From Mobula hypostoma (taxonomy: Eukaryota), in NCBI RefSeq assembly GCF_963921235.1, contig NC_086108.1:42720001-42784000 (forward strand): a stretch of DNA of 64,000 bases. The letters are read 5' to 3'. Both the position numbers and the translations under genes were made by a program. Each line of letters starts with the position of its first letter. Position 1 is the stretch's first letter. The notes under the pieces were generated by a model. That model searched no databases. It saw only the letters and a program-made list of their open reading frames with translations, and was not told where the DNA came from. Shown here one piece after another: positions 1-64,000 of the stretch.

Positions 1-1074
1 AAATGAAGGACAGTGATGCTTCCTAATCTTCCTACAGCTAAGTTTCAAATGATAATTGTTTAACCAAAAAATTATATTATAGTCCTGTAAAGTTAGTTTT
101 GTTTTAATGAATATTTTAATAAATGTGCATAAGGTATCATATGCAATAAAACTCAAGTAATCTGGGTAGGTTTGAGACTTCAGTGGTGTCAAACCAGCAG
201 ATTGTAGGGACCATTAGATGGAATTCAAAATAATGGCATAATACACTTTTAAACAACGTTTTTATGAAGCTATAATACATTTTCTAGTGAACCCAGGAAT
301 ATCAAGGGAATCGAGGGAAATGGGTCATGGTCAGTTCGAAGGGAGAGTGGAAACCAGGGCCCCAACTAATCAAAAGGGAGAATGGGAACTGGATCACGGG
401 TGATTTGGAGTGTTATTGAGCTGAAAGACAATGGAATACCTGGGGTCCCATAAGAAGGGAGTGTGGGAATTGGGATGTTGGTGAATTGGAAGAGAGCACT
501 GGAACTAGACCCCCAGTGAGTGTGGAAAGGGAGCATGGAAAGCAGCCCCACTGAGCCAGACTCCAAACAATTAAGATTTCCTAGAGAGGATTATTGGAAT
601 TCTACTAAATACGAGCTTTAATATTTACTCCTGTCTGTTATAATCCCATAGTTGTAAAATATGTGCAGGGAACAAATAAAAGCTAAGGAACTTAACTAAG
701 TATTACTTAAGATTTATTCCTGGCATATCATAAATATTAGAAATTACAAACTCGGAAATATATTTTATGCAATTTGATTCTTTTGTCTATCTATATCAAG
801 CACATCTCATTTATCACCATTTCACAGAGCCTCTATGTCTGTGAGTTTTCATTTCTGGTCCATAAGATCACACTGCACCAGCCTAAGACTCAAACTGTTA
901 AGCACAGTTTATCAAATGTCATGACTCAGGGAGCATCCCATGTCTACATAAGGGTATTCCCCCGGTTCAGTAGTTGAACCCACAACTTACCAAACAGAGT
1001 GCAAATACATACTGTATGTCTCCATTTCTTTTTAAGCCAGGACAATCTAACTTATTGGTCATGGGCTTACAAAA

Positions 1075-1340
1075 TTAGAAAGGGCTGAGAACAGAGAGAG
1101 GTGAGGAGGAATTTCTTTAGCCAGAGGGTAGTGAATCCATGGAATTCTTTCCCACAGTCATCGGTGAAGAATAGATCATTGAGTATATTTAAAATGAAGG
1201 TTGATAGGTTCTTGATTAGTCAGGGTGTCAAAGATTATTGGGAGAAGGCAGGAGAATGGGATTGAGAGGAATAATAAATCAGCCAGTATGGAATGTCAGG
1301 GCAGGCTCGATGGTCTAATTTTGTTCCTATGTTTTATGAT
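1075..1340 (+). mobile_element. CR1 3' fragment
   Basis: gaggaggaatttctttagccagagggtagtgaat... matches the other CR1 3' ends in the window. Confidence 0.8.
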
Positions 1341-2569
1341 TTAAATTAATTAAAGGAGAACTTGGGCAGTGGATAAATACTGACTGAGAATTCTATTTTG
1401 TACTTCAGTAGAAGAATAGTCAAATGTAAATACTGTGGTATTCTGTTTTAAGATTAACAACTCTACGTAGCCACAAAACGAGACACAGGCAAGAAAAGAT
1501 CTGAAAGCAACACACATCAAAGTTCTGGTGAACGCAGCAGGCCAGGCAGCATCTCTAGGAAGAGGTGCAGTCGATGTTTCAGGCCGAGACCCTTTGTCAG
1601 GACTGGTCTGAAATATTTGTTTCATGTAACAAGCACTGAAGAGTGCAATTATACTCCAGCTCGCAGACTGAGAACTTTAGTTGCATTTTGATTTTCAAGA
1701 AGTCAAAATCCTATATAGATTTCACTTGGCTTCTACATGAGTGGAAATATAACTGTCTTTAAGAAAGAAAGGACAGGTTTATGTGACCTGCATGTCTATT
1801 ATTGTCCTTAGTTAGAGCCTTCAGAAATGTGGGTATCGAGGGAGAGAGGGAGAGGAGAGCCATCCGCAGTACCACCGAAGCAGCAGAGAGGGCCTCAAGA
1901 TGGCTGTGGCTCAAAAGAGGGGAGCCATGGAGTCATAAGTAGCTAGCCATCTGGACACAAGCTGGAGTCTGATCAGCCCCGGCTGGGTCACCTGGAGGAG
2001 GTTGTATGATGTTGAAAGACCTGAAACACCTGCTGATTCCAGGAACATCACTGAAGATGTGTCCAGAAGCATCAATAGATGTATGTACACAGCAGAACTA
2101 AGGCTTTTCCTATGAAGTGAAGTCTTTTCATGGTGTAGTTGTTTGTAAGTTGTCAAGTCAAGGTTATTGTTAAATGCACAAGTACAGTGATATGCAAATA
2201 CAATGGAAAATTTGCTTTTGACTGTTGGCAAACCTGCAACCAGTTTGTAGAAGGTAAGGTCCTACAAGCAACAATGAAATAAATGGCAAGGTTATCTACT
2301 TTCTGGTGATGTTTGTTGAGGAATATATGCCACCATCCCAAAAAGACTCCTCTGTTCTTCTCTCTTTAATCAATAACACTAGGGGATATTTTAAATCCAC
2401 AAGAGAAGTCAAGAAGAACCAAAGTATAAAGTTTCACCTGAAAGACTGTACCTTATATGAAGCAGTATTTTCTCAACATGGTATTGAAGCATTAGTTCAT
2501 GTAATAAGCACATTCATGTCCAGAACTTAAAAGCATCTGATTCAGCAGATATCAAAGCTGGTATTATAG

Positions 2570-4108
2570 GGGAATAAAGGAAAGCAAATCCCTGCAGCTA
2601 CCGGTGACCCTGTGATCTCTGTCTAGGAGACTGATGTCACAAATCAAGAGGGTTAATCCTCGCAGAGCATCAGGCACTAATGATGCATCTGGTAGGACTC
2701 CGAAAACCTGTGCTAACCAACTGGCGGGAGTGCTCAAGGACATCTTCAATCTCGCACTGCTGCAGTTGGACCATCTCACAGGCTTCAAAAGGGTGACAAT
2801 GATACCAGTGCCCAAGAAGAGCAGGGTGAGATGCCCCAATGACTATCACCCAGATACACTCACATATACTGTGATGAAGTGTTCTGAGAAGTCGTTCATG
2901 GCCAGAATCAACTCCTGCTAAACAAGGACCTAATCCCGCTCCAATTTACCTATTGGTACAATAAGTCTACAGCAAATGCCATCTCACTGGCTCTCCATTT
3001 GGCCTTGGATCATCTGAACACCAGCAATACTCATGTCAGGCTGCTGTTTATTGATTACAACTCAGTGTTCAACACCATCATACCATCAGTCTAATCAATA
3101 AGCTCCACAACCTTGGCCTCTGTACATTGCTTTGCAACTTGATCCTTGACCTCCTTACTGGGAGACATTAGTCAGTGTGGACTAGAAATAACATTTTCTC
3201 CTCGCTGACAACCAACATTGGCACTCTTCAAGGATGCGTGCTTAGCCCACTGCTCTGTTCTGTCTACATCCATGAATATGTGGCTAGGCACATCTCAAGT
3301 GCCATCTATAAATTTGTCAATGACACAATTATTGGCAGAATTTCAGTTGCTGATGAGGAGGTGTACAAGAGTGAGATAGATCAGTTGGCTGAGTGGTGTC
3401 ACAACAACAACCTTGGACTCAACAACAATAGACCAAGGAACTGACTGTGGATTTCAGGAAGGGAATGTCAAGGGAACACACACCATTCCTTATCGAGGAA
3501 TCAGCAGTGGAAAGGGTCAAGTTCCCGGGTGTCAACAGCTCTGAAGATTTATCCTGGGCCTAACATATTGACGCAATTACAAAGGAGGCATAACAGCAGC
3601 TATGTTTCATTAGGACTTTTGAAGAGTCTTGTTATGTCACCAAAGACTCTCCCAAATTACTGCAGATGTACCGTGGAGAGCACTCAAATAGGTTGTATCA
3701 CTGTCTGGTACAGAGGAGCCACTGCATACCAGGGCCATCACGGGTACAATCTTCCCTGCATCGAGGACATTTTCAAAAGGTGATGCCTCGAAAAGGTGGT
3801 ATCCATTATTAAGGGCCCCCATCACCTAGGATACGTCCTTTTCTCATTGCTACCGTAAAGGAGGAGGTGCAGGAGCTTGAAGACACGCACTCAACATTTG
3901 AGGGACAGCTTCTTCTCATCTGCCATCCAACGACCTCATTAATTTTTTAGTGGTCTGCTCCCTTTTTGCACTACTTGTTTAATTTTTTATATATATATAT
4001 ATCTTATTATAATGTATAGTTTTAAAATTATGTATTACATTGTACTGTTGTTGCAAAACAACAAATTTCACAACATATGCCAGTGATATTAAACTTGATT
4101 CTGATTCT
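2570..4108 (+). mobile_element. Rex1/Babar-type LINE, 5'-truncated and decayed
   Basis: CANQLAGVLKDIFN, QGCVLSPLL; (GATTCT) tail; homologous to 59531-61279. Confidence 0.88.
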
Positions 4109-5486
4109 CATTGTTATTCTGGATGCCTTACACTTTTACACAAAAATTGTAAATTTTGTTTTTTTAATTAAGTTATGTGCATATACAAAGTAGAAACAGA
4201 TGGCAAAGAAATCCAACTTTGATGCTCACACTGAACACATGTAAAAGAATCAGCTGCTCCTTGTACCTACCTCCCGCGTGTTTAATTCTATGACGGGATC
4301 GGAGGTGATGAGCTGAGCACTGACTAATACTCCTGCACACATTCAGCAGGTACACTAAAGACCAACATTTCCTTTGCAGAATTTTACATTTGCAAAGATA
4401 CCACTCAGTACATCATGCCTAAATAAGCTTCCTGAAGCAGTTATAGTTAGTCTTTACCCCACAATCTTACAGTTTTTTATGGGTGCAGCAAGTCTGTTCT
4501 TTCCCCCCAAAGCAATTTGCAAACCAGGTTTGGGTACTTGATTTACTCTACATTTAGGAAGTGGTACAAGATTCCATCCTCACCACTGCTCAATGTTACA
4601 CTCAGTAATCTGATTAAACACTCTTTTCTGAATTTACACTTGTTTTGACATCAGTGTAGAATTGAAATCACTCCAAATCCTAAACTTATTAGGAAATGTG
4701 AAGATTGAATTTTAAGGATAATTTTTAGTAAACATATAATCAAAGATATGGATGGCAGTGCATTAGCAGAACTTCTCTCTTCTGTTTTACAGCCTCCAGG
4801 TATAAAGATCAAAGAGCTGCAAACAAGCAAATCTGTGTTTCTCCGCGTTAACTGCAAAGGTGGAGCTCCCTCAAGTTTATATTTAATTATGAAAATAATA
4901 CCCGGTTTTAAGAGCCTACTACCAAAATCGGTCGTTAACAAAGTTACATTTTCAGAGTTGTTCTTTTATCAAGTTTCCCCCATAAACTTAGAGTCTAAAA
5001 ATGCAGTGTGTATGCAAAGTCTGAGTGAAGACCTGGTGGGTCTTGGTATTGCTATCCTTCAGCTCTCAGTAAGATACTTACATTCTCTCTTGAGATTTCA
5101 CATGTGAAAGTGGTTTCTGGGAAGGACAGGATAGTCCAACTAGAGGAAGGGCCGGACTGGACCAAGACTAGCCAGCTGGCTGGCTTTCCAGTGGGAGAGC
5201 AAATTGGAAACAGTGATCACAACTCCCTCAGTTTTAATATAGTTATGAATAAAGATTTGTCTGGAGTTAGGGGGGAGGTATTAAAATTAGGGCAGGACAA
5301 ATGATATCATTATTGGACAGGACCTCAGGAGAGTGAATCAAAAGCATATTTTATTTGTTAAGTCCACAGCTAACATGTGGATGTCACTTAAAGATCAGCT
5401 GATCAGAGTTTAGGACAGTCATGTTCCAGTAAGAAGGAAGGACAAAGTGGTAAGGGCACCTTGGACGATCAAGTCAAGTCACTTTT

Positions 5487-8400
5487 CAGGTCACAGATCT
5501 CTCAGTGGGTGAGCATCTGGGGGACAGTGACCACTGCTCCCTGGCCTTTAGCATTATCATGGAAAAGGACAGAATCAGAGAGGACAGGAAAATTTTTAAT
5601 TGGGGAAGGGCAAATTATGAGGCTATAAGGCTAGAACTTGCAGGTGTGAACTGGGATGATGTTTTTGCAGGGAAATGTACTATGGACATGTGGTCGATGT
5701 TTAGAGATCTCTTGCAGGCTGTTAGGGATAAATTTGTTCCGGTGAGGAAGATAAAGTATGGTAGAGTGAAGGAACCATGGGTGACAAGTGAGGTGGAAAA
5801 TCTAGTCAGGTGAAAGAAGGCAGCATACATGAGGTTTAGGAAGCAAGGATCAGATGGGTCTATTGAGGAATATAGGGAAGCAAGAAAGGAGCTTAAGAAG
5901 GGGCTGAGAAGAGCAAGAAGGGGGCATGAGAAGGCCTTGTCAAGAGGGGTAAAGGAAAACCCCAAGGCATTCTTCAATTATGTGAAGGAAAAAAGGAGTG
6001 AAGGTAGGACTGATTAGAGATAAAGTTGAGAAGATGTGCATGGAGGCTCTGGAAGTGAGCGAGGTCCTCAATAAATACTTCTATAAATATTTTTTATATA
6101 TATTAGTTTCTGGGGGATCATCTATATAACATATATCTTTGGAGTTGCCTCCTGCAGAAATGGGGTTAGAGTTAGTCTTAGTTAGTGCTTTCTTCAGCCT
6201 TCTCTAGCTTAGTTCGGGGGTCTTGGGGTTGGTGGGTGGGGTAGTCTCTTTCTTTTTCAATTTTTTGTATTGGGCTGATTTAGAACTACAAAGATGTCCG
6301 CAGTGTCGAGATTTCCAGTTCCTCTCTGATCATGTATTCCTCTTCCGATTTCATGAGTTTACATTATGGTTAACCCTTTACTTACCAAAGGGTCAATCTC
6401 AAATTATGGTTCGCATTATTAATTTTGTCTCTTGGAATACAAATGGTTTAAACCATCCAATTAAATGGAAAAAGATTTTCAAAGCATTCCAAAGACTGAA
6501 TGCTCATATTATTTTTGCACAAGAAACTCATGTAAGGAAAGAGGATAATCAACGCTTCTTTAAGTTTTGGAAAGAACAACAATACCATTCAAACGCTCAA
6601 GCCAAAATTAAAGGCGTTACAATTTTTATAGATCCCTCAATTACATTTATTCATCAAGACATTAGCTCAGATCCTAATAGCAGATTTTTGTTAATCACTG
6701 GGGTACTTTTTAATAAAAAGGTTGCTATGGTTAATGTTTACGCTCCCAATGTGGATTATCCTGAATTTTTTAAACACCTATTCACTTCCTTTCCTAACTT
6801 AAACGAGTATATGCTGATAATGGGCGGTGATTTTAGCTTATGTTTGAATCCCATGTTGGACAGATCCATAGGTAGTCCGGCTTTACCAAATATGTCGTCT
6901 ACTCTTATTAACTCTTTTATGTTTGATTCTGGGATTTCAGAAATTTGGAGATTTCTACATCCAAACGACAAAGAATTCTCTTTTTTTTCACACGTTCATC
7001 GTTCTTATTCCCGAATTGACTATTTTTTTTATTGACTCTCGATTAATCCCATCTGTAGTTGATTGTAATTATGACATTATTGCCATTTCAGATCATGCTC
7101 CAATGAAACTTTCTATCAAGTTAATGGATACTTCTTTTACTAATAGACAATGGCGATTTAACCCTATTTTACTTCAAGACTCGAACTTTGTCAAGTTTAT
7201 AAAGGATCAGATTGATTTCTTCTTTTCAATTAATACTATGGAAAAAGTTTCCAATGGAACTGTTTGGGACGCTTTTAAAGCTTATATCTGTGGTCAGATT
7301 ATTTCCTATTCGGCTGGTTTGAAAAGACGTGTTAACAATGAAATACTTTTGTTGGTTGATAAAATTAAAGAAATCAATAAAAAATATGCTATTTCTCCCA
7401 GTAAGGAACTATACAAACACAGAGTTGAACTTCAATTGGAACATAGCTTATTATTAACATCCTCGATCGAAAATCAATTAATGAGAACTAGAAGTGATTT
7501 TTATATTCATAGTGATAAATCAGGTAAATTATTGGCTAATCAATTGAAATTTGATTTGGTTAAACGTCAAATTACTGAGATTCATAAACACGATGATACG
7601 TTCACAGTTGATCATGTTGGGATAAACAAAACCCTTCAAGAATTTTACACCTCTCTATATCACTCAGATTTTCCTCATGATTCTAATTTCATGCATGATT
7701 TTTTAGGTAAGTTGAATTTCCCAAAATTATCACCCGAAGATTGTTTATCATTAGAAACTCCCATTACAGAGGGAGAAATAATAACCGCAATCTCATCATT
7801 GAATTCTGGTAAAGCACCCGGTCTGGACAGGTTTACAGTGGAATTTAAAAAATTTTTTTCCTCCATTCTCTCTCCAAGGTTGTCTAGAATATTCAAAGAA
7901 GCAATCAGATTAGGTAAATTACCACAATTGTTTTATGAAGCCTCTATTTCCTTAATCCTTAAAAAGAATAAAGATCCTACTGTTTGTGCATCATACAGAC
8001 CAATATCTCTTTTGAACGTAGATTCAAAAATTTTTTCAAAAATTCTAGCAACCAGGTTTGAGAAGGTATTACCTCAAGTTATATCTATGGATCAAACCAG
8101 ATTTATTAAAAATCGTTATTCATCCTTTAATATTAGGAGGTTAATGAATGTTGTTTATACTCCCTCACTTACTACCCCGGAATGTATTATCTCACTAGAT
8201 GCTGCGAAAGCCTTTGACAGAGTCGAATGGCCTTATTTATTTAATGTTCTTGAGAAATTTAATCTTAGTCTGACATTTATATCTTGGATTAAATTGTTAT
8301 ATTACTCCCCGGAAGCCTCGGTTTGTACTAATAATCATAGATCTCCTTTTTTTCGTCTTTTTCATGGTACTAGACAAGGATGTCCTCTTAGTCCTTTACT

Positions 8401-11400
8401 TTTCAATATCGCCCTTGAACCTTTAGCAATTGCTATCCGTGACTTGCCCAATATTTTTGGTATTACCCGTGGAAACGAAACACATAAATTATCACTATAT
8501 GCAGATGATTTGTTATTATACATCTCCAATCCGGAGAAGTCAATTCCTGCTATTCTAGGTTTGTTGGCTCAATTTAGTAACTTTTCTGATTACAAATTGA
8601 ATCTTAATAAGAGTGAATTATTCCCCCTAAATAAGCAGGTACCTATTTATGGACTTTACCATTTAAATTGGTTACTGATTCATTTATATATTTAGGGATA
8701 ACAATTACGAAAAAGTATAAAGATTTATTTAAAGCTAATTTTTTACCTTTAATTGATCAGATTAAACTTTTGTTTACCAAATGGTCGCCAATCTCTTTGT
8801 CTTTGATTGGTCAGATTAATGCTATTAAGATGATCATTTTGCCCAAATTTTTATATGTATTTCAATCGGTTCCAATTTTTATCCCAAAATCTTTTTTCGA
8901 TAACATAGACTCAAAAATTTCCTCATATATATGGCAGAATAAAAATCCTAGGTTAGGTAAAAGGTATTTACAGAAACCTAAAAAGGAGGGGGGGCTTGCC
9001 CTCCGGAATTTCAGATTCTATTATTGGGCAATTAATATTTGATATTTAAAATTTTGGTTACGAGATTTGGATGTATCTTTAAATCCACAGTGGGTAAATC
9101 TTGAATGTAATCATTACAAGGGTTTTCCTTGGGTTCGGTTTTAGGAACTTGGCTTCCTTTTACTTCTTCCAAATTGTATAATCAAATGAACAACCCAATA
9201 GTTAAGCATACTTTACGTATATGGTTTCAATTTCGAAGAATTTTTGGGTTTAATCAATTTATTTTAGCAAGTCCTATTATATCTAATTTCCTTTTTCAAC
9301 CTTCCACTATGGATCAAGCTTACTTTGATTGGAAAACCAAAGGTATAATACGTTTTCGTGATTTATTTCTGGATAATTGTTTCATGTCTTTTGATCAACT
9401 TTCTAATAAACATAACTTACCCAGATCTCACTTTTTTAGATATCTACAGATTAGAAACTTTTTAATTATTGTTTCTCCTAATTTTCCACACCCATATCCA
9501 ATGGACACTTTGGAAAAAATTTTAGATTTAAATCTCTCTCAGAAAAGTGTTGTAGCAATTATATATAATATAATTATGAATTTATGTCCTGATGTTTCCA
9601 ATAAAATTAAAGCTGACTGGGAAAGTGAACTTAACATTATTATACCGATTGAAAAATGGGAAAAAATTCTTCAGTTGGTTAATTCATCCTCTGTGTGTGC
9701 TAAACATGTGTTGATACGGTTTACAGTAGTGCACAGGGCTCAGACGTCTAAAGATAAACTATCTCGTTATTATTCTTATACTAACCCAATATGTGATAGA
9801 TGTCATTCCCAGATAGCTTCTTTAACTCACATGTTTTGGTCATGTTCTTCGTTGGAAAAATATTGGAAAGATATTTTTGACATTATTTCAACAGTTTTGA
9901 ATATAGACTTACAACCTCATCCAATTACTGCTATCTTTGGATTACCAATGATAGATTCAAATTATCTAACCTCTTCAGCACGTAGGATGATTGCATTTCT
10001 TACTCTAATGGCTAGAAGATCCATTTTGCTGAATTGACAAGAGATTAACCCTCCTACAGTATTTCATTGGTTTTCACAAACTATGGTGTGTTTGAATTTG
10101 GAAAAAATTAGAAGTGTGGTTTATGACCCTTCCATTAAATTTGAAAAAACTTGGAGGCCATTCATTCAGCATTTTCATTTGATGTAATTTGACCATTTCC
10201 AAACTTATTTTATCTCTCTGTACTGTTGGTTGAGAGGAATGGAGTCGTCGATATTAAGGTTTTCTTCTTTCCCATTTTCAAGTTGTTAGTATTGCCCAAG
10301 TCTTTTAGTTTAGTTGACTAATTCTGTTTAGTTTAGTTTTTGGGGATTGGGTTTGTTTTTTTTTCTATTTTTTTTCTTTTTCATGATTTTTCTTCAGTTC
10401 TTTTTTTTGCTTTGTATTATTCACTATTATTCTGCACGATTGGGAGCTTTGTTAATTTTTACTATTTGGTTTTACAATTACTCATTTTAAATGTAACAAT
10501 GTATCTCCTACTACTTGTATTTTTGCTTTGTTATGTTTTCATTCTATGAAATTAATAAAAAGATTGAAAAAGGAAAGAGAAAAAAAAACTTCTCTTCGGT
10601 ATTCACCAATGAGAGGGAACTTGATGATGGTGAGGACAATATGAGTGAGGTTGATGTTCTGGAGCATGCTGATATTAAGGGAGAGGAGGTGTTGGAGTTG
10701 TTAAAATACATTAGGACGGATAAGTCCCTGGGGCCTGACAGAATATTCCCCAGGCTGCTCCACGAGGCAAGGGAAGAGATTGCTGAGCCTCTGGCTAGGA
10801 TCTTTACGTCCTCGTTGTCCATGGGAATGGTACCGGAGGACTGGAGGGAGGCGAATGTTGTCCCCTTGTTCAAAAAAGGTAGTAGGGATAGTCCGGGTAA
10901 TTATAGACCAGTGAGCCTTACGTCTGTGGTGGGAAAGCTGTTGGAAAAGATTCTTAGAGATAGGGTCTCTGGGCATTTAGAGAATCATGGTCTGATCAGG
11001 GACAGTCAGCATGGCTTTGTGAAGGGCAGATAGTGTCTAACAAGCCTGATAGAGTTCTTTGAGGAGGTGACCAGGCATATAAATGAGGGTAGTGAAGTGG
11101 ATGTGATCTATATGGATTTTAGTAAGGCATTTGACAAGGTTCCACACGGTAGGCTTATTCAGAAAGTTAGAAGGCATGGGATCCGGGGAAGTTTAGCCAG
11201 GTTATTCAGAATTGGCTTGCCTGCAGAAGGCAGAGGGTGGTGGTGGAGGGAGTACATTCAGATTGGAGGATTGTGTCTAGTGGTGTCTCACAAGGATCTG
11301 TTCTGGGACCTCTACTTTTCGTGATTTTTATTAACGACCTGGATGTGGGGGTAGAAGGGTGGGTTGGCAAGTTTGCAGACGACACAAAGGTTGGTGGTGT

Positions 11401-12264
11401 TGTAGATAGTGTAGAGGATTGTCAAAGATTGCAGAGGGACATTGATAGGATGCAGAAGTGGGCTGAGAAGTGGCAGATGGAGTTCAACCTGGATAAGTGT
11501 GAGGTGGTACACTTTGGAAGGACAAACTCCAAGACAGAGTACAAAGTAAATGGCAGGATACTTGGTAGTGTGGAGGAGCAGAGGGATCTGGGGGTACATG
11601 TCCACAGATCCCTGAAAGTTGCCTCACAGGTGGATAGGGTAGTTAAGAAAGCTTATGGGGTGTTAGCTTTCATAAGTCGAGGGATAGAGTTTAAGAGTTG
11701 CGATGAAATGATGCAGCTCTATAAAATTCTGGTGAGGCCACACTTGGAGTACTGTGTCCAGTTCTGGTCGCCTCACTATAGGAAGGATGTGGAAGCATTG
11801 GAAAGGGTACAGAGGAGATTTACCAGGATGCTGCCTGGTTTGGAGAGTATGCATTATGTTCAGCGATTAAGGGAGCTAGGGCTTTACTCTTTGGAGAGAA
11901 GGAGGATGAGAGGAGACATGATAGAGGTGTACAAGATAATAAGAGGAATAGATAGAGTAGATAGGCAGTGCCTCTGCCCCAGGGCACCACTGCTCAATAC
12001 AAGAGGACATGGCTTTAAGGTAAATGGTGGGAAGTTCAAGGGGGATATTAGAGGAAGATTTTTTACTCAGAGAGTGGTTGGTGCGTGGAATGCACTGCCT
12101 GAGTCAGTGGTGGAGGCAGATACACTCGTGAGGTTTAAAAGACTACTAGACAGGTATATGGAGAAATTTAAGGCAGGGGCTTATATGGGAGGCAGGGTTT
12201 GAGGGTCGGCACAACATTGTGGGCCGAAGGGCCTGTACTGTGCTGTACTATTCTATGTTCTATG
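5487..12264 (+). mobile_element. CR1 LINE, 5'-truncated, split by the L1 insertion
   Basis: ORF2 pieces GDSDH, NYRPVSLTS, QGSVLGPLLF, FADD, RPHLEYCVQFW; (TTCTATG) 3' tail. Confidence 0.92.
6083..10587 (+). mobile_element. L1-clade LINE, 5'-truncated, with complete but frameshifted ORF2
   Basis: APE endonuclease (SWNTNGL, QETH, NVYAPN, GDF, SRID, SDH), RT (QGCPLSPLLF, YADD), CCHC (CDRC...HMFWSC); AATAAA plus A-rich tail; TSD ACTTCT (6077-6082, 10588-10593). Confidence 0.93.
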
Positions 12265-12910
12265 TTTATTGTCATTTTGACCATAACTGCTGGTACAGTA
12301 CACAGTAAAAATGAGACAATGTTTTTCAGGACCATGGTGCTACAAGAAATACACTGAACTATGTAAAATAACACAAAACTACCCTAGACTACAGACCTAC
12401 CCAGGACTGCATAAAGTGCACAAAACAGTGCAGGCATCACAATAAATAATAAACAAGACAATAGGCACAGTAGAGGGCAGTAGGTTGGTGTCAGTCTAGG
12501 CTCTGGGTATTGAGGAGTCTGATGGTTTGGGGGAAGAAACTGTTACATAGTCTGGTCATGAGAGCCCGAATGCTTCGGTGCCTTTTGCCAGATGGCAGGA
12601 GGGAGAAGAGTTTGTATGAGGGATGCGTGGGGCCCTTCATAATGCTGTTTGCTTTACGGATGCAGCGTGTGGTGTAAATGTCTGTAATGGCAGGAAGAGA
12701 GACCCCGATGATCTTCTCAGCTGACCTCACTATCTGCTGCAGGGTCTTGCGATCCGAGATGGTGCAATTTCCGAACCAGGCAGTGATGCAGCTGCTCAGG
12801 ATGCTCTCAATACAACCTCTGCAGAATGTGGTGAGAATGGGGGCTGGGAGATGGACTTTTCTCAGCCTTTGCAGAATGTAGAGACGCTGCTGGGCTTTCT
12901 TTTCTATGGA
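12265..12910 (-). mobile_element. Rex1/Babar-type LINE 3' fragment (tail remnant also at about 5470-5486)
   Basis: RSAEKIIG...HPSYKLFSLLPSGKR...NSFFPQTIRLLN, the typical Rex1 C-terminus. Confidence 0.75.
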
Positions 12911-14109
12911 GCTATGATGAGGGAGGTTTTAAATTTATTCAAAATGAAAAAGGAGTTACATGTAAGGTTTAGGAAGCTAAAATCAGCCAGGGTCTTTGAG
13001 GAATATAAAGAAAACCTTAAGGAACTCAAAGAACTTGCAAGCACATGAAATGCCCTTGGCAAGTAGGCATCAAACCCTGGCTCATCCTGGCCCTTCCCAT
13101 CAAAATCTATCTATTCCATTCTCCCTCGTCCACTAGTCTAGATTTTTTTTTACATTCATTTAAACATCAAATCCTCCCTGTGGTGGCGAGTTCAGCTGTC
13201 TGAGGTAGTAGTTCAGCCAACTTCCTTCTTCTCTTCATCTACCATACAATCTTTATTCCCTAGAGAGAGAGAGAGAGATTATTAATCGTTAAAAAAATTG
13301 TTAATTTTGTGTTAATAATGAACCTTGGATCTGAATTCCTATAGTTAACTAATATATTGGTAAATGTGCTTTTCCTAATGTTGTGAATATTTTAAATGTG
13401 TAATTTTGTTCCTGCTTTGCTACATATTGCAAACAGTATGTCACGATCTGCCTTATGATAATCCTTTCTAATATTGTAACCTACTATCAACCTTCTTATC
13501 TATAATCGAACACACTGGCTTGCATTCAATACTGCAAAGCAATTTTGTTTTGTCACATCCCCGAGGGCTTGGATTTGTGTTGAGAAACGATTCCATGATA
13601 CATGGCACCACCACAAGCTCATCTAAGCGGCCGAAGGCAAAGACTTCTCCACTATCATTGGCTTAGAAATTGGCTGAAGTACGAAGTACAGAGTTACGGC
13701 AGGAGTGTTAATGGAAATTAACACCCTTACTGAATTTACAGAATTTGGAGATCAAAAAATTTGAGATACAGAATAAATATTTGACTTTATGGCATTTATA
13801 AGTGATTTTTTTAGAACTAAATAAATACAAATTGCAAAAGAAACAACAAATTTTGCCAATTTTTGAAAAGGGTCCACATTATCGAAAATCACAATATGGA
13901 AAGTTTCCAAACTCTCTGTATCTTGAGGGTGTCCTATATTGTATTTCAGGGCTGAGAAAGGTTCAATGAGTGCTTAAACCCTGATACTTCACAATTAATT
14001 GGTTGATTCAAATCAATTTTGATGTTTGTCTGACAATAATCCATTAGCTTTTTGTGACTGTGAATATGCAGGATCACATTTTCACTGTCAAATTTCCCTC
14101 TTCTTTGCT

Positions 14110-15660
14110 TCATCTCAGGAAATGAATAAACAATCGATATTTCAGGTTGAGACCCTTCTTCAGGACTGGAAAGGAAGGGAGAAGACACCAGAAAAAGAAA
14201 GGTGGGGGAGGGGAAGGAGAATAGCTTGAAGATGATAGGTGAAGCCAGGTGGGTGGGATAGGTAAAGGGCTGGAGAGGAAAGAATCTTACAGGAGAGGAG
14301 AGTGGACCATAGGGGAAAGAGAAGGAGGAGGGGATCCAGGGAGAGGTGACAGGCAGGTGAGAAGAGGTGGAGGCCAGAGGGGAGGAGGAGGGAAATTTTT
14401 CCTTTCTGAAAGGAGAAATTAATATTCATGCCATCAGGTTGGAGGCTACCCAGATGGAATATATAGTGTTACTCCTCTACCAAAAGGAATATAAATTTAT
14501 AGGAGAGAGGGTGGGAAGAAGTATAGTCAAGAAGGCTGTGGGAATTGATAGGTTTATAAAAGATGCCAGTAAACAGTTTGTCTTCAGAGATGGAGACAAG
14601 AGATCAAGAAAGGGCAGAAATAGACCAAATGTAAAAATCTTTGGGAACAAAATTTACAGACTTCAATTTTTGAGGAAACTTGGAATCAAATTTTTAAATT
14701 GGTTAACACTTCATTGTTATGTGCCCACCACTCTCTTCTACAATTTAAAGTGGTCCATAGGGCCCACATGACCAAGGATAAGTTGTCTCGTTTTTATTTA
14801 GATATATCTCCATATTGTGATAAATGTAATAATGGAGAAGCTTCACTCATTCATATGTCTTGGACACGTCCGAGTCTTGGAAAATAATGCAAAGAAGTAT
14901 TTCAAACTTTCTCGATACTTTTTGAAGTAAACTTTAAGCCTAATCCTTTGACTGCTTTATTTGGTATTGTTGGAGGAAAGAATATTATGTTGGGGTCATC
15001 TGACTTACACATTTTGGCTTTTATTTCTCTCAGGGCCAGAAGGACGCTCTTGCTTAAGTGGAAAGATGCGGCCCCTCCTATTCACCCCCAATGGTTACGT
15101 GATGTGATGTCATGTTTAAATTTAGAGAAGATTCGATGTTCAATCTCTGAATCGAGCCAAGACTTTCAAACATTGTGGGGACCTTTTTTGAATTATTTTC
15201 AAAACCTTTGATTTGCTGTTAAAGCACAGATGATAACTAATAATTTTGTTTTCCTTTTTTTCTTTACTAACCAGCTTCGGTCTTGGTAGTGGGTTAGGTT
15301 TTTTTAAAATAATAAAATTACTATATTTTAATGTTACGAATTAATTAATCCATATGAATATAGGGTTAGGAGTCTTTATATGCCATTTAGTATAATGTAC
15401 TGATATTTTTTTTCTGGTACTCTGTATTCTTATATGTAAAATTAATAATAAAAATATTGGAAAAGAAATAGACCAAATGAATTTAAGGGCAGGGTGGAAG
15501 TTGGAGGCAAATTTGATTAAATTGACAAGCTTAGCAAGAGTGCATGAAGCAGTACCAATGTGGTCATCAATGTAGCACAGCCAGAGCTGGGGAACATTAC
15601 CAGGGAAGGCTTGGAACATGGACTGTTTTATGCAGGTAACAAAAAAAAAAACAGGCTTCG
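14110..15660 (-). mobile_element. Penelope-like element fragments (pseudo-LTR with decayed hammerhead; RT YIDD region)
   Basis: WLCYIDDHIG...FHPALKFIWSIS at about 15480-15600; hammerhead-like motif at about 14133-14168. Confidence 0.75.
14632..15463 (+). mobile_element. L1-clade 3' fragment inserted in a Penelope-like element
   Basis: HSLLQFKVVHR..CDKC..H C-terminus; 16-bp TSD AGAAATAGACCAAATG (14616-14631, 15464-15479). Confidence 0.88.
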
Positions 15661-16134
15661 CATAGTTATATTGCAATGCAGGTAATTTGCTCTTAGCCTG
15701 CTCCCAAACAGTAAACAGCAACGTGTTAATGATTTGATAAACCATTTTAGTGACATTGATTAAAGAAGAAGTATTGTATAGATCTATGAAAAGACTCCCC
15801 ACTTGTCCGAAAAATATAACCAGAGATTTACCTGACCTGAAGAGGTCAGAAGTTATTTTGGTTTGAGAGACTCATTTGTGATGCGACAAGGTTCTCTAAC
15901 TATGGCATTGGAAAAATGAAAGTGATCCTATGTTGAATCAAAATGTTTTCTACCTTTCGAAGGCAAGAACGCTGATTGGCTAAATCACAGATGGCACAAC
16001 TCACGATCTGCAAGTACATTTTGGATCCCTATAACTTTATTTTGTTCTGTGCTGCCATCTTCCCTAGCTGTTCCTGTTTTAGGCATGTGTTTCTTTGGAA
16101 AACAACCTGGATTATTTGTACAAGATGCTCAGAC

Positions 16135-16520
16135 ATAAGACCATAAGACATAGAGCAGAATTATTTGTACAAGATGTTCAGTCATAAAACCATAAGACAG
16201 AGCAGAATTAGGCTATTTGGCCCATTGAGTCTGCTCCACCATTCCATCATGGCTGACCTACTGTCCCGCTTGAATCCATTTTCCTGCCTTCTCCCCATAA
16301 CCTTTGATGCCCTTATTAATCAAGAACCTAGACCTATCAACTTCTGCTTTAAATATACCCAATGACTTAGCCTCCACAGCCACAGATTCCACACCCTCTG
16401 GCTAAAGAAATTCCTCCTCGCTGCTGTTCTAAAGGGACGTCCTTCTATTTTGATGCTATGACCTCCAGTCCAAGGTTCCCTCACTACAGGAAACATCCTC
16501 TCCACAAGCACTCTAGGCCT
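16135..16520 (-). mobile_element. CR1 3' fragment with a local ~50-bp tandem duplication at its tail
   Basis: RRNFFSQRVWNLW; atttgtacaagatg...agagcagaatta occurs twice at 16111-16210. Confidence 0.75.
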
Positions 16521-17349
16521 TTCATCCATCATGTAGTTCAGGATAAAGTTCTCTGTTCTGTGCGGGCTGCCAACAAGGTGCATTGCACGCGAGTAGGTCT
16601 TTGAAGCAAAGCTACTTAAGTATAAGACAGAGAAAAATAAACAAGATGGGAATAATTAAAGAAAGCAGGGTTTTGCGTGAAGCAGGAACAACTATCCTGG
16701 TGTTATAAATACTTTGCAACCAAGATTGCTCAGAGGAAATGTGCAGAAGTCCAGGCCTGGTGAAACATGCTGTCATTTCCATATTCCCACGTGTCTAGCA
16801 CTTTCTCCCCATCATGGGACAATCCAGACATCCTTCATTATTGTCAACAGTATTACTTGGCTCCTTTCACCATGCATGGCAGAAATCCTACCCTCTTTCT
16901 GGTGCCACTTTGACTCATTGCTGGAACTCGATGATGTCAACTCTTTAATGCAATGTCACATCGGTAAAATGGTTGAACAATTTTCAAGGCACACGCATGA
17001 CCCTCTCTTCCAAGACCAAACTGATGAAGGAACATTATTCCAACACTTGAAAATGCAAACAAACTATACAATTAAATAATTGAAAGGAAAATCCAGAACA
17101 TTGTTATACAAATTAGACAATAGATACGGATTTCAATGAATCAACGACAGGCTTTATTTTTTGCTCTTTTATCTACCTGACAACCAGACTACAAGCAGCT
17201 TGGTTTTCAATAACAATCGGGGGATAAATCAGTTTAAAAATGGCCTATCATCCTGGTATTCCCCAGTGTTGCTTCATTATTATAGCTTAACTTACTATCT
17301 CTTCAACTGTCCATTTATATTCCTAGCATTCCTAAACATTGCATTGATT

Positions 17350-18425
17350 TCTAAGTTCAAAGTAAATTTATTATCAAAGTACATGTATGTCACCATACAC
17401 AAGCCTGAGATTCATTTTCCTGTGGGCAATCACATTAAATACAAGAAGCACAATAGAATCAATGGAAAAAAACAATGTGAGCAACCTGAGCAAATACAAA
17501 AATTTAAAAAGTAATAATAATATTAAACAAATAAGCAACAAATATATAGACAATGAGATGAAGAGTCACTGAAAGTTACTACAAAGTTGTGGGAACAGTT
17601 TAGTGATGGAGCGGGTGAAGTTGAGTAATGGGTTCAAGTTTATGGGTAATAACTGAACCCGAACCTGGTGGTGTGGGCCCTGAGGCTCCTGGTGGAAGCA
17701 GCAAGAAGAGAGCATGATCTGCGTGATGGGGTCCCTGATGACAGATGCTGCTCTCCTGGAACAGTACTTTGTGTAGATGTGATCAGTGGTGGGGGGAAGG
17801 GGAGGGAACATCACGTCGACTCAGACCTAGAGAGGACTGCGTCGGGCATTTTCATGCCTTACAAGGCTCAGTGGTGGGGCGGGCTTTACCTGTGATGGAC
17901 TGGGTCATATCCACTACTTTTTGTAGGCATTTCCCTTCAAGTGCATTGGTGTTCCGTACCAGGCCATGATACAACCAATCAATATACTATCCACCACACG
18001 CCTATTGACCTTTGTCAAAGTTTTAGATGACATGCCAATTCTTCACAAATTTCTAAGGAAGTAGAGATGCTGCCATGCTTTCTTTGTAATGACACTTATG
18101 TGCTGGCCCCTGAAATAACAACACTGAGGAATTTAGCCTTTAAATTCCTCTGATCCCCCGATGAGGATAATGGACCTCTAGTTTCCTCCTCCTATAGTCA
18201 ATAACCAGCTCTTGGTCTTGCTGACATTGAGTAAGAGGTTGTTGCTATGGCACCAGTCAGCCAGATTTTCAGTCTCTCTCCTATATGTCACCACCTTAGA
18301 TTCGGCTAAGGACAGTGATGTCATCAGCAAACTTAAATATGGTGTTGGAGCTGTACTTAGCCTCACAGTCATAAGAATAAAGAGGGCTAAGCATACAGCT
18401 TTGTGGTACACCAGAGCTGATGGAA
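17350..18425 (-). mobile_element. Rex1/Babar-type LINE 3' fragment
   Basis: ENLADWCHSNNLLLNVSKTK and the Rex1-type 3' region. Confidence 0.7.
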
Positions 18426-18544
18426 ACTTTTCCTGTCTATTATTTTAATCTTCTTTCTACTCTCCCAATTTTTTGCTGTTTGCCTCAGTAAGAAAGCTTT
18501 CCTTTCTGCCAAAAATAATGAAAAAAGAAATCAGAAAGATGTAT

Positions 18545-19470
18545 GTCACACAAAATGCTTGGAGGAACAGCATCTAAAGAGAGGAATAAACAGTCACCGT
18601 TTTGGGCTGAGACCCTTCATCAGTACTGAAAAGGAAGGGGAAGAGCCAGAATAAGAATGGGGGGGCGGTGGAAAGGAGAGGGAAAGAAGTACAAACTGGC
18701 AGGTAATGGTGAAACTAGGTGAGGGGAAATGTGGGTGGGTGGGGCAGGGGGATGTAGTGAGAAGCTGGGAGGTGACAGGTGGGAAAGACAAAAGGCTGAA
18801 GCAGAAGGAATCTGATAGGAGAGGAATGTGGACAATGAGAGAAAGGAAAGGATGAGGTCTCCAGAGGGAGGTGATGGGCAGATGAGGAGAGGAGAAGGAG
18901 TAGAAGGGAAGTCAGGATAGGGAATAGATAAAGAGATAAAGGGATTCCGATATGGCCTCCTCCACTGTTGGGATAAGGCCACACTTAGGTTGGAGGAACA
19001 CACCTTATATTCCATTTGGGTAGCCTCCAACCTGATGTCATGAACATCAATTTCTCTAACTTCCAGTAATGCCGCCACAACCCCATCCCCAACCTTCACC
19101 ATTTCCCATCCCCTTGCCCCTCTCTTTTGTTATCTCCTTGCCTGCCCATCGCCTCCCTCTGGTGCTCTTCCTCCCCTCCCCCCAACTTTTCTTTCTTCCA
19201 TGGCCTTCTGTCTCTTTCACCAATCAACTTCCCAGCTCTTTGCTTCATCCCTCCCCCTTCAGGTTTCACCTATCACCTTGTGTTTCTCTCTGCCTTTCCC
19301 CACCTTTCAAATCTACTCCTCAGCTTTTTTTTCTCCAGTCCTGCCAAAGGGTTTTGGCCCATAATGTCGTCTGTACTTTTTTCCATAGATGCTGCCTGGC
19401 TTGCTGAGTTCCTCCAGCATTTTGCGTACGTTGCCCAGATTTCCAGCATCTGCAGACTTTCTCTTGTTTG
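18545..19470. mobile_element. Penelope-like pseudo-LTR pair in inverted orientation
   Basis: Purine-rich minus-strand copy followed by a pyrimidine-rich plus-strand copy, each ending in a decayed hammerhead and the gatgctgcctg...ccagcatctgcag tail. Confidence 0.75.
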
Positions 19471-20959
19471 GAATAAGAGCTGCATGTTTGGATAACCCCA
19501 CAATAAAAGTGATAGAGTGGAAAGCCCGCCCTGTAACTCACTCATTTTGTTTGTGCTGTTCTAGTGTGTGGTTGTTGTTGTTGTCTCTTCACTCCTTAAC
19601 TTGCTTCTCCATGGGTTAAACTACACTTTCGACTTTGAATCCCATGCTTTCACATCAGACTGCTGAATGTGTATTATTAGATGCTTAGGGAAGCAGCAAA
19701 TTGGAGCATTATGAAATTCAGCTCATCCTTTGTAGAATTAAGCCTTTCAGAAACTCAGCCTTAAGTTATACGAAAAGAGAAAATAATTAGATAACAAAGA
19801 AAAATAGGTAATTTCATCAAATATCTGGTGATCACATCAATGGTATAATAAGTACCAAGCTTATCTTAATTGCATAGGCCACAAGGACCAAATAATCAGT
19901 TTCTATGCTGCATAGTCTATATAATTATGTGCATTGTGTCAGTTTTATTCATGTGATATGCAGGCATTGTGTCCTCAGATGTCACACATTCTCTGTGTAT
20001 GGCAGGGATGTCATTGCCAGCAGCTAACTTCAGGAGAAGCAATTAGGAATTGTTGAAAACTCCAGGTAGATTCTGAGGTGGGAATTACCATCATAAGTGT
20101 ATTTTGACTCTGCTTTTCACCATTAGTTTGAGCTACTCTTAGTTATTTGACCATTCTTAATGTAAAGTTATGGCAGTTTCCCTGCACCAGCTGTTCAGCT
20201 CTGGAGCAGACATAATATACTTCAAATGTGTAAATTCTGTGCATTCAAACCACAATCACAACCTGCATTTCCGTAGCACCAAATAAAGCCTGACACTGAG
20301 AGATTAGGGTGAAATAAAGAGTTAGATTCTTAAGAAATGCTTAAATGAGAAAAGAGCAAGGGCCCAGCAGGAAAGGAAAACTCAGGTGATGGGTGAGAGG
20401 TAGGCAAAGGTACAGATAGCAATGACAAAACTCAAGGGGCCAGAATAGGATAAACAGAGTCATATTGGAGGATTATAGAATCAGATGTTACCGATGTTGT
20501 GGCAAGCCTGGTAATGTTATCACTAAAAGTGATGCTGGAGCAAGGATTACTGTAGGTCATAAAGCACATTGGTAATTGGTGAGGTGAATCTGATGCAAGT
20601 TAGGATGCTAGGAGTAGATTATTAGACAAACAAGTTTAAGGTGGGGATGATGAGAGAAAAGATGTGGATATGAATTTTAGCAGTAAATAATTTGAGGAAG
20701 AGGAAGAGGAGGAAATAGGTGGCTGTAGTTATGTCTGTATGGCCAAGACCTCATGTTAGAGCAAATTCAGATGATGTCTGTGAATGAGCTGAATGCCATG
20801 GGGTGAGGTAAATGTGATGAAAATGTTTGTGGTGTGACTGGAGTTTGAAGTGGAGCGATATGCCCTGTTCTATATCCCTCAGGGTACACAGAAGACACGC
20901 TCAATGACTGAGTCATTGATGCACTTCCCAGATTGAAAGAAAATAACAAAAAGCTAGAA

Positions 20960-21945
20960 TCACAAGATATTCTGTAGATGCTGGAAATCAGAGGAACACA
21001 CACAAAATGCTGGAGGAGCTCAGTGGGTCAGGCAGCATCTGTGGAAAGGGATAAGTAGTCAGCATTTCGGGCCCTGACCTGTCAACAGGACTGGAACAGA
21101 AACATAGAAACATAGAAAATAGGTGCAGGAGTAGGCCATTCGGCCCTTCGAGCCTGCACCGCCATTTATTATGATCATGGCTGATCATCCAACTCAGAAC
21201 CCTGCCCCAGCCTTCCCTCCATACCCCATGATCCCCGTAGCCACAAGGGCCATATCTAACTCCCTCTTAAATATAGCCAATGAACTGGCCTCAACTGCTT
21301 CCTGTGGCAGAGAATTCCACAGATTCACCACTCTCTGTGTGAAGAAGTTTTCCCTAATCTCGGTCCTAAAAGGCTTCCCCTTTATCCTCAAACTGTGACC
21401 CCTTGTTCTGGACTTCCCCAACATCGGGAACAATCTTCCTTCATCTAGCCTGTCCAATCCCTTTAGGATTTTATACGTTTCAATCAGATCCCCCCTCAAT
21501 CTTCTAAATTCCAACGAGTACAAGCAGTAGGTAATGCATCCATTAGAAGGAGGAGAAAGCCAGATTAAGAAGGTGGGGGAAGAGGAAGAAGTACAAGCAG
21601 TAGGTGAAGACAGATGGGTGGGGACAAGGTTCAAAGTGAGGAGCTGGGAGGTGACAGATGAAAAAGGTAAAGGGCTGAAGAAGAAGGAATCTGACAGGAG
21701 AAGAGGCCGAGCCATCGGAGAAAGGAAAGGAGGGGCAGGTGATGGGGAGGTGAGGAGGGGAGCCAGAATGGGGAATGGAAGAAGAGTGAAGCGGGAGGTT
21801 GGAGGCCACCCAGACAGAATATGTGGTGTTGCTCCCCTAACCTGAGAGTGCCCTCATCATGGCAATACAAGAGGCCAGGGGCAAACATGTCAGAATGGGA
21901 ATGGGGATTGAAATTAAAAATGGCTGACCACTGGGAAATCCTATT
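20960..21945 (-). mobile_element. Penelope-like pseudo-LTR interrupted by a CR1 3' end (about 21097-21523, minus)
   Basis: Same tail family as above; the insert reads YSLEFRRLRGDLIETYKI with an (agaaacat) tail. Confidence 0.78.
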
Positions 21946-22399
21946 TGTTACAATACCTGTCAGTTGATATAAACTAGATTCTTCCACAGCAGATTTTATT
22001 AAGCAATTAATCCCAAGAAGTTGGCCTTTAATCATACCTCTGCCTGTCTGTAGCCACTTGACAGCAAACAGCAAATCTGCAAAACAGGTATCGTTTTTCT
22101 TAGGTCAGTGATGGGCTGTGGGCTAAGAAATATTCCAATGTCACATACCTATTGCACTAAAAAAAAAGGGGGATATTTTGGGTGGTGTTGTGGCAACAGT
22201 GCTGATTAGTACATTCTTTTTTTTAAAAAACAGATGACTACAGCACTAGTGCATCTTGGTTTTTCCCTGTTCTGTTTCCTCTCAACCAACCCATAGGTCA
22301 CTCAAAATAAGCATAACTTCACTTTTTCCATTCCAGAGATACCTTAAGCCACAAATGTGTCTTGTCATGCCTCATAGCGAACACAAAAATGATGAAGAT

Positions 22400-23040
22400 A
22401 AGTTCCTGGGTGTCAAGATCTCTGAGGATCTAACCTGGTCCCAACATACCAATGCAGTTATAAAGAAGGCAAGACAGCGACTATACTTCATTAGGCATTT
22501 GAAGAGATTTGGTACGTCAACAAATACATTCAAATACATTTTGACAGACTGCATCACTGTTTGGTATGGGGGGGGGGGCTACTGCACAGGACTGTAAGAA
22601 GCTGCAGATGGTTGTAAATTTAGTCCACTACATCTTGGGTACTAGTCTGCAAAGTACCCAGGACATCTTCAAGAAGCCATGTCTCAGAAAGGCAGCGTCC
22701 ATTGTTAAGGACCTCTAGCACCCAGGGCATGCCCTTTTCTCACTGTTACCATCAGGTAGGAGGTACAGAAGCCTGAACACACACACTCAGCGATTCAAGA
22801 ACAGCTTCTTCCCCTCTGCCATCCGATTCTTAAATGGACATTGAACCCCTGAACACCACCTCACTTTTTTAAAGGATATTATTTCTGTTTTTTGCACGAT
22901 TTTTAATCTATTCAATCTAAGTATACTGTAATTGATTTTTTTTTCCTTCTTCTATATTATGTATTGCATTGAGCTGCTACTGCTAAGTTAAAAAAGTTCA
23001 GGACACGTGTCAATGATAATAAACCTGATTCTGATTCTGA
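22400..23040 (+). mobile_element. Rex1/Babar-type LINE 3' fragment
   Basis: KFLGVKISEDLTWSQH...KKARQRLYF; near-copy of 60575-61279; (GATTCT) tail. Confidence 0.88.
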
Positions 23041-23520
23041 TACACATGAATATTTTTCAGGATGGATACAAAAGGATATGTCCATCCCTGAAAACAACTA
23101 GAGTTCATAATAGAATAAAGAATGTGAACAAGTGAAAACTGAGCTCATCTAGACCATATTTGGTGCAATAACCAATTTAACTCTACTCAGTCCATTAAAA
23201 TCAATTGTTCATATTCATCAGAAAAATTTTGGAAACATAAGAAACATTTCAGAATGAGACCACATTTTGCTTCTCGAACCTTTTCCACCACTCCATCGCT
23301 CAGCATGAGTATCACCAAGTCCTCTGTCCTCAAAATCGTGGCCGTCACCACGGACCAGAAACTCAATTAGACAAGTCACATAAATGTTGACATTACCGGA
23401 GAATGAGTATCCATTCCATCATCTACTAGAAGATGGGTATCCTTTCCACCATCCACAAGGGAGATTAAGATTGTGATGGACACTCTCCATTTGTCTGGAT
23501 GAATGTCGGTCTAATTTTTT

Positions 23521-23826
23521 TTAGGCATCCGTTAGTCTTGCGAGACCATGGATCTGTGCTTGGAAAGTCTTCACTCTCCAGGGAGCAGGCCTGGGCAAGG
23601 TTGTTGGAAGACTGGCAGTTGCCCATGCTGCAAGTCTCCCCTCTCCACGCCACCGATGTTGTCCAAGCAAAGGGCAAGAGCCAATACAGCTTAGCACCAG
23701 TGTCGTCGCAGAGCACTGTGTGATTAAGTGCCTTGTTCAAGGGCACAACACGTTGCCTCGGCTGGGCTCGAACTCACGACCTTCAGATCATCTGTCGAAT
23801 GCCTTAACCACTTGGCCATGTGCCCA
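23521..23826 (-). mobile_element. tRNA-derived SINE
   Basis: Minus-strand head GGGCACATGGCCAAGTGG (A box)...GAGTTCGAGCCC (B box); second copy at 63010-63312. Confidence 0.8.
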
Positions 23827-25984
23827 CACTCAGACTGTAGGTCTAATAAGAATGAAGAAATTTGACACCATCTTGGACAAATAAACTGACTTGATTGGCA
23901 ATCAATCCATCACCCTAAACAGCAATTCCCTATGGTGCTAGTTATTCATGGCAGCTGCATCTACAATCAAGTTACCTCCCAGGTTGTAACTAAGCACAGA
24001 AAAATGGATTATTGCAAAGACTCTCAAAGAAATGTAAAGGAAGAGATGCTTTGTTACAGACATAAAGGCATTGTCAATTGGAATGAGCCAAATAGTGCTG
24101 GATGTAGATGATGGTTTCAAAGGGAACCACTGAAGTTCTGGAGAATTTACGCTAAGCTAATTAAATAAATCTGAAAACAAATCCTAGAATTGGTCAGGGT
24201 GACTATGAAACCGACTGATAATTTTATAAATTTGTCAGATTCACTCATTCTCTTTCAATAAACACAAATAAAGTTGCATAGCAGCTAATTGTTTTATGGA
24301 ACAATTAATTGAGGAAGACTGAATGTATTGCTCGGCTTCATATAGTTCAACGAAATAAATCGAAATTCCCAGAGCTATCCTCTTAAAATGTTATACTCCT
24401 TCAATGCTGTGCTATAAAATTTACATGTCCATAATACATTCACATTTTAGTGTTGAGTCTTTGATCAGAGATGGATATGCTATTAACTGAGTCAAGTTAG
24501 TGCATTTGAAAATATTTTTTTAAAACCAGAGGGGAGTAAGGGCAATAAAAATATTACATGAAGAGTGTATTAAGCAAAGGGACCATTAGGGATAGCAAAA
24601 TAGTGACAAAGGAGGGAAAAAAAACCAAACATAGAATGCCTGAAAAGAAAAACAAAATCATTGCCGCTATCTGTTTTCTCATCTAATGAAATCTTAATGT
24701 CTGTATGTCCTTCCTAGAGCTTTACAGCCTAAAGACAAGGATAGTACAATGTAACTGAGCAACAGAAGTTAGTGTTGGATCCTTGGTATTTACAGTATGT
24801 AATTGGAAGATATTAACAATATTGTTGCACTTATTAGTGTAAAATGTTACAACATAGAGAAGGACAACTTATCTCATCTAGGCAATTCCCATATTTACTC
24901 CATTTCCAATTCCTCTTGTTTAGTAAAGTTTCCAATATTCAGTCTTTCACAAATAACTTTAAAATATATTGAATTCAAGTTAAGCAATTGGTGGCACATT
25001 CTGAACTCTTGGAGTACATATCCCATTTTCACCTGTCTGTCATTTCTAACGTGCTCTTTCATTGGTGCCATTCTGTCCAACAGAAACAATCTATCACTGG
25101 AATCTAAAGTACAGGAGGAGGCCATTCAGCCTCCTAAACCTGTTCTACCTCCTAATAGGACCCCCTGAATGTTAGTAGTGGTGGAATTCAGAAATGGTAA
25201 TGGCAATGGATGTCAGAGGAAAGGAGTCAGACTCACTCTTGTGGCAATTGTTTGGTTCTTTCAGGTCTTGCATGCTATTGACCATACATCAGCCCATGTC
25301 TGCCTTTATCCACATGACTACTACTGTATCTGTAATGCACTGTAAATGGACTTCAATATTGTAGAGAGAGTGCAATCAATCACTGTTCTGGCCTTAGTGG
25401 AAGGCAAGTCATTAAGGAAACAGCTGAAGATGGTTGGGTTGAGTAGCCTGCCTGCCATAAGAAACACTTACAGTGACGTCCAAGGGTTAAAATAGGAGAT
25501 GGAAGTCTGAAGCCGAAAATAGAAAATGTTGGAAATGCACAGTAGGACAAACAGCATCTGTGAAAACATTTCAGCTTGAAGAGCCTTTGTCAGAACTAGG
25601 GAAGAGAAAAAACAACTTGATTTTAAGTTGCAGTCTGGTTAGGGGAAGGGGTATCAAGGACAAGGAATACATCTGATAGTGAGGCTGGGATTGTCCAGAT
25701 GGCTTAAATGGGGCAGTTGGATAGAGAGACATGAAATGAACTTTCTTCCTCTCTGCCCAACTGCTTGATCTGCTGAGTTCTTCCAGCAGATTATTTTTGC
25801 TTTAGATTGAGCACCATTTATTGTCCAATTCTGCTCTAATCTGGTCATCCCTGAACTTCAAGCATACTGTGAAAATAATTTAATCTCAAATTTCTCTTCG
25901 TTACCTTAACCCTCGAGTGGTGATTTTCTGTCTGGAGAGAGACAGGAAAGGTGTTAATCAACACAAGTAATGCAAGTATCTGAG

Positions 25985-25992
25985 TATATAAA
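25985..25992 (+). promoter_or_regulatory. Possible TATA box upstream of the FNDC7-like start codon
   Basis: TATATAAA about 260 nt upstream of the ATG in non-repeat sequence; position is the only support. Confidence 0.25.
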
Positions 25993-26251
25993 CCTTGTCA
26001 AATAAATAACTGCAGTTAATACCGGATATTAATTAGAAATTACTTTTGGTAAATTGGTCTTGGATAGAGAGTTTCTAAAGAGGTGGATCCCCGGGATATT
26101 TTCTGACTGCCTGATTGGTTCTTGGAGAATGTGTTGGTGATAGTTTCCTTCTCCAAACACTTCAAAAGAATCATCTTGTCCTTTGGGGGTTTATTTGCAT
26201 TCAAAGACCTGTCATCCCAGCCACTATTTGAGCTCCATGTAAAGAAATGCA

Positions 26252-26305
26252 ATGGAGATTGTAAATTCATTGAGAATATGCTTAATATTAACAACTCTCT
26301 ATCAG
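26252..26305 (+). CDS. FNDC7-like gene, coding exon 1 (signal peptide MEIVNSLRICLILTTLYQ)
   Basis: ATG at 26252 in gcaATGG context, 54 nt, hydrophobic N-terminus, donor CAG|gtaaac; splices in frame to the downstream exons. Confidence 0.8.
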
Positions 26306-26411
26306 GTAAACAGTTTACTGATCGTTTTTTTTAAGTTAACATTTGGAGAATGCCTGTTGTATTGCTAAAGGATAGAATAATTCAAAACCACCTGTTTTCC
26401 TCTTTCTGCAG

Positions 26412-26430
26412 GTATCGTATTGCCATTCCG
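26412..26430 (+). CDS. FNDC7-like gene, 19-nt micro-exon 2 (VSYCHS-G)
   Basis: Polypyrimidine tract ttttcctctttctgcag and donor CCG|gtaagt; converts phase 0 to phase 1, as the next FN3 exon requires. Confidence 0.82.
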
Positions 26431-28595
26431 GTAAGTTATAATATCTAATACAACTTCTTCATAAAATGGAAAAGTAAAACTTAGAGCGCTGCATCGGTTT
26501 ACTTCCCTTTAGCCAACCCTTTGGTAGTCTGCACTGGCATTTAGGGTCACATTTAGAGTGGTTTTCGGCAGCTGCCTTGGTTTTAATTACAGTAAGTGCG
26601 AGTCCCTGTGCATTGAGTATAAACCCCATTGCACAAGTTCATCTTGTTTTAAACATCCTGGGTCTTTCAAAATCTTTAAATACTCCAATCTTCCTATTGC
26701 GTTGAAAAATCTTTTGCTTTCTGTAAATTTACTGAGAACTTCTCGGTATTACTGACTATAAGGAGCCATGTTCAGAATTTAGCTCGGCAATGCATACAAA
26801 CATTTGGAATAAATTTCATGAAGCTTCTGCCAAAACTTGTTCAACAACATCTACTTGCTGACTGTCGCCTACTTTAAGTAAACTGATCGAGCTGATTAGA
26901 TTGTCCCAATGTTACCGCTAGGAATATTCAACTCAGTTAACATCTCAGGTGAAGGACGGGATTCCCGACCTATGGACCCCTACTGGTCGGTAAACCCCAG
27001 GTTGGGAACCCCATTTCAACATAAATCTAAAAAAACATAGTTATCTTTTTCACTAATTCGTGGTTAAATCTACATTTTGTTTTTGCTCAAGAACATACCC
27101 GTCGACAGGATGATATAAAGATCAGGCGCATTATTAAATATCCATAGATTAAATTGTTAAATCAAGTATGGTTTAACTTTTAAACGACTTTTCACACGGA
27201 TATTTAGTTAACATTTTTGTATATGGTAAATATTTTATCATATTTTCAAGTTCGTTCACTAATTTACTCATTTACTAATTTACTAATTCCTCATGATACA
27301 CGAAGACCGGACAGATGCCGTTTTATCCTATTGATAATTTGAACAGCGAAATTACAGCTCAGAACCTATTAAAAATTATTTTTGTTTGCAGTCTTGGATA
27401 TCAAGAATATTTCGGACCCTCCCTTCTTCGTCCCCACATTAAAATACAAACAAGCAGGGAAATGGATGAAGAAAATCAGCCCCACAAATTGTTTACATGC
27501 TGCATTTGTTTGAAATATACGGTGGCGAAGTTAACACTGCCAACTAATATTCCCCGAATATTTGCGTCATGGATAATACAATTTCCCACTTGGTAATTGC
27601 ATTATTTTTAAAATTGCCTTTTGTTCAGAGATTGGTAAATTATGTTCAACACACACTGATAGGAAGATTACAATCCAACAATCTGCAACAATTCTCCGAG
27701 TTTTAGCGTCAGTTAAGAGCCTACCAAATCCGACTCTAACTGGCTTTATGATAACACTACAAATTCATGAACTAAACGTTTGAACTAAATTGGGGGTAAA
27801 TGTTAGGTAGCTTTATAATCCTTTATTGCCACCTACTGTCCAACTTAAGTGCATGTGATTTTTAAGGAAGTTGGAGCTGTTTGTAATTAACGGTGAAAAG
27901 TCTCTGTCGCTTATCAAACGAGCTAAATGTTTAATAGTAAACGGTGTCACTGGTGTAAATTCTGGAGTGAAAAGTACTCCACGCGAATTGCTCTTTGAAC
28001 ACTTTTGTTAAAATTGCCAATTTTAAAACGAGAAATGCAAAAAAAAATCTTAATTACCATACCATACTGCACCAAATTTACAAAAAGGATCCCTCTTTAT
28101 TTTGTGACATGGAAGTAATAGAAGGGCGGTGGGGGGTGGGGGGGGAATCGCCGTTACTGACTTTTCGACTAGAGGAAATTTAAGTTATCCACAGCTATCC
28201 AAGTCGTGATAATAAGTGTTTTAAAATGTTCTTTTTATATAAGCTGCTCTTATGTCGGGTGCCCCGTTGAATCTGTACCCCAACAATCCAAAGTCCTAGA
28301 TCTGTTGCTTTTGCAAGGCAATTATTTCTTTTTGTGGATGGTGGGGAAGAAACATGTTTTCGGCACAGCAATGTTTAAACAGTGGCTTTCAAACTTCCTG
28401 CCAAAAAAAATCAAAAAGGGGAGCTAATTAATGTTTTATGTAGTTATGTCTTTATTTCAGATTTCCAAGTTTTTGCAGCTGCACACTGATCACACTCTTC
28501 CTCCTCCCATGTTTCTATCCCTGGGCCTGAACTGAGCTTGGGAGGGTTACTGAGTATTGGGCACTTCACACCTTTTAAAGGAGCAGGTGACTGTA

Positions 28596-28914
28596 CAGTC
28601 AATGGCCACTTCATTAGGTACACCTGAACACCTGCTCCTTAATGCAAATATCTAATCAGCCAATCATGTAGCAGTAACTCAATGCATAAAAGCATGCAGA
28701 CATGGTCAAGAGGTTCCGCTGTTCATCAAGATGGGGGGAAGTATAATCTAGGTGACTTTGACCTTGGAATGATTGTTAGTGCCAAATGGGGTGGTTTGGG
28801 TGTGTCTGATCTCCCAGGATATTCTTCAGGCTACAGCAACAGAAGACTGAGAGCATACATTCAGTGGCCACTTTGTTAGAATCAGGAGGTAGCAAATGAA
28901 GTGGCCATTGAGTG
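28596..28914. mobile_element. Tc1/mariner-derived MITE
   Basis: Inverted termini cagtcaatggccacttcatt / aatgaagtggccattgagtg with an internal direct repeat of the terminal motif. Confidence 0.65.
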
Positions 28915-29511
28915 TTCATGATCTCCTAACTTTTCTTTAAACAAATTATATCGGAACTTTTCAGTTGGCTGACTGAAGTGATGTTCAAGATCGCATTCAT
29001 AGGGCATATAGACGAGAAAGCCAAAGGTCTTTTCACGTCCAATATTCACAAAGTCTCTTTAAAAATCTTAAATAATGTAATTTCAAATTGTTTGATCAAT
29101 GTTGGTGTTTTCAATCATAAATATTTAAAGCAGTTACAGACATTACATACCAATTATCTTCTTGTCGGGCCCCATGCTTAACCATATTGAAAAATTGTAT
29201 AATCTCTTTTTATAAGAGTGAAATGAGATTGAGTGAAATGGCTAAATTTTCTAAAGTAACCAAAAGCACAAATAGAAAAAGGCTTCTAACAATTAAAAAA
29301 GATTCCTGGTGAAGTAGTGGAATATCAGACAATGAAACATCATGCTAAGAAGCATACAGATGAATGATCCATAAAGGGACTTAGTTTTATTTCAGAAGTC
29401 AAAGTAAAAAAAAGCATAGTAAAAAAGTGAACTCAACAAACATTAAAGTTAGATAGTTTAAAATATAGTGGTTTTACATTAAGGTACTATCTCTTTTTGT
29501 GGTTGTTTGGC

Positions 29512-30000
29512 AGAATCAGAAACAAGTTTAATTGCATTGACATAAGTTGTGAAATTTGTTGTTTTGTGGCAGCAGTGCAGTGCAGTCATATTATAAGATA
29601 CAAAATGCTGCAAGAGAGAAGTAGCAAGCCAATGTTCATGGGTTCCTGATCTATTCAGAAGTCTGATGGCAGAGGTGAATCAGCTGTCCCTAAGACATTG
29701 AGCCTGGGTCTTCAGGTTTCTGTACCTCCTCCATGGTGGTAGTAATGAGAAGACGTCACATCCTGGATGTTGATGGTCCTTAGTAATGGATGCTGCCTTC
29801 TTAAGGCACCACTTACGGAGGATGTCCTCAAAGGTGGGGAGAGTTGTGCCCACGATAGAGTTGGCTGAGTCTTTTATGATCCTGTGTAATGGCACTTCCA
29901 TATCAGAGAGCGGTGCAACCAATTAGAATGCCCTCCACTGTACATCTCTTGAAATTTGCTATTTTATGACATATCAAATATCGTCAAACTCCTAATAAAG
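29512..30000 (-). mobile_element. Rex1/Babar-type LINE 3' fragment
   Basis: CLKKAASITKDHQHPG..FSLLP; tail read as agaatcagaa on the + strand. Confidence 0.75.
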
Positions 30001-30126
30001 TATCGTATAATACATTTAACCCAACAAAATCCATTAGATTCAATATTTATCAGCTTTATGATAAGTAACCAATTGTGTAAGCTGTGACACGAAAAGGCAT
30101 AATTTTTTTTTAAACTATGTTCACAG

Positions 30127-30387
30127 GATTTGCCATCACAGAAATATCAGCAGTGGATTCATCCAAGTTAAACGTATCATGGACTCCATATCCTAAAGCT
30201 AATGCTTATGTTCTTGACCTAAGGATTGCAAATAATACTAGAAGTCTACCATTCATCGTTGTGACACCTTCATTTATCACTACAAAAATATTTCCAAGGT
30301 TACGAGCCGGAGTACTCTATAATGTTACCGTCAAAGCATTTAGATATTTTACCATACTTGCTTCCACATGGCAAACAGCAAGGACAG
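30127..30387 (+). CDS. FNDC7-like gene, exon 3, fibronectin type III domain
   Basis: cag|GATTT...ACAG|gtaaga, 261 nt, phase 1-1; FN3 signature LNVSW...Y...LRAGVLYNVTVKA. Confidence 0.9.
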
Positions 30388-31126
30388 GTAAGACAATGAC
30401 ACATACTTAATGGATGCTGGGGTTGGATTTCCTTCCTCCTACTTTCGGTGCGTCAATCTATCTCTGGGGTAGAGAGCTGTGGGTTTGAATCCCACACCAA
30501 GCACGTACGCATGTATTTCTGACTAGTCGCATTGTTGTGGTGGGTGTGGCAGCTTTGCAGGTGCCAGTGTTCGATTAGATGTACTGAATGCTTCTCTTTC
30601 ACAGACAGCCTGCGCATTTCCAAAATGTTCTGCTTAGTATTTAAGGGAAATGGAATGAATAGCGTAATGGTTCGTCGGTGGCACAAAACCATCTTTGGTT
30701 CAGATGGAGTTCATAGGTCATACACCAAAAACAGGACAATGAGTCCTTCTGCTCCCTTGCAATCATTCTTCCCTCAAATACCAAGAGAACAGATTAACAA
30801 ATAATCTGTTTGCGGGGTTTGTGACAATGTTTGTCTGAATAATAACAATGCTGGTATTGCAAAGTGATCTTGGACTGTGTTAGCAATGTGCTTTAAGAGA
30901 AGGGTGAGAGATTCCAACTTGCACCTTCCCAAAAGTCGTTCAGTGTTCTCAAGCCTTGTCTAATGCAGGGAGACTTGGTAATTATGAGCTGGTATTGTTG
31001 CACTGATTATGTAAAATGCGTATTACAGACTGCATAAGAGGGTTTTGTGTTGGTCATCGCAGACAAACAAAAGCAAAAATATTTTCCTGCAGATTTAATC
31101 TGATTTGCTTACTGGATGCCTTAAAT

Positions 31127-32123
31127 CAACGGTCCCCAACCACCGGGCCGCAAAGCATGTGCTACCGGGCCGTGAGGAAACAATATGAGTCAGCTGCACC
31201 TTTCCTCATTCCCTGTCACGCACCGTTGAACTTGAACATAGGGTTGCCAACTGTCCGGTATTTGCCAGGACATCCCGTACATTGGGCTAAATTGGTTTGT
31301 CCCATACAGGACTGCCCTTGTCCCGTATTTCCCCCGCAAAGGTAGAGCGTTCCTATGAAACCTTTAGTGCCAAAATGGCGTAAAGCAAAGAAGCAATTAC
31401 CATTAATTTATATGGGGAAAACTTTTGAGCGTTCCCAGACCCAAAAAATAACCTACCAAATCATACCAAATAACACAAAAAACTGAAAATAAATAACACT
31501 AACATATAGTAAAAGCAGGAATGATATGATAAATACACAGCTTATATAAAGTAGAAATAATATATGTACAGTATAGTCGGGAAGATTAAGCCAAAACCGA
31601 ATTTATGGGGGAAAAAATCAGCACGTACACGCATGCGCACACCACATATGCACACGTCACGCATGCGCACACAAGTGCCCGCGCAAGGCTTCATGGTCAT
31701 GGTAGCATGAGGGATTCTGTAGATGCTGGAAATTCAAGCAACACACATCAAAGTTGCTTGTGAACGCAGCAGGCCAGGCAGTGTCTCTAGGAAGAGGTAC
31801 AGTCGACGTTTTGGGCCGAAACCCTTCGTCCTGACAAAGGGTCTCAGCCCAAAACGTCGACTGACCCTCTTCCTAGAGATGCTGCGTGGCCTGCTGCATT
31901 CACCAGCAACCTTGATGGTCATGGTAGTCTTTCTCGGGGTAAACACCTCCCGTATTTGACTGCTACTTTTATCCCTTATTTGGGATTGAGAAAGTTGGCA
32001 ACCCTCACTGTAAGAGACATGTTGAGGTGAGTTTAACCCTACTTGAACACCCCCCCCCCAGGTCAGCAAGAATATTGTCAATATTAAACTGGTCTGCAGC
32101 GCAAAAAAGGTTGGGGACACCAG
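31127..32123. mobile_element. Non-autonomous hAT element (MITE-like) carrying a Penelope fold-back insert
   Basis: TIRs caacggtccccaacc / ggttggggacaccag; 8-bp TSD CCTTAAAT (31119-31126, 32124-32131); internal inverted agggttgccaac motif. Confidence 0.85.
31706..31914. mobile_element. Palindromic Penelope-like pseudo-LTR insertion
   Basis: Inverted arms of about 85 bp meeting near 31831; 13-bp TSD ATGGTCATGGTAG (31693-31705, 31915-31927). Confidence 0.82.
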
Positions 32124-34085
32124 CCTTAAATCAATAGAATAATATTGGGAGGGATCTAAAAATTTCATCTAATCCTGTAGGAATTCCCACCCAATTCATT
32201 CAGTTGAATAATCGATTCACTTTCTATCTCATAATCCAGCTATCCCCTTGTTATGTGGAGTGTGAACACAGGCAAGTCCTAAGTTGCAACCAAACTGGTG
32301 GGACGCTCCCTCTAGTTCAGCTTTTTTCTCCCCCCTTTGGAAATATGGCTATCCAACTTTGGCTCTTTTCCCAAAGTTCTGTACCAGTTTATCAATAAAG
32401 GTTTTGTATCTTTGCAATTTATGTGTGCCAACTCTGAGCGGCAATGTGTTTCATTGTAATTGTTTGCGTAAATTACTGAAAATAATCTGCTCAAAAGGAT
32501 ATCATCACCCTCACAGCACAATGGCTGCTATTATCGCAGACAATAGGACACTGATAATACTGTATATCAGCAGCACCTTAATGCAAAAATAAAATGAAGG
32601 GTTGGACAAGGGGTAATTCATACATTTAAAGAGAAAAGACAAGGTAGAGGGCAGTAAAAGAATTTGGTAAAAGTAAGCAAAGTGTGATGAATCTCACCTC
32701 GTCCCACTAACAACTTTCCTGTGCCTCCAGTTTGAGCCAGCAAAGCCAGATGATCTCGTTATCTATCTGTTATCATAGTGTCATTTGTGGGAGCTTGCTG
32801 TGCACAGATGGGATGGTGTGTTTCCTAGGCTGACTGCGCCTTGAGTACTTTTTTGGCACTGAAGTACTTTGGGAAATCTGAAGATCTTGAAATGCAACCT
32901 AACTGCAATTCTTTCTTCAGTTCAGAGAGAGAGTGGAAGCATGAAATTTGCCTTAATGATGAGGTCAATGGAAGTTTAGCCGTAATTACATGGGAATTTG
33001 TTGAGGAAGTACAGTTGAAGTCAGGGATTAACGATGATCTAACTGAGTGTGATGCTGGTTGAAAGGGCTGAGTGGCCTAGTCTGATTCATATCACTATGT
33101 TCCGGCAGTATACGTTGGAATACAGATTTTTTTCGATGTACAGACATAAGGTTTATGAATTGTTGCTATAACACATTGACTCTATGGAGGTATGCATTTC
33201 AGTTTATGGAGCTATTTTTCAATGTATGAATAGGGGAACTCCACACTATATATAGGAACACACTATATCAAAACGTCCATTATGTATTTTTCCAGCCTTT
33301 TTAAAGTTAGGAAATTTTGTTTCCTGAAAGGTTTTGACTAAACACATCCCTCTCACAAATGGAAGAATGGCCACAATTGAGTATGAATTGTAATTTAGTA
33401 TTGTTTGAAGTCAAGGCAATGCAGGGCCTTGACAGATGAATATGAGAAGATGTATAATTATCTGCTGCACTGCCCCAACGCTTGATCAAATGCTCAAGTT
33501 CGAACAGGTTCCAGTGTTAGAAGGGGAAAAAAGTCAGGTTAACTTACTCATAGAACATAGAACTAATATGTTCTATGAACATAGCACAGGAATAGATCAT
33601 TTAGCCCATACTGTGGTGCCAAGCTAATTAAAGTAGTAATTAAACACTTAACAAAAGTAATCCATTCAGGCTATAAAACATCCATTTCTCTATATTTTCA
33701 TGTGTCTAACTAAGACCCTCTGAAACATCGCTATCTATTTTGCCTCCTCTACCATCCCTGGCAGTGTATTCCAGGCACCCACCATGCTTGTATAATTTTT
33801 CCTTAAACTCTCCTAACAATGAACCAGATACAACAAGAAGGCCCAGCATTGTCTGTCTGGTGCCCTCTCAGTTTAGCATGTACAGAGTATGGAGGGGAGA
33901 TATATTCTGAGATAACATACAGCAATAACTCAAAGTAAGCATCAAGTTATTAACTTGAAATGTTCATAGTCCTGGAAATATTGTGCATATCTAAACATTC
34001 TAGCAGTTTAAGCATTTTAATTATGTACCTTTCCAAAGCACAGTCTAGTTGATCATTGTTCCATTTTATTTATTTACTCATGAAG

Positions 34086-34340
34086 TGCCGAACAGACCGC
34101 AGTTGCTCAGCTTAAAATCTAATTCAAGTTCAACAATCATCGTGAAGTGGACCCAAGTACTAGGAGCAGATCGATATCTTCTGAATGTGAAATCCCACAC
34201 CAGTGATTATAATTTGACATTTTACAAAAACAATGGAGTTGTCACAGGTTTGGATTCTTCCACTGTCTACAGAATTACTGTTTTTGCAGCAAATTCGGCT
34301 GGTGTTGGAGGTGCAAGCAAAACAAAGAACATCGTCACCT
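34086..34340 (+). CDS. FNDC7-like gene, exon 4, fibronectin type III domain
   Basis: aag|TGCCG...ACCT|gtaagt, 255 nt, phase 1-1; IIVKWTQVLGADRYLL...VTGLDSSTVYRITVFAANSAG resembles the FN3 repeats of FNDC7. Confidence 0.9.
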
Positions 34341-35859
34341 GTAAGTATACTTTCTTGTCAAATCTCCATTCATATAATCTAACTTAAAGTAAATGTTGCA
34401 ATCAGGATATTTATGTTAATTTGGTCGCTAATTTAAATAGTCTCATATCATTGCTCTTGAAAGCTGTTGAATTATGAGGTATCTGGTCCTGGCTATGAAT
34501 GTGGCAAAATGCAAACCCAAGGAATTCTGTGCAGTTTTAGGTTGAAGTTAGCAGCAACTAGAGGAACCTTGTTCCTTGTCCTCTGTCCCTACTACTTCTC
34601 TACGGCAATATCAAGTTAAACTGTGGTAACTTCTACCTATTCTTATAAACCATCACCTGCAGCCCCATGCTCTTCCTGAAGATGATGGATCAATTTGTCA
34701 ATTGTTTATACTGAGATAATTTGCCCTTCTGACATTGGCAAATCAGAAAGGACCATTTCAAAGCAATTTGTATCAATTTCAGAAAGGACAATTTCAAAGC
34801 ATATCCCTCAAAGCAAATGAAAGATGGTTACACTTCCCTCTTTAAGGCGATAGAGTAGCATCCTGATGACAGAGTAGCAGCTGACTTTACAGAGTGGAAA
34901 TCACCTTGTGTTTACATGATGCTGTCCCAAGCCATAAGACAGGGCGAAGGTGAGAACAAATTAACTTGGAACAGATACAGAAAGACTTCTGGATTTCACT
35001 GATAATATCAGAATGCTTTCTGTGGACACTTCATGTTTTATTTTCAGCCGCAAAACATCTAGTTATATGCTGCAAAAAAAAAGGACTAAGTTTGGGATGT
35101 TGCCAAGTTAATGGAAAAAATGATAGGGCTCTACAGCTTGCTGAATCAACTGCTCGCTTCTCATGGTGAAGAACTTACCATATTTTGGTGATGGAAATGG
35201 GGGAAACATAAGAAGTTATCCCATTTTTCTCTTTCAGGATCTGGTTTCTTTCTCTGTTGCCAACTTTACCCTGCTCTCTGCTTGGTTCTGGGCTTTCTCT
35301 GACTTCAATCGCAAACTTGGCCTCTCTTGGGCTTTGTGATCTAGGTCTTCTGTACTAATCTCGACCCACCCCCACACATCCCCTTCCCATCATCCTCTTA
35401 ACTAAAGTTTCATAAATAAAATCTTGATATATGCACCAGGTCTTTTTTGTGTAGCTTGTCATTGATTCCATGGTATTTCTGTTCTACTGTGAATGCTTGT
35501 AAGAAAATGAATCTCGGGGGTAGTATGTAGTGATGCATTTGTACTTTGATGATAAATTTACTTTGAGCTTTGATATATCCCTTGAAGCATTTCTGCTGCT
35601 CACAACTGTAGAACAGAAGCAGTAGGAGATGATGACAGGAAGAATGAATCCCTGGGGAAAGCCAATAGTAAGAAACAAAGGTCAAGGAAAAGCGAACAGA
35701 GGCAATGTAAGATAAGGCAGGAGGGGAAAAGCAGGAAAAATCTGGGAGAACTGGTAATGTTACAGCATGGGAACAGAACAGTTGAGCATGGTAGGACTAC
35801 TGTTCTGAGTTGTGTTTATTTCAGTGCAAGGAGTATTGTAGGTAAGGCAGACAAGCTTA

Positions 35860-37979
35860 CAGCATGAATCAGCACGTGGACTGGCAGCTCAGTGTTCTAG
35901 GGTTCCGTTGTTTTAGACATGCAAGAAGGAGTGGTATTAAAGAGGGAGGGGTGGCATTACTAATCAGGGAAAATGTCACAGCAGTGTTCAGATAGGCTAG
36001 ATTGTAGGGTTTGGCTACTGAAGTTGCACGGGTGGAACTGAGGAATAGGAAAAGGGTGACCAAATTAGTGGGATTATACAATTGAACACCGAGTAGCCAG
36101 CAGGATGTAGAGAAGCAAATTTGTAGAGAGATAGCACACAGTTGCAAGAAAAATAAGGTGGTGATAGTAGATGGTTTTAACTTTCCAAATTAGTCAAAAT
36201 TTGGATTTCCAGTCAAGGGAATCCCATACTGTAAAAGTACTGGATGGGATAGAGTTTGTCAAACATGTTCAGGAGAATTTCTCAAATCAACAAAAAAGTG
36301 GTCCCAACTAGAGAGAGCTTGATACTGGATCTCCTATTAGGCAATGAGACAGGTCAAATGACAGAAGTGTTTGTAGGAGAATAATTTGGATTTAATAAGC
36401 ATAATTCCATTAGCTTCAAGATAATTATGGAGATGGATAGGTTTGGTCTTTGGGTTGGGATTCAAAATTGGAGAAAAACCAATTTTGATGGCATCAGAAA
36501 AGATCTGGCATGTGTGGATTGAGAAGAGTTGCTTTCTGGCAAATGGATTTTTGGTAAGCGGGAGGCCTTCAAAAGTGAAATATTAAGTATATTAAATATA
36601 TATATTTAATATATTAATATATTAAATATTCAAGTACAGAATTTGTACATTCCTGTCAGAATAAAAGGCAAGGCTAGCAGGTAAAGAGAACCTTGGTTTT
36701 GAGAGATATTGAGGCGGATAAGAAGAAGGAGGTGCATAAAGAGGTATAGACAGTTAGGATCAAATGAGGCACTTTGCAAGAGAACACTTAAGAAAGAAAT
36801 CATGAGAGTTAAAAGAGGACATGAGGTTACTCTGGCAGACAAGATGAAGGAAAATCTCAAGGGCTTTTTCAGATGTATTAAGAGCAGGGGTCAAAATTTG
36901 TCCACTTAAAAATCAGAGTGGTCATTTATGCATGGAGCTAAAAGAGATGAGGGAGATCTTAAAAGGATTTTTGCGTTTATGTTTACCAGGGAGATAGGTA
37001 GACGGTCTATAGAACTGAGGCAAAACAGTAGAGAGGTCATGAACCAAATCCAGATTACAGAAGAGGGGTTGCTTGCTATCTTGAGGCAAATTAGGGTGAA
37101 TAAATCCCTGGGGCCTGACAAGGTTCTTCCCTCTGATCTTGTGGGAGGTTAGTGCAGAAATTGCAGCGCCCTAGCAGGGGTACTTAAAAACGGTCCTTAA
37201 CCACAAGTGAGGTGCCATAGAACTAGAGGTTTGCTAATGTTGTTCCGTCATTCAAGAAAGGTTCTAAGAATAAATCAGAAATATACAGAGCCATAATCCC
37301 GTGAAAGTGGCATCATACTCGTACGTAGAGAACGCTGTAAAGAAAACTTCTGGCACATTGGAATTCATAGGTCAAAGTATTGAGTACAGCAGTTGCAATG
37401 TTATGTTTAAGTTGTATAAGACATTGGTGAGGCCTAATTTGCAGTATTGTGTGCTGTTTTGGTCATCTACTTATAGGAAAGATGTCAATAAGATTGAAAA
37501 AGTACAGAAAGAGTTTACAAGGACGTAGCCAGGACTTGACGAGCTGAGTTATTGGGAAAGGTTGAATAGGTTAGGGCTTTATTCACAACAGCAAGGGAGA
37601 ATGAGAGGAGATTTGATAGTGGTATACAAAATTATGAGTGATATAGATAGGGTAAATGCAAGCAGCCAAGAAGGGTGAAAGGCAACTTGATAGAGGTGCA
37701 TAAGATGATAAGAGTGGACAGCCAGCACCTTTTTCCCAGGGCTGCAGTGGCGAACACCAGAAGATATGCTTTTAAGGTAATTGGAGGTAAGTATAGGGGG
37801 AACGTCAGAGGTAGGTTTCTACAGAGAGTGGTGAGTGCATGGAATGCACCACCTTGGGTGGTGGTAGAGGCAGATACATTAGGGATATTTAAGAAACTCC
37901 TAGACAAGCACAAGGACAGAAGAAAAATTGAGGGCTATATAGGATGGAAAGGTTTGATCGATCTTAGAGTAGGTTAAGA
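35860..37979 (+). mobile_element. CR1 LINE, decayed; its 3' tail continues at 44539-44600 after the hAT insertion
   Basis: APE and RT-adjacent remnants (KSLGPD, LYKTLVRPNLQYCVLFW); CR1 3' UTR. Confidence 0.85.
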
Positions 37980-38202
37980 CAGAGGCTCTCTACCTCTTTT
38001 TGCTGGTGGCCCGCTTTTGATTTTCATTTACCTCTGTGGCCCCCATCTTCCATAAGCTTCTGTTCGTTAATAAAGTGTTTTGTTTTTGGTCAACTGTTCT
38101 AATTATTCTAATACACAGTCAATATTTATGTTTTAACAGGTTATAGATATTATATATTAAATATAATGTTACAGGTATGAATGAAAATTAAAACTATTTT
38201 AA

Positions 38203-39390
38203 AGCAACACACACAAAATGTTGGAGGAACTCAGCAGGTCAGGCAGCATCTATGGAAATGAATAAACAGTCAACATTTTGGGCCAAGACCCTTCTTCAGG
38301 ACTGGAAAGGAAGGAGGAAGATGACTGAATAAAGAGGTGGGGGGAAGGGAAGGGGGATAGCTTGAAGGTGATATGTGAAGCCAGGTGGGCAGGAAAAGTA
38401 AAGAGCTGGAGAAGAAGAAATCTGATAGGAGCCAAGACTGGACCATAGGACAAAGGGAAGGAGGAGGGGACCCGGGGGAGGCCATAGGCAGGTGAGAAGA
38501 GGTAAAGAGCCAGAGTGGGGAATACAAGTGGGGACGGGAGAGGGAAAATGTTTTTACCAGAAGGAGAAATCGATATTCGTACCATCAGGTTGGAGGCTAC
38601 CCAAACTGTTTTATAGACAGAATATAAGGTGTTGCTTCTCCACTCTAAGGGTGTCTCATTGTGGCACCAGAGGAGGCCATGGACCGACATGTCAGGACAG
38701 GAATAGGACTTAGAATTAAAATGTTTGGCCACTGGGAGGTTCCGCTTTTTGTCGATGGAGCAGAGATGCTCGACAAAGCAGTCCCCCAGTTTATGGTGGG
38801 TGTCACCATATAGAGTAGGCTGCATCGGGAACACTGGACGCAATAGACAACCCCAGCAGATTTGCAGTTGAAGTGTTTCCTCACCTGGAAGTACTGTTTA
38901 GGATCCTGAATGGAGGGGAGAGAGAAGGTGAATGGACAGATGTAGCTTTTGGGCACTTGCAGGGAAAAGTGCCGGGAGGGAGATAAGTGGGGAGAGGTGA
39001 ATGGATAAGGGAATCAGAGAAGGAGTGATCCCTGCAGAAAGCAGGGGGAGGGGTGTAGATTAAGATATGTTTGGTAATAGGATCCCTTTGGAGATGATAG
39101 AAGTTATAGAGAATGATGTGTTGAATGCGTAGGTAAAGACAAGAGGAACTCTAACACTGTTATGGTGGTGGGAGGATGGAGTGAGCACGAATGTTCGGGA
39201 AGTGGAGGAGATGCGGGTGAGGGCATTCTTGGTTCTTTGAATAGAAGGATGTTTCTAAGGTCCTAGAAAGGAAAGCCACATCCTGGAAACATATGCAACA
39301 TGGATGAAGGAACCCAGAAAAAGGTGTAGCATTTTTACAGGAGATAGGATGTGAGAGGTATAGTCAGGATAACCATGGGAATTGGTTGGT
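38203..39390 (-). mobile_element. Penelope-like element 3' part with GIY-YIG endonuclease remnant
   Basis: FNCKSAGVVYCVQCSRCSLLY / GDT...LGDCFVEHL...VAKHFN; pseudo-LTR with decayed hammerhead at about 38265-38305. Confidence 0.85.
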
Positions 39391-40679
39391 TGAACTTTGA
39401 AACTATTTCAAAGTTCTCAATAGGATACTTTATTTATAATATATATAATATTCTTCCAACCAGAAATGAAAAAGCACTTAATACTTTGCATATTTAGTGA
39501 GATCCTGGCGACTGATGCAGACTAGCGAGTTTTTGAATATCTGGTTGCAACTTGATCAAAGGTAATCAAAAATCACCTCTTTTCACAACATCAAGATGGT
39601 TATAAGCTTTGGATGGCAGGTGAAGAGTTTGACTAAAACCACATTCAATTACAAAGTTTGTAGACAAGAGGTGGGAAATCCAATTAAAATAACTTTGCTT
39701 TCTCCCAGAGCTGTGGAAACTGATTTGGAATATCACAAGTTATCCAGAAATTTTGTTTGCTGTGTTTTGAATTTTGCTTGAGATGTTATATCACTCTGCA
39801 GCTCAGTAAGACTTTCTTGCAATGTGGTGTCAACATTATTCACATTCTCCCCAAATGGATCCACCACCCAATCTGGAATATGCAACTCCAGTAGGAATCT
39901 GAACCAAAATTCCATATCAGTGTGCAGTTGTTTCAAATGAAATAATTTCCAATTGAGGATCAATAAAGTACTTATTAATATTATACAATCAGATCATCAT
40001 CTTGCAATTCTATTTTAAGAGTGGCCAGTGAAGGAAATTGCATAAACTTGCAACATCCAATATTGCTGCTAAAAAGTTTTGAGTTTTCCAAGGAAAGTGG
40101 TCATAGCCTCTTTCCATGATTTGAGATTGCAGTTTTTTTTCCCTTGTAACTGTCCATTTAATAAATTCAGTTTTTCAAATGTATTTGACAGGTAAAATAT
40201 GTCAGACTTAGCAGTAACAATTTGTTCTCCAAGCTGCTTATCACTTAGAAATGCTGCAATCGTGTCTCAGAATACACCAAAGCGACAAAGACAATTACCT
40301 TTTGATAACCATCAGCCTTCTGTATGCATTAGTAACCCATTCAAAATCTTCTTTGTTTGCTGCCTTCATGTCATGTCAGGTTTCATAAGTCATTGGAAGG
40401 CAAACAGAAGTTTGTGATTTAGGATGGATGTGGAACTGGGCTCAGCGGGCCGCCTTGCAGGGCGTGAACAGTGATTTGTGCGCAGCCAAGCAAGAGCAGA
40501 GATAACCATTGATGTGCAGCACCACAGACACACTCACAGGCCAATCTGTTTCGCTGCCTTATTTGCATCACCTAGCATATTTTTCCATTCATTTCATTCA
40601 AGGTTGCAATTAAATTACATATCTTAATTTTGTTTTATTTTATATATATTAATATTTCATTAAAACAGCAAAAAGAGTT

Positions 40680-43600
40680 GGACTGCGACCAGTCAACGAG
40701 AGGGATTCATTAGAAAGAGTGAATAAAAATAACACAAGTGCAACTGGAGCGGCCATTCTTTTGATTGTGTCAGTGTTTCGAGTGGCTTTGGCTCATCAGG
40801 CTTGGGTGTGGTAAAGTATCTGATGAGTTTCTCTCTTTTTGCCCTTATTTATTCATTTTCGTCTCTTAGGGCAGAGTAGATTAGTGAGAATCGCTCCAGG
40901 GACAGTGTTTTGTACCGTGTGTGGGATGTGGAAAGTCTGGGAGACCTCCAGTCTCCTGGATAACCACATCTGCACCAGGTGCACTGAGCTGCAGCTCCTG
41001 AGAGAACGTATTCAGGAAAGCTGCAGCTCGATCACCTTCAACTCATACAGGAGAATGAGGAGCTGATAGACAGGAGCTACAGGGAGGTGGTCACTACTAG
41101 GTTGCTGGAGACAGCTAACTGGGTGACTGTTAGGAGAAGGAGGGGAAATGCACAGCCAGTGAAGAGTACGTGTGTGACCATTCCCCTCAACTTTAGGTAC
41201 TGTTGAAGGGATGACATACCGGGGGGAGCCACAGTGACTGGGTCTCTGGCACTAAGTCTAGTGGCTGTGGATTTGTGGATCATTGAGATCTCTTCTGGGG
41301 AAGGTAACACTTGTACAAAAGGGCAAAAGGGGTGGGTTACATGGTTTGGTGGCTGGTGGACTCTGACACTTTCTGCTGAAATGGGTGGAGGAAGGGAGGT
41401 TGGTGCATTGATGCTACTTGTGTGTGGGAGGGGGGAGGGGGCTTTGGAGGTTCTAATGCCTTTCTGTCGTTCATTCTTTGGGGTTCTCTTCTGTTTTTTG
41501 TGGATGTCTGCAAAAAGTAAGAACTTCAGGTTGTATACTGTATACATTCTCTGATATTAAAATGGAACCATTTGAACCAGAACCCGAGGGGATTCAATAT
41601 CCTTGTGGGCTGGCTTGCTAGCGTTGCCCTAATTTGGCAGGGGGATGGGAACTGGGGTGATAGTGCTGAGGATGAGGGAGTTGGTTTACAAACAAAGGTA
41701 ATTTTTAGTGAGACTCCTACCAAGGAGAGGCTGATGATAGGGCAAAATTTCAGTCAACAAGATAAGTTGCAATGTAAAAGGCATACTGAATCATAAAGGG
41801 TGAATACAGGACTGAAGGTGTTATATTTGAATGAGTGCAATGTATGGAATAAGGTTGTTGAACTTGTAGCACAGTTACATATGTTATAGGCATCACTGAA
41901 AAAAAGATTATAGCTGGGAGCTTAATGCCCAAGGATACACATTGTATTGAAAGGACAGGCAGGTAGGCAGAGGGGGTGGTGTGGCTCTGATGGTAAAAAA
42001 AAATACAGTAAAATCAAATTATTAGAAAGAGGTGACATAGCTTTGGAAGGTATTGAATTGGTGGATAGAGCTAAGGAACTGTAAGCATAAAAAGACCCTG
42101 ATGGAATTACATACGGACCCCAAACAGTAGTAAAGATGTGGTCTGCAAATTACAGTGGGAAATAGAAAATGCATGCCAAAAGAGCAATGTTACAATAGTC
42201 ATTGGGTGTCGTGCAATGAATCAGAATTGATTACAGAGCTTAAGATAAAAGAAACTTCAGGGACAGGTCATCATAATATGATCAAATTCACCCCAAAATT
42301 TGAGAAGAAGAAACTGAAATCAGATGTATCAGTGAAGTAAAGGAAATTACAGAGGCATGAAAGAGGTGCTGTCCAAAATTGACTGGAAGAGAACACTGGC
42401 AGGGATGGCAGAGCAGTAATGGCTGGAATTTCTGGAAGCAAATTGGAAGGCACAGGATATATGCATCCTAAACAGAAATAAGTATTCTGAAGGCAAGATG
42501 ACATAATGGTGGCTAACAAGAGAAATCAAAGCCAACATAAAAGCCAAAGAGAGGGCATATAATAGAGCAAAAATTAGTAGGAAGTTAGAGAATTGGGAAG
42601 CTTTTAAAAACCAACAGAAGGCAACTCAAAAGTCATTAAGAAGGAAAAGGTAGAATATGCAAGTTTGCTAGCCAATAATATTAAAGAAGATACCAAACAT
42701 TTCTTCAGATACATAAAGTGTGAAAGGAAGGCGAGAGTGGATATCAGACCACTGGAAAACGATGCTGGAGAGGTGGCAAAAGGGGATAAGGAAATGGCGG
42801 ACAAACTGAATAAGTATTTTGCATCAGTCTTCACTGTGGAAGACACTAACAGTATGGTGGAAGTTCCAGAGAGTCAAGGGTCAGAATTGTGTGAAATTGC
42901 CATTAATAGGGAGAAGGTTTTTGGGAAACTGAAACATCTGAAGGCAGTCATAATCATAGTCATACCTTATTGATCCTGAGGGAAATTGGGTTTCGTTACA
43001 GTTGCACCAACCAAGAATAGAGTATAAATATAGCAATATAAAACCATAAATAATTAAATAATATGTAAATTATGCCAGATGGAAATAAGTCCAGGACCAG
43101 CCTATTGGCTCAGGGCATCTGACCCTCCAAGGGAGGAGTTGTAAAGTTTGATGGCCACAGGCAGGAATGACTTCCTATGACGCTCTGTGTTGCATCTCGG
43201 TGGAATGAGTCTCTGGCTGAATGTACTCCTGTGCCCAACCAGTACATTATGTAGTGGATGGCAGACATTGTCCAAGATGGCATGCAACTTGGACAGCATC
43301 CTCTTTTCAGACACCACAGTGAGAGAGTCCAGTTCCAACCCCACAACATCACTGGCCTTGCGAATGAGTTTGTTGATTCTGTTGGTGTCTGCTACCCTCA
43401 GCCTGCTGCCCCAGCACACTACGTGATAGCACTGGCCACCACAGACTCGTAGAACATCCTCAGCATTGTCCGACAGATGTTAAAGGACCTCAGTCTCCTC
43501 AGGAAATAGAGATGGCTTTGACCCTTCTTGTAGACAGCCTCAGTGTTCTTTGACCAGTCCAGTTTATTGCCAATTCATATCCCCAAGTACAGTATTTGTA

Positions 43601-44440
43601 ATCCTCTACCATGTCCACACACACCCCCTGGATGGATATTGTAAGTCACCTGGACCACATGGTGTACACCCCAGGGTTCTGAAAGTGGTGGCTGAAGAGA
43701 TTATGGCGACATTAGTAATGATCTTTCAAGAATCATTAGATTCTGGAATGGTTCCAGAAGACTGGAAAATTGCAAATATTACTCCACTCTTCAAGCAGAG
43801 AGAGAGAGGCAGAAGAAAGGAAATTACAGGCCAGTTTGTCTGATCTCAATGGTTGGAAAGATGTTGGAATCGATTGCTAAGGATGTGGTTTCAGGGTACT
43901 TGGAGACACATGATAAGATAGCCCATAGTCAGCATGGTTTCTTCAAGGGAAAATCTTGTCTGACAAATATGGTGGAATTCTTTGAAGAAATAACAAGCAG
44001 CATAGGCAAAGGAGAATCTGGGCCTATATTCATTGGAAGTCAGGGGTCTGAGAGGTGACCTAATTGAAACCTATCGAATGTTGACAGGCCTTGACAGTGG
44101 ATGTGGAGAGGATGTTTCCTTGGTGGGAGAGCCGAGAACCAGAGGACACCACCTGGAAGAGATGGGTGTCCTTTTAGAACAGAGATGAGGTGGAATTTCT
44201 TCAGCCAGAGAGTAGTGAATCTGTAGAATTCATTTCCATAGGTGCCTGTGGAGGCCAAGTCTTTAGGTGTATTTAAGTCAGAGGTTGACATATTCTTGAT
44301 TGGTCAGGGCATGAAGGGATATGGGAAGAAGGTAAGAGATTGGGGCTGAGAGGAAAAATGGATCAGCCATGATGAAATGACAGAGCAGACTCGATGAGCC
44401 AAACGGCCTAATTTTGCTCTTATATTTTATGGTCTAACTC
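40680..44440 (+). mobile_element. CR1 LINE with ORF1 zinc-finger remnant, internally deleted
   Basis: VFCTVCGMW...HICTRCTELQLL (ORF1), PEDWKIANITPLFK, SQHGFFKGKSCLTN, CR1 3' end. Confidence 0.85.
42948..43630 (-). mobile_element. Rex1/Babar-type LINE 3' fragment (second family) inside CR1
   Basis: NRINKLIRKA...HPLH...CNTERHRKSFLPVAIKLYN. Confidence 0.75.
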
Positions 44441-45720
44441 CTGTGGCCCCCCATTTTCTTGTTTGTTACTTACCATCCTTAGGAAATCCAGCATGGCCTG
44501 AGGCGCAGGGTCAATATGGTCCACGTTGAGAACCACTGGGTTAAGAGATCGGTATAACATCAGCTTCCAAAGGCCTGTACTGTTCTGTGTTCTTTCTAAT
44601 ACAATGAACCGTTCTACAGAAATTTTAATTTCCTGGTATTTGATATGGGACTGCTTATGATTACAAACGTTACTTCGTTGAAGTTTCCCTCGTAATTTAT
44701 TTTGAGGGTTTCCCGGACACGTAATGTTGTAATTATACGTGATGGCCACGAGATGGTGGTTTAGTCCCACTCGAACCAGCAAGAGCACACCAGTTAATCC
44801 TGTACGAATATCAGACCGGAGCGTCCGCCCTGCCGCTGTTCCACGTCAGACGGAGGGTGGATTTGGCGAGACGGCATCTCCCGGGGTTGTGAGTTGTGAC
44901 GCCCGTGGCACAGCAATCAGAGCAGCTGCCTCACAGGCGCTGGGACACGGGCCCAATCCCTGCTTTCCTCCCACCTTCTAAAGGGCCGCCGTAAATTACC
45001 CCGCGTGTAGGTCATGGTAGAATATGGGAATACGGGGGGTGGGGGGGAAGGAAAAGGATGGGATTACAGTGGTACAGGCGTTACAATGTTGATTTTGTAT
45101 AAACTAAAGCCCAAACGTAACGGACTTGGATTTAAGAGGTTCCTCTGTATCACTAATGATTGTCCAGTATAGCACTAGCTTTCAACGTGAGCCAAATGGC
45201 CTCTCAGGGGGGTCATGCCAGATTTTGTAGGGGCAACAAGGAAAAACACAAGAACATTGGGGCCACAGGAGTTTCTGAATGGGCCACGCTAAGTTTCCTG
45301 TTTTAATGAAGCATTACTTAAATATATAAATAAATTAATATGTGCAATTTAGTTGTATCACAATGAAATGAATGGGAAAATATGCTAGATGATGCAAGTG
45401 AGGCAGCAGAACTGCAGAGCCGGTGTGGGGTGGCACATCAATCGTTATCTCTGCTGCTGCTTGGCCACGGAGCCCAGTTCCACATCCACCCCAAATCACA
45501 AAGTGCGGATTGGGAGAGGCTGTCTGCAGCAAGACCGTGCAACGGGAGGCTGGTTCTATCAGCCTTCCACAGACCCGTGCGTGTTTTATTGCTTAAAAAA
45601 AAATGTGACATGAAAGCCGCAAATGAAGAAGACTTTGAACAGCTACTAATGTGTACAGAGGTCTGACGGTTATCAAAAGATAATTGTCTTCCTTGGTTTG
45701 TTGCACTTTGGGCAGTATTT

Positions 45721-46323
45721 TGCCGTACTCGATCGGACCCGATGCAATAGCAATTGTACCACACATACACTGACACACGTAATTCTTTTCAAAACTTTGT
45801 TCTCTACTCATAGCATGCTATGGGGGAAGTGACAGACTGATCTCCCAAAGGAGCCAGTCCGGAGACTGCCCCCGAATTACACAGTTCTCCACAATTTATA
45901 ACACTGATCAGGTAGCAGGAAATCTTACGATTATAAGTTTAGACAATATTAGAATCATTTCAATCACATGCTAAGATACAATTAGATGTAAGGAAATCAT
46001 TGGTCAGTTAGTTATAATTATTTTAAGCCAAAGTTAGCCCATCAGTTCCTCATTCGGACCCTTCCCCTTTTCTCGAACATTCCAGCCCCTACGCTACTCT
46101 TCCCATATTTAGCTTTACCTTGAGCTGCTTCTGCAAGATCAGATAGTTCCGTATTTGAGCCTTTGCCTATCTTTAGACAACAGTGACTAGTACGTCACCG
46201 GCTGCTGGATAAAGCTTCTTTCTAACTTGTCCAAAGCAGTTAGCTACGGCGCTTACAAGGTGATTGATCATCTGTCATTGTCCTCTGTCCCCCCCCCCAT
46301 TTACCCATCCCTTCATTCTATCA
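45721..46323 (-). repeat. ERV 3' LTR
   Basis: TGATAG...GGCA on the minus strand, preceded by the PPT; poly(A) hexamer changed to AACAAA (45796-45801). Confidence 0.93.
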
Positions 46324-46334
46324 TTCCCCCCCTT
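46324..46334 (-). promoter_or_regulatory. Polypurine tract
   Basis: AAGGGGGGGAA immediately 5' of the 3' LTR TG. Confidence 0.88.
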
Positions 46335-46356
46335 ATCATCACTTTATGATAAACAC

Positions 46357-47550
46357 TTAAACAGGAGCCAAATAAAGCATCATCAGGCAGCCAGCATTTA
46401 GGCAGGTCATTATCACACAGCAAGCAACAATTACAACAATGAGAATATCCATCCCTTGCAGCAAATAAACCTCCCATGATCCTCCCTGCAACCATCCTAA
46501 CCAGCCGTCCCTCTTCCCCAAATCTTGCCTGAAATCATCCAATTGTTTCTTAATAGACTGAATGGCATGGGTGATACATTTGTCTCCGACTATTGCGCAC
46601 ACCCCTCCCTGTTGGGCCAACTGATAATCCACAGCATACCTGCTCTGCTGTGCGTAAAGTCGCAACTCCACCAATTCTCTGTTAACAGCTCCAGACCTTC
46701 CATTGAACTGTTCCTCAATGCCGCCAGCCCACAAATGAGGTAGTTGCGGTTCATCGTGGCCACGGTTCCTGCCGCACTCCCTAGAGAGAGAGCGCCCGGG
46801 AACCCGGCTGGAGCTATCAGTCGCCGTTGAACGTGGCAGCCTGGGGGCAGGGAACAGAAAGTGGTCCGATCGTTCCTACTGCAAAGGGGTTAGGCAGAGT
46901 GGTGGTAGCTGTAGTATAGGCGCCATTAAACAATAACACATATCTTCTCTTGGCCCTGTAGCAAGTATTTTTGTAACTCACTATTTTGTCATACCACAAG
47001 TGCTTCTGTAGATATAGGGAGGAGCTTGCAAAAGTCTCTGAACCTGCCGACACACGAGTCCCTTTGCAATATCCACACACATACTGAGTTCCCTTAGAGA
47101 GGGGCACACATAGTTCGCCGATACATTCGCAAGGGAATATTCCCTGGCTTTTCCTACATCGGCTTTCCAGGCAAGGTATCTCCCGGGGTACCCTGGCAAG
47201 GACGCACCCCTCCCCAACTCCCGCAAAACAGAAGGGATAATTCCCAATGCCCGCACCCACATTCTCATCTCCTACTCTCCAAAGACACTTTCCTCTGACC
47301 CCCCTTACATCCTGCCCCTGATCTATCCTCCACTATTGTCATTTTCTGCCCAATTTAGCCCTGATGGGTTAGCAAAAAACAACGCTTCTACAGATTTTAC
47401 CAAAGGATAACATGCAATACAGTTACCATGCAGGCGCATGTGAGCTTTATAAAATACATTGTCCTTCAGGCTTAATGCCACGGGGGCAATCATACCAGCG
47501 AAAAGTCCAATAACAGTCTTTAGTCCACCTGCGGAGCCCATCGTTTGCAA
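46357..47550 (-). pseudogene. env: ERV env (SU with CIAC motif; TM with fusion peptide, immunosuppressive-like domain, CX6C and membrane anchor), frameshifted
   Basis: Signal-like N-terminus, CxxC, GALSLGSAAGTVA, QQSRYAVDYQLAQQGGVCAIVGDKC, hydrophobic ILIVVIVACCVI. Confidence 0.88.
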
Positions 47551-47806
47551 TCACTCAGGTAGATCCAGCGGCTGTGCCCTTGAACCTTAACGGCTGTTGG
47601 TGTTTGTAGGAGTATCTGGAATGGCCCTTTCCACCGGGGTCCAAGCTTGGGACGCTCCCAATCCCGATCAGTACCGAATCTCCAATTCTCAACTCTAGCC
47701 ACTCCTTTTCCTGGCCAGGAATTCTGCAGATGCTGGAAATTCAAGAAACACACATCAAAGTTGCCGGTGAACGCAACAGGCCAGGCAGCATCTCTAGGAA
47801 GAGGTA

Positions 47807-47844
47807 CAGTCGACGTTTCGGGCCGAGACCCTTCGTCAGGACTA
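47807..47844 (-). ncRNA. Minimal type I hammerhead ribozyme (intact core)
   Basis: tagtc-CTGACGA-agggtctcggccc-GAAA-c-GTC-gactg: conserved core, stem II hairpin, palindromic stem III, stem I agtc/gact. Confidence 0.85.
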
Positions 47845-48030
47845 CCTGAAGGAAGAATTAGTAAGATTAGTTCCTTCTCCCTGGGCCTTCTGTCCCATGA
47901 TCCTCTCATATCCCTTTTGCCAATCACCTGTCCAACTCTTGGCTCCATCCCTCCCCCTCCTGTCTTCTCCTATCATTTCGGATCTCCTCCCCCTCCCACT
48001 TTCAAATCTCTTACTAGCTCTTCTTTCAGT

Positions 48031-48068
48031 TAGTTCTGACGAAGGGTCTCGGCCCGAAACGTCGACTG
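48031..48068 (+). ncRNA. Minimal type I hammerhead ribozyme (intact core)
   Basis: tagtt-CTGACGA-agggtctcggccc-GAAA-c-GTC-gactg. Confidence 0.85.
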
Positions 48069-49489
48069 CACCTCTTCCTAGAGATGCTTCCTGGCCTTCA
48101 GGTTCCTTAAGGGTATTAAGAGAGGATGTTAGTTGGCGAAAATAATTCTACAATTCGTCCCCCATAACATTTAGATCAACTTGGGTGGGAGGCTGCATGT
48201 CAGCGTCCCACGGGGTCCTTCCAGGGCGCCCATAAACAATTTCAGCTGCAGATACCCCTGTAGTGGAATGTGGGGTAATTCTCATATGGTATAAAGCCAG
48301 CGGAAGGATCTTCAGCCAACTCAGTCCGGTTTCGGACATTAACTTAGACAGCTTGTTTATCAGGGTGCCGCTGGCCGGTTCCACTATTCCTGCAGCCTTC
48401 GGGTGGTCAGCGCAATGAAACTGCGGTTCGATGCTCAGCACCTCACATAGTTCTTTATTTATATTTCCTACAAAGTGGGGGCCATTATCCGAATTTGTTT
48501 GTCTGGGCAATCTGAATCTCGGTATAATCTCTGTAAGCAACAACTTTACCACCGTAGAAGCTTTATTATTGGTGGTCGGAAAGGCTTCAATCCATTTTCT
48601 GAACACATCTACAATCACTAAACAATACTTATAACATTGTACGCACGGTAGTTCAATAAAATCAAGCTGATTACATTCAAAAGGACCACTTGGCAAGGGG
48701 GGTTTTCCCTGGAGCACACTTTACTCCCTTTCCCGCGTTTGTCTTTTGGCAAATCAAACAGGCTTGGTTTTTTTTTGCTGCAGCAGCCTCCTCCAGTCTG
48801 GGGTGCCATCATGTACGGGGCAAAATATTACTCATTCCCCCCTTGCCAAGGTAGGTGTCCGTATGCAAGCACTCGAGCAACATAGGCAGCAATGCATTAA
48901 GAATACAAACTTGGCCAACTGGGGTATGCCAGAGGCCTGTGGACACCGAATGCGTACATCTGTGTGTCTTCCAAAGTTGTTTTTCTGAATCAGGGGCGTC
49001 CCCCTGAAGCTTTTGAACTGTAGCCCTGTCTGGAGTGCCCGGTCAATCGCCCGGCAGTTAAAACTTTAGAAGTCTCCTCTTGTGCAGCCTGCTTGACTGC
49101 CAAATCGGCCCTGTTATTTCCTTTAGTTACTGCAGATTCGTCTTTTAGACGAGCCGAGTATTTAATAATAGCTCATTTTGCAGGGAGGAGTATGGCCTGT
49201 AGGAGGTTTCGTACGTACATTGCATTCTGGACGGGGGTTCCGGAGGACGTGAGGAACCACCGCCGTGCTCACAGCTGTCCAAAGTCATGGGCCACCCCAA
49301 ATGCGTAACGGGAATCTGTAAATATTGGCCTTGTGGTCCTTGGCTAAAATGCAGGCGCGGGTAAGGGCAAAAGCTCTGCTTTCGGGGCAGAGAGGGTGCC
49401 GTAGTTGTCGACAATCGCGTAGCCGCAGAGGCGTGCCCCTGCCTCGGGGTAATGCAAGGGGACTGGCATGGGACTAAAAATGCCCTGCT

Positions 49490-49973
49490 TGTAGAAGGAC
49501 TCTATGAGGTGGGTTATTCTGTGTGTGTTTCCCAGTATATGGGTTCCCTTAGTTTAGTGTAGTGTTCCGTGTTGTCTGTGTGCCTCAAATAGAATATTGT
49601 TGTTTGTAACAATATCCATATTTTCTCTCAGTTCTCTCAGGGCTGCTCTCTCCTTCCTAGTTAGATTGGGTTTATCCTGTACCTCTCCCGCCCCCCGTTA
49701 TCTCATCCAGTGTGCTCTCAAATTCTAGGATCGCTTCTGACCTGTACCTCCTCTTGGGCATCCAGTCTGAGGGAGGGGTGAAAGAGGTCTTGCTACATTC
49801 TGACTCCCCCCCCAAAAAAAATCGACTAGTACCAATCTCCTATAGAACTTATCCATGCCCCCCTCGATCTGCTCCTTGTGGAACTTTGCAGTCGGTACAA
49901 AAGTGAGGCCCCTGTTACGGGAGAGGTTCACGACGGTCTCTCCCAATCGTGGACCCTGCCTCTCTAGTTTAAA
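49490..49973 (-). pseudogene. N-terminal fragment of a Penelope-like (Neptune-type) RT ORF inside the ERV
   Basis: VVNLS..NRGLTFVPT...FYRRLVLVDFF, NLTRKERAALRELRENMDIV, QQYLFEAHRQ..EHYTKLREPIY across frameshifts; typical of the region preceding the RT core in Penelope-like elements. Confidence 0.75.
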
Positions 49974-50581
49974 GACTGCATCCTCCTCTTGACTATGGTT
50001 AGGGCTGTGTTTTCTGTCCAATGGATGTGGTCTGTGTCTACCCTAAACCGCCGCGCCGGGATTGCAGGGATATAATTCTTAGCTCTAATGACCTCGTTTA
50101 GTTGGCCCAGTGTTGCTTGTTCTGCTTCTGTTAAACTGTGGCTAAAGTTTAACTCTGGCACCCAGATACTGGCATGGGGAAATTTAATACTGGCCATTCT
50201 TAGTAGTTGCTGAAGCTGTTTAGTCGCTGTTGCTGGTTTATGTGACCTGTTGTTTATTCCAAAGGAAAGGATAACCTTCTTAGCTTCTAGCTGTGGCGCT
50301 AACTTTTCCAGGTCAGCAGTAACATGGATGAATTTGGCTCCCGGAAAGCTGTCCAGTTGAACGTCCTTATTAGGGCATCTTTTGATCCTGGAAATGTTAG
50401 AGTCCCCTATAACTAGTATAGGTTTAAGGGGCCTTAGTTCCCAAGTTACATTCTTCTGTTGCGAGTGAGGGTGCCTCGTTATTTGACCCTCCTGACTGTT
50501 GCAAGGGGGGATCCGTTCTGGTGTGGGGTGGGGTGCTGATTCCCCGGAGTCCTTGGTCGGTGAAGCCGTGGGGCTGGCGGG
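49964..50581 (-). CDS. SGNH hydrolase/esterase domain (Neptune Penelope-like ORF1 type) inside the ERV; 205 open codons
   Basis: Manual translation has no stops: ...LKPILVIGDSNISR...DSFPGAK...ILSFGINNR...DTDHIHWT...LN*; SGNH blocks I, II, III and V all present. The ORF track shows only the last 77 aa. Confidence 0.85.
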   Translation of the reverse strand, partial: PASPTASPTKDSGESAPHPTPERIPPCNSQEGQITRHPHSQQKNVTWELRPLKPILVIGDSNISRIKRCPNKDVQLDSFPGAKFIHVTADLEKLAPQLEAKKVILSFGINNRSHKPATATKQLQQLLRMASIKFPHASIWVPELNFSHSLTEAEQATLGQLNEVIRAKNYIPAIPARRFRVDTDHIHWTENTALTIVKRRMQSLN

Positions 50582-51152
50582 CTAGGGTTGAACACGGGCC
50601 ATAGGCATAGGCCGTACCTCCTCCTCCTCAGTCTGATTATCACTAAAGAGCATGGGCAGTCCAGACAGGTCAGGAGGTACCTCAGTTTTACCTTTGCCGG
50701 CTGCATCATCTTTCTTTCGTCTATCCTTAGCCCACCTATCTCTTTTTTTCCCTATCCTGTTATTCCTTATTCTTATCGTGATCCTCACACAATCTTTTTA
50801 ATACCTCCCACGGTTTCGAATTTCCTTCACTGTCACATACCCTAATTTCTCTGCGACGTGCGTTATGCTCCCAGCAATTTTGCTTAGATTTGTTATTTAA
50901 TTCCTCGGCCGTTTTTTTTCTCCAATTGGACATTAAAACCTTCCATTTTTGTCCGGTATTACGCTTCCAAATTGCTTCTTCTGCCTTTAGACAGTTATCT
51001 AAATTCCATGTCCCACCCAGAGGCCAAATTTCACTCCCCAATTTCTTATTTAGGCATGCTGATAACCTTCGGTAATCATTCTCTCTCTGGGTCATCTTTA
51101 CAAAGTTTTAACAATGGCGTGTTATTTACAGATTATCTAATGTTTGCCCCAT
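50582..51152 (-). pseudogene. gag: ERV gag N-terminus (matrix plus charged linker), with frameshifts and stops
   Basis: ATG GGG CAA (MGQ, myristoylation-type start) at 51152; WPLGGTW resembles the matrix WPxxGT motif; lies directly after the leader. Confidence 0.75.
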
Positions 51153-51821
51153 ACTTCCTAATCGGGTGGGTCAGCCACCTCCTTTTCTCACCCCCACTTC
51201 AGGGTCCTGACCTTCGCGTGGGGGATTTCTCCTCTTAACAACCGGTCTAAGGCAGGGTGCTGAGACAGGCGAATTGTCACAGGTATACCCCAAAACGTGT
51301 TTACAGCATCCGGATAGATTGCAGGGGAGAGCCACTTCCCCTGTGTTTGGCCAAACGTCTGCTCTGCCCTGTGCCGGTCAATTTACCGCGCTACACGCCC
51401 CGCACCCCACGCCAATGGAATGGTCACCAGCTCCAAATGTAATAGGTTACTGTCACTAACCCGCTGACCAATTTGCTGATACTCACTCGAAGAAAAGTGT
51501 AATAGACCACTACCAGTGATCCGCTGCCCAATTTGTTTAGCACCGGCAGGCTCTGAGATCTCAATACCTTGTCGGGGACTCTAACCCCTTTCCTTGTCGA
51601 GGACTCTAACCCCTTTCCTAAACTGTGGTACTCGGCTGATCCTTAACCTAGGTTTCGAAGGGGGTCGGTCAGAGGACTACCCGCCAGACGAGGGGATCGT
51701 CAAGATGGACAATTCGTGAGAGAGGTTCAAGGTGACTCTTACCTTGTGGGCCCACCTGTCTCAGGTTACTGCCACCGATTCGACCGCTTACACCGTCTAA
51801 CGAAAATACCTCGTTTTGGAC

Positions 51822-51841
51822 CTCCGGGCTGTGGCTCGCCA
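51822..51841 (-). promoter_or_regulatory. Primer-binding site, tRNA-Arg(ACG)-like
   Basis: TGGCGAGCCAcaGCCCGGAG 3 nt after the LTR; matches the complement of the vertebrate tRNA-Arg(ACG) 3' end (TGGCGAGCCAGCCAGGAG) with a 2-nt insertion and one mismatch. Confidence 0.75.
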
Positions 51842-51844
51842 AAT

Positions 51845-52451
51845 TGCCGTACTCGATCGGGCCCGATGCAATAGCAATTGTACCACAAATACACTGACAC
51901 ACGTAATTCTTTTCAAAACTTTATTCTCTACTCATAACATGCTATGGGGGAAGTCACAGACTGATCTCCCAAAGGAGCCAGTCCGGAGACTGCCCCCGAA
52001 TTACACAGTTCTCCGCAATTTATAACACTGATCAGGTAGCAGGAAATCTTACGATTACAAGTTTAGACAATATTAGAATCATTTCAATCACATGCTAAGA
52101 TACAATTAGATGTAAGATAATCATTGGACAGTTAGTTATAATTATTTTAAGCCAAAGTTAGCCCATCAGTTCCTCATTCGGACCCTTCCCCTTTTCTCGA
52201 ACATTCCAGCCCCTACGCTACTCTTCCCATATTTAGCTTTACCTTGAGCTGCTTCTGCAAGATCAGATAGTTCCGTATTTGAGCCTTTGCCTATCTTTAG
52301 ACAACAGTGACTAGTACGTCACCGGCTGCTGGATAAAGCTTCTTTCTAACTTGTCCAAAGCAGTTAGCTACGGCGCTTACAAGGTGATTGATCATCAATT
52401 AATCATTGTCCTCTGTTTCTCCCCCTATTTACCTATCCCTTCATTCTATTA
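51845..52451 (-). repeat. ERV 5' LTR
   Basis: Direct repeat of 45721-46323; minus strand reads TA(mutated TG)...CA; TATAAA at 52019-52024, AATAAA at 51920-51925; followed by the PBS. Confidence 0.93.
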
Positions 52452-53199
52452 ATTGTACCCTCTCTAAGTGATAAGCTGATTGGAGAACAATTGTCACTGC
52501 CTAGTCTGACTTATTTAACCTGTCAGATTTATCTTAAAAACTTAATTTATTAAACAGTTACAAAGAAAAAACTGTGATTGTATGTTGTGCAAGAAGCTAT
52601 TACGGCCTTCCTTGGAAAATTCAATATTAGACGTCAGGAGTTTATGCAATTTCCTTCACTGGCTACTCTTAAAATAGAATTGCAAGATGATGATCTGATT
52701 GTATAACAATAAGTACTTTATTGATCCTGAGTTGGAAGTTATTTCATTTGAAACAACTCCATACTGATATGGAATTTGGGGTCAGATACGTGCTGGAAAT
52801 ACATATTCCAGATTGGGTGGTGGATCCATTTGGGGTGAATATGAACAATGTTGACACCACATTGCAGGAAAGTCTTATTAAGCTGCAGAATGATATAACA
52901 GCTCAAGCAAAATTTCTGGATAACTTGTGATATTAAAAAAAAGTTTCCACAGCTTTGGGAGGAAGCAAAGTTGTTATAATTGGATTTCCCACCACTTACC
53001 TAGTTGAATGCGTCTTTAGTCAAACGCTACATTCTATCAAAAGCTCGTAACTGTCTTGACGTCGTAAAAAGAGGTCATCTTCGATTATCATTGACCAAAT
53101 TGTAACCAGATAATGAAAACTTACTAGTTTGCTACGGTGAAAAGCATCTAATACCCAATATTAAGTGCTTTTTCGTTGTTGGTTGGAAGAATATTAAAT

Positions 53200-53328
53200 G
53201 ACTAATTTGCTAGCTTGATACTCAACCCAGCACAGATGGAAAGCGTGCAAGGAAGGAGCCAGCCAGATTCGAACCCGGGACCACTAATCTCAAAGTCCAG
53301 TGTGGGTGCCACTACACCTCCAACCAGC
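53200..53328 (-). mobile_element. Short tRNA-derived SINE within hAT copy 2
   Basis: Minus strand GGTGTAGTGG (A-box-like) and GGTTCGAATC (B box). Confidence 0.6.
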
Positions 53329-53660
53329 TATATAAATTATAAATAAACTATCCCATTCAAAGCTTTGAAAGGTTTTATTTTTCATATATACCTGTAAAAT
53401 TATATTTAACATATAATAGTATATATAACATTAAAACAAATTGACTATATATCAGAATAATTAGTACAGTTGACAAAAAAAACTTTAGCAGCTGATGGAA
53501 ACTGTGGAAGGTAGGGTCCACAGAGGTAAATGAAAGTCACAAGTGGGCCACAAGCAGAAGGTTGAGAGACACTGCAGTACAGGACTCTGCTGAATCCAGA
53601 AACATCCTTTGATCCTTCAAGTAGCCAAAGTTTACCTTGCTGTTACTAATTGTGTCCTCT

Positions 53661-53663
<3 letters not shown>

Positions 53664-53691
<28 letters not shown>
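53664..53691. repeat. (CT)n microsatellite
   Basis: Read directly from the sequence. Confidence 0.9.
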
Positions 53692-53694
<3 letters not shown>

Positions 53695-54365
53695 CACCCC
53701 CCCCCCACCCTTCCCTCCCCTTCCACCGCATCATTAGGTAACTCATTTGCCATTGTGGTATATACAGGTATGCAGTGATTCCCACAACAGATGCCCCTGT
53801 AATCTATTCCAGTCAAGTCAACTGTTGTTAGCATAACAATCATAGAGTCACGTAACCCAGAAATTGACTATTTGGCCCACTGAATTATACCAGCCATCAA
53901 TCACCCATTTATACCTCCCATTTAATTCACACCCCCCCCATTTCCACCAACTCTCCCTCCCCAGATTCTCCCACTCCTTGGAGGCAGTTTACTGTGGCAC
54001 AAAGTCCACATGTCTTTTGGAGAGTAAAGACAAAATTGACTTTATTAAGCAGTAAACTGAACGGATAAGGAAGATTTCACAATTTATTTGTATGTCGTCA
54101 TGCAGTGAAATGTCTGCCCATTAAAGGAGGCTAATATTAGTTCTGCTAATTGAATCCAACCATCATTTGCTGAGAGTCAGTTCTGGGAGAAGATGGGTGG
54201 AGGCAGTTGTAGTGTTAATGCTGACATGAATAGGGCTGGCCACATGGCCTTCCCTCTCAATGTTTTATTCAACATCTAATCTACATCGAGCTGTAACTTT
54301 AAACAATCTTCCTCATTATCTGTACATCACCAACTTTTGTGTCATCTGCAAACTTAGTAATTATA

Positions 54366-55971
54366 CAGTGGTATGCAAAAGTTTGGGCACCCCGGTCAAA
54401 ATTTCTGTTACTGTGAATAACTAAGTGAGTAAAAGATGAACTGATTTCCAAAAGGCATAAAGTTAAAGATGACACATTTCTTTAATATTTTAAGCAAGAA
54501 AACTTTTTTATTTCCATCCTTTACAGCTCCAAAATAACAGAAAAGGAAAAGGGTCCAAAGCAAAAGTTTGGGCACCCTGCATGGCAGTATTTAGTAACAC
54601 CCCGTTTTTGTAGCCAGCTAAGAGTCTTTCAATTCTTGTTTGGGGGATTTTCGCCCATTCTTCCTTGCAAAAAGCTTCTAGTTCTGTGAGATTCTTGGGC
54701 CGTCTTGCAAAAGCCCTCTTTTGAGGTCTATCTACAGATTCTCAATGATGTTTAGGTCAGGACTGTGAGGGCCATGGCAAAACCTTCAGCTTGCGCCTCT
54801 TGAGGTAGTCGATCATGGATTTTGAGGTGTGCTTAGGGTCATTATCCTGTTGTTGAAGCCATCCTCTTTTCATCTTCGGCTTTTTTACAGATGGTGTGAT
54901 GTTTGCTTCCAGAATTTGCTGGTACTTAATTGAATTCATTCTTCCCTCTACCAGTGCAATGTTCCCCGTGCCACTAGCTGCAACACAAGCCCAAAGCATG
55001 ATCGATCCACCCCCGTGCTTAACAGTTGGAGAGGAGTTCTTTTCATGAAATTCCGCACCCTTTTTTCTCCAGACATATCTTTCCTCATTGTGACCAAAAA
55101 GTTCTATTCAAAAAGTTCAAAGAAACATCTAAACAAGCCTGATGCACTTTGGAAACAAGTCCTGTGCACTGATGAAGTTAAAATAGAACTTTTTGGCCGC
55201 AATGAGCAAAGGTATGTTTGAAGAAAAAAGGGTGCAGAATTTCATGAAAAGAACTGCTCTCCAACTGCTAAGCACAGGAGTGGATCGATCATGCTTGGGC
55301 TTGTGTTGCAGCCAGTGGCACAGGGAACATTTACTGGTAGAGGGAAGAATGAATTCAATTAAATACCAGCAAATACCAGTAACAGCAAATTTTGGAAGCA
55401 AACATCACACCATCTGTAAAAAAGCCAAAGATGAAAAGAGGATGGCTTCAACAACAGGAAAATGACCCTAAGCATACCTCAAAATCCACGATGGACTACC
55501 TCAAGAGGCGCAAGCTGAAGGTTTTGCCATGGCCCTCACAGTCCCCCAACCTAAACATCATTGAGAATCTGTGGATAGACCTCAAAAGAGCAGTGCATGC
55601 AAGACGGGCCAAGAATCTCACAGAACTGGAAGCCTTTTGTAAGGAAGAATGGGAGAAAATCCCCCAAACAAGAATTGAAAGACTCTTAGCTGGCTACAGA
55701 AAGCGTTTACAAGCTGTGATACTTGCCAAAGGGGGTGTTACTAAGTACTGACCATGCAGGGTGCCCAAACTTTGGCTTTAGATCCTTTTCCTTTTTTGTT
55801 ATTTTGAAACTGCAAAAGATGGAAATAAAAAATTAATCTTTCTTAAAATATTAAAGAAATGTGTTATCCCTAACTTTATGCCTTTTGGAAATCAGTTCAT
55901 CTTTTACTCACTTAGTTATTCACAGTAACAGAAATTTTGACCAGGGGTGCCCAAACTTTTGCATGCCACTG
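54366..55971. mobile_element. Tc1-family fold-back derivative made of two inverted 3' halves
   Basis: TA TSDs, TIRs cagtggtatgcaaaagtttgggcaccc with internal direct repeats; the same transposase catalytic segment (QQDNDPKH...WPSQS) on both strands. Confidence 0.92.
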
Positions 55972-58900
55972 TACCTCCTATTTTCACACCTGGGTTGTTA
56001 ATATCACACACAAAGGTCCCAGCTCTAATCTCTGGAGTATACTACAGGTCATATATTTCTAATCTAAAAGCAGCTTTCTACCACTCTGCCTCCCATCACA
56101 CCGCCAATTTTGGATCCATCTAGCCAGCTCACCCTGGACATCGTGTGACGTAACCTTCTGGACCAGCCTACCATGCAGCTTACTATTTTGGACTTTGTCA
56201 ATTGCCTTATTAAAGTCCACATTGGCAATATCTATTGCCTTGACTTCTTCAGTTTTTCAAGTTACCTCCTCAAAAGACTCAGTCAAGTTAAGGAGACGAG
56301 CTATGCTGACCATTTGAATGTACATCTACCTTTGTCCTTTATTTTTATTGGATCATGCTGGCCCTGAACTCTTACTAACTCTCTTTTAAAAGTCCTTGCT
56401 TGATGGATGTTGTTTCCCAGCAACTATCTGCTTCCAATTCACTTTCACCAGAACTTTACTTATGCTATCCAAATCAGCATTCTCCACATTCAAGGCTTTA
56501 ACTTGAGGACCAACACATTCCCTTTCCATAACTACTTTGAAACTTACAGACTTCTGTAACATTGTTCTCAAAGCCTTCCTCCAATGGCACCTCCACCACC
56601 TGCCCAGTTTAATTTCCTATGATAAAGTTGAGCATTGCCCTTAGTCTCTAATGGGAACCTTTATATATTGTCTCATTGTCTCTTGGATGCATCTCATGAA
56701 TTCTGTCCCATCCACGTCTCTTACACCAAGGCAATCCTGATCCCAGCCAATAATGGGAAAGGAAAACCCCTCATTACCATAACCCTATTACTCTCACACT
56801 TTTCTGCGATATACTTACATATCTGTTCCTCTCTTTTCCACTGACAATTGGAGGCATGCAGAATAACTCCAGAAAAGTAATCGCCCATCTTATTTCTAAA
56901 TTTTTATCCATATGACCACACCGGATAATCCCTCCAGGATATCTTCTTTACGTACCGCTGTGATGTTCTCCCTCATTGGGCGATTCCCCTCCTCTTTCGC
57001 ATTCCCCTCTGTCACATTTGAAACTTCTACACACCAAAACATTAAAGCCCCAGCACAGCCCTTCGCTCAAGCACACTTCTATCATTATAGTAACATCGTA
57101 ATTTTGCAGATTCATCCTCTAGCCTGACTTGGCTCGCCCATGAGGCTTCTTGCATTAAAATAAATGCAGGTCCTCCAGGGTAGTAATCTCTGGATTGCTG
57201 CCTGTGCCACATGCCAGTGTCGGTAAAAATAGGATGATTTGGTAATGAATGTGGGGCTAAGGAATTGGTGCAGGGAGGCAGAGTTTCAAATTTCTGAACC
57301 ATTGGGATCTCTTCTGAGGAAGGTATGACCTGTACAAAAACAGACAGGCTACACCCGAAACCAGAGGAGCACCAATAAATATCCTTGCAGGCAAGTGTGT
57401 TAGAGCTGTAGAGGAGGGTTTAAACTAATTTAGCAGAAGGTTGGGGCAGATGGTGTACAAGTAGATGCATTGTGTAGTGAGACTCTTGAGGAAGAACAGG
57501 CAGATGATAGGGCAAAATTTCTGTAAGTGGGATGAGTTAAAGTCTAAAAGGAGGCCAAAGTTGAAAAGGGTGATGAATACAGGACTAAAGCTGTTTTTAA
57601 AAAAAAATACGCAGTATACAGAATAAGGTAGATGGTCTTGTAGCACAGTTAAGAGATTGGCAGGTATGACATTGTGGGCATCACTGAGTCATGGCTGTAA
57701 GAAGATCATAGCTTAACATCCAAGGGCACACATTGCATTGAGAGGACAGGCAGGAAGGCACAGGGGGATGGGGTGACTCTGTTGTTGCAAAATGAAATCA
57801 AATCCTGAGAAAGAGATGACATATAAGATTGGAAGATGTAGAATCCTTGAGAGTAGAGTTAAGAAACTGCAAGTTTATGAAGACCATGATGGGAGTTATG
57901 TACAGGCCTGCGAACAGCAGTCAGGATGTGGGCTACAAATGTCAATGGGAGATAGAAAAGGCTTGTAAAAAGGGTGATGTGCAAGAGTCATGGGAGATTT
58001 CTATATGCAAGTGGATTGGGAAAATCAGATTGGTGCTGGATTCCAAGAGAGGCAATTTGTATAAAGCTTACGAGATGGTTTTTGGAACAGCTTGTGGTTC
58101 AGCCCACACGAAACGGCAATTCTGGATTGAGTGTTGCGCAACTAACCAGATTTGATTCAGGAACTTAAGGTAAAGGAACCCTTAGGAAGCAGTGATCTAA
58201 TATGATAGAGTTCACCCTGCAGTTTGAGAGTGTGAAGATGAAACCAAATCAATCTGTCTTACAATGGAATACAAGGGAGTTACAGAGGTATGAGAGAATC
58301 GCAGGCCGAGGTTGATCAGAAAACGCAGGATAGATACATTCCAGAGATGAAAAGTATGCTAATGCGAGGATGAGGCAACCATGGCTGACAATGGAAGTCA
58401 AAAACAGCATAAATAGAGGGCATATAATAGAGCAAAACTTAGTGGGAAGTTAGAGGATTGGGAAGCTTTTAAAAACCAACAGAACAAAACTAAAAAAAGC
58501 CAAAAGGAGAGAAAAGATGATATTTAAAGATAAGGTAGCCAAAAAATTAAAAGAGGGTATCAAAAGATTTTTCAAATATATAAAGAACAAAAGAAAGGCA
58601 AGAGTGGATATCGTACCGTTAGAAAATGACACTGGAAAAGTAGTAATGAGGTGCAAAGAAATGATTGATAAACCTAATAAGTATTTTGCCTCAGTCTTCA
58701 CAGTAGAAGACACTAGCAGTATGCCAGAAATTCGAGAGTGTTGAGGGGGGCACAGAAGTAACTGTCGTTGTTATTATTAAGGAGATAGTGCTTGGGAATC
58801 TGGTAGGTAAATCACCTGGATCAATTGCACTACATCTCAGGGTTCCGAAAGAGGTAGCAGATGAAATTGTGACGGCATTAGTAATGATCTTTCAAGAATC

Positions 58901-59530
58901 ACTAGATTCTGGAATGCTTCTAGAGGACTGGAAAATTGCAAATGTCACCCAACTCTTTAAGAAGAGAGGGAGGCGGTTGAAAGGAAGTTATAAGCCAGTT
59001 AACCTGACTTCAGTGGTTGGGAAGATATTGGAATTCATTATTAAGGATGATGTTTTGGGGTACTCGGAGGTGCATGATAAAATAGGCCAAAGTCAGCATA
59101 GTTTGATTAAGGGGAAATCTTGCCTGACAAAACTGTTGAAATTCTTTGTGGAAGTAAGAGGCAGGATAGATAAAGGAGAGTCAGTGCATGTTGTTTACTT
59201 GGATTTTCAGAAGACCTTTAACAAGGACCCATGGTATTATGGAAAAGATATGAGAATGGATAGAAGATTGGCTGACTGGCGGGAGGCAAAGAGTGGGAAT
59301 AAAGGGAGCCTTTTCTGGTTGACTGCCTATGACTAGTGGTGTTCCACAGAGGTCAATATTGGAACAGCTTCTTTACATAATTTATGTTAATGATGTGAAT
59401 GATGGAATTGATGGCTTTGTGGCCAAGTATTGAAGATAGGTAGAAGAGCAGGAGGTGTTGATGAAGCAGAAAGTCTGCAGAAGGTCTTAGGTTGAAGAAT
59501 TAGGATTGGAAACAGGGAAGTGTAAGGTCA

Positions 59531-61279
59531 ATAGCATGACTGGCAGAAATGCTTCACCACCAGATCAACTCAATGTCTTCTATACCCACTCTGAAAGGGA
59601 GAGGACAACTACAATTGTGCAGATCCCTGCTGCACCTGATGACCCTGTGATCTCTGTCTCAGAGGCCAATGTTAGACTGTCTTTAAAGAAAGTGAACCCT
59701 CGGAAGGTGGAAGGTCCCGAAGGAGTACCTGGTAAGGCTCTGAAAACCTGTGCCAACCAACTAGCGGGAGTATTCAAGGACATTTTCAACCTACCACTGC
59801 TACAGGCGGAAGTTCCTACTTGCTTCAAAAAGGCAACAATTATATCAGTGCCTAAGAAGAATAATGCAGGCTACCTTAATGACTATTGCCCGGTAGCGCT
59901 CACATCGACAGTGATGAAATGCTTTGAGAGGTTGGTTATGACTAAACTGAACTCCTTCCTTGGAAAGGACCTGGACCCATTGCAATTTGCTGATCACCAT
60001 AATAGGTCAACAGCAGACGCAATCTCAATGGCACTTCACATGGCTTTAGACCACCTAGACAACATAAACACCTATGTCGGGATGCTGTTCATCGACTATA
60101 GCTCAGCACTTAATACCATCATTCCCATAATCCTGATTGAGAAGTTGCAGAACCTGGGCCTCTGTACCTCCCTCTGCAACTGGATCCTCGATTTCCTAAC
60201 CGGAAGACCACAATCTGTGCGGATTGGTGATAACATATCCTCCGCGCTGACGATCAACACTGGTGCACCTCAGGGGTGTGTGCTTAGCCCACTGCTCTAC
60301 TCTCTGTACACACATGACTGTCTGACTAGGTATAGCTCGAGTACCACCTATAAATTTGATGATGATACATCCATTGTTGGTAGAATCTCAGGTGGTGATG
60401 AGAGGGTGTACAGGAGTGAGATATGCCAACTAGTGAACTGGTGCCTCAGCATCAACCTAACACTCAACGTCAGTAAGACGAAAGAGATAATTGTGGACTT
60501 CAGGAAGGGTAATTCAAAGGAAAACATACCGATCCTCATAGAGGGATCAGAAGTGGAGAGAGTGAGCAGTTTCAAGTTCCTGGGTATCAAGATCTCTGAG
60601 GATCTAACCTGGTCTCAACATATTGATGTAGTTATAAAGAAGGCAAGACAGAGGCTATACGTCATTAGGAGTTTGGAGAGATTTGGCATGTCAACAAATA
60701 CACTCAAAAATTTATATAGATGTACTCTGGAGAGCATTTTGACAGGCTGCATCACTGTCTGGTATGTGGGGGTGGGTTGCTATTACACAGGACCGAATGA
60801 AGCTGCAGAGGGTTGTAAATCTAGTCAGCTCCATCTTGGGTACTAGCCTACAAAGTACCCAGGACATCTTCAGGGAGCGGTGTCTCAGAAAGGCAGTGTC
60901 CATTATTAATGATCTCCAGCACCCAGGGCATGACCTTTTCTCACTGTTACCATCAGGTAGGAGGTACAGAACCTGAAGGCACACATTCAGCGATTCAGGA
61001 ACAGCTTCTTCCCCTCTGCCATTTGATTGCTAAATGGACATTGAATCCTTGGACACTACCTCACTTTTTTAATATACAGTATTTCTGTTTTATGCACTTT
61101 TTAAAAATCTATTCAATATATGCATACTGTAATTGATTTGCTTGTTTATTTATATTATTATTTTTATTTTATTTACTATTATTATTTTTTCTCTTCTAGA
61201 TTATGTATTGCATTGAACTGCTGCTGCTAAGTTAACAAATTTCAAGTCACACGCCAGTGATAATAAACCTGATTCTGAT
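59531..61279 (+). mobile_element. Rex1/Babar-type LINE, 5'-truncated, RT domain open but FADD changed to FDDD; inserted in CR1
   Basis: 446-aa ORF with LFIDYSSA and QGCVLSPLLYSLYTHDC; (GATTCT) tail; CR1 sequence resumes at about 61280. Confidence 0.9.
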
Positions 61280-61443
61280 TCATGCCCTTTTGTAGAAGAA
61301 ATAAAGGCATAGACTATTTTCTAAATGGGGACAAAATTCAAAATCAGAGTTGCAAAATGATTTGGGAGTCCTTGTGCAGGATTCCCTAAAAGTTAACTTG
61401 CAGGTTGAGTTGGCGATAAGGAAAACAAATGCAATGTTAGCAC

Positions 61444-62335
61444 TGTGACAAGAATACACATAGATTAAGATGTTAGCTGTCCTGTGCTGGCACCAGTGGG
61501 ATCAGCAGTTTGTCTGCCACCTGTCTTCAGGAGAGAGAGAGATAAGGAAAACAACGGAGCAGCATTTGGAGATGTTAATGAAGGGATGGGAGAGAGTAAC
61601 GGAAGAAGAGCTGTCAAGATCGGCTCCCCCTTTGAACCCTGAACTGTTTGAAGTGATGGACAGGCGATACCCCAGCAGGGGGATAAAAAGGGACAGGTTC
61701 GCTAAGGCAGGACACACACGACACCCCGAGGTAACGAGACCCTGGAAGTGGTGCGTCTCTCACAAGTCGGTGGGAAGTTTTGGACGGCTGGTCGCGGGAC
61801 AAGCCATAGACGCACAGGTTGGAAAGGCATGATCGGCGGGAACCTGGTGTGTGTCCACCCTTGCCTGGGTGCCAGGTTCACCGCAGAGAAACGATCATAT
61901 TTGGAAACGGAGGGGTCACGGTCGGTTACCTCAGATGATATCACAAAGGACTCGCCCGAAAGCTGACTGCGAAGGTCTGTCTGGAAGCCGTTTGAATATT
62001 CATTCGTTTTGCTCTCTCTCTCCTTCCCCCCACACTGTCCATCTCCCACGGCAGCGATTACTGCGAACTGAACTGAACTAAATTGAACTGAACTTTGCGT
62101 CACTTTGAAACTGGTCATTTACCCCTAGACAACGATAGAGCTTGATTGATCCTGTTATCTTAATTCTGTGTACATGTGTGTTTATCATTGCTGAACTGTT
62201 GCATTTATTATCCTTTTGATTAGAGTACTGTGTTGCTTGTTTCTTTAATAAAACTTTCTTAGTTCTAGTAATCCAGACTCCAACTGAGTGATCCATTTCT
62301 GCTGGTTTGGCAACCCAGTTACGGGGTACGTAACA
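61444..62335 (+). mobile_element. Solo LTR (Gypsy-like), 892 bp
   Basis: TGT...ACA termini, 4-bp TSD GCAC, (GAACT)n block, AATAAA at 62247-62252; CR1 sequence continues across it. Confidence 0.88.
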
Positions 62336-63009
62336 GCACTTATTTCAAGAGGACTAGAATATAAGAGCAAGGATGTACTGTTGAGGCTTTATAAGCCATT
62401 GGTCAGACTGCACTTGGAGAATTGTGAGCAGTTTTGGGCTCCTTATCTAAGAAATGATGTGCTGACATTGGAGAGGGTTCAGAGGAGGTTCACAAGAATT
62501 ATTCTGGGAATAAAAGAGTTAACATATAAGGAGCGTTTGATAGTTCCTGAGCCTGTACTCGCTGGAGTTCAGAAGAATGAGGGGAGATCTCATTGAAATT
62601 TATCGAATATTGAAAGGCCGAGATAGAATGAGTGTGGAAAGGTGTTTCCTATAGTGGAGAGTACAGGACCAGAGGGCATATCCACAGAATAGAGAGACGT
62701 CCATTTAGGACTGAGATAAGAAGGAATTTCTTTAGACAGAGAATAGTAAATCTGTGGAATTCATTGCCATGGATGGCGGTCATTGAGTATATTTAAAGCA
62801 ATGGTTGATAGGTTCCTGATTAGTCAGGGCATCAAAAGTTACAGGGAGAAGACAGGAGAATGGGATTGAGAGGGATAATAAATCAGCCATGATAGAATGG
62901 CAGAGCAGACTTGATGGGCCGAATGGCTTAATTCTGCTCATATATCTTATGGTCTTATCTTGCTGTGTGCAAATTACTTGCCATATTCCCTGCATAACAT
63001 CAGTGAATT

Positions 63010-63312
63010 CATCATCACATCATAGGCATCTGTTAGTCTCATGAGACCATGGATTTGCGCCTTGGAAGGTTTCCAGGGCACAGGCCTGGGCAAGGTTATA
63101 TGGAAGACCAGCAGTTGCCTATGCTGCAAGTCTCTCCTCTCCATGCCACCGATGTTGTCCAAGAGAAGGGCATTAGGACCCATACAGCTTGACACCGGTG
63201 TCGTCACAGAGCAATGTGTGGTTAAGTGCCTTGCTCAAGGACACACACGCTGCCTCAGCCAAGGCTCGAACTAGCGATCTTCAAATCACAAGACCACTTG
63301 GCCACGTGCCAA
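63010..63312 (-). mobile_element. tRNA-derived SINE, same family
   Basis: Homologous to 23521-23826; (ATG)n-type tail; flanked by CAGTGAA repeats. Confidence 0.8.
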
Positions 63313-63477
63313 CACAGTGAAATATAATCCTGCAAAAGGAGTGGATTAAAATCTGGGACAGCTGTATCGTTGAAAAATTTTCTTTTACATTTTCTTTGTG
63401 ATTCATTTTAGTGTTTCCTACGTGAAAACTAAAATGTTAAAATACCTTAACAGTTAATGTACCTTTTTTATTTACAG

Positions 63478-63747
63478 TGTTGATGCCTCCATCCAACATC
63501 AAAGTCACTGTTCTTGGCAAAACTGCAATCCGGTTAAGTTGGAAATCAATTGCTAAAGTATTCCAGTATGAAGTAACAGTGCATAAAAATTCTGAAGACT
63601 CTTCTGATGGAATAACTACAAATATATTTTCTAATTTTATAATACTAAATAATCTTGCACTATGTACTAATTACACCATCACCATAAAGTCACTGAATGA
63701 TTTCAGACTTCTTGGAGAAGGCACATCTATATATTATACAACTGAAT
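63478..63747 (+). CDS. FNDC7-like gene, exon 5 (next recognisable exon), fibronectin type III domain; gene continues past the window
   Basis: tttacag|TGTTG...GAAT|gtaagt, 270 nt, phase 1-1; PPSNIKV...IRLSW...YEVTV...NLALCTNYTITIKS. Confidence 0.88.
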
Positions 63748-64000
63748 GTAAGTAAGATATAGAAACTGCATTTTAGTGTTTATTCTAATGAAACTAATAC
63801 TAACTAATTCTGACTCAATAGAGGAATTACTAAATTGATCTTTGAATTTGAATCTATATTGTTTGGTATTTATGTTAGTAGTTATCTTCCTTGGGGTACA
63901 TTCCCCCGAGATGAATCAGAGATACCAGAATCAATTCATTATTATCAAAGAAACCCAGTGTTCCTCCTGTTTTGCTCCTTCAGGAATTTTGATTCTATCC

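Follow-up and report, generated by a model that had tools for sequence, protein, structure and literature searches.

Two proviruses in Mobula hypostoma carry the SGNH esterase region of a resident Penelope-like element

In this work, we analyzed a stretch of 64,000 nucleotides of Mobula hypostoma DNA (hereafter the window) and found a minus-strand provirus in which part of gag and pol is replaced by a piece of a putative Neptune-type Penelope-like element encoding an SGNH esterase. A second provirus of the same genome, L021, carries the same piece at an unrelated site. The best explanation, to which we assign a probability of about 0.7, is a single capture that produced an in-frame Gag-esterase, spread with the aid of helpers and left these two descendants. 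Both proviruses are now dead, and neither can make the fusion today. The parts of the window provirus are listed below in viral order.

51845..52451, minus strand: 5' LTR; the target duplication in front of it has 4 nt, of which three match on the 3' side
51824..51841, minus strand: PBS-like 18-mer adjoining the 5' LTR, recognized from sequence
50588..51152, minus strand: 5' part of gag (matrix and charged linker), with frameshifts near 51132, 51088, and 50749
50579..50587, minus strand: 9-nt microhomology junction between gag and Penelope ORF1, containing the stop 50584-50582
49517..50587, minus strand: Neptune-type Penelope-like piece of 1.07 kb (end of ORF1 and start of ORF2)
49964..50581, minus strand: 205-codon open frame of ORF1 linker and SGNH domain, with all four catalytic blocks
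50507..50527, minus strand: junction of a 111-nt in-frame deletion common only to this copy and its sister provirus
50431-49967, minus strand: SGNH esterase domain, inside the 205-codon frame
49967..49973, minus strand: slippery heptamer of the -1 frameshift type where ORF1 meets ORF2, a feature that comes from the donor
49517..49963, minus strand: N-terminus of Penelope ORF2, with shared deletions of 18 nt (49965) and 36 nt (49916) and other breaks
49444..49517, minus strand: 74-nt remnant of the retroviral RT N-terminus, between two deletion junctions
48116..49445, minus strand: frameshifted remnant of RNase H and integrase
47716..48097, minus strand: unrelated repeat, a later insertion with a short direct duplication on either side
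46324..47715, minus strand: integrase end, putative env remnant (labeled from translation only), and polypurine tract
45721..46323, minus strand: 3' LTR

The recipient has a class I-type layout, LTR-gag-pol-env-LTR with a PBS-like site, a polypurine tract, and a short TSD, and its two LTRs are separated by a K2P distance of 0.029. The RT of one family copy, L034, matched MLV-type RT with an E-value of 1e-56, foamy-type RT with 4e-34, and Ty3 with 1e-24. The family appears to be class I-like (gamma- or epsilon-like), a placement above genus level, with an RT closest to gammaretroviral ones. Pfam and PDB sequence searches for a Gag_p30 capsid in this family gave no match, and the Gag P30 clusters, with an Atlas feature score of 0.94 and recognition below its threshold, are a lead only. 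The preliminary description had gag starting normally. In the window copy, the frameshifts near 51132 and 51088 bring stops at codons 9 and 15, and a further break that it placed near 50760 is present near 50749-50750.

Several observations concern the surroundings of this provirus. The insertion of approximately 380 nt at the integrase end (47716-48097) has inverted arms (47778-47866 and 48009-48097), which we take to look like a minimal hammerhead motif; it is absent from L021, and related copies lie at 31710-31917. The DNA flanking the provirus (52622-53559 and 45362-45710) matches a repeat of the window at 39406-40598 in inverted orientation. Since both flanks match this one repeat, the provirus integrated into an older repeat. 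The window also contains a 1.6-kb element (54364-55973) that consists almost entirely of inverted repeats and has a TACAGTG-type end, presumably a Tc1-like fold-back DNA transposon.

For comparison within the family, we fetched 19 of the 24 listed gag-matching loci of the genome, and the foreign piece was absent from 18 of them. Shared internal deletions were found in at least 13 of these 18 copies, five with one large gag-pol deletion and eight with another, and two non-autonomous deletion subfamilies dominate the family. The first subfamily (L023, L026, L029, L036, and L037) lacks 2165-5993 in L034 coordinates; the second (L027, L028, L032, L033, L035, L038, L039, and L040) lacks 3096-4501 and mostly also 5651-5946. 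Both have kept env. Because such shared deletions are common, movement in trans, with dependence on helpers, is the norm of this family. The protease region is held only by L025, L031, and L034 among the fetched copies. L031 and L034 are near-identical (97%) proviruses of the full-length type, and the LTR pair of each differs by approximately 12%. Either an old insertion was duplicated, or the LTRs are recombinant.

The foreign DNA (50587-49517) matches a repeat family of the same 3.48-Gb genome at about 92% identity. In this donor family, a long ORF1 ends in the esterase, and ORF2 encodes RT and GIY-YIG domains. One young, nearly intact copy, L044, has a 718-aa frame in which RVT_1 and GIY-YIG both score above the cut-off (718 open codons at L044:1132-3285, minus strand). 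Translations contain a CX2-5CxxC linker motif before the endonuclease, which both Neptune and Nematis elements have according to PMC8557442. The combination of RT, C-terminal GIY-YIG, and Cys motif supports a Neptune-type donor, as the preliminary description had proposed, judging from sequence features. ORF1 ends in a slippery heptamer and a stop in 18 of 20 copies, and ORF1 frameshifts in Penelope-like elements are already published (PMC8557442). A stem-loop 3' of the slippery site was not convincing (z from -0.7 to -2.4). Of the 15 long free donor matches, 12 are no more than 200 kb away from the start or end of a contig, and one is near telomeric repeats. The donor also forms tandem arrays near contig ends despite its GIY-YIG endonuclease (L051/L041/L042 at C5:1-28000, L043-L044, and L047), and the C5 array adjoins telomeric repeats.

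The captured open frame runs from 50581 to 49967 with its stop at 49966-49964, and contains GDSN (50407-50396), FPGA (50347-50336), GINN (50260-50249), and DHIH (50032-50021), all where the preliminary description had read them. Because the foreign DNA begins at 50587, the proline-rich stretch that precedes the esterase belongs to Penelope ORF1 and not to gag. SGNH Blocks I, II, III, and V (Ser, Gly, Asn, and Asp-x-x-His) are present and at least 90% conserved in both 76-row alignments. The domain matched Pfam Lipase_GDSL_2 with E-values of 7e-6 to 1.4e-5 and 26-27 bits, so the profile hit that had been anticipated exists, but at 26.1 bits (E 1.4e-5) it stays below the curated cut-off of 32.9. 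An AlphaFold model from the 76-row alignment has a pLDDT of 97 and matches PAF-acetylhydrolase (E 3.6e-8) and the ZfL2-1 ORF1p esterase (PDB 4c1b; E 1.6e-5). The modeled domain is thereby confirmed as an SGNH hydrolase fold with intact catalytic motifs, and its enzyme activity is a prediction. The PDB sequence search missed the SGNH domain, and the best 50 matches in the viral fold library were phage and giant-virus hydrolases, with no retrovirus among them. The esterase has 1082 relatives at E<=0.001; in the best 150 it is C-terminal, mostly in proteins of 500-900 aa, and no Gag Pfam domain was found in these 150. Two relatives also have a NADAR domain (E 3e-21). Word-based database queries for other Gag-SGNH fusions returned one and three matches, which is weak evidence of absence.

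The second chimera, L021/L022 on contig C75, is the single fetched copy with the foreign piece. It is a provirus of 7862 nt with its own LTRs (pair distance 0.033), and its flanks are unrelated to those of the window copy, apart from one 70% repeat match. A 26-nt proviral leader unit is repeated there in approximately 20 tandem copies (L021:9305-9841). Deletions of 111, 18, and 36 nt are present in both proviruses and in none of nine aligned free Penelope copies. Across the 3.48 Gb, exact matches to the 111-nt and 36-nt junction patterns are confined to the two proviruses, and eight matches with two mismatches are unrelated DNA. The free copies have one private deletion of at least 10 nt in nine rows; as deletions are this rare among them, the 111-, 18-, and 36-nt deletions probably arose during viral copying. 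Splicing was rejected as the source of the 111-nt deletion and of a 99-nt deletion, whose ends, read in one free copy, are not GT..AG. A second provirus with the same piece and the same deletions indicates that the capture predates integration and that the chimera was copied in trans, to at least two chromosomal sites. Two copies were found, and the genome DNA searches scored 40 candidates each. The preliminary description had proposed movement in trans and had named a piece unique to this locus, with normal gag-pol in other members, as the contrary outcome. The chimera is indeed not the norm of the family, but it is not confined to one locus.

Three further proposals, that an insertion unique to the window locus took place after integration, that the chimera is an assembly artefact, and that the two loci are a segmental duplication, are ruled out by the sister provirus, by a read contig that spans the junction, and by the unrelated flanks, respectively. 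This 155-nt contig (run X1, which may be the source sample) crosses the 5' junction without a difference. Runs X5, X10, and X13, from other organisms, cover both parent families, and no bridge over a chimeric junction was among the pieces listed. No RNA data set was among the listed holders of the sequence.

The two proviruses differ in how the foreign piece is joined. In L021, gag passes in frame into the foreign ORF1 at the capsid region, so the gag and esterase frames are in register as had been suggested. Relative to L021, the window junction is an 814-nt deletion. The extra 814 nt of L021 comprise the rest of the gag linker, a p30-capsid-like stretch, and 141 nt more of Penelope ORF1, and the 9-nt word stands at both of their ends, the mark of a copy-choice deletion. 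The stop 50584-50582, correctly read in the preliminary description as followed by an open frame, is private to the window copy and not a conserved family feature. The fusion of matrix, linker, and SGNH proposed there holds as an in-frame Gag-ORF1 join, but the direct join of MA to the esterase exists in the window copy only and probably arose later, by deletion, from a more extended join in which Gag, from MA to capsid, was followed by ORF1 and SGNH. On the 3' side, the junction had been placed near 49485; it lies at 49517, with a deletion junction internal to pol at 49444. Here, more of the Penelope sequence is left in the window copy, and pol resumes at a site retained only by full-length family members. 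L021 rejoins pol further on, carries the subfamily RNase H deletion that is absent from the window copy, and has its closest pol relatives 3' of the junction in deletion-subfamily copies (95%). The viral/foreign junctions sit in microhomologies, and in their present state none of the three 3' junctions is in frame. An open ORF2-pol frame was rejected: compensating indels exist, but there are stops inside them.

As first described, the foreign DNA has the orientation of the virus, stands in place of viral sequence, and has no TSD. Non-viral sequence in sense orientation, in place of viral genes and at more than one integration site, is a feature of transducing retroviruses. In the proposed history, transduction would have replaced approximately 1.5 kb of the retrovirus (the C-terminal part of capsid, nucleocapsid, protease, and the start of RT) with the end of ORF1, including the SGNH esterase, and the start of ORF2 of the resident element, presumably through RT template switching. 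This would have made one reading frame of Gag and the esterase, much as in the Gag-onc fusions that transducing retroviruses carry, and the replication-incompetent product may have been packaged and reverse-transcribed by helper family members. Further deletions were probably gained en route, several at microhomologies. One lineage may have swapped its 3' half with the deletion subfamily in a later crossover with a co-packaged subfamily RNA. Two descendants would then have integrated, L021 and the window copy, the latter minus 814 nt more. That as much DNA was gained as was lost (about 1517 nt either way, with L002 and L034) is a coincidence, as the donor interval is 1471-1626 in seven copies.

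An unlikely alternative departs from this history in the first step only: a Penelope element could have inserted in sense into provirus DNA, and later copying could have deleted its ends, its TSD, and the neighboring viral genes. The window provirus did receive a later insertion (48097-47716, with its short duplication) and the family is prone to large deletions, but on this course each end of the insertion must have been removed by a deletion running across it, two in all, and no intermediate with Penelope termini inside the retrovirus was seen among the 19 fetched copies.

We give little credence to two independent captures from a lost Penelope sub-lineage that already carried the in-frame deletions, in which case the kept frames and the excess of synonymous changes would stem from selection on the transposon and not on the virus. 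Such a sub-lineage would fit the four large deletions in the captured piece, which are all multiples of three, two of them downstream of the esterase stop, and the junction pairs that differ between the proviruses on both sides. The captured-piece tree, with only three sites shared and rare in free copies, leaves the sisterhood of the two pieces unresolved. Against it, no free copy in the assembly has the 111- or 36-nt deletion junction, the gag tree joins the two proviruses as sisters (92/80, support below the starred threshold), and the 36-nt deletion cuts what we take to be a conserved motif of Penelope RT N-termini. L021 is also the nearest env relative of the window copy (94%); the integrase tree does not resolve their relationship. 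We infer a single origin of the capture, the viral/foreign junctions themselves being different on both sides.

Similarly improbable is ectopic gene conversion or unequal exchange between integrated proviruses, with no RNA stage. Only two copies were found and mosaic 3' halves can also form at the DNA level, but the captured pieces differ by 6.5%, approximately twice the LTR distances within the proviruses (0.029-0.033), which indicates a split before either integrated. The LTRs lead to the same order: they differ by 0.064-0.093 between the proviruses, more than within either, so the two split before integrating.

Four rearrangements affect the Gag-esterase frame (the capture junction, the 99-nt and 111-nt deletions, and the window junction), and all four keep it, which is expected by chance in about 1 of 81 cases. 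Private changes in the window esterase are 8 synonymous and 9 non-synonymous (ratio 0.31), compared with 1 and 16 in the window gag and integrase (Fisher p=0.017). Against the free copies (28 to 83), dN/dS is 0.31 vs. 0.81, lower as selection would have it but with p=0.08; pooling both proviruses gives p=0.095, and the ratios were 0.32 and 0.46 in an initial set of smaller size. The preliminary description had suggested that the openness of the esterase may reflect selection. This is rejected as proof, because, at the rate seen in viral coding DNA (nine frameshifting indels per 2826 nt), none would be expected in 615 nt with P=0.14 (after removal of four alignment-edge events of 13; 0.06 with all 13), and the esterase of L021 has three frameshifting indels and a stop. 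The chimeric lineage, moreover, is known from two copies only. Past the esterase stop, the 18-nt and 36-nt deletions common to both proviruses are divisible by three as well, and two of the three family-wide deletions keep the frame although their products have no protease or RT. Premature stops can destabilise unspliced retroviral RNA. With multiple-of-three deletions outside the esterase too, the frame may have been kept for the sake of a stable RNA and not of the enzyme. Selection on the esterase beyond frame keeping is suggestive only and not significant.

It is a tentative idea, which we hold to be improbable on balance, that the chimeric lineage produced a working Gag-esterase fusion during a period of spread, with putative targeting of the lipid-binding SGNH domain by Gag to membranes or to particles mixed with helper Gag, an aid to assembly, release, or entry, and selection that preserved the frame across the four rearrangements and favored synonymous changes in the esterase. 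The myristoylation proposed in the preliminary description is putative: Gly2 is present in 14 of the 15 gag starts listed, and residue 6 is Asp or His; the myristoylation consensus has Ser/Thr at residue 6. Our conclusion is a retroviral transduction of a transposon gene, replicated in two proviruses, in which a role for the enzyme is possible. If the fusion was functional, a retrovirus would have had an esterase as an accessory gene, and ORF exchange between retroelement classes would be directly evident.

Acutely transforming gag-onc viruses resemble these proviruses in that foreign sequence replaces a viral domain, and they are defective and few in copies. Retroviral capture of host mRNAs with loss of viral genes is known (PMC4299795; PMC6431247), and in crocodilians CrocERV31 captured nectin3 and CrocERV29 captured KIT-ligand (PMC4299795). 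As presented there, these also have foreign coding sequence in place of a viral domain and form a defective lineage with few copies; they differ in their host mRNA cargo and in purifying selection (p<0.01), whereas our cargo is a retroelement ORF1 and selection is not significant. The bdelloid Vesta LTR retrotransposons have a GDSL/SGNH ORF3 shared with Athena Penelope-like elements, for which RT template switches were proposed (PMC5408684). They are alike in being LTR elements whose SGNH domain has its relative in a Penelope-like element. In Vesta, the families have gag and pol, and the domain forms an ORF3 of its own; here it is joined to Gag in frame, has taken the place of core genes, and resides in a vertebrate retrovirus. 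The genome still contains the donor, at about 92% identity, and the junctions can be mapped.

Among non-LTR elements, the ORF1p esterases of ZfL2-1 and of CR1/L2, RTEX, and Penelope-like elements share the fold and catalytic blocks of the captured domain; the captured domain is a family separate from the ZfL2-1 esterase, with 18% identity. Neptune-type elements share the donor's RT, C-terminal GIY-YIG, upstream Cys motif, and ORF1 joined by frameshift (PMC8557442), whereas the provirus holds a fragment only, which lacks the RT core, the endonuclease, and a pseudo-LTR. In the literature searched, mostly the main texts of open-access papers, an SGNH domain was not found in any vertebrate retrovirus. 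[quoted passage not shown] If the in-frame pattern reflects selection, it would bear on the role of ORF1 esterases, here grafted onto the very Gag to which they were compared. Earlier cases of SGNH sharing among retroelements are old. Here, donor, recipient, and two recombinants occur in one genome at about 92% identity, and hence one can read both the junctions and the order in which the events took place. A vertebrate endogenous retrovirus can take up and propagate the ORF1 of another retroelement; the process, transduction, is a known one, the pairing of cargo and recipient is new, and the case is unusually well resolved.
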